This document shows, piece by piece, positions 1-64,000 of a DNA stretch of 64,000 bases (its first letter is position 1; each line of letters opens with the position of its first letter). The position numbers were made by a program, and so were the translations under genes. This DNA is from Eledone cirrhosa (taxonomy: Eukaryota): the NCBI GenBank assembly GCA_964016885.1, contig OZ024741.1:234670001-234734000 (forward strand), in the 5' to 3' direction. Below the pieces are notes generated by a model. The model saw nothing but the letters and a program-made list of their open reading frames with translations, was not told the DNA's origin and did not search any database.

Positions 1-546
1 CTAGTAAAGTACTGGGGTTGATATAATCGACTTTACCGTCACCCTAAATTGCATGCCTTGTGGTTAAATTAGAAACCATTATTATTTATTTAATTGATTA
101 ACAAAGAATATCAAGTACATATGAAACCCACTCCTCCCATGCTGCCTCCATCCCCCCCCCCCCCACACCCTCATCACACATCTAAGGATGGACTAACCCT
201 AATAATAACATCTGCTAATATGAGATGCTGAAATGATGCTAATATCTCCTGAAGAGGGGTTTCTGGGACCCATACCCTCTTAAGAGAGGAGAGCTTGTCT
301 TCTAATATAAACCTCATTTGATGGCTGACCAAACATATAAACCAGGCAGCCATGCCAACTTCTAATATTTACCCCCTCTCCCCCACCTCGGTGTCATTTA
401 ATGTCAAATGTTTTCTTGTTTCTCTTGTTTTAGTTTTGTTGTTTTTTTTTGTTTTTTTCTTGCAGGGGGGCAGGCGGGGTTGTGTGTGTGTCTGTATGTC
501 AGATATCTTGAAAGTTTTTTTAACACAGCAGAAAGATTATATGTAT

Positions 547-583
<37 letters not shown>

Positions 584-1437
584 CACACATATTTGTATAC
601 ATATATTCACATACATTTGTATGTGTATATATATATATATATATACATACACCATCAAAATGTATGAATTTGCGCTGTATAAATATGTGTAATCTAGTGT
701 TGACACAAATTAATATATATGTCTATTTAGATGTTATACATGTATGTGTATATATAATATAATACATATACATATGTGTGTGTGTGTTTGTATGTATATA
801 TATGTGTGTGTGTGTGTGCATGTGTGTCTATGATGTGGTGGTGGTGTGGTATATAATTAAGTCAGAACAACTGACCTCCCTTTAATGGGCAAGTTCATAA
901 AACACATGACATCTAACCTCTTAGTGCCAAATAATATGGAATTATCACCTGTGGTAGATTGGTGTCTTATCCATGAGAAGATTTATTTCTCCTCCTCTCT
1001 GTTGTGTTCCTTGATAGATCATTGTATTCTACATTACCCAGCTGTGGTAGAAATAGATGCTAGATCATTAGGAGAATGTTTCCTGAGGCAGACTGATGTC
1101 TGGGATATTTATCATTTGTCCATTTTGCATCAGGAAACCTGAACTAACTGCTGTCCCTTTACCTTTTCATTGCCATATTTCTAATGAAATACACTGTATC
1201 TGAATTAATTAATGAAGAATTTTTGAGGGATTGACTAAATTTATTAATTATTTCATTAAAATGTGTCTTTTTTTTTCTTCTGTAGAATTAATGTCAATTT
1301 TTGACAGGCTGTTATTAAAAGTTAAGATGATATATAGCATTAATGTGTAGGATCTTAAATTTTCCTTTATCCCTCTCTATCACACACCTTTGACTTCAGT
1401 CACATTTGATGAATTCCCAATCATCTGTTGGTATAGG

Positions 1438-1648
1438 ATAGAAATAGCCTATCTAATTGACTGCCACCTGTAATATAAGGTAGAAATACCCTATGTAGAT
1501 GACTACCACCTAGTGACTTATGGTAGAAATTCTGTCGAGCTGACTGCTACCTAGTGACATGATAGAAATTCTGTCTAGTTACCTGCCACCTAGTGACTTA
1601 TGATAGAAATTCTGTCTAATTGATTGGCACCTTAGTGACATATAGAAA
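1438..1648. repeat. Degenerate ~41-bp tandem repeat, about 5 copies
   Basis: tagaaattctgtctag..ctgccacctagtgacttatg. Confidence 0.8.
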
Positions 1649-1970
1649 CACCTAGACATAATCCATTACCTTCTGTCATCAATCATCACTGTTGCTATTG
1701 CTACTTCTGCCAACAAAGTTAGTACGACAACTACTATTGCTACAACAAACACAACTATTAGTGTTACAATCAACATAACCACAACTACTACTACTTCTAC
1801 TACAACAAACATGCACACTATTACTACCACAAAAGTGACTTGCCACCACCACAGTTGTTATTGATAAACTAGTGTTTGATTATACTCAACATAAAAGGGT
1901 GAGTGATACACACACACACACACCTACATATGTATAAATATAAATATGTACGCACACACACACACATGCC

Positions 1971-2003
<33 letters not shown>

Positions 2004-3119
2004 ATACATACATATATATAAATATACATGCAAACACGTGTATGTATATATATATATATATATATATGTAATTTGGCTCTTTTTTTTTTTCCATTATTCT
2101 TTCTGGTGGGCAGGAAAGAGAGCGAGAAAATACCAATAAAATGATATCAACCAAAACTATTAATTCACTTCTCTGTGTTTTCTTCTTCTTCTTGTTTTTG
2201 TTCTCCTGCAAGTACCTATTTTTTTTGTCTGATTATTGCATATATATATATATAATCATTATCATCATTGTTTAATGTGCATTTTCCTTATTACCAAGGG
2301 TGGGACAGGCCATCAACAGTCCAGGCTGGTGCTTAAATTGAGATAACAACCTCACAGATGTCTGGGAGTCTGTACCTCACTCTACTGAGTGCTCAAATGG
2401 ATTGGTGACTCGAGACTCACATACAGTCCCATGCACTACTAACAGCATTTTATCATGACACCAGTGTGTGTGTGTGTGTGTGTCGGGGGGGGGGGGGGTG
2501 TATTGTCTTTGACACACCTGAAGTGTCCTTTGGACCCTTTGTTTGGTAGGTTTACTAAGGCTGGATACCCTTCCTATCACCAACCACTTAAAAGTGTATA
2601 GTGTGCATTTATTGTGTAAATTAAAAACCCTTGGTTACCTGATAGGTCCTCCCATTTTGGCATGGTTTCTATAGTGGGATGCCCTCCTGTCACCAACCAC
2701 CTTATAGCGTGTACTAGGTGCTTTTACGTGGCACTAGCACCAGACAGGTTATCGGTTACTTATGTAACTGAAGAACCCTGTCTACCAGAGGGTGGGGGTA
2801 TAAATGGCGGGGACAGGCTGGATATACAAGGAGTGATGAGTATAGTACTTCGGTTGCATGACAAATGCTATAGGATGGTAGGATCTGAGAGGGTAATGTG
2901 TAAGAGAGAAGGGGTGATCACTGAGAGCATGGGAGGTACTGTAATGTTAACAGCTATTGAAGGGGTTATGACTGGTGTGTCAGAATTTTAGATGTGGGGC
3001 AGTGATACTGGATGGGTAATGTGGGTATTAGGGCTCTAGAAAGGTGGAGCATGTGTGAATGGGACGGGGTGTAAAGTGATAGGTGGATAGCTAAGGAGTG
3101 ATAGTGGATAGGACAGTAA

Positions 3120-3590
3120 GTGGGTCCTCACCAGAAAAGCATGTTGCCAAATCTGATGCTTTTTTGTCATTTCCATTGAGTTCAGTTTCTTGAGGTTTGT
3201 CTTCACTACCTCATCCCTTCCTGGATCTGCCTCTTCCACAAGTCCCATCTACTGAGATTTCTCTGCACTTCTTTAGAACTTCTACCCTGTTCTCTTTCAG
3301 TAGATCCACCTCCACGACTAATGATATCTAGATAGCAAAAATTTTCTACCACTTCTAGTAAACCTTCTGAATATTTGAGATAGTATATCTATTGAGTATC
3401 CATTGACTATTTCTGTGCATCTACCACACATGGCGTCTGATATTCTTGCCAGTCTACCTCTGATCCCACTACAAACCTTGGGTGTCCAGAGTCTAGATTG
3501 TGTACACCATATGTAATTCCTATCTACTCCTTTTCTACACATTTAACTTGGCCATTTCCTTGATTATAGCAAGGTTTCATCTTTTTTCTT
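3120..3590 (-). mobile_element. Decayed RTE-type LINE 3' fragments
   Basis: CRKGVDRN..CSGIRGRL..CGRC and GRGRSRK-type C-terminal motif. Confidence 0.6.
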
Positions 3591-3658
3591 ACAATAATAA
3601 TGATGATGGTGATGACATATATATATTCGAAAATAGGCTTTTTTAATATGGGTAAAAA

Positions 3659-3934
3659 TATAGGAAAAAGAAGTTGAAAATGCAATTGAAGTCTCTAAGA
3701 ATGTTTATTTACAATAACTTATAACTTTACCAGTTTCACAAGTTAAGAGAGATGAAGTGAAATGTGTGGCTATACTAACTTGTAACTCGCATGTATTTGG
3801 ATGTGAGTTACAAGTTGGCATAGTCACACATTTCTCTTCACTGTTGAATATCATGAAAGTTGTGAAATCAGTAAAGTTATAAGCTATTGTAAATAAACCT
3901 TCTTAAATTGCATTCTCAACTTCTTTTCCCATAT
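3659..3934. mobile_element. Older palindromic element with eroded hammerhead-like core
   Basis: Arms pair around about 3796; ctgttga(3841)...gaaatcagta on +, gaaactggta on -. Confidence 0.55.
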
Positions 3935-3974
3935 CTATTTTTTTTTTTCATTGCACCTCCTCCAGCCCCCAGCC

Positions 3975-4410
3975 GCCTTATAGAGGCATCAAGTTGATGG
4001 ATCAGGTCGTAAAAGTAACAGAAAGAGTTATAGCACAGCTGATTAGGGACCAGGTAAACCTAGATGAACTGAAGTTTGGATGTGTACCAGGTAAAAGCAC
4101 CACAGATGCTCTCTTCCTGTCGAAGCAGTTTTAGGAGAATTACCTAGCTAAAAGTAAGCTGCTCTACCTGGAATTTGTTGATCTGGAGAAAGCTTTGACA
4201 GTCATCTGCCATAATCTGGGGGCTCTTAGAAAACTAGGAGTAGATGATTGGCTTGTGAAGGCTGCATAAGCCATGTATAGGGGAGCAGTCAGCAATGTTA
4301 GGATTAATGACTATAGCGAGGAAGTTAGGGTTCTGTTCTTAGCCCTCTTCTGTTTATTATCATACTGCAAGCTATAACAGGAGTTTAAGACTGGAATTCC
4401 TATATGCAGA
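3975..4410 (+). mobile_element. RTE-type reverse transcriptase fragment
   Basis: YRGIKLM..FGCVPGKSTTDALF..FVDLEKA. Confidence 0.75.
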
Positions 4411-4411
4411 T

Positions 4412-4502
4412 GTATAGAGAAAATATTTGATTCAGAGATGGCCTGCGAAATAGGTGTTATTGTTGCTGTAGACCATCTCTGAATCAAATATGTTTTCTAT
4501 AC
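4412..4502. repeat. Hairpin with ~35-bp arms
   Basis: atatttgattcagagatgg / ccatctctgaatcaaatat. Confidence 0.75.
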
Positions 4503-4764
4503 TATGTGTTTGCCATAATTCCTTTATTGATTAACTTATGCAATCCGCCCCGATGATGTTGCCAGGATCTTATGTAACCAGACCATTGAAAAATATATGT
4601 TTTTTGCAACAATAAAACTATAAAGGAATATTACCAGTCCAGCTTCCTGTTATTCTAATAAAATTATATATATATATATATAAGTCAGAAGCAGTGTAGT
4701 AAGTAAGGCAATTAAAGATATGAAGACCGGGAAAGCAGCCGGTCCATTGGGGATAGTTGCCGAG

Positions 4765-4806
<42 letters not shown>

Positions 4807-4899
4807 ATACATAGATACACATATATGAATTAAAAATTAGGGTTCATAAAACTTAGAAGTCTAAGAAGGGTAACATACAAATTTATAAGATAGTTTAAC

Positions 4900-5582
4900 T
4901 ATGGAAGCTTGCACAGTCCACTCTACATGTGAATAGAGTTCCACTGAAGCAGGTGGAGAAGTTAAAATATTTCAGGGCTGTGTTTATGAGTGATGAAAAG
5001 CAGGAGGCTGAATTAAGTGTAAGAATTGTAGGAGCTGGTGTAGTAATGCGATAGCTTCAGAATTTGGTAATCAGAAAAAGGGAGGTAGGTGTAAAAGCCA
5101 AACTTGCTATCTTCAATTTGGTATTCATGCCAACCCTTACTTACGGTCATGAATCTTGGGTAATGAGTGAAAGAATATGATCACAACTACATGCGAACAA
5201 AATGGGATTCCTCCGAAGGGTCTCTGGAGTAACATTACTCAATAAAGTGCGTAGCTCAGCGATCAGAGAGTCACTTCAGGTAGAGCTGTTACTTCTTCAA
5301 ATTGAGAGATCATAGCTCTGATACTATGGACATATAGTTAGAATGTCTCAGGAAAGAATTGCTGGGTAGATTTTATGGGCAAAACCAACCGGCAGGATAC
5401 CAAGGGGTACACCCCGAGCAAGATGGTTGGATAATATCCATAAGCATGTCTGGTCTCACTTAGGGATCTCGCTGGCTCAATTGGAGATGGTTGCTTCTGA
5501 CAAGACCTACTGAAAAGAGTGTTTGAGGACTCCACGCCCATGACCCTTTCAGGAATAATAATAAGAAGGAGCAGGATGATGA
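4900..5582 (+). mobile_element. RTE-type LINE 3' fragment
   Basis: PLKQVEKLKY..PTLTYGHESWVMSE; homologous to 33680-34630. Confidence 0.75.
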
Positions 5583-6199
5583 TTTCTTTATTAACCACAA
5601 GGTTTTACATTAAGGACAGTACAAATATGGGTTTTTGTGTGTATAAAAGGAATCAATAACAATAACAAAAACAAATTTCCCAATAGGGGTAAAACCACCG
5701 AGGGTTACTCATGGAGCCCACAAAAGCCAGAGTCACCCTGACCACTAGAGAAAGCACCCTCTCCCAATTATCCTCCTTCAATACTACAGGCACATGTTCA
5801 GGGCAGACGCATTCACATTACAGTGTATATTGGGTGTGTTCATTGTGTAGATCACCAACACTAGAGAGCTTGTCATGCTGTTGTCACCTTTTTGGTATGG
5901 TTTCTACAGTAGGGTGTCATTCCTATCACTAAACACTTTACCAGGTGTTTCAGAATTTGGGGTGGGTGTACTCATTGGTGTATCATGATATTCAGAGGAG
6001 TAAGTAGAGATGGTGAGAATAGCTAAGGAGTAATAGTAGAGGGGGTGCGGGGCACACTAGGTGAGGGTGCACAAAGATTGAGAGAGTAACTACATAGGAT
6101 TAGAGAGGTGGGATGTAAGAATAGCTAAGGGATGATAGTGAAAGGGGCATGGATAGTGAAGATAACTACTAAGGAGTGATAGTGGAGGGACATGGGGGA

Positions 6200-6740
6200 T
6201 GGGTCATATCACATTTTATGCTGGTAGGTGGGTCTTCTCCAGTACAGCATATCACCAATTCTTGTAGTCTTTGTCATCACCATTGTGAAGTTGCTTTTTA
6301 AGGTCAGTTCCACAACATTATTCAATGTTTTCCTAGGTCTGCCTCTTCCATATGTACCAGCCACGTAGATTTCTCTGAATTTTTTTATGCAGCTGTCACC
6401 TTCCATATGCATAACATGTCCATTTCTCTTTTGCACATTACATTCAATTCAGTTTACTTATACTACATTACCCATCACTAACACTACCCATCCACTGGAG
6501 CTTCATTACTTTCTAGCCTTTGTAGGTCTTCTACTGTCAAAACCCATGTCTCATTGCCATATAGCACTGTAGTTCACATGTAGACATCATATAGTCTACT
6601 CTCCCTTCTGAGAAAGAAGTATTTGTTGTCAGGTACAAGCTTCCCAAATGTTTTCCAGTCTATTTTTACCATGCTTATCACACTTTTGGAGCATCTTCCT
6701 CTACTGATCATCAGGTTACCTAGGTAACAAAAACTGTTTT
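6200..6740 (-). mobile_element. RTE-type LINE 3' fragment
   Basis: GHVMHM..GRGRPRKT. Confidence 0.65.
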
Positions 6741-7919
6741 GCAACTTTTGTATGAGGTAATGAGATAAGTCCAGAAGGATGATGAAGCAAAGTTGAGAGA
6801 TGTTATTATTATTTGTTACTTTTTATTTATTTACATCTCTTATTTTTACCATAAATAACTATGCACTATGACATAGTTTACCTCATCACCAGCCACCTCT
6901 GACTACCACTATTAGCTCTATTCCTACCTCTCCTTTGATTCTGGGGGAGCCTTTTATAACAGCTAGAAGGAGTGTGGCTCCTCATCTATATTGAAAGCAA
7001 CCTGTCTTGGAAGTTGGTTATACAAAAAAAAAAAAAATGAACAGTATACAAAAAAGGTTTCAGCCCATATCACATGGATGAATCAGGAACTCCTCAAAGC
7101 AGAGTGAAGAGTATTAACTCTGTAAATAGACTCTACTGATAAAATGCACCCAGTCCATGCTGTAAAATGGTTGGTGATAGGAAGGGCATCCAACTGTAAA
7201 ATATTAAAGAAAATTCATAACATTCATAAAATCAATGAAAACTATCAAGAGGACTAACACTTAATATACTAGTGCTGTTTTTGGTAGCTAATTAGTATGA
7301 TGTGAGCACCCTCAAACCAGCATCAAGTGAACCTACTAACTTCTATTCTTTCAGGTGCAGATGGACACCAAGCAACTTCCCCCACAAATACCAGAAGAAA
7401 ATCTCTTCCTTTGAGGTGCAGATCTATAGAGCTGCCGCCATTAACATAGGTATGAAAGGTTGGTCTGAAGAGACTGTAGTAACACTAGAAATAAGGTGCA
7501 AAGATGTGTACTATGTACAAGAGTTAAAACAAACTTCACTGAAGTAAAACATTATTTTGGATGGGTAACATCTCTGTGTTAGGAGGACCTTCAGTTGCGT
7601 CAAATCAAAGTGAGGGAGAGGCAAGTCAAAATGTAAGTTCCATTTGTTTGTAATATTATGCATGCATGGACTTGTAACTCCTGAGGGAGTCCTGCAGCAT
7701 CGTATTAACATACAGCGTTTCTTTTAAAACCTGGCGGAGCCCATCTCCTCTCCAGGTCTGAATACAGCAGGTTTCTTCCAGAGAAGGATAGGAAGTAAAA
7801 AAAATGGAAGTGAGAAAGAGATACAGAGGAAAAATCGACCCCACTACCTGACTGGTACATTCTTTATCGACCTTGAATGGATGAAAGACAAAGTTGACTG
7901 TAATATTATGCAAGACTCA

Positions 7920-8200
7920 AAGGTGGTGTATTGGCCGAATTGGTAGAACGTAAGATAAAATATCATCGTGGTATTTGTTTGGCTCTTTACATTCTGAGTT
8001 TAAATCCTGCCGAGTTTATCTTTTATTTCATTCTTCCAGGGTCGATAAAATAAAATACCAGAGAAGTGCTGGGGTTAATTTAATCAAATTTGCCGTCCAA
8101 ATTTAGTTACGTTCCTTTACGATATAGATTCACATCCCTCTAGGATCGCTGATCCATTCAACTTCCAAATGTACGGTCTTGTGTCGGTCAGAATTAATTA
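7920..8200 (+). mobile_element. tRNA-derived SINE, main family
   Basis: ctgagtttaaatcctgccgag..gtcgataaaataaaataccag; a partial opposite-strand copy lies at about 7630-7900. Confidence 0.7.
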
Positions 8201-8758
8201 TCATACTTTTCTAAAGAAGCATTTAATTAATACTATCGACATAATCGCTGATGGCCTTGAGAAAGGCATATTTTTCACAACCTCCTTTTTCTTCTTCTTG
8301 AGTGTGCTGTTCACTCAAAGGGAACCAACAATTTAAAGGAAATCATTAATCATTAATCATTTGAAAATAAAAATCAATAAATGGACGAATAACGATGTCC
8401 AAGTTGGATGTTAATATAAGAATCAGAGAGAGTAGGAGGAGTAAGTGGGAGGGGTAGGTAGAGAATAAGAATTAGAAGGATCAGAGAGAAAACAGAACGT
8501 GCAAGAAATGATAGAGGGAGGGTATGATAGAGAATGAAAACGAATAAATAAATAAAGAAAGAAAGCGTAACGTGTAAAGAGAGACACGGGTACTTAAAAT
8601 AAGAGGAGATAAAGACAGAATCAGTCTCCCCACATTCTCTCTTTCTAGAATTTAATAAATAATTTATTTTAGAATGTTAAAGCATATAACTGTACATTCA
8701 AACAATTAGATAGACATACATATAAACGCTATATTTATGCCTATCTAATTACGTATGA

Positions 8759-8828
8759 ATATATACTTATAGTACATGAATACATCGCATATATATATGC
8801 GATGTATTCATGTACTATAAGTATATAT
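8759..8828. repeat. Perfect 70-bp palindrome
   Basis: atatatacttatagtacatgaatacatcgc-atatatatat-gcgatgtattcatgtactataagtatatat. Confidence 0.9.
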
Positions 8829-8967
8829 ATATGAACAATGAGTTATTTAATTTGTTGATTATTCAACAAATTTAATTTATAACAGGTTAGAAGCACTCAA
8901 TTGTTTTCTTCTGGAGCATAATATCAATAATATTAATAAATGGAAGCTATCTTTATAAAACCTTATT

Positions 8968-9028
8968 TATTTTATTTTATATATTTCAAGGGTACCAACA
9001 TTTTGGTACGCCCTCATCAGATAAAATA
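8968..9028 (-). ncRNA. Inverted hammerhead copy with U16.1 changed to A
   Basis: Reverse complement reads tattttat CTGATGA gggcgtaccaaaatgttggtaccctt GAAA tatataaa ataaaata. Confidence 0.6.
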
Positions 9029-9133
9029 CAAAAGTTGGTTTACAGATAGTGACATATTCAAGAACTTATTCAAATAGAACTCACAACATTAAGTTCTTGT
9101 CTGAATATGTCACTATCTGTAAACCAACTTTTG

Positions 9134-9194
9134 TATTTTATCTGATGAGTGCGTACCAAAATTTTGGTACCCTTGAAATATATATAATAAAATA
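9134..9194 (+). ncRNA. Type I hammerhead ribozyme motif
   Basis: tattttat-CTGATGA-stem II (gtaccaaa/tttggtac)-GAAA-T-atat-ATA|ataaaata; 8-bp helix I; predicted cleavage after 9186. Confidence 0.75.
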
Positions 9195-10964
9195 AATATG
9201 GTTTTATAAAGATAACTGCCATTTATTAATATTATTGATATATATATATATATATGTATATAAATATATATATATATATATATAGTATAAATATTGTCTG
9301 TCTGTATGTCAGCCATGAACATGAGTTGTCTCCCCTATAAGTGGGTGTTATGTCTATCTACTCAATACGTTCCTCTACAAAAACAAATACCTATATTCAC
9401 TTGACTTTATTAATATTCATATATATATATATATATAAGATATATACACGCAACTTTCTATATATTTCACCTCGGCTGTCGTCATCTATTTTCTGATCAA
9501 CTCACCCCCAATCGTTGCATCTTTCAACCTTTAGTTCCCCATCCATACTACACCGTTTTTATATATATATATATACACACATTATAGACGTTTGTGAGTA
9601 CTAACAAAGCGAGAAAGAGTACTCAATACCGGTTATATTGTTTATTTATTCGGAAGAAGCTGATATTTCACTCCGTCACTACTCAGAGTTCCTCGTTTTG
9701 TGCGATTACTACTCTTCTCTACAACGACTTGGCTCATATCATCTCTTCTCTCAAGCTTCCTCGATATTTTTACGAAATAATTACTGAAGAACATTCGTCC
9801 CTGATAGGTAAGAAGTATTATAAACAGCCTTTTACATACTTAATCTTACCTGTTTATCGTTTCCTGCTAACATTTGTTTCTTCTTATTGATTATGGCCAT
9901 GGCTGGAACGTCTTTGATAAGTCTTCTAAATCAGGACAGACCAAGTGTTAGGCATCAACAAGAAACAAATATAACATTTGTCTGTTATTGGTGTTGCTTA
10001 ACCCCAAGCTAGCCACGATTTACAAGATTTGTGATGAAAGGTGCTCCACTATTTGTTAGTCCACATTTTGAACATTTAGGACTATATTATATAACGTGTC
10101 TTTCAATTTGCGTGATTTAGGAAATTTGGTTACTACTTCGAGCAAAGGAATCAGCACGCAATCACTCGACTTGCTATAGAGATAGAAATAGTAGCTAAAT
10201 TTTCCTAAAAACCATGTGTTACTGTCTTAATTAAGGAATGGGCACATTGAGCAATGTTGAATTTATGAATGTAGTAAACAAAAAAAAAAAAAAAAAGAGG
10301 AATGGTCACGATTGGAGTGCCTTTCATCATATGCCTAATGGATCGTGTTTGACCTTGTTTTTTTTCTATGGTATTTAGTATAACGTGTGTTGTTGGGTTT
10401 GTGCACAGTTGTTGCCCTTGTGGCAAATATAGGCAATGTTTTGTATTCATGCGTAACCTTCCCTAAACCGATAAAGATTTCTGACACGAATTTTAACTAG
10501 ACGTCAAATAAAGTTACCAGGGGAAAATGTCACATTCCATGTAAGTGACATAACTAATAGTTACAGTAATTAAACAAATAATATTTTAAGTCATTTATTA
10601 AATGACAATGAAATATATACAGTGACAACAGTGATATGACACTACTTTTATTCAATAATGTAAATAAAACAACGAGTAAAAAAAAATTAAAAATAACATT
10701 AAATCAGTAATTTATAGAGATTTTCCCTTCTAGATTCCATGAGGGCCATAGTCGAAATGGATGGCTGAATGGTTAAAAAGTTCGCTTCGTAGTCATTAAG
10801 TCCCTGGTTCGATCTCACTATGTGGCATTTGGGCAAGTGTCATTAACGATAGCTTTGGGCCAACCACGTTTTGTGAGTGAAATTGGGTAGGCGGAACTGT
10901 TTGGAAACTCGTTGGATGAACTGTATATGTTATTCAAAAAGCCATTTGTGTCACACTGAATCTA

Positions 10965-11650
10965 CTTTAGACAGCTTGGCCCGGACAAACATCCTTTTAA
11001 TCTTGGAACCGTCTGGGTTGTCCAGAAGTGATGGAAGACCCGACAGCCTTACCCTGTGCGCCTAGTCGAGAGGCAGATGCATTGTCTGGGACGTCACAAT
11101 TAGTGACTCTTTTGTTTCTTCCCACATCCTGGATGCTGCAGTTAGTGCGAGAGCCTCAGCACCCGCAGCCGAACGGAACAAAATCCTAAAATACTGTGAT
11201 CTGTCGGCCAACTACATTTTCTAGCCTGTGGCGTTCGAGACGTTTGGGGGAGTCGGGCTACTGACTGCGAGATTCCTATCTTCACTGGCGGCTCGCCTAA
11301 CAGAAGTAACTGGTAAAAAGCGCGAGGGCGCATGGTTGTTGCAGCGCATCAGCCTCGCCCTCACTTGAGGTACGCTGTGAGCGTGTTGGCTTGCCTACCC
11401 AGTGCTCCTCGCGATACTGTTATCTTTTATTCTGGTAGCAGCTCGATTGTCCACCCCTTTCGTCTGCCTTTTGTTGTATGTGGTCCCAGATGTGTTTCTT
11501 TTCCTTTTTTTCTCTTTCTTTTCCTTTTTTTCTGTTTTCCCTCTCCCTTTCCTTTATTATATCTCTTTTTTATACAACAGTGTATAAAATCCAGCTTGGA
11601 TTCATTAATCCAGTATATATTATACATACAAATTAGTTAAATAAATAAAT
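10965..11650 (+). mobile_element. Older CRE-like endonuclease fragment plus pyrimidine-rich 3' UTR
   Basis: LEPSGLSRSDGRPDSLTL..*..IVWDVT; same motifs as the 38.5-kb copy, disrupted. Confidence 0.65.
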
Positions 11651-14174
11651 ATATAAACTTTAGAAATACATTAAGAGTACAGGTGTCTGTGAAATGCTCA
11701 GCCACTTATATGTCAATTGTTTGATCGGGGTTACATTAGCCATTATGCTGTATATGTTTTAAGATAGTAATGGGATTCGAGGGAATCTGCTGCTCTTGTT
11801 GTGTTTTACATAAACATCGCCTGTGTATCAAACCTGAAATGCATATAAATACTCACAAATATGTGTATATGAATGGTCCTAGATGTTAGAAGCTATTTAA
11901 AACAGCTCCAGTTGGGTGTCGGTTCAAAACCATATGTCAACAGATATCTACGTTTGAGTTAATCGATATGTATATAAATATATACACATATCGGTTAACT
12001 ACTTGAATGCACACACATACACCCACAACCAAATGTAAGGCTCGTGTATACTTTGTATACTATGTATACTTTATACTAGACATAAGTAACCCTTTTCGAG
12101 TAGTGGTCTCATCATAAGGCGGGTCGCACTACTAAAAAATTCAAGGTAATTTTGAAATTAAGCGTACCATTCAGAAAGCGAAATGGGCCGCAGGTTGCCC
12201 ACAATTGTTTTATATACACACTGTATGTGGAGTCCACGAAGGAGCCTCTATGTGGTCTGTTAAATTGCTAGAAATAACAGCCAACTTCCCATAAATCATA
12301 GTCTTAAAAAAAACAACATCTGACAACTTCTAGATAACTCTAAAATACGGGATGATCAAGACTGGAATACTTTTGGTCATTGGTTTGCTTACTCAGTTCC
12401 AACTTGGAGCTAAATAATTTCTGCGTATGTTTGCATATATGAATTCATGCATATGTCTATGCTTTACATAAACGTGTGTATGTGAATGTTTATGTATGCA
12501 TGTATATGTATGTAATACGTTTTGACACAGACACGTGTTTTTATGATTGCATTATGTACTCGTGCATTTCGTCTATGCTTTACATAACACGTGTGTATAT
12601 TTATGTATACATGTACATGCTTTACTCAAATATATATATGCTGTACACGAATAGTGTTTCTAGTTCTTCTATTGAGGATAATAAGTTCTGTTAGAAAACG
12701 TTTATTTTACTTCGATTTAAGCATCATTTAGAAGAATGACTACCATCCGTATCACAGCATTATGCTCTAGATTTGGTCCTAGATGTTAGAAGCTATTTAA
12801 AACAGCTCCTGTTGGGTTTGGGTTCAAAACCATATGCCAACAGATATCTACGTTAAAAATTATCAATTTTAGTTTGACACTTCATATATGTGTTACTTGC
12901 ATAGCCCTCATTCTTCTCATAGACCCCACTTATTGATCTCATTGCCCCCATTTACACTGTTATTTGACTGCTGGAGAAATAAAAGGTTATGGTGACCTAA
13001 CTAAGTAGGATTCGAACTTTGAAAATTACTTCCAGTACAGTTGTTTCAGTTCCACACGAACTATCATGAATGGAATCTATAATTAGTCATACAGTTACAC
13101 TGTGTTTCAATTATTGTTGTTACACAGAGCCCACTCATGTATTCGACTTGATTTAATCAACTGTGACATCTCGCTAAATTTGAGGACATTTATCATATTG
13201 TTGTTTTTAGACATAATTCTATTTTCAATTTTTATTTTTGGAAAAACAGAAGCAATATTGATGAATAAAGAAGCATGTTGATACTGATAATAATATTATT
13301 TCAAAATTGTTTTTATATATCCTGTTTTTTTAAAAAAAACTATAGCATCACTGGTTACAGGTTTCCAATGGGCCTGTTCACTGTATTTCCCATAGTGAGA
13401 GTGACATGTGAGCTGTCTGTGTAACTTGAGTTGAATAAATACCAAAAAGTGTATATGTTGAAAAGAACCAGTTTTTGGTGAAGTATATTGATATTAAACA
13501 CAACTAGCACACCCTGTAGAGTGGTTGGTGATAAGAAGGGCACATAGCTGTAGCAGACTTGCCAAAGGGTAGAGAGAACCCTTTAGTTGTGTTAAAGACA
13601 TGACGACTTCCTTAGTGCTGGTGTCATGATTGCACAGCGTGTCTCACTCTGTAAAGTATGGGAATGCATGTTAATGAGATGAGGTCTCTCAGTGGCTCTG
13701 ATTAAGTACTGACATGGTGTGTGATGACCCGTCCAACCTTTGCTAGCAGGGAAAATGTATGTTATATATATATAAATCATTTTTACATCCATTTTGTTAC
13801 TTTTTGCATTCCTTTGTGAGGTTCAGCATTGTGAGTTTAGCTTTTAACAATTATACCTCCGTTTTCCTCATCCATAAGATTTCTTTTACTGACACTAACT
13901 GCTGCTGAACACTCCTGTTTGTTTGCTACATGCAGAGTCCTTTGTCTCTATCAACAAGCCTGTGATCCCACAACACATCTTGTCAACTAATAGTAGCTTT
14001 TGTCTCTGTCAACTTGTCTGTTATCCCACTGCACATATTGTACATTGTATGAACGTTCTTTTGTTTTGTCTACATATCAATCACACTCATTTCACTAATG
14101 GCAGCACGATCCTATCTTCTTTCTTACTTGTTAAGATTTTAGTTTTCATTAAGTTTAGTAGTACTCGTCATTAA

Positions 14175-15790
14175 AATAATAATTGTTTCTACTTTTGGCA
14201 CAAGGCCAGTAATTACTCTGCATTACTGGTATTTTATTTTATTGACCCCATAAGGATGAAAGGCAAAGTTAACCTCAACGGGATTTGAACTCAGAATGGC
14301 AAGGGCCGTAACTCTATGCGCCAAAGCATGGCGTCCGAACCTCTGCCAATCCACCGCCCTCATAATAATAATTTCTGATTTAGGTACAAGGCTAACAATT
14401 TGGGGACAGAGAAAAGTCGATTAAATCGACCCCATTGCATTACTGGTACTTTATTTTATCAACCCTGTACGGATGAAAAGTAAAGCTAACCTTGGTGGGA
14501 TTTGAACTCAGAACGTAATGAGCTGGAATAAATAGTTAAGCATTAATCTGTTGCTCTAGTGACACTGCCAGCAATTTTGTGGAGTGAGGTAAATAAATAG
14601 TTAAGCATTAATCCGTTGCTCTAGTGACACTGCCAGCAATTTTGTGGAGTGAGGTAAATAAATAGTTAAGCATTAATCCGTTGCTCTAGTGACACTGCCA
14701 GCAATTTTGTGGAGTGAGGTAAATAAATAGTTAAGCATTAATCTGTTGCTCTAGTGACACTGCCAGCAATTTTGTGGAGTGAGGTAAATAAATAGTTAAG
14801 CATTAATCTGTTGCTCTAGTGACACTGCCAGCAATTTTGTGGAGTGAGGTAAATAAATAGTTAAGCATTAATCTGTTGCTCTAGTGACACTGCCAGCAAT
14901 TTTGTGGAGTGAGGTAAATAAATAGTTAAGCATTAATCCGTTGCTCTAGTGACACTGCCAGCAATTTTGTGGAGTGAGGTAAATAAATAGTTAAGCATTA
15001 ATCCGTTGCTCTAGTGACACTGCCAGCAATTTTGTGGAGTGAGGTAAATAAATAGTTAAGCATTAATCCGTTGCTCTAGTGACACTGCCAGCAATTTTGT
15101 GGAGTGAGGTAAATAAATAGTTAAGCATTAATCCGTTGCTCTAGTGACACTGCCAGCAATTTTGTGGAGTGAGGTAAATAAATAGTTAAGCATTAATCCG
15201 TTGCTCTAGTGACACTGCCAGCAATTTTGTGGAGTGAGGTAAATAAATAGTTAAGCATTAATCCGTTGCTCTAGTGACACTGCCAGCAATTTTGTGGAGT
15301 GAGGTAAATAAATAGTTAAGCATTAATCCGTTGCTCTAGTGACACTGCCAGCAATTTTGTGGAGTGAGGTAAATAAATAGTTAAGCATTAATCCGTTGCT
15401 CTAGTGACACTGCCAGCAATTTTGTGGAGTGAGGTAAAAGTCTCTTAAATCGATCCCAGTATTTGACTGGTACTTTATTTTGTCAACCCTAAAAGGATGA
15501 ATGGCAAAGTTAACCTCAGTGAGGTTTGAACTTAGAATGTAAAGGGCCACAACTAAATGCTGCAAACCACTTTGTCTGACATCCTAATGATTCTGCCAAT
15601 AATAATAATAATTGTTTCTACTTTTGGCACAAGGCTAGCAATTATCCCAGTGCATTACTGGTACTTTATTTTATCGATGAAAGGCAAAGTTAACATCGGC
15701 AGGATTTGAACTCAGACCATAAAGGGCTGTAATTCTATGCTGGAAAGCATGGCGTCCGACCCTCTACTGATACTGCCAATCCACCGCCCA
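14175..15790 (-). mobile_element. Cluster of about four tRNA-derived SINE copies enclosing the minisatellite
   Basis: Repeated ggatgaaaggcaaagttaacct..gatttgaactcaga (reverse B-box gagttcaaatcc) with (aat)n tails. Confidence 0.8.
14526..15435. repeat. Minisatellite, 65-bp unit x14
   Basis: Unit aaataaatagttaagcattaatc(c/t)gttgctctagtgacactgccagcaattttgtggagtgaggt; one C/T variant site. Confidence 0.95.
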
Positions 15791-15796
15791 TAATAA

Positions 15797-16068
15797 TTAA
15801 TGTATCAGTCTCCACAGTTGACTATATCTATCAAGGAAATGGAGAAATTATTCAAATATAAGGATCTGGAAATAGAAATAACCTCAATGTGAATGATGAA
15901 AACTAACAATCTTTATAGTTTTCTGGGAATATTAAAACACAGATAGATACATAACCAAACCCACAGGACTTAGAAATGTATAATGCATACAAAAAATAGC
16001 ACTACTAGACAATGCACATAGCTGTGTTCAGTAATGCAATAGAAATAAGACTAATGATGATGATAATC
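15797..16068 (+). mobile_element. R4/NeSL-like LINE 3' end (endonuclease remnant)
   Basis: KEMEKLFKYKDLEIEI motif; ends in a (tga/taa)n tail. Confidence 0.55.
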
Positions 16069-16458
16069 AATGTAATAATATTTGCATACTTTTGATATAT
16101 TTGATTTCTTCTGTTTCAGATATGGAAAAATGTCTTTCTCGGTGGTTGTACTAACATGGAAGCTAAGAGAATTGTAGAAAAAAACACTAACAAGACACCA
16201 GCCCTTAAATAATCTCCTTAAAATAGCAAACCTGAAAGACAACACATTACAAAGAACTCGGGAATATATACTAATTTAACTGATTCACTGGATAGTTAGT
16301 AATTTTACTAGTTGTAAAAAGACCTGGGGTAGGAAAGAGTGGAACCCTTACCTCCACCATAGTTTCTCGGGCAGGAGAGAACAGAAACCTAACCTCCACA
16401 ACATAGTTTTTGGTCCTGTTTTTACACTGACACTGTTTACTAACTTTCTCATATTGCC

Positions 16459-17154
16459 ATGGCTGATGTATTAGTGAAGATGTGTCATTGTCAAATATGT
16501 GGTTCATCTCTGTCAACTTTGAGTCTATTAAGAAGGCATAAGTTGATCCATGAGGGTCAGCGACCCTACCACTGTACTGTCTGCTCTGCTTCGTTCTTAC
16601 AGAGCAGTGATCTGAAGAAACACAACATGATTCACACGGGAGAGAAACCGTTCACCTGCTACACATGTGGGGCAGCGTTTTCACGAAACAGTTCTCTCAA
16701 ACAGCACGGTCTCACTCACACAGGCCAGAAACCATTCAAATGCGAGGAGTGCCCCTCTGCATTCTCAACACGTAGTTTACTCAAACGTCATCACATGAAC
16801 CACACGGGCTTGAAGCCTTTCAAATGTGACCTTTGTTCCGCAGCATTCACTCAAAATTGCGACCTCAAGAAGCATCGAATGATCCACACCGGTGAGAAAC
16901 CGTACAAATGTGATTACTGTTCAGCTGCTTTCTCTAGGAATTCTTCATTGAAGCAGCACCACCGGACACACACTGGGGAGAAACCATTCCAGTGTGAAAT
17001 GTGTCCAGCTGCTTTCTCCACATTTAGCCTCTTAAAGAGGCATCAGATGAGCCACAACAATGAGAAACCCTTTAAATGTGAAATGTGCCCTGCACAATAT
17101 TCACAAAGCAGTGACTTAAAAAAGCATCAACGTGTCCACACAAGGAATAACTGA
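16459..17154 (+). CDS. C2H2 zinc-finger protein, 8 tandem fingers, 231 aa
   Basis: Intact ATG-to-TGA ORF with eight CxxC..HxxxH motifs and TGEKPF-type linkers; splice acceptor ttctgtttcag| at 16119 upstream; AATAAA at 17551. Confidence 0.93.
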   Translation: MADVLVKMCHCQICGSSLSTLSLLRRHKLIHEGQRPYHCTVCSASFLQSSDLKKHNMIHTGEKPFTCYTCGAAFSRNSSLKQHGLTHTGQKPFKCEECPSAFSTRSLLKRHHMNHTGLKPFKCDLCSAAFTQNCDLKKHRMIHTGEKPYKCDYCSAAFSRNSSLKQHHRTHTGEKPFQCEMCPAAFSTFSLLKRHQMSHNNEKPFKCEMCPAQYSQSSDLKKHQRVHTRNN

Positions 17155-18366
17155 AAGGGTTACCCCAATATTTTGTTGTTCTTCAAATTCAATGGAAGGA
17201 AAGGATACATTTACTGGACAGATTCTCATTAATGACTAACAAAAATCAGTTTGATTCTATTGAGTAGTGTAAGAGCCAAGGTTATCTTTCTAAAGTCTTT
17301 ATTGATGTTGTGGCTCTCATCTGCTGGATATATGGAATCAAACGATGTCATTTTACATACAGTTTACTCTATGGGATTATATTTAAAGTTGAGAGAGTAA
17401 GAGTGTGTGTATTATTGTATGTATTTCAAATCTGTGATGTGAAAGTACATTGCTAAAAAACAAAACAAAACAAAAACAAATAATGTTATCTCCAGTCCTT
17501 AGATTAAGGAAGAGTAGGAGTCACTATAAGAATCAAGTGTGATTAAGGGAAATAAAATTACATTTCCTTTTTGTTTTATTCATTTATTGTCTTTTGTTAA
17601 TTCAAGTGAATTTTTTTAAAGGACTTTAAGCTCAGCTGTGAATAACTTTAGGCCTCATGAATTGCTAATGCCTTAAAAATTTTAAATGCTACCTCTACTG
17701 AGTACTGATCTGGGATGGTGGAGCTTGTTACATGCACAAATACAAATATCTTAGATCATATCAACAAAAAGATTAATAAACAACCATTTACCAGATTCAT
17801 TTACCAACAAGCTACCCTCATTGTTTCATGAGTTAACAAAGGAGTTTCTACATGGTCACTTTACCTGTCTACGTAAAGGAAGGTGTAGGCATACTGAAAC
17901 ATGTATAAAGTCCCTCTCTCCTGGTAGTATGCCTTCTATACTAGCAGAATAGTGAATAGCACAAATACTATACATGCCAAGAAAGCAATATTAAACTCAT
18001 CTAAATATAACCAGCACACAACTAAAACCATCAAGAGGACCCTGAAGGTCACTGCAAATACTAGGTTTCACTACCACTGAGGATCTCTCCTTGTGAAGGC
18101 ATACCTTCAAATTTGCAAAAATTGACCTTCCTCTTTAAAACCAGAAAATACTTTAGTTCCTCTCAATAATTTGATAGTGCGGAAGCCTGTGATATGACAT
18201 CAGAATAAGCACAAGATGTAACAAGAAAGGCAGGAAAATATAGGAGGAAGAGAGTATGGAAGCTAAAGGGCCTTTCTATTAAAAAAGATAACTGCAATTA
18301 GTGGCAAAATACTGCACTGACAACTACCCTTTCAGCTGGTCAATATGATTGATTAAATCTCTTTAA

Positions 18367-18556
18367 CCCTTTAGCATTTACCTGCTCTATATATACTATT
18401 GTATTTTTGTGGTAAAGGCTTTATCTCTTATTGAATCTGAGATTTTGATGTTATTTATTTTGAAAATAATACCTTAATATCAGTATGAATGGCCAGTTTG
18501 AATAGAAAGAGATGAGAGAATTCTGGCCAGATACGGTCAGTTTAAATGCTAAAGGG
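18367..18556. mobile_element. piggyBac-type MITE
   Basis: TTAA-ccctttagcattta...taaatgctaaaggg-TTAA. Confidence 0.85.
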
Positions 18557-19529
18557 TTAAGGTGGTGTCCCAGCATGACTGCAGTCCAATGAATAAAACA
18601 AGTAAAAGCATATATTTTTTCTCTTCACAGGGGATACTGGAATTTTCTACCAAGTTCATCTCTGCACAATACTGTAAACTATAACCACCACTTCTAATTG
18701 AATCTATGATTACACACCTAACCTCTTGCTATGTCTTCCCCTCCCCCAAATACCATAACATTCCCAAGCAATTTTTGCAATTATGTGGGTAATATGTTAG
18801 TTTATTACAGGTAACATTCCCTGATGGTTCAGACAAAGGTGAACTGAGGTGTTGTAGAATATAGTGTTCTGTCTAGAAACACGGCAGAGATGAAGGGATA
18901 ACTCTCTACCTGGCTAAGGCACCAGTCTATCTGACGTCTGAGACACAGCTGAAGTGAATTGTGGTAAAGTATAGTATGGTGTTGCCGAAGTACTCCCAAT
19001 ACTTTACTTATTCAGACCCCACCCACCCTATCTCTACTTTGCTATGGGCATATCATTAAATGATACAAAAGATAAACCTTGCCATACCTGTACATGGTTT
19101 TTGATCTACATTATTGTGGTTTTTAGTTATAGTGACTAATATAGCTCCTTGCACTCTAAAATGGTCAGAAAATGCAATTTGAGTCCAAGCAGGTCATATT
19201 ACATTTACAGCTTACATTATAAAGTGATTATAACAAAATGACCTATGAAATCTGTCTCTGAATACACATACTAGCAATTGGCAAATAGTGATATGTGGAG
19301 AAAAAGTTATGACATGGCAAAAAATTTACTATTGAATATCAACCAAGATATAAAAACTTTGAGATGCGATAAACATATGTACATAAATTGTAGCACATAT
19401 ACAAATAGATGTTTTGGTAGTTTGGGGAGAAATACTGTGTGGCTGGGGGTGACAGTAGGTCTTTAACTAATGTATTGTACCACATGAAATGGAAAAGTGC
19501 AAAATAGCACTATGATTGCATCACATTAA

Positions 19530-19873
19530 CCCTTAATGTTCAAACCGGCCAAAACTCTCTACCCTTTTCTGTTGTAACTGGTCATTGAAACTGATGTTCT
19601 CAAAATAAATGCTTTCAAAATCTCATAGATTCGATATTATGTGAGATAAAGCCTTTACCATGAAAATATAGAGTAATGTAAATACTAAAAGATTAAACCT
19701 TTTCCAATCATATTTCCATTGAAATACTCTATTAACAAAGAATTTTGAGGGATTTACTAAACTTATTTCATTACTATGTTAATAACTTAACATATGGTTC
19801 TTATATGAATTTGTTGGAACATTTTAAGTAGGAATCCTTTAAAACAAGTGATTGTATTTCATTAAAAGGGTTA
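19530..19873. mobile_element. Two abutting piggyBac-type MITEs, the first an inverted relative of 18367
   Basis: ttaa-ccctt..taaatactaaaaga-ttaa-accttttcc...aaaaggg-ttaa; second family also near 1160-1325 and 58100-58317. Confidence 0.65.
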
Positions 19874-22301
19874 AAAATTAGCATCTTTACTGTAAATTTT
19901 TACAACAATCTGTCAACTTGTAAAAATACTATAAACATTTGAATTCAAAGTTTTTTTCAGACATTTTCTGCTAAATTCAAAACATTTGTATGACCAACCT
20001 GATAAAATTTTGAAGGATATCAGATTGATACTGCACTTGTATGACAGATGGCAAGTTGGGAACTGAGAGGTGGTGGTGTATCATTTTACGTTTCTCCATG
20101 CTGTCTTTCACCACAGTCCACCATTATTTATTATAGAAACAGTGACAATTGCCATCAGTTTATGTCCTAGATCATTTTTTTAAATATCTGGATACCCTTC
20201 CTATCACCATCCACACTACAAGGACAGTGTATTTTAACATCAATGCTGTGGAATGGATTCTTTTAATGGTTTTCAGCCATCACCTTCACTTTGAAGGTGA
20301 TTTAGCTTATCATATCAACACCACTGCTTATTGTATAGATCGCTGATACACTAATTTAGGGGTGGATAAACAGTAAACGTACACACACATACACAATGGG
20401 CTTCTACACAATTTCAATCTACCAAATGGTACTCACAAGGTATTGATGAACCTGAGTTTATAGCAAAAGACACTTGCTCAAGGTACCATGCAGTGAGACT
20501 AAACCCCAAACCATGTGGTTGTAAAATGAACTCATTTATCACACACACAGCCATGCCTGTTTTTATTGATTTACAGTGTCACGTTACAAATTCCTCCTGT
20601 GGGGACCAAAGAAAAAAAAATTACCTGTGATAGACTGGTCTTCTATCCAAGGAGAGATTTAACTCACCTCTATTGCACATTACAGAAATCAGAGATAAGC
20701 CATACTGATCTTTGTAATTATGGGAAAAAATTTGTTCATTTACTTAAAATTCTTTTGTATCCTTGCAAAGAGATCCAGAATCTGACAGTAGCAGTAGAGG
20801 TTTATGAAACCACATTAACAAAACATTCTTGGAAGTACAAAACAGCAGTTCGGCTGCATCACATGAAACATTATATTGCAAATGTTCACAATCTGTCTAC
20901 CAGTAAAGGTACTACAAAACATTTGAAATAAATTTATTTTTAGATATTTCCTGCTAAATCATTACAGGATGTTAAGAGTTAAGAAGCAAAGAACAAACCA
21001 TAGATATCAGCCAGCATCCATCTCTTGTGATGGGAGGAGAGGACTAGAAAGCAAGACATTGCTGTTGTTTAGCTCTAGGTCAGCCATCTTTTTTTTTAAG
21101 AGTTTAAATGAGCTCTTCCTTATATAAGACTGTCCAGAGTGATTTGAGAGGAACTTAACTCCTAATTCTAGCAAGTCAAACAACCACATAGAGGCTAATC
21201 CCAGGTTAGCCCTGATCAAGTAAATCTATTATAGTCATTCCAGCTAGGTGTGCCCTTCCTTTCAATAAGGTGGAGTGAAATTTGAGAGATTAGGCTGCTG
21301 TTTTTGGCAAGTCAAGCAACCATGTTGAGGCTCCTTTGTTGACTTGCCTGATCAACAGTTGGAGTTATTTGTACTGGATAAATAACTATGCAAAAATGAC
21401 AGTGATTAAGCAGTTCCTTTCACATTTGTGAGGTTCTGGGCTCAATCCCAGTGTGGCATCTTGGACAAGTGTCTTTTACTGTGGGTCAAGCAAACTTGTA
21501 GGTGAAATTGGAAAGACAAAAACTATAGAAGCCTCTTGGGTGGATTGTATTTGTAATTCAAAGATCCAGCCCAGTCACATTGTGTCTGTGGAATACTAAG
21601 CCATTCAATGGAATGCTCATCATTGAAGCCAATGGTGAATCTAAAATGAGAATTCTATTGTGGTTTGGCCTGTTCTATCTTATTAGTCCAGTGCTTTGGA
21701 TCCTAGATTTGCTACAACCCAAACAAAAGCCAGAAGTAAGAGATCAGAGTAAATATTGATTAGAGTTAAGTGTGGTATGACAATGAAAACATGGAACTGA
21801 GAGACAGACTATATAAAGATATACAATATGTTTGTGTGATGTGGACCATGAAGATAAACTATATGGAATATAAAGTCACAGTATTTTCATTGGTATTTTG
21901 AGTTTGATCAGACAATTATGACTATGTGGCATATATCTGAGAGCTGGTAAATGTGATTGCTATGGTTAATGTGTCTGATGATAACAGATGTGGTTTGTTA
22001 ATTAATGGATACCCAAAGAAGAGGGTGAAGGCTTGAGGCCCATGAAACAATCAACGAAATGTAGAACTATCTAAAGTAGTAATGACAACATTTGACCATA
22101 AGTCTGCAGGATCAAGGCTGACCTGGGGCTAAACAACATTTGATCATAAGTCTGCTGGATCAGGGTTGATCTGGAGCTAAATCACAACAGGGTACATATT
22201 AATATGCATACATGTACAACATGCATTTTAAAAGATAACTCAAAACAAAAAAGTACAGATATTTTTTCATACACACACATATATTGGTATATATATACAC
22301 A

Positions 22302-22332
<31 letters not shown>

Positions 22333-22650
22333 GCACACAAATATATCAGTGTTTTGTCAGTTTTAATGCTGGTGAAATGTACCCAGAGTGAGCTGCTGGG
22401 TAATGGACTTTATTGACTGTAGACATATACAATGGTGAAAATATTATAATGAATCGAGGGTGGTTTTATACAGACACAATTGAGCTGTTCTTGAGATACT
22501 CAGGTAGATAGACCACAGGTTGAGGCAGGGAGTAGCTGGCTAGGAAAGTGATGTCCAGCTACCAACATTCAATGATGTAGTAATAGTAATAGTAGTAGTT
22601 TACTGTCAGAGTAGAGAAGAAGCCTCACAGAGGGCAGGCTGCGTTGTCAG

Positions 22651-23997
22651 TTAGTGCATTAGGGTCTGAATGCTGTGTACTGCCTCTTGGTTCTCACACT
22701 TCCTCTGTCCAATGCTGTAGGACGGTACGCTGAGGGTGTTGCCCCAGTTTGTAGTCCATGTGGACGTCATAGGGGGAACGTTTCTCTTCCAATTAAAGTT
22801 GTTCAAAGCCGACATCTGATGAGAGCAGGCTGTAGCCATAGGCGGGGAGTTGAGAGTGAGTGGTGGCAACTGGGGCAGATGTGGCAAGTGTGAGGGCATT
22901 CTTTGGTGAGAGCATGCAGTTGGTGTTGGTATCATAGATGAAGACGGCACTGAGGTTGGTGCAGAGGCAACCAGAGTGGTGACAGCATGGTTCCCTGCAT
23001 GACACTGGCCATGTTTGTCTGCGTTACATCGTTGAGGTGGTATGGTGGTAGTCATGGTGTAATCTTTATTGTCACATTTGTTCATTTTGTTCTCCTCTGT
23101 ACCCATGGCACTGGCTATGTGTGTGCGCTGGTGCAACTTCAGCTTGTCGTTGCGAGAGAATGCACGGCGGCATATTTCGCAACTGTAAGGCTTCTGTCCT
23201 GAATGCGTAAACTCATGCAGCTTTAGTTTGTCCTTGCGGGAGAAGGACTTTGAGCAAAGCGAACAACTAAATGGTTTTTCCCCACTGTGTGTGAATTCAT
23301 GAATTTTCATCTTGTCCTTACGAGAGAAAGCTTTCTGACAAATCCCACAGCTAAACGGTTTCTCACCTGTATGTGATCTCTCATGGATTTTCAGCTTGTC
23401 ATTGCGTGAAAAACACCGTTGACAAACAGGGCACTCAAATGGTTTCTCACCCGTGTGCGACCGTTGATGCAGCTTTAACTTGTCGTTGCGTGAGAACGCG
23501 CGACGACAAATTAAGCATTCAAAAGGCCGCTCTCCTGTGTGGGAACGGGTGTGTATTTTAAGTTTATCATTTCTAGAGAAGGCTTTGTGGCATATAGTAC
23601 ACTGAAATGGTTTACTCCCAGTGTGGGTCAATTGATGGATCTTAAGCTTATCTTTCTGAGCAAAAGCCATATCGCAAAGCTCACAAGGGAAGGGTCTTTC
23701 ACCAGTGTGCGTACGCTCATGGTTACGTAATTTGTCACGCTCAGGGAAAGCTTTGCCGCAGAACATACATGTAAAATGCTTGCCGGCCTCAGGAGCCATT
23801 TCATGTTTCTTCAGGTAGGCCCTTAATGCAAACCGCTTACGACAGATATTGCATTTATATGGCTTCTTCTCAATATACCTCTGTTTATAACTGAGGTAGG
23901 AAGGAGTAATGCCTACCTGGGAATAAGCTAAACTGCAGGCATGGTAGTTTACATGGTTTGTAATGGGGGGGTATTGTACAGCTGGGTTAGAACACAT
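22651..23997 (-). CDS. C2H2 zinc-finger protein, 9 fingers (first lacks its second His), Pro/Ser/Thr-rich C-terminus, 448 aa
   Basis: Intact ORF with HTGE(K/R)PF linkers and a repeated SRNDKLK helix; minus-strand acceptor cttcacag| at 24373. Confidence 0.93.
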   Translation of the reverse strand: MCSNPAVQYPPITNHVNYHACSLAYSQVGITPSYLSYKQRYIEKKPYKCNICRKRFALRAYLKKHEMAPEAGKHFTCMFCGKAFPERDKLRNHERTHTGERPFPCELCDMAFAQKDKLKIHQLTHTGSKPFQCTICHKAFSRNDKLKIHTRSHTGERPFECLICRRAFSRNDKLKLHQRSHTGEKPFECPVCQRCFSRNDKLKIHERSHTGEKPFSCGICQKAFSRKDKMKIHEFTHSGEKPFSCSLCSKSFSRKDKLKLHEFTHSGQKPYSCEICRRAFSRNDKLKLHQRTHIASAMGTEENKMNKCDNKDYTMTTTIPPQRCNADKHGQCHAGNHAVTTLVASAPTSVPSSSMIPTPTACSHQRMPSHLPHLPQLPPLTLNSPPMATACSHQMSALNNFNWKRNVPPMTSTWTTNWGNTLSVPSYSIGQRKCENQEAVHSIQTLMH

Positions 23998-26099
23998 CTT
24001 GGCAGATAGAAGAAACGACAGAACTTTGCTTCTTTCTCAATAACAAAATTAAATACCCTATTAATAATTACAGAACTATTTATAATTAAAACAATCTTTC
24101 TTTTCTTATTTTTTTTTTCAATTCTGGGTTCTCTTAAAATATTCTGACCCTCTTATTCAATATAATTGTTAATTATATATATATATATATACATATATTC
24201 CTTGTTATCAAAAGTGGGAAGATTCTAGCAAATAAAGTATTGGAAACTCTTGAGAATATCTTTGGGAATTAGTTCACTCCAAGACGAATTCAGAACTATT
24301 TTGGCAATGACTTCTATCGTCTTGAATCAATACAAACAGAAGATTCTTCAGTAAGTGGAATCAATGTTGTTCCTGTGAAGACAATAACTAAGAAATATGT
24401 TAAGAGACAGAGTTTTTCTTTGGTAATTAATTTGTCAATAAAGAAAGAAGACAAATTGCTATTTTTAAAAATATAATAATAGCAATAATAACGACTTCTT
24501 TAATACACACAAGTCATTAATAATAATAATAATACTAACAATGTCTTACTGAGGTTTGGGTAAGACCTGGATAAGTAGAATGAAGTGTTGAAGGACACTA
24601 AATATTAACCCTGCACTACATTAATGATAATAATAATGATTTGGTTGGGTGTTTTTCAGTAGGAACACCGCCAAAATTTAGTATGGAGGGGACAGAAATG
24701 AGTGAATCGATTCCAGTATATATTACTGGTACTCAATTTCTCGCCTTTGAGGAGGGATGAATGAAAGGCAATGTTGTTACCTCCCCCACTATGTGGACAG
24801 GTGAAAATTGAACTCGTTATAGGTGAGACACTAAGCTAGATACAATGAAAGCATCTATGTTAGCTTTCTAACAACTGCACCACCCACGTAATAGTAGTAG
24901 TAGCAGTAGTGGTGGTAGTAGTAATCAACAAAAATACAAATGAGCTACAACTATGAAAAAAAATTCAAATGCGAAAGAAACCCCAACAAACTAGGTATGG
25001 AGAGAGAAACAGAAGCCTTAACTTGACAAGACAAACTGAAAATAATTGCTGACTAAAATATGAACTTTTCCTTCCCCAGGGGTAATTTGAGAGGATGGAT
25101 AGGGAGAGAGATCAGATTAGGTGCATTTAGTGTGGTGTTTGTTGTTGCTGTTATTCCTGTTAACATCCCCCACAGCAAAAAGCGCAGTAAAATAGATATT
25201 AATGGAGTCTGTGTATATATACATACATATATATATATAGATACATAGATATATAAATGTATGTGTGTATATGTGCACAGCTAGCTCTGTGAGTATATAC
25301 ACACAAACTCCTAATTTGCAGTTTGCTGTTATATCCCCCAAGTGTTACTAGGTTCAACAATGAAAGTTCATGTTGGGTTGTTAAACAGTTTTATTGACAG
25401 CCTCACCTTGAGACAGCAGAAAACAACATAGATCTGTGGAGGGCATGTTAACTAATAAAACATAACTTTGTTAAAAGTGTGTTAACTAGGTCCCTACTTT
25501 AGTTTCAAACATTTGTCAGGCTTTCTAACAATATTGCTACTGTTCTCATACAATATTGTTAGCTCTCCATAACAGGAATGCCAAACAGATAGAGACTAGT
25601 TGGTTCTTTAACACAGCAGTTATTATTATTATTATTATTGTTGTTACTATTAATAACAAGAATAATGATTTCTAACATAGGCCCAAGGACTACAAATTTT
25701 TGGGGCAGGAGGAAATGAGAGGGGAGGGAAGAGGTGGTATAATTGAACCCTAGTATTTGACTGGTATTTCTTTTTTTTTAACAACCCTGGCACAATTGAT
25801 TTGTCATCATGTGTTCTCACGCAATAACAAGTTAAATAATAATGATAATGATAACAATAACATTGATGAACTGACCTATAATATTAGTTAATAATAATAA
25901 TAATAATAATAATGAAAGTAATGCCTAGTGTGATATATAAATGCTATTATTGTTTGTATCACTGTGAGAAAGCCATGTTTGTACAGGCATTTGCAGCATA
26001 TCTGGTGATGGTATTATTGTGATTAAAATTATGCTTAACAGAAACTGATGTCATTATTACCATTGTAACTACTGTTTTAGTGGAGGTTAATATTGTTAT

Positions 26100-26680
26100 G
26101 ACTACAATAGATACAAAGGAAGAATGTATTTGTTATTGTTATCTGAGACCTACAATGTCTGGTTCTGTATCTGGCGATATCTTTATTAACACTTGTTCAT
26201 GAGAAATTGAAGCAGATATCATTAAAGACAGACTTACAATGATGACTGTTTGTTGATATCTTTATCACTAATAGAGTTTCCATTCAATAAAACCTGAAGC
26301 TGATATTGTCATCAAAGACCTACAATAACTTTTTTTTGCCTCTTGATGTTGATATCACCACTAAAGTCAATGCTCACGAGAAAGTGATTGTTATCAGAGT
26401 CTACAATTACTGTCTGTTGATATCGATATCACCAAGAATTCACTCAAGTGAAGCCGATATTGTTATCAGAGACTAGAATGATTGTCTGTTAATATTGATA
26501 TCACCACCAGAGACCCTCAAGTGAAGCCGACATTGTTACGAGAGACTTACAAAACTTTTTCTGTGTCTGTTGATATTGTTATCAGAGATAATTATTATTG
26601 TTTAAAGTAAACTGACATGGTTATCACCACAACAACTGCTGTTCAATATCAACTGATATTGTTATCATAATCAGTTATTT
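26100..26680. repeat. Old degenerate tandem array of ~70-bp units
   Basis: Recurring gatattgttatcagagac.tacaat and tgttgatatc. Confidence 0.6.
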
Positions 26681-26918
26681 TTACAACTTCAATGATACTT
26701 TGTTGGAGCAAAAATCTCTCTCTTTATATATATAATCTATGTATGCTATAGTACAGCTGATACTATTGCGATCAGCAAAATCATTAAAGGAAATAGTAAT
26801 TTATTTGTTAATTAGAGACACAGATCATAATTAAGCATGCTAATTCTATAATTGAAATTTGAAGCTTGTTATCTAAACAAGGCAGTATATCAATTAAATA
26901 AATCTCCAACCACTGATG

Positions 26919-26959
<41 letters not shown>

Positions 26960-27058
26960 GTTTGATATTAGTTTGTGTTGCTATGGTTGCTGTTAGGGAA
27001 AAAAACAAAAACTTTTGCACGCAACTAATGTGTTGCGTTGTGGCCAGAAAGACTTTAC

Positions 27059-27269
27059 CACGCAAGTCAAGGTGTCATCATGAACCAGTAGGGAGTAAAA
27101 AGGATGCAGTCACCAGTAAACCTGGTTATACATCCCCCTCTGTGTTGTTTTTACACAGAATACATTGAATATCCACCATATTAGTTGTTCGCTTTGAATA
27201 CTCAGCCACGATCATGGCTGCATTTTATCACGCATTTTCCCCGGTGTCCAGACATCACAGTATCACCAT
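27059..27269 (-). other. Candidate 5' UTR exon of the 22651-23997 gene
   Basis: Strong minus-strand acceptor tttctttatctcttcccaacag| at 27270; possible donor tg|gtaaag at 27058. Confidence 0.4.
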
Positions 27270-27346
27270 CTGTTGGGAAGAGATAAAGAAATAAATTAAA
27301 CAGAAGTAGAGGCGGACGAGAGGAGAACTGTATATGTGTGTGTGTG

Positions 27347-27379
<33 letters not shown>

Positions 27380-27929
27380 TAAAAAAAAAAACATTTTTAT
27401 TATAATTATACATATATTACATACACACATACATACAAAAGCCTATAAATGATGTGGTTTTCCACATCCCCCAAATCCAATTGTACAAGATTTGTAAAAA
27501 ATCACAAAGATTCTCCCTTTGAGTTTTGTAGAATAAACATGTACTCAACATCACATATGTGAATACACACACATACATACTAATATACATACTTATAAGT
27601 ATTAGAACTACAGTTATATTTCAAGTAATCAGACTTTTTATGAGACAAATATATATATATACACCAGGTCCGAATACAAAAGAACCAAACTCCCACTGTC
27701 ATTACCAACCACTTCACAGAGTGTACTGGGTGTGTATATCATGTAGATAACAAACACTAGGGAGGTTGTTGTACTCTTGACACAATCATAGAATCCTCTG
27801 TAAATGTATTAGTGTAGGATATGTGTGGATTGATATATTTGCATTCATGTTACGAGTCTAGATGTCCCTTTAGTAAATATGTGTGTGTGTGTGGTTACCT
27901 TTTAGGTATAAGTAAAAAGGTATCTACAC

Positions 27930-28490
27930 ACATGTACTGCCTAACGCAGCTTCATCGTTTTGCTGACTTCCTAAAAGGTTTGGGAGGGCATTAAAATGGA
28001 TGTTATTTACCTCGACTTCAGCAAGGCCTCTGACAGGGTCAATCACAACTTCCTGTTGAAGAAACTATCCAAATTGAAGTTTGTGGAAAGCTACTGCTTT
28101 GGATTAAATGTTTCTTGACAAACAGATAAGTTTGGTAGAAGGAATACGATCAAGTTCAGCCTAAGTCAGTAGTGGAGTCCCTCAAGGAACAGAGTAGGAC
28201 CTACTTTTTTTCATTATGTACATAAATGACATTATAGATGTCATCAAGCACAGCAAGATAAGAATTTTTGCAGATGATTCCAAGCTTCAGTAGGTCATCA
28301 ACGAAGTGGGAGACTGGACATTCTTTCAATTGGATCTTTTCACTATTATCCAATGGGCGACAAAAAACAATATGCTATTAAATGAGGATAAATTTGAATT
28401 GATCCCCCTTGGAAAAGAGGATGTGCTGAACTTACCATATTTTCTACCCTCGGGTGAAACCCTTGTCGCATCAAACAATACTAGTTTTAA
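27930..28490 (+). mobile_element. CR1/Jockey-like reverse transcriptase fragment
   Basis: DVIYLDFSKA, SGVPQG, MYIND..IFADDSKL with stops. Confidence 0.78.
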
Positions 28491-28554
28491 GTGAAGGGAT
28501 GAAGAGGCTGTGCTGTGGTTATGGAGATAAATAGTGGCAAGTGGGCAAGTTAAA

Positions 28555-28760
28555 AATAATGGTTTCCAATCATGGAGGAGGGGTGAGTTGGTTAAATTGA
28601 CCAGTATTTGACAAGTACTTTATTTTATCGGCCTGTGGAAAGATGAAAGGCAAAGTTAATCTCAGTAGGATTTAAACTCAGAACGTAAAGAACCAGAACA
28701 AATACCCTAAGTTATTTTCCAGACACTTTAATGACTCTAATACCAATCATTCTTCCCTTC
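28555..28760 (-). mobile_element. tRNA-derived SINE, main family
   Basis: gatgaaaggcaaagttaatctcagtaggatttaaactcagaacgtaaag. Confidence 0.7.
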
Positions 28761-31074
28761 ACCACATAACTAATATTAATTAATTAGATACCACCACCTC
28801 CTGCAGCATTAACTTAGTTGTTTTCACATAGATAGTGTCTATGGGGAATTTCACTCAGTCATTTCAATGTATATACAAGATGGGAAGAAATACCTATAGG
28901 AGTAGTTGATGGTTTCTGTTAGTGTATGGTGGTGGGGGTGAGAATAAGATGTTGTTTAGCCACAGGTCAGGCCCAATTGAGCAGTTTGATGATCAAAGGA
29001 GTTCTATTAGTTGCACTATTTTGTATTTGGAGGACACTTCAGTTGTGTCAAGGATATGACATTTTACCAAGTGCTGGTGATCTACAAGAGAAACGTACTC
29101 AGTATACACTGTAAAGTGATTAGTGATAGGAAGGGCATCCAACCAAAGAATGCTTGCCAAACAAAGGTTTGGGAGACCTCTTCAGTTGTATCAAAACACA
29201 ACAGCTTTCATAGTGCTGATGCCTTGATAAAAAGCGCTTGGTAGAGTGTGGGACTATGTAAGCGAAGAATGCAAGTGCCCAGCCTATCTGGGATATCAGT
29301 AGATGCACTTCAGTACTAACATGGTCTGTGAAGACCTGCCCAAACCTTGCTAGCAGGGAAAGTAGACGTTAAATGATAATGACATTGATGTTGATGATGA
29401 TGAATATCTTCTAATATGTTTTCTTTTCTCATTTTACATTGAATTGAATGTAATTTCTAGCAGGTTAAGTGGCCATATAGGGGCTCTATCTTGCATTGGC
29501 TTGTATATCTCATTGTTGTTTTTGTTATTGTTTAGCCCCAGGTTAAATTTGATCAAAGATACCTATGCTAATAGGTATCCTTTCTCCACCTATGTGCAGA
29601 GTACAGTAGGACACTACAGCTGTATCAATGACATGATCCCCCACCCAGTGTTGGTGTCATGATCAAATGCACTTGGTAGAACGTGGGAACATCTTTGTAG
29701 CTACATTTGAGTACTGACTTCATTTGTGGAGACCCATCAAACCCTTGCTAGCATGGAAAATGAATATCAAATGATATATTTCTAAGAATATTGGGTATGA
29801 TATAATAGAGATGTGACTGTTACTACTAGCAGCTCAAGTCACTATGTAGAGTCTGTCACAGTCAGTAACTGCTATGGGGTTAACATATTTTGTTTAGATA
29901 AATGATTCTAAGCCAAGCTTTGTAAGCCTCCTTTTTGGCTTGGATGGCATCTTTGAATATTTGATTGAACCAAGGGGTCCTCCTCTCACCCGGTGCTAAA
30001 CTAAGTCGCTTGTGCCCATATAATTCAACAGCTGAAGCAGACACACATCACACACGTCATACACATACTACACACATCACACACATATACACAGTACATA
30101 TTTCACACACACGTGCACAGGTGTGTGTAATTGACCACTATCTGATGATGAGTACTCCAGTTCTGTGGCCAAAGGAACAGCCTGCATGTGAAATTAACAT
30201 GCATGTGTTTGAACATTCCATAGATATGTGTACCATTAACATAGTTCTCAGGGAAATTCAGCACCTCAGTGTGTATTACAGGTACAATTCAATTTTTTCA
30301 GATGAGTGGGCAGCAACACAAAATAAAATGTCTTGCTTAAGGATACAACACGGGAATTACACTCATGATCTTACAATCATGAGCTGAATACTCTAACCAC
30401 TAATCCATGTGCTGTCACACACACAGAAAAACATACTACGTGCCACACATACTGCACACATCATACACATACCTGTACTAAACAGAACACATGCAGACAT
30501 ACATAAGACACTGAAAATAACCCACAATTATATGCACACTGAAGTCCATATGTAAACAGAGACACCCATAAACAGCAGCCAAATCTCCTTCAGGTTACAC
30601 TGTCTTATAAAAAACAAAAATTGGATAGTATTGTCAAGGTTGGAATATATTTGATCATAGGTTTGTGAAATAAGGATGTGTTGGAGCTAAATTACAGCAT
30701 ACATAAACAGCCAAGAACCTCTGAGCCAGCAAGTAAGCCTCGATGTGGTTGCTCAACCAGCACCCAAATATCCCACAAATCAGTAGATACAGTCTGTCTG
30801 AAGAAAAAAGGATGGGATGGTCACACATGGGATGTATTGGATTACAGGTGTTCTCTAACATGGTTGACCTGGTGTCAAACAGCAACAACCATCGGTGTCT
30901 TTAATAGGGTCCACTGTTGCAAGATTTTGAGTCTTGTCTCTGGTTTGAGGATAGCTTCCACCTTCTTGGAGGTCCTGAAAGAGAGCACTGCTCTTCCCTC
31001 TCCATCTAAACAATATATCAATCACGTTCCTACAACTGGTGCAGCCAGTCATTGGGGCACCACTCAAGACACTT

Positions 31075-31748
31075 TCGCAGTCAGCCATTGCCATAGGTCT
31101 CAATTATTCATCATACATAAAGGGGACTTGGTGTTGTTACCAGTTGTCTTTGATGTTGTTGAACCAGGATTTTTTTTGTCTACCTCTTCTTCGCCCTGTG
31201 CTCTGAAGAATGGTTTTAGACAAGGTGTGGCAGGATAAATGGACCATACCAGGCAAACTTCTGTCTTTTCACCATCGCAAGAAGTTGTTCCTGTTTACCT
31301 GCATATATGTTAACTTGCTGTCTGATGAAGCTCTTTGTTATGTGCTCTGTGTGTAAGATGTGTGGCAACCCTCTGAAGCACTTGTGCTCAAATGACTGGA
31401 TTCTTCGTTTCATGTCAGCTGTGAGAGTCCAACTCTCTCACACACACAAAAGGACTGAAGTCACCAAGGACTTGCATACTTTGAGCTTCATTGGAAAACT
31501 GATGGAGTTGCTTTTCCATATGACATTCAGCTTTACCATGACAAAGATCTGCCGTCTTTGGCCAGAGTGGATCCTAGGTACTTGAAAATGTCCACTTTTT
31601 CAAGTCTCCTTCCATCCAGTATGATGTGGGTTGCTATATTCTGATTATTTCTATTATCCAGAATCTTGCTCTCTTCTGAGTTGATTTCCATTCTGTACAC
31701 TTCTAATACTTTTTCTAGCTCCTGGAGTTCTTCTTCACTGCTTCCTAA
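31075..31748 (-). mobile_element. RTE-type LINE 3' fragment
   Basis: LEKVDIFKYLGSTL; RRIQSFEHKCFR..VKRQKFAWYG. Confidence 0.75.
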
Positions 31749-31959
31749 TATATATATACACACACACATGTATTATTGACAGACATAAGAATGAGTACTC
31801 AATACTGAAGTAGAGTTTTATTCATTTATTATTGCTAAGTGGTGAGCCTTGTCCCTCTCGAGTTTCACTCCTTAGCCACAGCAATATATACATACCCCTA
31901 CTCCATCATCCTACACCACCCTTTCTCTGAAAAGTTATGTTGGTACCACAGAACATCCA

Positions 31960-32232
31960 GTCCATACTGTAAAGTGGTCATGTAGGTGTCATGACAAAAA
32001 GCATCCAGTCCACACTGTAAAGTGGTTGTGTAGGAGACACAGTAAAAGGCTCCCAGTCCACACTATAAATGTGGTTGGTGTTAGGAAGGGCATCGAGCTG
32101 TAGAAAACCTGCCAGAAACAGTTCCATATGAGCGAGACACAGTCACCTGACCAGTCTTGCCTCAAGTGGAACAATCCCATCTAACCCATGCTAGCGTGGA
32201 AGATAGGCGTTAAACGATGATGATGATGATAT
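31960..32232 (+). mobile_element. Short retroposon ending gcgttaaac(gat)n; reverse copies at 47875-48130 and 56810-57050
   Basis: Shared gtggttggtgttaggaagggcatc..gctgtagaaa core and (gat)n tail. Confidence 0.65.
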
Positions 32233-32250
32233 ACACATATATATATATAC

Positions 32251-32632
32251 CCAGGGAGTGTAACGTGGAGTTACTGTAGGTTCACCCGGGTGAGCACTCG
32301 ATGTTTAGGTTCACTTCTGTGTCGAGGTGTAGAGCTAAACAGAGTGTAGTATAATAAAATAAAACAGGGACGAGTGGTTACTCCTTCATTATGTTTATTG
32401 GTTGGTGACATGCGTTTCGCCACCGATCAGCTCAAGGTTCGATCTGTATTGATCTAGCCCGACTCTGTAATGGCTGGTCAAGCTTTCATTATCACTAAGG
32501 GCTCTGACGCGCTATGGATTACAGAGTCGTGCTAGATCGATACAGATCGAACCTTGAGCTGATCGGTGGCGAAACGTGCGTCACCAACCAATAAACGTAA
32601 TGGAGGAGTAACCACTCGTCCTCGTTTTATTT

Positions 32633-32639
<7 letters not shown>
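32251..32639. mobile_element. Inverted-repeat element with degenerate hammerhead and a one-sided ~100-bp tail
   Basis: Arms 32350-32471 and 32518-32639; ctgacgc...gaaacgtgcgtc followed by AATAAA; homologous to 35036-35470 in opposite orientation. Confidence 0.65.
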
Positions 32640-32682
<43 letters not shown>

Positions 32683-32742
32683 CGTAAGATAAGAAAATTA
32701 TAAAATTATAAAAAAATTATAAAATTGACTTACTAAAATATC

Positions 32743-32823
32743 ACTTCCAACTAATTAGTTTCTGGAATGGAGTAAATATATTTTCCGAAGAACATATAGA
32801 AAAGCATTCCGTCGTCAGGAAAT
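32743..32823 (-). ncRNA. Inverted copy of the extended-stem-II hammerhead
   Basis: Same core on the minus strand; stem II capped by c-ttcg-g; helix I about 4 bp. Confidence 0.68.
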
Positions 32824-33091
32824 CTTATCTCCAACTCATTTGTCGAGCAATATTGGCCATGACTGCTGCTATAGTAGTAAGCAGGCCGCTGTCTTATTAA
32901 CAACTCGCTTTCCACTGATTGACCTCGATGTCACGTGATTGATTCTTTTTGAATTTGCCACGGACGTAGAGACAGTGATTTTCTCAATGGCTAGGATTTC
33001 AGTCCACGCTTCGCTATTTCCTCTCCACTGAATTATTTTTTAAATAAGTTTCCAGAGTCCTCGCTATGCCTGGAAACTTACATGAAAAGAG

Positions 33092-33173
33092 ACTTTCCTG
33101 ACGACGGAATGCTTTTCTATATGTTCTTCAGAAAATATATTTACTCCATTCCAGAAACTAATTAGTTGGAAGT
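33092..33173 (+). ncRNA. Type I hammerhead ribozyme motif with extended stem II
   Basis: actttc-CTGACGA-c-GGAATG...CATTCC-a-GAAAC-taatta-GTT|ggaagt; palindromic stem-loop III aactaattagtt. Confidence 0.75.
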
Positions 33174-33356
33174 GATATTTTAGTAAGTAAGTCAATTTTA
33201 TAATTTTTTTATAATTTTATAATTTTCTTATCTTACGTCTCATATTATTGTTTTGCAACCCCATGCATTGAACCACAATGTTACTAAGACAAAACCTATA
33301 TATTTGCTAGCATTGATATGCATCTGTATGTATATAAATGTTACTAGATATAAATT

Positions 33357-33425
<69 letters not shown>

Positions 33426-33679
33426 AAAAGAGTCAGGACCCTGACGGCTGAGCTCTGGCCATTTCGACAGCTAGTTCTGAACTAACCCAGCAGTATACCT
33501 TAAGTATCGAGTACTCTGGTGCGTTATGGTCCACCTGGTTCCTTACCACACTTTCTTTGTTATATATATATATATAAGATGGCCAACTGAATTTCTTATA
33601 CCAAAACACTGAATTCAACAGTTTCTCAAGAGATGGCAACCTGAACAGACCAGCTTTTTCTCTCTCCTCTTTTCTTTTT

Positions 33680-34630
33680 CACCCACTTATTCCTGAGAGG
33701 GTCGTGGGGTCAGAGTCCTTACACTTCTTCCAGTAGGTCCTGTCAGAAGCAACCATCTTAAACTGATCTAGCTGGAGCCCCAAGCTTGACCAGCCAAGCT
33801 CATGGATGTTATCCAACCAAACTATCTTGCTCAGGGTCTACCCCTGGGTCTCTTGTCAGTTGGTTTTGCCTGTAAAATTCCATTTCGACCGCTTGTATTC
33901 ATAATCGTATTCTTTCAGTCATTACCCTAGACTCATGACCATAGGTAAGGGCTGGCACAAAAACCGAATTGAAGATAGCGAGTTTGGCTTTTACGCCTAC
34001 CTCCCTTCTGATTAATGAATGGTAGAGCTGGCACATTACTGCACCAGCTTTTGCAATTTTTGCACTTAATTCCACCTCCTGCCTTCCATCACTTATGAAC
34101 ACTGTCCCGAGATACTTGAACTTGTCTATCTGCTTCAGTGGAACTCCATTCACATGTAGCGTGCACTGCACAGCCTTCCACATCAGGTCCCGAGGAACAC
34201 AATATATGCCTTTTCAAGGTCGACAAAACAAGAATACACTTCTTGGCAATACTCCCACGATTTCTCGAAAATCTGTCGTAGTGTGAATATTTGGTGGGCT
34301 GTGCTGTTTCCTGGGTGAAAACATCACAATTCATCAGCTAGCTTGGACTCGACAATCTCCCTGCATCTCTTTGCCAGACACTTACTGGGGAGGCTTAACA
34401 AGGAGATCCCTCTGTAATTGGAACAATCTCTCGTCTCCCTTTTTGAAAATTGGGATTATCACTCCCGATTGGCATTGCTTCAAGAGATCCAGGCTACCCG
34501 GCACACACAAGTCAGCCAGAGAATACCGTCTCTATTTAAGGCTTTTAACATCTCAGGCCGGATTTCATCTTCCCTAGTGGCTTTGCATTATTTGAGGTCT
34601 TTAACTGCTCTTGCGACCTCAGCCTCTATC
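33680..34630 (-). mobile_element. RTE-type LINE fragments
   Basis: LKQIDKFKYLGTVF..PALTYGHES; upstream W..GVIIPIFKKGD motif. Confidence 0.78.
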
Positions 34631-34773
34631 TTTCTATTTCTTCTTTAATTTCTTATTCTATTTCTGATATATCAAGCATAAAACTAATATATTTGTTCAT
34701 TGTACTGTGTCATTTGCTTTGTTATTTCGGCTTATTTTTTGTGTATGAGTGTGTGTGTGTGTATATATATATA

Positions 34774-34807
<34 letters not shown>

Positions 34808-34809
34808 GT

Positions 34810-35035
34810 ACTAATCATTTCTACTATAGGCACAAGGCCAGCAATTTTTTTTTAGGGGGGGGGGGGGTAATCGACCCCGGTGCATTAATGACTTCGTAAC
34901 GGTGCTTTATTGACTTCGTAAGGATGAAAAGTAAAGTTAACTTCGGCAGGATTTGAACTTAAAACGCAAAGGGCCGTAACTCTATGTCACGAAGCATGTT
35001 GTCCGACTCTCTACCGATACTGCCAATCTACAGAA
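34810..35035 (-). mobile_element. tRNA-derived SINE, main family
   Basis: ggcacaaggccagcaatt..aggatgaaaagtaaagttaac..ctgccaatc. Confidence 0.75.
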
Positions 35036-35470
35036 ATAATAAGTATGGAAGAGATGTCAGAATATCATTAAGTGTATCCAGGTGTGGCGCGCGTTTCGCG
35101 ATTGATCAACTCAAATTTCGATCTCTATCGATTAGGCCCGACCCTGGAATCAAAAGCCCATCAGACTTCTGTTGCTTAATGATTGCAAATGAATGAGAAC
35201 GGATATCATTTTTTAAGATGTACGGGCGACATTCCGTCATTAAACAAACAGAAGACTGATGAGCTTTTGATTCCATCAGTAGAGATCGAACCTTGAGCTG
35301 ATCAATCGCGAATCGTGCGCCACACCTGAATAAACTTGATAAAAATTTGACACCGCGTTCATACTTATTACTATTGCACTCTGCTTAGTGCACCACGAAA
35401 GTACCTACTGGAAACTACGCATCGAGTGCTCATTTTGGTGAACCAACAGTAACTTGACGTTACAATCCTA
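35036..35470. mobile_element. Second copy of the tailed inverted-repeat family
   Basis: Arms about 35036-35181 and 35238-35370; shares gatcgaaccttgagctgatc and tail atcgagtgctc...gtaac..cgttaca with the 32251 element. Confidence 0.65.
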
Positions 35471-36417
35471 AACTCTCTACATATCTATATAAAAACAGTA
35501 AAGAAACAAACAAATACTTATATCCACATGTTTTACATAAGCTAAAATATATATACACAAACGTACAAACAAAACAACGCTAAATCTTGCCATGGATATT
35601 ATTAAGAAGGGAGGGGCCCGTGTCCAACAACATCACGACCCCACACTCCAGATACAGGTGAGATACACATATATACAAGCTCTACACTGTACACACATTT
35701 TACACATTAAGAAACCATTCGTAAACATTTAACGTGTGTTTATACTCATATAGACATGCGTTCTGAGTATATGGATGGACTTCAATTTGTAAAGACGGTG
35801 GGAAATCTAAGTTCGGTAGTTTAAAAAACACGAGGCTGTGTATTGAAATAGAATCACAAGATTTGAGTGGATGAAAACTATGAACGCATTAAATGAATAC
35901 ACATTACTATACTTATTACACATGCACGTATATATATATATATATATATAACAACAAGAAAACTAATATCAATGTGTTAACAGAGCGGTGGACTGAGGGG
36001 GAGAGAGAGAAAGACAAAGATGATGAGAGTGATGGTGGCTAGTTCCATAAGTGAGAGGAACCATTAAGAAGGGACATGACGGAAAGCAAGCAGGCCTCCA
36101 CACACCCACTTTCGAACAGTCGTGATGATATACAGCCGTTAATGGACTAACGGCCATTCTACTTCTAGCCTTAGTCTCTCGCTGTCAGTATACCTCTCCT
36201 CTTTGAAATGTGTGCGCGCGCGCGCGAATAAAGATGCATACGAATGTCTATGCGTTCCTGTGTGTTTATATGCGGACAAATATATACATATATATAATTG
36301 TAAATGAGTTTATGAATAAAGATGTATAAGAGTGTCTGTATGAGTAACCTCCAGACAACACCATTGTTAAAAAAAAAGGACAAACGTACTTTAGAGAATT
36401 CAGTAAATGGCGTGAGC

Positions 36418-36517
36418 GGTGGGTGGATGTGTTTAAATTGACAGACAACTGAGGTGGGTGGATGTGTTTAAATTGACAGACAACTGAAGTGGGTGGATGG
36501 GTTTAAATAGCAGACAG
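36418..36517. repeat. 35-bp tandem repeat x3
   Basis: ggtgggtggatgtgtttaaattgacagacaactga. Confidence 0.85.
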
Positions 36518-38230
36518 TAAGAAACTATTTAATTATGAGGATGGTGGTGTTAATTGTCGGCGCCTTTGAACCGGTATGTGAAACAATGAGGGCAGTGCTC
36601 GTTTCACATCCATCTAGCAGCTACAGGGTCTTGGTTATTTTCTTTTGACCTGTGCCAACCTATCGTATATAACACACGAACTTTTAACTAATTTCATATA
36701 AATCCAGAAAATAAATATATACATACACAAAAAATAAATATATATATATAGAGAGAGAGAGACTTTTACAATGGGATAGAGATAAGTACAAATATACACA
36801 AGAACACACATATATATGTATTTACACACATATGTTAATTTATTACTGATATTAATTAACTTATATGTATATTAATTATACATTAGTACATATGTATATC
36901 ATTAGATATACATACATTATATATACATACACTCGTTTAAATCGTGTGTCAATTTATCTCTATAACTGTATGTATATAATTATAAACATAACCTTCATTC
37001 CATTTATATACATGTGTGTGCGAGTGTGTATCTATTATTATAGTTATGTGATGTGTCTGTGTGTAGGAGGTCAAGAAATGAGTGTGTGTATGTATGATTG
37101 GTCAGGGCACTTACCCTTTTGGATGAATGTCTCTGTGTACTATAGCAAGCAGTTCCCCCAGTCGATTGATCGTAAATGCTCACAGTACAGGCGAGCAGGC
37201 GTTTGATTTTGACACCTTCTGTTTGCAGCTATACTCTCTTTCCAGCTCACAACGCTGACATGGGGGTGGATTGGCCGCCGACAACGACTCTTTCTTGTCC
37301 ACAAGTGACAAAATGTCTCGAAAATAACACAGAACGATTGTGGAAAGCAATGAGAGCCATCATCGAGTCAGGGGAGTTAACCTGGGCCATCTGTAAAAAG
37401 TTCCGGTCGGATTTTTTTATTTTTGATCAGAGAAAACACTATAACATTTTATTTGGAAAATATTAGATATTCTTGTTTGTTTTTAGTCTTTTAACATGAC
37501 CTTATTTCATTAAATAATTTTCTTTTCTAAATTCAAATGAAAATAAAAATGCATATCAAGGGAGATAATAGATTCGACACTAGATGAACGGAATTGCGTA
37601 TGTATATGTGGAAAGAAATATGTGTTTCTATGCTAATACAAATATTTTTAAATATGACTTCATACAATATATAAACATCGAGGATTAAATAGTGTAAATA
37701 TTACAGTTCATTAACTCACAAGTAGTGTCTTAGTTGTGTTATAGCTTCATCGGAATTTTTATTCTAGGATAATCCTGTTCTCTCCTTTTCTACAGGCGTC
37801 ACATCATATACCCCTCCCACTCACGCTGTCCCACAAAGAGCAAAGTTGAAATCAATCCTGATGGGACACGTACACGGGATCAATACGATCGAAATATTGT
37901 TAGATACGAAGGTTAGACAGTTTAATTCGATATGTTGGTGCTGGTCAGGTTAAGCAAAAAATCAGGTCAATGACATTTTTACAAAACTAATGTCAGTGTA
38001 CCGTATATTTTAACTTAGCAGCATACAATTTTGAATGTTTTATGTAATAAACATATCACGAGCTGTAAGCTTTTAGTTTATCATTTAGTGCAAGAGTCAT
38101 TTGAATTCAGGTTCAAGCAACTCCCCGGGAATAATATGGAAACAATTTCAGATTAGAATGAGGCAACATGGGGTAGTTTGAAGTTTTTACACCGGAATCT
38201 TTGGAGAATTGGACTATTTGATTTGGTAAT

Positions 38231-38963
38231 GTGCCAGATGGCTCTTCATACACTCAGGCCTCTTGGAAAAGCTGGGATTCCAATCTTCAAGAATCAACCT
38301 GGCTCCATGCCTTGCCCTCCTCCAGTGGCACGCAGCTAGATAATAATAGCCTGCGCATCGGCGTTTCCTTGAGGCTCGGCCTCCAGATCTGCGAACCATA
38401 CCAATGTAGCTGTGGATCCACCGTGGACTCTTTCGGCCTCCACCCGCTTTCCTGTCGCCACCGTGCCGACCGCCTTCCGCGCCTTGCTGCCCTCGACGAG
38501 GTCATAAAGCATGGCTTGGACGCTGCAAGCTTCCCAGCTCGAGCCGGTGGGGCTGGACCGAGGGGACGGCAAAAGGCCAGATGGCATGACCATCTTCTTG
38601 TTCCGCGGTGGCAAACTCCTCGTCTGGGATGCCACTTGCACCGACACTTTCTGCAGCCGCAACCTGGTGCAGTCTGCGACTAACCCAGGTTCTGCTGCGC
38701 GTCGGGCTGAGGAGGCCAAGCTCTTCAAGTACCGGTCGCTCTCCGACAGGTTTGCGGTTGTACCCTTGGCAGTGGATACTTCTGGTGTCCTCGGCCCTAG
38801 GACTACCTCCCTACTCACCACCATAGGCCCTGAGCTGGCCAGCCGCAGGTGTGAGCCCCGCTAGTTGGAATGGCTTTTCCACCGCGTCTCCCTTGCCGTC
38901 CTCCGGGGAAACGCCTTCTCTATTCTGTCCGCCGGGGCTGTGAGGAGCCACCAATATGATTGA
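38231..38963 (+). mobile_element. CRE-like non-LTR retrotransposon 3' fragment (zinc knuckle and restriction-like endonuclease), frameshifted
   Basis: WLHALP..LRLG..CSCG..HPLSC, EP.GL...DGKRPDG..VWDATC..K..KY..PLAVDTSG..RVSLAVLRGN; one frameshift near 38530 and a stop at 38862. Confidence 0.8.
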
Positions 38964-39666
38964 CTGACTTGTCATTTTATCAGTCAGAGGATTTCATTAT
39001 GTAACACAATGAAATACATCTTACATATACAGTGTACCCCGACATTCGCGGTCCCGGTTATTCGCGGGCTTTTCCTTAGAACCTACCTAAGAATCAACCT
39101 GTAGAATAGACTTTGGACAAACTAACAAAGTGGATATGTCTTAACCATTAAACACTTTCTGTGAACGATATAGTTGTAGTTCTGATTTACACCTTTCATT
39201 GAATACAATGACCTGTCAACTTTCATATAAAAACTTTGTCTATCCCCTTTTTCTTCATCCAAAGAACATTCTAAAACTATTTGGGCATGTGATAGCAAGT
39301 TATAAAAATTGAGTTTAATTATAGGTCAGCAATTTTACATCAGTTAGATCTTGCAAGCCCTTTTCCTGCTTGTATAACGGATTTTTTCAGCACGTAGCAT
39401 GCCTACATGATAATGTTATGTTAACTTTATTTAATAAAACTAGATTTTAATTTGTCCGATCTTCTTGCTTGTTGTGTAAAACCATGTGTTTTAATCCTTC
39501 TGATATTCATTGATACATTATTTAGTTTTTATTAATATATACATAAATAACATAATTGCTCCCAATTCTTCCAGAATAACATTACAAATATAATGTTGTT
39601 GATAAACACAAATATAAATGATATAACAAATACAATTAACCATTGCTAAGAACCTCACAAAAATCT

Positions 39667-40119
39667 AACAATCGAAAACGACCATCAATTCACCACCAAG
39701 CGCGACAATCGGCCGCACATCACAAAGGTCAACGGAATATTTTGAGGCAAGCAACATTACCACGGGTGATAGCAAGGCTATGGCTCTGAAACAACCATGC
39801 ATCCTCACGAGCAACACCTGACACCACAGTAAAACGAGCCGCAGCCTCGCCATCACCTGTTCTAATAATTGTTTCTGTTTTTGGTACAAGGCCAGCAATT
39901 ATATCAGTGCATTACTGGTGTTTTATTTTATCGACCCCGTAAGGATGAAAGGCAAAGTTAACCACGGCTGGATTTGAACTCAGACCGTAAAGGGGCGTAA
40001 CTCTATCCTGCAAAGCATAGTGTCCGCGAGCATATTGGCTTGCCTCAAAATATTCCATTGACCCTTGTGAGGTGCAGCCGATTGTCGCACTTGGTGGTGA
40101 ATTGATGGTCGTTTTTGTT
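39667..40119. repeat. ~85-bp inverted repeat enclosing a SINE
   Basis: aaaacgaccatcaattcaccaccaag..ggaatattttgaggcaagc at 39667-39754 is reversed at 40034-40119. Confidence 0.8.
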
Positions 40120-40749
40120 TTTGCTTCGCCCATTTAAAAAAAATTCTTTTTTTTATTGATACTCTTTAGTGACTCGTGTGTTTTGGCATTCTGATGTTAT
40201 CCATATATATTTACTCTCCAGAAATTGGTACCGTACTATAGAAACACTACAAAATTTGGTGATTTTAATAAAACCAGTTCAAAATTTGGAGACCCCCAAT
40301 ATCTTATAATCCCCCCCCCCTCTCTCTCTCTCTTATATAATAGTCCAGAGTTAAGGCAGTGACTTGGCAGAGTCGTTTAAACATCAGATAAAATGCTTTG
40401 CGGTATTCATTCCGGCTCTCAGTTCAAATTCCGCCAAGGTTAACTTTGCGCTTCATCCTTTCGAAGTTGATAAAAGACATGGTAAATTTACAGAATACCC
40501 CTCTCCCATTTGATGGGAAATTTTTTTCCTAGGTATTTTCGTATTTCAACAAATTGACATCCAAATCCGTCGCAAACGACGGGGGGGGTGAGGTGGGGTC
40601 TCGGAGTATTTTTTTGTGGGAAAGTTTTTCCAAGATTTCTTTTTCCTTTTTGTGTTTTTCGCTTCATCTCCTTGACGACGTGAACCTATTGCTGCAGTCT
40701 CCATTCGGTACACAGCTTTTGTCTATTTGTTGTCCTTTGTGAAGGTACG

Positions 40750-41030
40750 TAGGTTCATGGTTAGGGTCTTCGGTTCACGATCGTAAGGTCGTAGCTTCGA
40801 TTCTTGGCATTGCCTTGATCAAGACACTTTATTTCACATTGCTCCAGTCCACTCAGCTGGCAAAAATAAATTGTACTTGTAATTCAAAGAGCCAACCGTA
40901 CCACACACTATGTCTTGTTGACTCTCCCCGAGAACTACGTTAAGGGTACACGTGTCTGTGGTTAATTTCACGAGTCGACTGTTCTGTTGGTCATACAACT
41001 GGAACACTCGTCATCGAGACTGACAGAGGT
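40750..41030 (+). mobile_element. Second tRNA-headed SINE family (related copies near 10755, 20380, 21395, 30130, 46500)
   Basis: tggttagggt..ttcgattc..caagacactt head; shared gtaattcaaaga..gtgtctgtgg body. Confidence 0.55.
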
Positions 41031-41107
41031 CCAACATCATTTGGTTTTATCACATACCCTACCCCCTCCATTTTCTCTTAATGTGTTTTATGATAACTTA
41101 TACTTTT

Positions 41108-42155
41108 GTTAGGCGGCGAACTGGCAGAGTCGTTAGAACGTTGGATAGTGTACTTTGCGGTATTCATTTCGGCTCTCAGCTCGCTGAATTCAAATCCCGC
41201 CGAGGTCAACTTTACCTTTCATCCATTCGAAGTCGATAAAAGAAAGTACCAGACTAGTACTAGGATCGATTCCTCCTCTATATCTTTTTTTCATTTCCAT
41301 TCTCTCACTCTATTTTTCTCTGGAAGAAATCTGCTCTATTCAGACCTGGAGAGGAGATGGGCTCCACCAAGTTAAAAATAATGCCCTATATGTCAATATG
41401 GCGTCCCAACAACTTCTCCAGGAGTTACGGGACCATGCATGCATGCAAACTTTTGTTTGTTCTCTTATCCATTGACAAGTTTTTCTGACCTTTTTAGTGA
41501 TTCCTAACATGGCATCTTTCCGTGTGTACTTCTTTGTGTTGTCCCAGGCTTCTGTTTAATTAATTTTAATTCATACTAAAGCAATATTAATTTCTAATTT
41601 AGGCACAAGGCCAGTAAACTTGAAGGAAGAGCAATGTTAATTAGATCAACCCCAGTACTTTGCATGGTATTATATTTTATCGACCTCGGAAGGATGAATG
41701 ACAAAGTTGACCTTGGCGGGATTTTGAATGCAGAATGTAGAAAGCCAGAACTAATACTGCAATAATGGCATTGTATCCGACTTTCTAGCAATTCTGTCAA
41801 TCTACCACTCTCGCATACATTAGCAATATTTAAATATAAAACACTTCATCACTAGATTAATCAACTATCAATTATATTTCACTACTGATTGTGATGATGA
41901 TGTTGATGGTGTGAAAGTGATGGGAATAACGATGATGATGATAGTGACGATGACGATGATAGTGATAATTGTTTCTACTTTAGGCACAAGGCCAGCAATC
42001 ACCTAGTGCATTACTGGTACTTTATTTTATCGACCCCGTAAGGATGAAAGGCAAAGTCAACCTCGGCGGGATTTGAACTCAGATCGTAAAGGGACGTAAC
42101 TATGCTGGGAAAACATGGCGTCCGACCCTCTACCGATACTGCCAATCCACCGCCT
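41108..42155. mobile_element. Three SINE copies (41108-41460 +, 41585-41810 -, 41965-42155 -)
   Basis: Family consensus motifs in both orientations. Confidence 0.75.
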
Positions 42156-42657
42156 GTGATAGTGATAATAGTGACAGGAATGATGATGATGATGATGGTG
42201 GTGTTAGTAATGACTGGGGATGATGATGATGATGATGATAGTGATGATCCTGAGCTAAGAACAAATGCAAAGTTCTGGCTCTGACACTGGATCCTCCCTG
42301 AAAGGTAATTGGAATATGATCAGGTTTTGAGAAATGGTGGTTGTATAGCCAGTTAGTGGCATAGTTAGTTACTATGGAAATGATTGATGAGATGGAAGAG
42401 GGTTAGAGCAACCACACCCATCCACTGGGTGATAGATTTACTAACCTTGTTTCGCACATAGTGGCGACATCCATCATACTAATACCGCCACTGATGTAAC
42501 AACTACTACTACTAATGTTACTGCTACTATTATTACTACTTCTACTGGTGTTGTTACTATTATTGCTACTACCACTGCTACTACTACTACTACTACTACT
42601 ACTACTAATACTACTACTACTACCACTACTTTCACTAAAGAAAAAAAAACGATTATA

Positions 42658-42809
42658 CAGGGTGGGCTAAAATGTTCATAGGCTGACTATAAAGGAGTGA
42701 TGCTAAAGCGGTGAAATCTTTATGCATTAAACTGCATTGTTTCTTTCCAGGGACTTTGTTGAAAAATAAACCTTATTTGGTCAGCCTATGAACTTCTCAT
42801 CCGACTCTT
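42658..42809. mobile_element. Tc1/mariner-type MITE
   Basis: TA-cagggtgg..gttcataggctgac / gtcagcctatgaac..; TA flanks. Confidence 0.7.
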
Positions 42810-45800
42810 ATATTCTACATTTCTACGATGAACTTTTATTAAAAAAAATTAATTCTGTTCAGGATTGTATGTATCAGGCACAAGTGATATGAACTGAGAC
42901 TATGTTGAAACTAAAACAATTACTGCATGAAAAAGTTATTTTAGTCATTTAAATACCCCCCCCCCCCCCCCTCAGTCAACTTTACTTTGTGTCCGCAATA
43001 TCAGTATTTGTTTCTAATTTCGTATACATTTATTATTGGTGGTAATATTTTCAATGGATTGCATATTACTTGTCGCTCCCTCCACCTCTCCCCTTTCATT
43101 CGTTGCTTAATTCCTTTTTTCTTACTAATTTTCTTATTTCCCATTTCTTAATTTATGTAAATAAAATGTGTTACCATTACACTTATATTGTAATGGTAAC
43201 ACATGGGTTCGTGTCCCATGTGCGTCAATTCTCATCCTTTTTTCCATTGAGAGGGTTTTTTTTTTTATTTCAACTAATTGACTAATTTTATTTAGTCAAA
43301 TACGGCGTAAGCACATGCATGTTACTACCTAATTTTCAAATTCGTTAGCTGTTTCTAAACAAAGCTTGCTTTGTGTCTCCCTATTTATTTACATGTACAG
43401 TATATGTAGGTTGTTTTATGTCTGACTAATCTCAACAGCCGTCAATCCTTCCGAATTAAACATTGGAGGATTATGTACCATGTTTTACAATAACCCCAAA
43501 TTACTAGATCTGTGAGTGTTGTATGAAAATTTTAATTGAATTGGTCATTTCCATAAATACACAGTGAACATTCGTCGGAAACACATTAAGAGAGAGAGAC
43601 ATTCTCAGAGAATGAAAAAAAAAATAGAAATATATCAAAACTTAATGTCAACTAAATTTTCTTTCAACCAGTTATGTCTACAAAACTAACACAAACACAC
43701 ACATATATAACCCACAGCTGGGATTACCATTAATGCCAAGTAAGCAGTGGCCTTAGATGCAGATCTCAGAGAGGCATATTACAGAATCTAAAAAGCTCAC
43801 AGTTTTATATAAATTTGTATAATAAAATTAAACATAATCATTTCCTGCAGCATTGTGGAAATATCCAAAACTGTGGAGAGAGTCATATGGTGTTAAAACC
43901 TATCACATGATTTGGCATGGGCGAGAGTGGACTGTGTAGTGGAAAATGCAGGTATAGTAATGTTTTTTAGCTAGAAGTGCCAGAAACTAGGATCGTCAAT
44001 TTACAAATTGTCAGTTGAAAATATTTTTTGTGGGGTGGCATATTTTGTGTACTTTCACCTTGGAGATGCAGCAGTTGTTTCTTTCCCTTGCCTGAACAGC
44101 AACAGCTAACCACATCATTAGCGCAGGAGGCTTCTGAAAGTCCCTTGGATAATTTCAAAAGCATCACATATGCTAGCAGCTGACACCCTCACTTCTTCAA
44201 TCAAGAAGGCCTTGGATTTCGTTTGCCCCAGTGATTGGGAGTGCCTCTTCTACTTTGCTCCACTCATCCTCGATCTCCCCAAACTTGTGCTAATAGAAAT
44301 AGTCTGTCACTAGCAACCTAAATCTGTTTGACCATGTTATCCATAATTCAAGTACATGCCTACTGCCCTCCACCTTCAATGCAGGCTCAAAGCTTTTATG
44401 TATGTAAGTTGTCTTGGGCACTTTAAACTTAGGCTTCTGGTCTGACCACAGCCAATTTCTTCCAGAGAAAGAGAGAGTGATAGAGAGGAAGTGATTGAGA
44501 CAGAGGAAGAATTTACCTCAGTACTATACTGGTACTATTTTTTTCTTGGTGTTGAAAGGAAGAAAGGCCGTATTGACTTTGGAGGGGATTTGAACTCAGA
44601 GTGCAGAACAAATAGAACAAATACCACAAAGTGGCATTCTAACAACTCTGAATCAAAGCATTTACATGATTGCATAAACACTAAATTCATTGAAACTGAT
44701 ATCTCAGTTGCAATCAGAATTATTACTTAGATGACACTGTCTTTCATCCTCACTGTGGAGGTTTTCTCTGCTTGATAGCTTAAGCACCCTGGCCTCAGAC
44801 TCATACCGTCACCCAACTCATATCTTTTGTATGTAGACTTTGAAGCAAATATTGTGTCTTCCATGAGGTTTTTCCTACAATCAATAGTGGAGGTGCTGAT
44901 AGTGGTATAATCTGGTCATCTAAAAGATTTGGTGTCCTTCCAGAGTCATCCACAATGTCATGGATAACTACATTCACAATTTTTTCTTTCCGACCAGCTT
45001 GACTGCTCTGAAAGACAGGGGCAGCATACACCAGCCAATGTTTTCAGAAGGTTGGGTGCCGAGGTTATTTGTAAGTCTGTTATCTTTGAACTGGATGAAA
45101 CTTGAGATTGGTCTAGCTGGTGGATGCGAAGGATCCACCCATGCTGCTAGGCAATTCATCGATGGTTGCTCACCCTAGCCTGTGTTAATTGACTCCAGGT
45201 ATCTCATCTTCCTTGTTATTCTCCAAGATAATGCCTTTATAATTATGTCTATTGGGATAATGAGGCAACATCTACTGAAGGTTTTGCAATCAGAGAGACA
45301 AAATAAAAATTAAAACGTGACAACCTTTCACTGGTTGATTCATGCTGTTAACACTTGTCACCATATAGATACATACACACATATATATATGCATGCATAT
45401 ACACATATACATGCATATACACACATACATGCATATTATACTTACATATACACAATAATGCACACATAGATATGCATACATATCTTAAATATAATTTCCT
45501 AATCCTTTGATTAAGACAATTTTTTCCTTACTACTAAACATACGATATTTCTACATGGTCATTGAAACTGCTAGGAATAGCAACCAAATTTATGTAAAAT
45601 CATGGCCAACTGTCTTACATAAAAAAAATGACACATTGGGTAATGTAGTCCTAGACATACTAGGATTAATAAAAGACAAGGTGGTTATTGCTGGAACAGT
45701 TTTGATCACATTACCCATACACTGCACCACCACACCATGATACAAAGTCAGATAGGACATTAAATTACGGTTTTAAAAAGCCATAGAATCCTGGAAAAGA

Positions 45801-46124
45801 AATAACTGTATGTAACTTGAGAAAATACATTTTCCTACCATAACGGAGGCAGTAAAAATAAACCAATAATACTTCTGATGATGAATCTGAAATATTATTG
45901 GTTTATTTTTAATCAAAATTAAATTTTGGACTTTATTCCAAACAAAAACTGTAGAGAACTTAGGAAAATTTGAGGAATTGAAATTTAAAAGTAGTCTTGT
46001 CTTTAACAACACATATATAAAAGTCACGTTCTTCCCCATTTAAGTTATATTACATTATTCTCTTCGTCTTCTCTCAATTACAATTTAGATGAGTGTACTT
46101 TTTTAATTTACGTAATTTGTGAAC

Positions 46125-46440
46125 GGAGGTGGCAAATTGGCAGAGTCGTTAGAATGTCGGATAGATTGCTTTATGGTATTCATTCCAACTCTCAACTTTG
46201 CCCTTCATCCTTTTGAGATCGATAAAAATAGTACCAGTCTAGTACTAGGGTTGATTCTTCCTCTATATCTCTTTCTCATTTAATCTGTCACACTTTCTAT
46301 CTTTCTCTGGAAGAAATCTGCTGCAGTCAGTCCTGGAGAGGGATGGGCTCCGCCAGACTTAAAATGCCCAAGAAATGCTGTATGTCAATGCGGTGCCCCT
46401 ACGACTCTATCAGGAGTTACGGGGCTATACCATACCAATT
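46125..46440 (+). mobile_element. SINE subfamily with alternative 3' part (tctggaagaaatctgct..ggagttac)
   Basis: Matches 41108-41460 and the reverse of about 7630-7900. Confidence 0.7.
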
Positions 46441-46838
46441 TGTAAACAGTAACTTTGTTGTTTACAGGTTTCTAATGGACCAATTTCTGGGTCACTGCAT
46501 TTCTGATGTTCAAAGAAACAAGAGAGTGTTTATAACTTGGCACAGAACAAAAATCCGAAGGGACAGACACCCAAGGTACTATGCAGTGAATTCAAACCCA
46601 CAAACAATCTGGTTGCTTGGCAAGCACATCAACCACCATAGTCATAGAATAAAACAATATTGTAGGGAATATTCTTACAATGGTGGTGGAAATCCTCCCC
46701 TCTCCTTCTAATCTTTCCTCTTCCTTCTTTTACCATAGTTCCATTATTCTTCTACTTCACTCACTCTTTACCCCTATCTCTTTCTTTGTTTTCCGTATCT
46801 ACATATTTACTAATTTATCTGTGTATCTATCTATTTAC

Positions 46839-46943
<105 letters not shown>

Positions 46944-47182
46944 CGCCAATTTTTCTTTATCTGTTCCTACCCTTTTCACTAAATGTTCTTCTATGTTATT
47001 TATTTTCTTCCTTTTCTTTCTACATCCATCTCTCTGCCCCTACATATCCTCCTTTTTCTCTCCTATCAACTTTAGGTTAATATCTACAATTAATTACTGC
47101 AAGCTCATCCATCAACTCCGCCAGCAACAACACCATCACCACCACTACCCAACCCCATACTACCACACTATCACCATATATT

Positions 47183-47260
47183 CAGGCTGTCCCCCCAAAA
47201 TGTATACACATTTCAACAGCAGATAACTCAAAAGTGTGTTTACTTTTTGGGGACACCTTG
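47183..47260. mobile_element. Very small Tc1/mariner-type MITE
   Basis: caggctgtccccccaaaatgtatacacattt / aaagtgtgtttactttttggggacaccttg-ta. Confidence 0.65.
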
Positions 47261-47269
47261 TATGTATAT

Positions 47270-47830
<561 letters not shown>

Positions 47831-49386
47831 AGCAGCGATTCTTTGCTTAAACTTTAATCTGTTATTTTAATAAATCATCATCATCATCATCATCGTTTAA
47901 CGTCCATCTTCCACGCTTGCATGGGTTTGGACGGGAGTTTTCCCACTTGAGGCAAGAGTGGTTGTCTTGCTCGTATAGGACTGTCTGGGGGGTTTTCTAC
48001 GGCTGGATGCCCTTCCTAACACCAACCACGTTTACAGTGTGGACTGGGAGGTTTTTACCGTGTTACCTACACGGCCACATTACAGCGTGGACTGTTTTTT
48101 TGTCGTGACACCTATACAACCTCATTTGTTTCGGATTGGATGTTGTGGTACCAACATAACTTCACATTTAAGGGGGTGGTGTGGATGGGGTGGGGGTAGT
48201 GGGACGGGGGGGGGGTATTTTTGTTAGAGGTGCCTACTGACTGTAGTAGGTTTCATATATATATATATATATATATATCAATCATACGTCATACACCTTT
48301 CATGTTATTTTTCTGCCAATAACACATTAATCGACCAAACATTCAGAAACATAAATCAGGAAACCGAACCAAAGGTGATAATTTAAAATGAAATTTAAAA
48401 AATAGCATTAAATAAAAATTATAGATAAAAATTATTAATGAAATTTGATAATTATTTTTTTTAATTCTTGAAATTAAATAATATAAAATAAAACAGAATT
48501 CTCCATATTTGTCTAAAGACTGATGTTTTTCCTCAAAATGCTAGCAGTTTCATTAATGGCTTATATTATGTTTTTTTTAATCATTTCACTTCAGTTTTGA
48601 ATATATTTTATGTAAAACAAAAAAGGATTTGTAAAACTAAATGCAGTTCTTCATCTCTCTCTCTTAGTTTATCTGTCTATCTGTATACACACACATATAT
48701 TATATACAAAGAGAAAGAGAGAACACACACACAACCTTTCTGACTTATGTCCAACACATTATATCCTGGATATAATTAGCTTATCCACCACATAGATAGA
48801 GAGAACTGGTAGTAATTTTACAATATCATTTCTTATTTACAACTTAAGAGAATGATTATAAAAAAACAAAACAATATGTGTCTATGCAGAAGTTGTTCAA
48901 GACATTAGATTTGAGTTTCAATTTCTTTATTAGAACCTTGTAAGGGCATCCAGCCATAGAAAACTTGCAAGACCCTCCAGTCATGTCAAGAGCATGGCAA
49001 CCTCCCTAGTGTTGGGGATTTGCATGAGGTTGGTGATAGGAATGTAATCAGCTGTAGAAATCTTGCCAAACAAAGGGTTGGAAGGACCTTCAGTTGTGTC
49101 AAAGGCATGACAACCTCTCCTGAGTACTTGATGGAATGTGAGAGCGTACACAAACGCACAGATCCCTGACCTGTTTGGGGGATCAGTGGCTCCGATTCAG
49201 TACTATATGGACCCATCCAACCCTTGCTAGCAGAGAAAGTGGACGTTAAAACGACAATGATGATGATGATGATGATGTATTTTCTTAACATCCTCTTATT
49301 TTTGTTGTGAAACCTTCATTGGTCATACAAGTACAACATGTATTTACATCAGAAAGCAATTACAGCATACTACACCTCACAAATCC

Positions 49387-52300
49387 CACTACACCACACA
49401 ATAAATCATACTATACCACAACAAATATCACACTACACCACACAACAAATCATACTATACCACAACAAATATCACACTACACCACACAACAAATCATACT
49501 ATACCACAACAAATATCACACTACACCACACAACAAATCATACTATACCACAACAAATATCATACTACACCACACAACAAATCATACTATACCACAACAA
49601 ATATCATACTACACCACACAACAAATCATACTATACCACAACAAATATCATACTACACCACACAACAAATCATACTATACCACAACAAATATCATACTAC
49701 ACCACACAACAAATCATACTATACCACAACAAATATCATACTACACCACACAACAAATCATACTATACCACAACAAATATCATACTACACCACACAACAA
49801 ATCATACTATACCACAACAAATATCATACTACACCACACAACAAATCATACTATACCACAACAAATATCACACTACACCACACAACAAATCATACTATAC
49901 CACAACAAATATCACACTACACCACACAACAAATCATACTATACCACAACAAATATCATACTACACCACACAACAAATCATACTATACCACAACAAATAT
50001 CACACTACACCACACAACAAATCATACTATACCACAACAAATATCACACTACACCACACAACAAATCATACTATACCACAACAAATATCATACTACACCA
50101 CACAACAAATCATACTATACCACAACAAATATCACACTACACCACACAACAAATCATACTATACCACAACAAATATCATACTACACCACACAACAAATCA
50201 TACTATACCACAACAAATATCATACTACACCACACAACAAATCATACTATACCACAACAAATATCACACTACACCACACAACAAATCATACTATACCACA
50301 ACAAATATCATACTACACCACACAACAAATCATACTATACCACAACAAATATCATACTACACCACACAACAAATCATACTATACCACAACAAATATCATA
50401 CTACACCACACAACAAATCATACTATACCACAACAAATATCACACTACACCACACAACAAATCATACTATACCACAACAAATATCATACTATACCACACA
50501 ACAAATCATACTATACCACAACAAATATCATACTACACCACACAACAAATCATACTATACCACAACAAATATCATACTACACCACACAACAAATCATACT
50601 ATACCACAACAAATATCATACTACACCACACAACAAATCATACTATACCACAACAAATATCATACTACACCACACAACAAATCATACTATACCACAACAA
50701 ATATCATACTACACCACACAACAAATCATACTATACCACAACAAATATCATACTACACCACACAACAAATCATACTATACCACACAACAAATCATACTAT
50801 ACCACAACAAATATCACACTACACCACACAACAAATCATACTATACCACAACAAATATCATACTACACCACACAACAAATCATACTATACCACAACAAAT
50901 ATCATACTACACCACACAACAAATCATACTATACCACAACAAATATCATACTACACCACACAACAAATCATACTATACCACAACAAATATCATACTACAC
51001 CACACAACAAATCATACTATACCACAACAAATATCATACTACACCACACAACAAATCATACTATACCACAACAAATATCATACTACACCACACAACAAAT
51101 CATACTATACCACAACAAATATCATACTACACCACACAACAAATCATACTATACCACAACAAATATCATACTACACCACACAACAAATCATACTATACCA
51201 CAACAAATATCATACTACACCACACAACAAATCATACTATACCACAACAAATATCATACTACACCACACAACAAATCATACTATACCACAACAAATATCA
51301 TACTACACCACACAACAAATCATACTATACCACAACAAATATCATACTACACCACACAACAAATCATACTATACCACAACAAATATCATACTATACCACA
51401 ACAAATATCACACTACACCACACAACAAATCATACTATACCACAACAAATATCACACTACACCACACAACAAATCATACTATACCACAACAAATATCATA
51501 CTACACCACACAACAAATCATACTATACCACAACAAATATCATACTACACCACACAACAAATCATACTATACCACAACAAATATCATACTACACCACACA
51601 ACAAATCATACTATACCACAACAAATATCATACTACACCACACAACAAATCATACTATACCACAACAAATATCACACTACACCACACAACAAATCATACT
51701 ATACCACAACAAATATCACACTACACCACACAACAAATCATACTATACCACAACAAATATCATACTACACCACACAACAAATCATACTAAACCACAACAA
51801 ATATCATACTACACCACACAACAAATCATACTATACCACAACAAATATCATACTACACCACACAACAAATCATACTATACCACAACAAATATCATACTAC
51901 ACCACACAACAAATCATACTATACCACAACAAATATCATACTACACCACACAACAAATCATACTATACCACAACAAATATCATACTACACCACACAACAA
52001 ATCATACTATACCACAACAAATATCATACTACACCACACAACAAATCATACTATACCACAACAAATATCATACTACACCACACAACAAATCATACTATAC
52101 CACAACAAATATCATACTACACCACACAACAAATCATACTATACCACAACAAATATCACACTACACCACACAACAAATCATACTATACCACAACAAATAT
52201 CACACTACACCACACAACAAATCATACTATACCACAACAAATATCATACTACACCACACAACAAATCATACTATACCACAACAAATATCATACTACACCA

Positions 52301-55260
52301 CACAACAAATCATACTATACCACAACAAATATCATACTACACCACACAACAAATCATACTATACCACAACAAATATCATACTACACCACACAACAAATCA
52401 TACTATACCACAACAAATATCATACTACACCACACAACAAATCATACTATACCACAACAAATATCATACTACACCACACAACAAATCATACTATACCACA
52501 ACAAATATCATACTACACCACACAACAAATCATACTATACCACAACAAATATCATACTACACCACACAACAAATCATACTATACCACAACAAATATCATA
52601 CTACACCACACAACAAATCATACTATACCACAACAAATATCATACTACACCACACAACAAATCATACTATACCACAACAAATATCATACTACACCACACA
52701 ACAAATCATACTATACCACAACAAATATCATACTATACCACAACAAATATCACACTACACCACACAACAAATCATACTATACCACAACAAATATCACACT
52801 ACACCACACAACAAATCATACTATACCACAACAAATATCATACTACACCACACAACAAATCATACTATACCACAACAAATATCATACTACACCACACAAC
52901 AAATCATACTATACCACAACAAATATCATACTACACCACACAACAAATCATACTATACCACAACAAATATCATACTACACCACACAACAAATCATACTAT
53001 ACCACAACAAATATCACACTACACCACACAACAAATCATACTATACCACAACAAATATCACACTACACCACACAACAAATCATACTATACCACAACAAAT
53101 ATCATACTACACCACACAACAAATCATACTAAACCACAACAAATATCATACTACACCACACAACAAATCATACTATACCACAACAAATATCATACTACAC
53201 CACACAACAAATCATACTATACCACAACAAATATCATACTACACCACACAACAAATCATACTATACCACAACAAATATCATACTACACCACACAACAAAT
53301 CATACTATACCACAACAAATATCATACTACACCACACAACAAATCATACTATACCACAACAAATATCATACTACACCACACAACAAATCATACTATACCA
53401 CAACAAATATCATACTACACCACACAACAAATCATACTATACCACAACAAATATCATACTACACCACACAACAAATCATACTATACCACAACAAATATCA
53501 CACTACACCACACAACAAATCATACTATACCACAACAAATATCACACTACACCACACAACAAATCATACTATACCACAACAAATATCATACTACACCACA
53601 CAACAAATCATACTATACCACAACAAATATCATACTACACCACACAACAAATCATACTATACCACAACAAATATCATACTACACCACACAACAAATCATA
53701 CTATACCACAACAAATATCATACTACACCACACAACAAATCATACTATACCACAACAAATATCACACTACACCACACAACAAATCATACTATACCACAAC
53801 AAATATCATACTACACCACACAACAAATCATACTATACCACAACAAATATCATACTACACCACACAACAAATCATACTATACCACAACAAATATCATACT
53901 ACACCACACAACAAATCATACTATACCACAACAAATATCATACTACACCACACAACAAATCATACTATACCACAACAAATATCATACTACACCACACAAC
54001 AAATCATACTATACCACAACAAATATCACACTACACCACACAACAAATTATACTATACCACAACAAATATCACACTACACCACACAACAAATCATACTAT
54101 ACCACAACAAATATCATACTACACCACACAACAAATCATACTATACCACAACAAATATCACACTACACCACACAACAAATCATACTATACCACAACAAAT
54201 ATCATACTACACCACACAACAAATCATACTATACCACAACAAATATCATACTACACCACACAACAAATCATACTATACCACAACAAATATCACACTACAC
54301 CACACAACAAATCATACTATACCATAACAAATATCATACTATACCACACAACAAATCATACTATACCACAACAAATATCATACTACACCACACAACAAAT
54401 CATACTATACCACAACAAATATCACACTACACCACACAACAAATCATACTATACCACAACAAATATCATACTATACCACACAACAAATCATACTATACCA
54501 CAACAAATATCACACTACACCACACAACAAATCATACTATACCACAACAAATATCATACTATACCACACAACAAATCATACTATACCACAACAAATATCA
54601 TACTACACCACACAACAAATCATACTATACCACAACAAATATCACACTACACCACACAACAAATCATACTATACCACAACAAATATCATACTATACCACA
54701 CAACAAATCATACTATACCACAACAAATATCACACTACACCACACAACAAATCATACTATACCACAACAAATATCATACTATACCACACAACAAATCATA
54801 CTATACCACAACAAATATCACACTACACCACACAACAAATCATACTATACCACAACAAATATCATACTATACCACACAACAAATCATACTATACCACAAC
54901 AAATATCACACTACACCACACAACAAATCATACTATACCACAACAAATATCATACTATACCACACAACAAATCATACTATACCACAACAAATATCATACT
55001 ACACCACACAACAAATCATACTATACCACAACAAATATCATACTACACCACACAACAAATCATACTATACCACAACAAATATCATACTACACCACACAAC
55101 AAATCATACTATACCACAACAAATATCATACTACACCACACAACAAATCATACTATACCACAACAAATATCACACTACACCACACAACAAATCATACTAT
55201 ACCACAACAAATATCATACTACACCACACAACAAATCATACTATACCACAACAAATACCA
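49387..55260. repeat. Satellite, 44-bp unit (two related 22-mers), about 133 copies, no G on +
   Basis: cacacaacaaatcatactatac + cacaacaaatatca(t/c)actacac; ORF translations cycle every 44 aa = 3 units. Confidence 0.96.
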
Positions 55261-55264
55261 TACT

Positions 55265-55519
55265 TGTAGCCGGAGGCATTCGGACTTACCTTGCGTCTTT
55301 CTATCACTCGTTCCACCGCCCACGTGGGGTACTTTCAACAGCGTCTATCTTCACACGACACGTCTCCTCACGCTGCCAACAGCCAAGTGACTGCTGCCCG
55401 CTGCTTGGTCCCTCGTGTCGCCCCGGTCCTCCTGCTTCCGGTCAGGCGTCCCCCAACTTCTGGCAATCCCCCTCCCACAGCAGCTCTACACACCCCCTCT
55501 ATCTCATGGCAGCCCCACA
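55265..55519. mobile_element. Probable solo LTR, 255 bp
   Basis: TGT...ACA termini, 5-bp target duplication ATACT (55260-55264 and 55520-55524), GC-rich within the satellite. Confidence 0.75.
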
Positions 55520-55832
55520 ATACTACACCACACAACAAATATCACACTACACCACACAACAAATATCACACTACACCAAACAACAAATATCACACTACAT
55601 CACCACACTACACTACAACAAATATCATACTATACCACACAACAAACATCACACTACATCACACAACAAATATCACACTACACCACAACAAATATCACAC
55701 TACACCACAACAAATATCACACTATACCACACAACAAATATCACACTACATTACACAACAAATATCACACTTCACCACACAACAAATATCACTACACGCT
55801 ACAAAATATATTGCACTATACCATACACCATG
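55520..55832. repeat. Degenerate continuation of the satellite (22-mer monomers)
   Basis: Irregular copies of cacacaacaaatatcacactac. Confidence 0.85.
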
Positions 55833-56315
55833 ATACAAGGCTAGATAGAACATTTACAGACAATACATCTATATTATACAGAATTCCAAACAATAGTAGA
55901 TGTTTAATCATGAAAGCAATCCTTATATCTCCATTTGGTGTTAAGATCACTAGCTTGTATAATGGCAACCACACAAACAATACATACATCATAAACATGC
56001 AACTTATAATGTATAAGTCTAATGCTCAAGATTTAAGATTCAAATTCAGGTAAAAAAAAGCTATAGAATGCTGGTGAAGAAAAAATAACTGCATATAACT
56101 TAAGAAAATACATTTACCTTCCATAAAAGAGACAGTAAAAATAAATCGATAACACTTCTGATGACGAGGTTATGAGGGTCTGGAAATGTTTAAACTATGG
56201 ACTTAAGAACCTTGTTGTTCTAAAACAAAAAAATGTAGGTGATTTGTTAGAAAATGAGGAATTGAAATTTAAAATGTCTTTAACAACACATGCATAGATA
56301 GATAGATTTATATCA

Positions 56316-56560
56316 GTGTCCCACTATGTGTTTGCTGTGCCACTGCTGATACCAACATTTGGATTACATATGACCCGAGCCATTGATGTTAAAACCGGAA
56401 AAGTTCTAATCAGCACTGGAAATTTCCACATCAACAGTGGCAGAGACCGCCTCTATCTAAAACATAAACAGGGAAATAGAGGTTCAACATCAATGCAAAC
56501 AGCATTTGAAGGTCACATCATATCCTTCTGACAATATCTATGAAACACCAAGTATAGAAG
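56316..56560 (+). mobile_element. R4/Dong-like reverse transcriptase C-terminal fragment
   Basis: FAVPLL.PTFG..IDVKT.K.L...FH..DRLYL...GNRG. Confidence 0.6.
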
Positions 56561-57079
56561 CCATCCATTGATGGAAGAAATCAGCTGTTGTGACTTGGAG
56601 AGGGATGAACTCCACCAAATTTTAAATACTGAAGACCTGTATGCCACTATGGTGTCCCTACACTCCATCAGGCATCAGATCTATATATATCATCATTATC
56701 ATCATCGCCGAGGTTGACTTTGCCTTTCATCCTTACGGGGTCGATAAAATAAAGTACCAGTAATGCACTGGGTAATTGCTGGCCTTGTGCCTAAAGTAGA
56801 AACAATTATCATCATCACCATTTTACATCCATTCTTCCACACTAGCATGGGTTAGACGAGTTGTCCTGTTCTTGTCAATGCTAGGTTAGGTGACCGTGCC
56901 TTGGCTTGGTTTCTACAGCTGGATGCCCTTCTTAACGCCAACCTCATTTATAGTGGGTACTGGGTGCTTTTTGTTGTGACGCCTACATAATCACTTTACA
57001 GTGTGGACTGGGTGCTTTTTGTCATGATACTTATACGACCACTATACAGTGAGAGGATGGGGCATACTGTATATATGCT

Positions 57080-57735
57080 TCAGCTTTGGCCTGTGCCCGT
57101 GGGAAGTCGGGTCTTCTGTATTATTGCATAACGCCAGAGATCTTGGTCCTGTCTCATCACCTTTGAGAGGTGCAATTGGGCAAGGTCAGCTTTTATCACC
57201 TTGTCCCAAGTCTTCTTGGGTCTTCCACTCCAAGGCTTCCATTGACTTTGAGCATTCTGCACCTTTTTATGCATCTGTCATCCTTCATACGCATCATATG
57301 TCCATATCAACGTAGTCTCCTCTCTTGCATACAGCATTTGATTCCTCTTATGCCTAGTTCTCTCAGTTCATTTATGCTTTGCCGTTCATGTATATTACTA
57401 TTACACATCCATTGGAACATGCAAGCTTCATTTCTTTTAATCTCCGCAAGTCTTCTGCACACAGCGCCATGTCTCACTACCATGCAACATTGCTGTTTGT
57501 ATGTACACATCATACAGTCTGCCCTTCATTTTGAGGGAAAAGCCTTTTGTAGCTAGCAGTGGTAGTAGCTCCCTAATTTTCTTCCATTCTGTTCTTACTC
57601 TGGCTACTGTACTTTCAGAACACCCACCACTGCTCCTAATTCGGTCACCCAGATAGCAGAAGGTGTCAACTATTTCTACAGAGCCCTCCCAGAATTTGGT
57701 AGTGCTTGTTTCCTGCTTACCGTCCTGGTGCAACT
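57080..57735 (-). mobile_element. RTE-type LINE 3' fragment
   Basis: VDTFCYLGD..MLHGSETW; GRPKKTW. Confidence 0.78.
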
Positions 57736-58979
57736 ACTACATGTTAAGCCAATATATATAAATAGGCAAGTATGGTTATGTTAAGTTTACTTTGCAACAA
57801 CAGAATCTTGAGTTCTCTCCTATTGCAAGGGACTTAAGGAGTTGATTTACAGTATTCCCTGACATGGGAGATGCTGATTTTTCCCCAAAAATAAGTCTGA
57901 AAAATTTACCCTGCATCTTGGAGGCCAAAGATTTTGTTAGTCAATTTGTTAAAGTTTTGTTTTCAAAATTGAGCTATTCAAAATAGGGTTACATCCAAGA
58001 CATTGGAGCTTCTTTAACTCCAGGAAATAAGGTGATTAAATGTTTTCTCAAAATATTCCTGGCCTTGTGTCTATGTTAAAAATTATTATTTTTAATTCTT
58101 TATTTATCATATTCCTAATGAAATATTTTCAAATAATTTTTATAACTAAAAATAACTTTCTCATTATTAAGCTGGTGTTTGGAACATAACTTAACAAAGC
58201 TTCTTACATATAATTATGATGGAAGTATTTTAGATAAACATAAACACTTTAAAACAAGCAGCTTTGTACCATAGAAACAGGAGTGGTTTCAGATGGTTTG
58301 GTATCAAAAGAGTTAAATACATGACCATAACATCTCATAGAATGGAAAGACATTTTTGAAGTATAAGGCTGCAAATTAGCAGAGTCATTGAGTATCTTAG
58401 CAGCAAAGTCAACTTTGCTTTTCATTATTTCAGTTATAAATAAAGTAGCAGTGGAGTGGCAGAATTATATGAGTGTCAGACAGGATGCCTTATAGTATCT
58501 GTTCTAATCCCACCTTTCACTATGTAAATAGTGACATGATTCGATTAGGGGCTCTATCATTAAACTGCTCCCAAAAACTTCCTATAAGATGCAGCCACAC
58601 CATCAAAAGCCAGATAAACCTACACAGATGTGAGCTGTCACAACAATTTTAAAGTAGAATAAGAATCAAAGAAAGGGTAGAAACTGGTTGGTGACTGACT
58701 GGTTTGATCTGGTTGGGTATCGTCATAGCTTAAAGGAGCAGTTCCCAGCTTGATATCTGCAAATGTAGTACTGGGGGTCTGTGAGTTAAGTTCAGAATTT
58801 CAAATACTTTGTTAAAAACATATTACATCGTCATCATCATCATCGTTTAACCTTTAGACAATACACATCCATTTTTCTCTAAGTGTAAATACTTCTCTCT
58901 TTCAATTGATATTCTCACTGTATAACAATCTGGGAGGGGAAGTAATTGTAGTTGTGGATCTGTGAGAAACGTTATTTAA

Positions 58980-59200
58980 CCCTTTAGCATTTAAACCAGC
59001 CATATCCAGTCAGAATTCTCTCACCTCTTTCTTTTCAAACTGGTTGCAACAGGCCGCTCATACTGAAGTTGAGGTATTGTTCTTAAAATAAACAACATCG
59101 AAATCTTGTAGATTTGATATTATGTGAGATAATTATGTAAGATAAAGACTTTACCACAAAAATACAATAGTATATATAGAGTAATGTAAATGCTAATGGG
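58980..59200. mobile_element. piggyBac-type MITE
   Basis: ttaa-ccctttagcatttaaacc...taaatgctaatggg-ttga. Confidence 0.8.
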
Positions 59201-60466
59201 TTGAATAAAAAAAAGAGTCCTTCGTATTGAGGAGCCATTGGTTTAAAGAAATAATAAACAAACATGAAATACATTTTTGCTACACATAGAATATTTATTT
59301 ATTTATATAACACAGACTCACAAAGAATGCTGCATGATATAAATATTTAAAGAATCACATTGATCTGTCCCATTTCCATCTCTGACATTTTATTAGCATA
59401 TTCAATAAACTGAGTGAAATATAATTTTCTTAAAACCTCCACCAATGTATTTTCTGCTACCAGACAGTTGTTTTTAATGAATGTGGTTCTTCAAAAAACT
59501 ACAACCCTTTTACATAGGTAATGGTTAGCTGCATAATACATTTATTACAGATTGGTTTGAAGTGGTGCAACATATTCCTATGTACACTCTGATAAATCTG
59601 GAATGTGAATATACAGCATTTATGTATCAACTCTATAGTCTCTGTTTGAGTGAACCAAAGAAGGCCTTTAGTACTAGAGAAGGAGTTATCTGCTCTTCCA
59701 AGAGCCAGCAGGTTTATTTATTTATTTATTAACATTTTTTATCCACGAAAGATGAAATCAGCTTTTTTAGGGAAATGGATAGCTTAGTGTCAGTTTTGGA
59801 ACACCTGGCCATAGATCAGTTATGGGTAAAAATCTCAGGATAACTTTCTTGAGAGTTTTGCATCCATCAAGCCATAATTAGTCATGTTTTTTTTTTAGTT
59901 GGAAGAAAGCATCAGAGTATGGAATTTTCCAAAGTAGACTCAACTAGAATTATCAAATGATTCTGAGACAAAGTGGTACTGTACGATTCCCAAATATCTT
60001 GGGGGAGGGGGGACACAAGAGGGTAGAGAAAAGAAAATGGTTATGAAAAATATCAGAAAACACTCTAGGAGGGATAATGATGATTCAGCAAATGTGTTCT
60101 ACATTTTCCAAAATTCTTTATATGATGTGATTTTGTGACGATATATAATGAAATAATAGTGTCTTGTGTGTCATTGTCATGTCTTGAAATATAATCCTAA
60201 TTGAGTGTGTGTGTTTGTATGTACACATTATGTATGTGTATATATATACATATTTAAATACACATACATTACGATATATGTATATATTATACACTTATCT
60301 ATATACATACACACACACATATATATACTATATATGTGTGTGTGTATATTTATATATATTTAAACATACATTCGTAATATAATGCATGTATTCACTCCCA
60401 CACGCACACAATTTTTTAGTTATCTTTAAACTAAAAACATTACAACATTCTTCTTCCTGAACCAGA

Positions 60467-62187
60467 TCACAGTTGCCACAAATAAGTACTCATAGGAGGA
60501 AATTCTTCAACTGCTTTGTTGATGGAATTTGAAGAAGTCTTTGGAGGTTTACTGGCAGTCTTGTTGTGGGTCTTCTTGTGGCGATGTAGAGTGTCGCTCC
60601 TAGCAAAATGTTTAGGGCACAAGTCACAGTGGAAAGCCTTCTCACCTGTATGGGTTCTCTTGTGCAGTCGTAGGTAGTGTCTCTGAGCAAATGCCTTCAA
60701 ACAGACTTCACACTGAAAGGGTTTCTCACCTGTGTGTGTTCTGCGATGCATCTGCAAAGAATTCCTCTGTGCAAACTGCTTGAAGCAGAAGTCACACTGA
60801 AACGGTTTCTCCCCAGTGTGGGTTCTTTTATGCAATTGCAAGTAATGTTTGTGGGCAAAGTTCTTGAGGCAGACTTCACACTGGAATGGTTTCTCTCCTG
60901 TGTGTGTTCTCTTGTGTATCTGTAATGTGTTTCTCTGTGCAAACTGTTTGAAACAAGTCTCACATTGGAACGGTTTCTCTCCGGTGTGAGACCTCTCATG
61001 AATTTGCAGATAATGTCTCTGTGCAAACAGTTTCATACAAACATCACATTGGTAACGTCGCTTTGGTCCATGTGTTCTTTGATGTACTCTTAGTTTGCTA
61101 CTTTGGGAAAATTGCTTGAAACAAACTTCACATTTAAATGGTTTTTCCCCTGTGTGAGTTCTCCGATGAATTTGAAGGGTTGTTTTGCGAGCAAACTTCT
61201 GGATACAGAAGTCACATTGGAATGGTTTCTCGCCAGTATGTGTTCTCTTGTGAATAGCCAGATAGTATTTTTGAGTAAACTGTTTAAGACAGACATCACA
61301 CTGGAACAGTTTTTCGCCTGTGTGGATTCTTTTGTGGATCTCCAAGTGGTATTTCTGTACAAATTGTTTCAAACAAACATCACACTGATTAGGTTGTTCT
61401 CCCGTGTGAGTTCTACGATGTATTCGCAGGTAGTAGCGCTGTGCAAAATGTCTCAGGCAAATATCACATTGGTAACGTTTCTTACTAATATGTTGCTTCT
61501 GATGGATTTGGAGTTTAATCCTTTGGGAGAATTTCTCAAGACAAATGGTGCATTGATATGGTGTTTCACCAGTATGTGTTCTACGGTGGATCTTCAGTGT
61601 ATCTTTGCGGGCAAATTTCTGAATACAGAAATCACATTGGAATGGTTTCTCACCAGTATGAGACCGTTTATGAATAGCCAAATAATAGCGCTGAGCAAAT
61701 TGTTTTTGACATATGTCACAGTAATAGGACTTCTTCATTGTGACATTGTGTAGTTCTTCAAACCTGGGAATATCTGGTGGCATTCCTTGATAATTGCTTC
61801 CCATTGTTTTTGAAATTTGATACTGAGGTTGTGAGATGGATTGTGGTTGTGAAGGATATTTTTGTGTATTAGTCGGTGCCCTTTGGTAACTTGGAGAAAT
61901 ATTCTGGTGTTGGAATTTTCCATGGTTCTGAATTTCACTTCTTTGAACATTCATTGGTATCGGTTGGTAATTGTTTTCATTGGTTTTCATTGGCTGATCA
62001 ACTTTGTCTGTGTGGTTCTTTTTGTGTCGCTGCATGACATCCTTACGAGAGAACTGTTTGTTACAAATGTCACATGGGAACGGCTTCTCTCCTGTGTGTT
62101 TCCTTCGGTGCATGTGCATCAAATATTCCTGAGCAAACTTCTTGCCGCAGTAATCGCAGAACAGTTGCTTGAGAGGTTGAGGATGTG

Positions 62188-62251
<64 letters not shown>

Positions 62252-63229
62252 TTGGTGTTGTTGATGTTGATGTTTTATAGAACTCTGCGGCAGTTTGTTC
62301 GGGCCATATTGTTTTTGAGACACATCACCATGGAATGATTTATCAACACTAGATGTGGAGCTCTTCTGTGATGAACTCTCCTTAGATGACTGTCCACTCT
62401 CCAAGTTTGACTGCATTCTCTCAGTAGTTGGTAAGTAACATGGCTGAGAATATTGACTGCTGTACATATTGTTACCAGGGAACACTGTCTGACCAATGTA
62501 GGGTAGTCTCTGGCTATCTATAGTTGAATCATGTGAGAACTGGGTCCCAGGCAGGTCACTGTTGCTACTGTTGTCTGGTTTGTCAACTGGTGATGCTATT
62601 CTCTCTTTCTCCAAGTTATGTCTATGAGAAGAGATCTGTTTACTAGAGATGCTGTTGTGGATGTTTTTCTCCGGAACATGTGACATCCTTGGAACTTCTT
62701 GGCAGCTACTTTGGAGGAACTGTTTCCCAGAAATTGATGAGGAGTGGGTTGTTTTCTCATGTGAGATTCTTTGGCTGGACTGCATGTTATGTTCATGGGA
62801 ATAATGTTTGCCAGAGCTGCTGCTGTTTTGACTGGACTTTTCAATACCATGTAGCATTCTTTGTGAATCAAGCGCGTGTTCATGTGGGAACTGCTTGCCT
62901 GAGCTGCTTGAATGGTGCATAGATTTTTCTGCTGCATGTGACATTCTCTGGGAACTATGGGAGTGTGATGACGATGAGGAAGAATGTCGGTGGTGGAGGT
63001 GTTTGCCAGAAATATTACTGTGGTTTCCCTTGTCCTGCATCGGAAGCATCCTCTGAGTGTCGAGGCCATGGTCACTGCTGTGAGGAAAATGCTTACCTGC
63101 AGAGGAAATTGTGTTATGTATGGACTTCTCGGCAATGTGAGTCATCCTTGGAGCATGTAGGGTGTGTGCCGGGTGGAATGGCATCCCATACATGTCATAA
63201 TGGAATGGTACACTAGCAGACCGTTCCAT
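60467..63229 (-). CDS. C2H2 zinc-finger protein, 2+14 fingers, Ser/His-rich N-terminus and 22-Q tract, about 920 aa
   Basis: The track ORF starts at TTG 63238; the first ATG is at 63229 (MERSASVPF); canonical linkers; minus-strand acceptor atttcag| at 63345. Confidence 0.93.
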
Positions 63230-63894
63230 TTTGGCCAACTGGGTTGGCTAGCTTGATAGCTGGCCTACACTAAACTATAGTAGTAGTAGTAATAGTTACC
63301 AACTTAATACAATGTTGTTCTGGAGTTTAACCACAATCTCGCACCTGAAATATATAAAAAAAAATAAACATATATAAATGAGTTATATATGTATTTTTTC
63401 TCAAACTATAGATGTTATGAAATGATTTATTATGATATAAATATAATTAGACTGTGGCCAAACTGGAGTACCAACTTAAAATCCATATCAACCCCAGTAT
63501 TTATTTTTACAATATCTTTTTGTCACAGGATATAACACGCACTTGTTTGTGTGTGCATGTGCAGCAAAGGTAATTGGTTGGAAGATCAAGTTAGTAAAGT
63601 TATGCCAAGAATTTTCAGGTTTGATGTGGTTCGACAATCAGCAAATAGAACAAACCTATTCATCAAAGATGTAATCCATATGTAGTCAACAATTAAATCA
63701 TTGAGTAAACAATTCTAGGTTAAATCATGAGTGTAAGTACACTGAGCATTTAAATAATAAATCTAGGAATTCTGAAAGAATTTAAAGACATTTTTATTCG
63801 CACGTGTTTCAACAAACGAGATGTGAAGAAATATAGTAAATTGAAGAATTTGATTAAGCAACATTATAGTATATGAGTTATATAGTATATTGCC

Positions 63895-64000
63895 TTTCTG
63901 AGTTCAAATCCTGCCAAGGTTAACTTTGCCTTTCATCCTTACGGGATCGATAAAATAAAGTACCAGTAATGCACTGGATAATTGCTGGCCTTGTGCCTAA
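63895..64000 (+). mobile_element. tRNA-derived SINE, cut by window end
   Basis: ctgagttcaaatcctgccaaggttaactttgcctttcatcc; near-identical to 56705-56815. Confidence 0.75.

What the first reader, a model, noticed from the sequence alone, without database searches (positions are those of the whole stretch)
8921..9241. 320-bp hairpin with one intact and one inactivated hammerhead, upstream of a zinc-finger gene
Seen: the + arm has a complete motif (8-bp helix I tattttat/ataaaata, CTGATGA, stem II, GAAA-T-atat-AUA). The - arm differs at the invariant U16.1. The sequence is unrelated to the 33-kb element, so this is a separate family with the same layout. It ends in (TA)n about 400 bp before a candidate first exon. 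Inference: it could cut read-through + transcripts, or fold into long dsRNA that masks the ribozyme and is an ADAR/Dicer substrate.
Basis: partly seen in the sequence, partly recalled or inferred. Interest (0 to 1): 0.75.

Follow-up and report, generated by a model that had tools for sequence, protein, structure and literature searches.

The report
Mirror-image Penelope retrotransposon stump with hammerheads
This hairpin is two cut-short ends of a common Penelope-type jumping gene joined back to back just upstream of a zinc-finger gene, a known insertion shape; its self-cutting RNA motifs are predicted to be masked here, and the broken one is likely a chance mutation.

Summary
The hairpin and both hammerhead motifs are real: 140-bp arms, 96% complementary, and the minus arm has U16.1 changed to A. 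The element is larger than reported (about 8834-9241). It is two 5'-truncated 3' ends of a high-copy Penelope-like retrotransposon joined head-to-head in (TA)n, with an 87-nt tail on one arm. Longer copies lead upstream to a reverse transcriptase/GIY-YIG frame with Hydra-clade motifs. This layout is published. The intact/inactivated contrast is not a design: the mutation occurs in 1 of 79 arms, and 12 of 15 head-to-head pairs keep both cores. Across subfamilies the hammerhead covaries, including an 8-nt helix III palindrome, so it likely cuts only as a dimer; here the long duplex is predicted to mask it. The zinc-finger first exon is supported by a spliced contig (9341-9807 joined to 16120). 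No locus-specific RNA across the hairpin was seen, so cleavage, editing and small RNAs remain untested. The scan has reported such Penelope foldbacks before on other DNA. Ordinary.

The parts
8834..9068 (-). Left arm: 5'-truncated 3' end (pseudo-LTR) of the Penelope-like element plus its ~87-nt tail; 4-nt deletion near 9060
   Evidence: Aligns at 91-92% to the 3' ends of long copies L032 and L002
8834..8920 (-). One-sided tail, homologous to the sequence between the upstream pseudo-LTR and the ATG in tandem copy L084
   Evidence: Pairwise alignment; one tailed and one untailed arm in 11 of 19 junctions
8849..8872 (-). Small perfect 10-bp hairpin inside the tail, next to its end
   Evidence: Fold; function not tested
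8968..9028 (-). Type I hammerhead with U16.1 changed to A at 8977
   Evidence: A in 1 of 79 arms
9067..9068 (.). Head-to-head junction, 2-nt overlap (TA) between the two truncated copies
9067..9241 (+). Right arm: 5'-truncated 3' end of the element without tail
   Evidence: 95-97% to L032 and L002; 96.6% to L081, which carries RT-thumb-endonuclease sequence upstream
9134..9194 (+). Type I hammerhead, core intact; helix III palindrome ATATATAT 9178-9185; predicted cut after A9186
9238..9294 (.). (TA)n target tract
   Evidence: 39 of 79 arms end directly in TA repeats, 28 in the tail, 12 otherwise
8759..8828 (.). Perfect palindrome (35-nt arms) abutting the tail end; not a family feature
   Evidence: 1 of 51 element ends against 8 of 380 control TA tracts
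9341..9807 (+). First (likely non-coding) exon of the C2H2 zinc-finger gene, as far as the contig reaches; GT donor at 9808
   Evidence: One 1897-nt contig of run X1 matches 9341-9807 and 16118-17549 without mismatch
16120..17549 (+). Second exon with the C2H2 zinc-finger frame (16459-17151)

Best explanation
The hairpin is two 5'-truncated 3' ends of a high-copy Hydra-clade Penelope-like retrotransposon joined head-to-head in a (TA)n tract, likely made in one insertion event, and its hammerheads are passengers that are predicted to be masked here. Shown: family membership, arm layout, tail on one arm, 2-nt junction overlap, covariation of the hammerhead across subfamilies, and the private nature of the U16.1 change. 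Inferred: the GIY-YIG endonuclease nicked the TA tract, reverse transcription began once at the tail end and once at the short end, both copies stopped early and were joined. Inferred: in the parent element the hammerhead is a dimer-type motif (helix III formed between two copies through the palindrome) that cuts tandem precursor RNA. Inferred for this locus: each strand has only one sense motif, the antisense arm is transcribed first, so a read-through RNA forms a 140-bp duplex and does not cleave; such an RNA would be an editing or small-RNA substrate only if it is made, which was not seen. The minus-arm change is neutral decay after insertion.
For: High copy: 480 exact matches to a 33-letter pattern against 0 for the control; 1797 first-look candidates. 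Long copies run from the same arm through a ~1.2-kb 3' untranslated region into a GIY-YIG frame; L081 has a 96.6% arm and frames 56-61% identical to the 741-aa L084 protein. RWR, DKT, YRDD, NFLDV, CxCx5C, CxxC-EE and CxH motifs are present and match the Hydra definition. 5' truncation points scatter over reference positions 151-1338; 11 of 19 junctions pair a tailed with an untailed arm. Covariation on 16 hammerheads: 9 of 10 stem II pairs and 2 of 4 palindrome pairs change on both sides (ATATATAT, ATACGTAT, ATGCGCAT); score 0.331 against 0.195 shuffled. U16.1 is A in 1 of 79 arms; 12 of 15 head-to-head pairs keep both cores; in 21 arms picked by their 3' untranslated region the core is no better kept than the flanks (11/230 against 18/840 and 16/521). 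Masking. Same layout in print: Penelope-13_HM with an inverted 5' copy and a hammerhead on both strands; opposite-strand motifs 100-700 bp apart; inverted pseudo-LTR with one-sided tail.
Against: No Pfam family hit the element's proteins (0 of 5) and no solved structure matched, so the clade call rests on motifs and a by-eye comparison with published Hydra sequences, not on a tree. No fully intact frame was found in this exact subfamily among the 12 long loci read. The 16 aligned hammerheads were chosen by a pattern that fixes the core and are related, so core invariance there is no evidence. Six of the 15 pairs were picked by a pattern holding part of the core, and L015/L023 may be duplicates. 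No target-site duplication can be read in TA. Cleavage and masking are folding predictions only. The insertion lies within about 100 bp of the 5'-most RNA cover of a gene, so an effect on that gene is not excluded.
Confidence: 0.9

Rival explanations
1. The insertion began as above but has been co-opted by the zinc-finger gene: the plus arm supplies a promoter or 5' sequence, or cuts read-through RNA, and the minus hammerhead was lost under selection.
For: The element ends 100 bp upstream of the 5'-most spliced contig position; pseudo-LTR promoters are proposed in the literature (passages); an RNA that starts at the junction (9073) escapes the long duplex and forms stem II with P 0.99.
Against: Each arm differs from the family majority at only 3-4 sites, so the insertion is young; one damaged core in a pair is expected from decay (3 of 15 pairs); even unmasked, the A15.1-U16.1 pair forms with P 0.003 or less; no mismatch-free RNA contig covers the arms.
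Confidence: 0.07
2. It is a self-standing non-autonomous foldback element (MITE- or retrozyme-like) that moves as a 320-bp unit.
For: Many pairs have a similar overall size, with cores 63-180 bp apart in 14 of 15 head-to-head pairs.
Against: Junctions differ from copy to copy; most arms are solo or attached to long 3' untranslated regions and coding sequence; no tandem direct repeats at this locus.
Confidence: 0.02
3. It is a microRNA or hairpin-RNA gene and the hammerhead is incidental.
For: Very stable hairpin; weak Rfam microRNA matches such as MIR6224, 58.5 bits.
Against: All Rfam matches lie below their gathering scores (171 for MIR6224); retroelement origin and covarying hammerhead.
Confidence: 0.01

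Closest known systems
Hydra-clade Penelope-like elements (Craig et al. 2021, PMC8557442), e.g. Hydra-1_Obim of Octopus bimaculoides and Penelope-13_HM
   Same: C-terminal GIY-YIG, DKT, RWK-like, CxCx5C linker, CxxC and CxH, (TA)n targets, sense hammerhead near the 3' end, inverted 5'-truncated copy with a hammerhead on each strand (Penelope-13_HM).
   Different: A different family: unit about 3.7-3.9 kb (L084, L085) with a ~1.2-kb 3' untranslated region against under 3 kb; the hammerhead differs from the published Hydra-1_Obim one (longer stem II with a conserved C-C mismatch, A-U or G-U closing pair, 8-bp AU-rich helix I); tail ~87 nt against 30-40.
Minimal and palindromic-helix-III hammerheads of Penelope-like elements (Cervera and De la Pena 2014, PMC4209133)
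   Same: Type I, long stem II, palindromic helix III that needs a second copy; opposite-strand pairs 100-700 bp apart already reported.
   Different: No G10.1-C11.1 pair (G-U in 86 and A-U in 13 of 101 arms) and no clear extra base between positions 9 and 10.1.
Inverted pseudo-LTR insertions with one-sided tail (Adineta vaga Penelope, PMC3846280; tail as reverse-transcription start site in PAc, PMC11167929)
   Same: Head-to-head arrangement, tail on one arm, short overlap at the junction.
   Different: Here both arms are truncated inside the pseudo-LTR region, so no coding sequence remains.
Non-LTR retrozymes of animals (bioRxiv 10.64898/2026.07.22.740005)
   Same: Short, non-coding, hammerhead-bearing, related to Penelope pseudo-LTRs.
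   Different: Retrozymes are direct tandem monomers; this is an inverted pair with variable truncation, continuous with the coding element.

Membership tests
Hydra-clade Penelope-like element | Single frame with reverse transcriptase and C-terminal GIY-YIG endonuclease | tested here: met
   L084 (741 aa from ATG), L087, L092 carry RT motifs then VYxC..YVG; broken frames of the same kind lie upstream of the 96.6% arm in L081. Not present in the window copy itself, which is truncated.
Hydra-clade Penelope-like element | DKG changed to DKT; RWK motif near the N terminus | tested here: met
   VKSDKT in 3 of 3 long frames; RRLRWRA / RRLRWCA (RWR/RWC variants) in the 2 that reach the N terminus
Hydra-clade Penelope-like element | CxCx5C linker; CxxC and CxH around conserved E and N | tested here: met
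   CxCx5C in 4 of 4; CSLCVEE and CKH in L084, the one of the four whose frame reaches the end
Hydra-clade Penelope-like element | (TA)n insertion and sense-strand hammerhead near the 3' end | tested here: met
Hydra-clade Penelope-like element | Placement in the Hydra clade on an RT tree; absence of IFD and CCHH by alignment | not tested
   Published Hydra sequences were seen in a supplement and compared by eye only
Complex insertion of endonuclease-bearing Penelope-like elements | 5' truncation, adjacent inverted copy, tail at one end | tested here: met
Type I hammerhead ribozyme | C3-A9, G12-A15.1, U16.1, H17 core with three helices | tested here: met
   Plus arm met, minus arm fails at U16.1; stems covary across subfamilies; Rfam gave no hammerhead match at E up to 1
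Type I hammerhead ribozyme | Self-cleavage after H17 | not testable with these tools
   Monomer fold is not favoured (-2.2 against -9.6 kcal/mol); dimer model -17 against -30
Non-LTR retrozyme | Direct tandem monomers of fixed length | tested here: not met
   Inverted pair, variable truncation
MITE | Uniform length and fixed terminal inverted repeats among copies | tested here: not met
   Unequal ends and scattered junctions in 19 junctions
microRNA precursor | Rfam match at gathering score; defined small-RNA product | tested here: not met
   Best 58.5 bits against 171; small RNA not testable

The most novel reading that the evidence does not exclude
A young Penelope stump has landed at the promoter of a zinc-finger gene and now shapes its 5' end: transcripts start inside the plus arm, escape the long duplex, and are cut after 9186 in trans by pairing their helix III palindrome with RNA from other family copies, so that retroelement activity tunes a host transcription factor.
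Probability: 0.05. Interest if true: 0.6.

Novelty: new member of a known kind. Interest (0 to 1): 0.15.

Why it matters
Little by itself: it is one of hundreds to thousands of stumps of a known class of retrotransposon. The family is a clean test set for two open points: whether Penelope hammerheads cut as dimers (the palindrome covaries between subfamilies) and how head-to-head insertions with a one-sided tail arise. This copy is also a natural test of whether such foldbacks affect a neighbouring promoter.

Tried and rejected
Alternative genetic code for the AT-rich sequence upstream of the hammerhead: stops in all frames and both strands; it is the 3' untranslated region. Neptune clade (my note): dropped once DKT and CxCx5C were seen. 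Pfam: 0 of 5 element proteins and 0 of 2 homologues hit; PDB: nothing meaningful. Rfam: no hammerhead family among 80 matches. Run search: no RNA holder listed; X1 is treated as RNA only because one contig is spliced where DNA contigs of X2 run through. An X1 contig ends exactly at 9186, but it has 3 mismatches, comes from another copy, and ends 31 letters from its variant at 9156, which likely reflects the assembly word length (recalled as 31): not evidence of cleavage. Lack of a locus-specific X1 contig over the arms proves nothing (repeats are skipped). A-to-I footprint in genomic copies: A>G 4.8 against T>C 5.5 per 1000, no excess. Flanking palindrome as a family by-product: 1 of 51 ends against 8 of 380 controls. 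Two-template origin of the arms: paired arms differ at 18 of 140 family-polymorphic cells against 19 of 1339 others, but both rates are about 40% of those for unlinked arms, so inconclusive (13 pairs among 86 arms after dropping duplicate loci and arms under 86% identity). Paper searches showed no description of this particular family; Repbase and Dfam could not be searched.

Full report
Observation. The inverted repeat is real: arms 8921-9060 and 9102-9241, 140 nt, six mismatches, folding energy -199 kcal/mol against -57 for shuffles. The plus arm holds a type I hammerhead: helix I 9134-9141/9187-9194, CTGATGA at 9142, stem II 9149-9174, GAAA, the palindrome ATATATAT 9178-9185 and A17 at 9186. 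It was the only hit of my motif scan in the window; the minus arm fails at U16.1 (8977). Rfam gave only sub-threshold microRNA-like matches. There is no real similarity to the 33-kb element.

What it belongs to. The genome is 3.0 Gb and looks octopus-like (my inference from size, repeats and zinc-finger arrays; no call names it). The arm is a high-copy repeat: 1797 first-look candidates and 480 exact matches to a 33-letter pattern against 0 for the control; among the first 100 listed I count 7 head-to-head pairs within 200 bp. Walking upstream in longer copies gave a ~1.2-kb AT-rich region and then a GIY-YIG frame on the same strand as the hammerhead. A protein search found related frames up to 743 aa. 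L081 joins an arm 96.6% identical to the window's to RT, thumb and endonuclease pieces 56-61% identical to the L084 protein; L086 joins a 90% arm to a near-complete frame. The proteins have RWR, DKT, YRDD, NFLDV, CxCx5C, CxxC-EE and CxH, the features that define the Hydra clade of Penelope-like elements (PMC8557442 section 11). By eye they align with Hydra-1_Obim, but that family has another hammerhead and is 2.5 kb, whereas the tandem units here are 3.7-3.9 kb (L084, L085). Pfam and PDB gave no support, and I built no tree.

Anatomy. Against long copies the window element is 8834-9068 (minus strand, with an 87-nt tail) joined to 9067-9241 (plus strand, no tail) with a 2-nt overlap, ending in TA repeats on both sides. 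The tail is homologous to the sequence between the upstream pseudo-LTR and the ATG of L084. Of 19 junctions in 18 loci, 11 pair a tailed with an untailed arm, 3 have two untailed arms, 1 has two tailed arms and 4 are unresolved; truncation points scatter. This is the published insertion shape: an inverted 5'-truncated copy and a one-sided tail, including a Hydra element with a hammerhead on each strand and opposite-strand hammerheads 100-700 bp apart. In the one element studied in vitro, both strands are cut and extended, copying starts at the tail, and hammerhead cleavage is not needed.

The hammerhead. On 16 motifs from several subfamilies, 9 of 10 stem II pairs and 2 of 4 palindrome pairs change on both sides; the covariation score is 0.331 against 0.195 shuffled and at most 0.216 when slid. 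The rows are related and were picked by a core pattern, so only the stems carry evidence. The palindrome reads ATATATAT, ATATGTAT, ATACGTAT or ATGCGCAT; its inner pairs cannot close a hairpin, which points to an intermolecular helix III, as described for Penelope hammerheads that are inactive singly and weak as dimers (PMC4209133). After insertion there is no sign of selection: among 21 arms picked by their 3' untranslated region, 11 have an intact core, and core substitutions (11/230) are no rarer than flank ones (18/840, 16/521). Among 79 arms at 88% identity or more (of 101 unique arms spanning the motif), U16.1 is A only in the window's minus arm; 12 of 15 head-to-head pairs keep both cores (six pairs were picked by a pattern holding part of the core). 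The plus arm has a U-U mismatch at the second pair of stem II, where most copies have A-U.

What it does here. In a read-through RNA of either strand the hammerhead helices have negligible probability; an RNA starting at the junction forms stem II but hardly the core. A two-copy model is also not the lowest-energy state. So cleavage at this locus is unlikely, though these are predictions.

The gene. One 1897-nt contig of run X1 matches 9341-9807 and 16118-17549 without mismatch, across a GT-AG intron, while DNA contigs of X2 run through both sites. The second exon encodes seven C2H2 fingers. X1 is not on record as RNA, comes from one study, and contigs cannot show a start. X1 pieces over the hairpin have 1-3 mismatches and come from other copies. 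Editing, small RNA and any effect on the gene are untested.

Papers seen: PMC8557442 (passages, section 11, supplement search hits and part 2 of 59); PMC4209133 (parts 1-2 of 4 of the text, no supplements); PMC11167929, PMC3846280 and bioRxiv 10.64898/2026.07.22.740005 (passages only; preprint supplements closed). Unread supplements and Repbase may already hold this family. Hammerhead numbering and the effect of U16.1 loss are recalled.

Verdict. A new member of a known kind; identity about 0.95, passive and masked at this locus about 0.9; interest 0.15.

Noticed in passing
window 32350-32639: Second head-to-head foldback ending in (TA)n, high copy (1582 first-look candidates, several opposite-strand pairs); CTGATC instead of CTGATGA in all 7 arms printed, so not a standard hammerhead. 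Earlier scan notes describe a rearranged hammerhead in Naiad-type repeats; whether this is one was not tested.
   Followed up: partly
window 32679-33241: Another inverted-repeat element (95-nt and 56-nt arm pairs), related to a stretch in L084:349-745.
   Followed up: no
window 8759-8828: Perfect 70-nt palindrome centred on a TA run and abutting the tail; possibly a local foldback; unique among 51 element ends.
   Followed up: partly
window 9150, 9160, 9163 and family arms: 10 of 13 head-to-head pairs differ at one or more family-polymorphic sites; the two common stem II loop variants (9160 C, 9163 G) are each other's reverse complement. Could mean two templates per insertion or hypermutable sites.
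   Followed up: partly
window 49366-55827: 6-kb satellite of 22/44-nt units with no G on the plus strand.
   Followed up: no
window 22654-24036 (-) and 60470-63247 (-): Two further C2H2 zinc-finger frames (7 and 16 motif hits), part of a cluster.
   Followed up: no
window 14527-15438: Near-perfect tandem array, 14 copies of 65 nt.
   Followed up: no
L081:7616 (+) and L081:558 (-): Hammerhead motifs of two further families near the long copy.
   Followed up: no
L085:213-2228, L092:2799-5859: Long copies with inverted pseudo-LTRs 2-3 kb apart beside or around the coding frame.
   Followed up: partly
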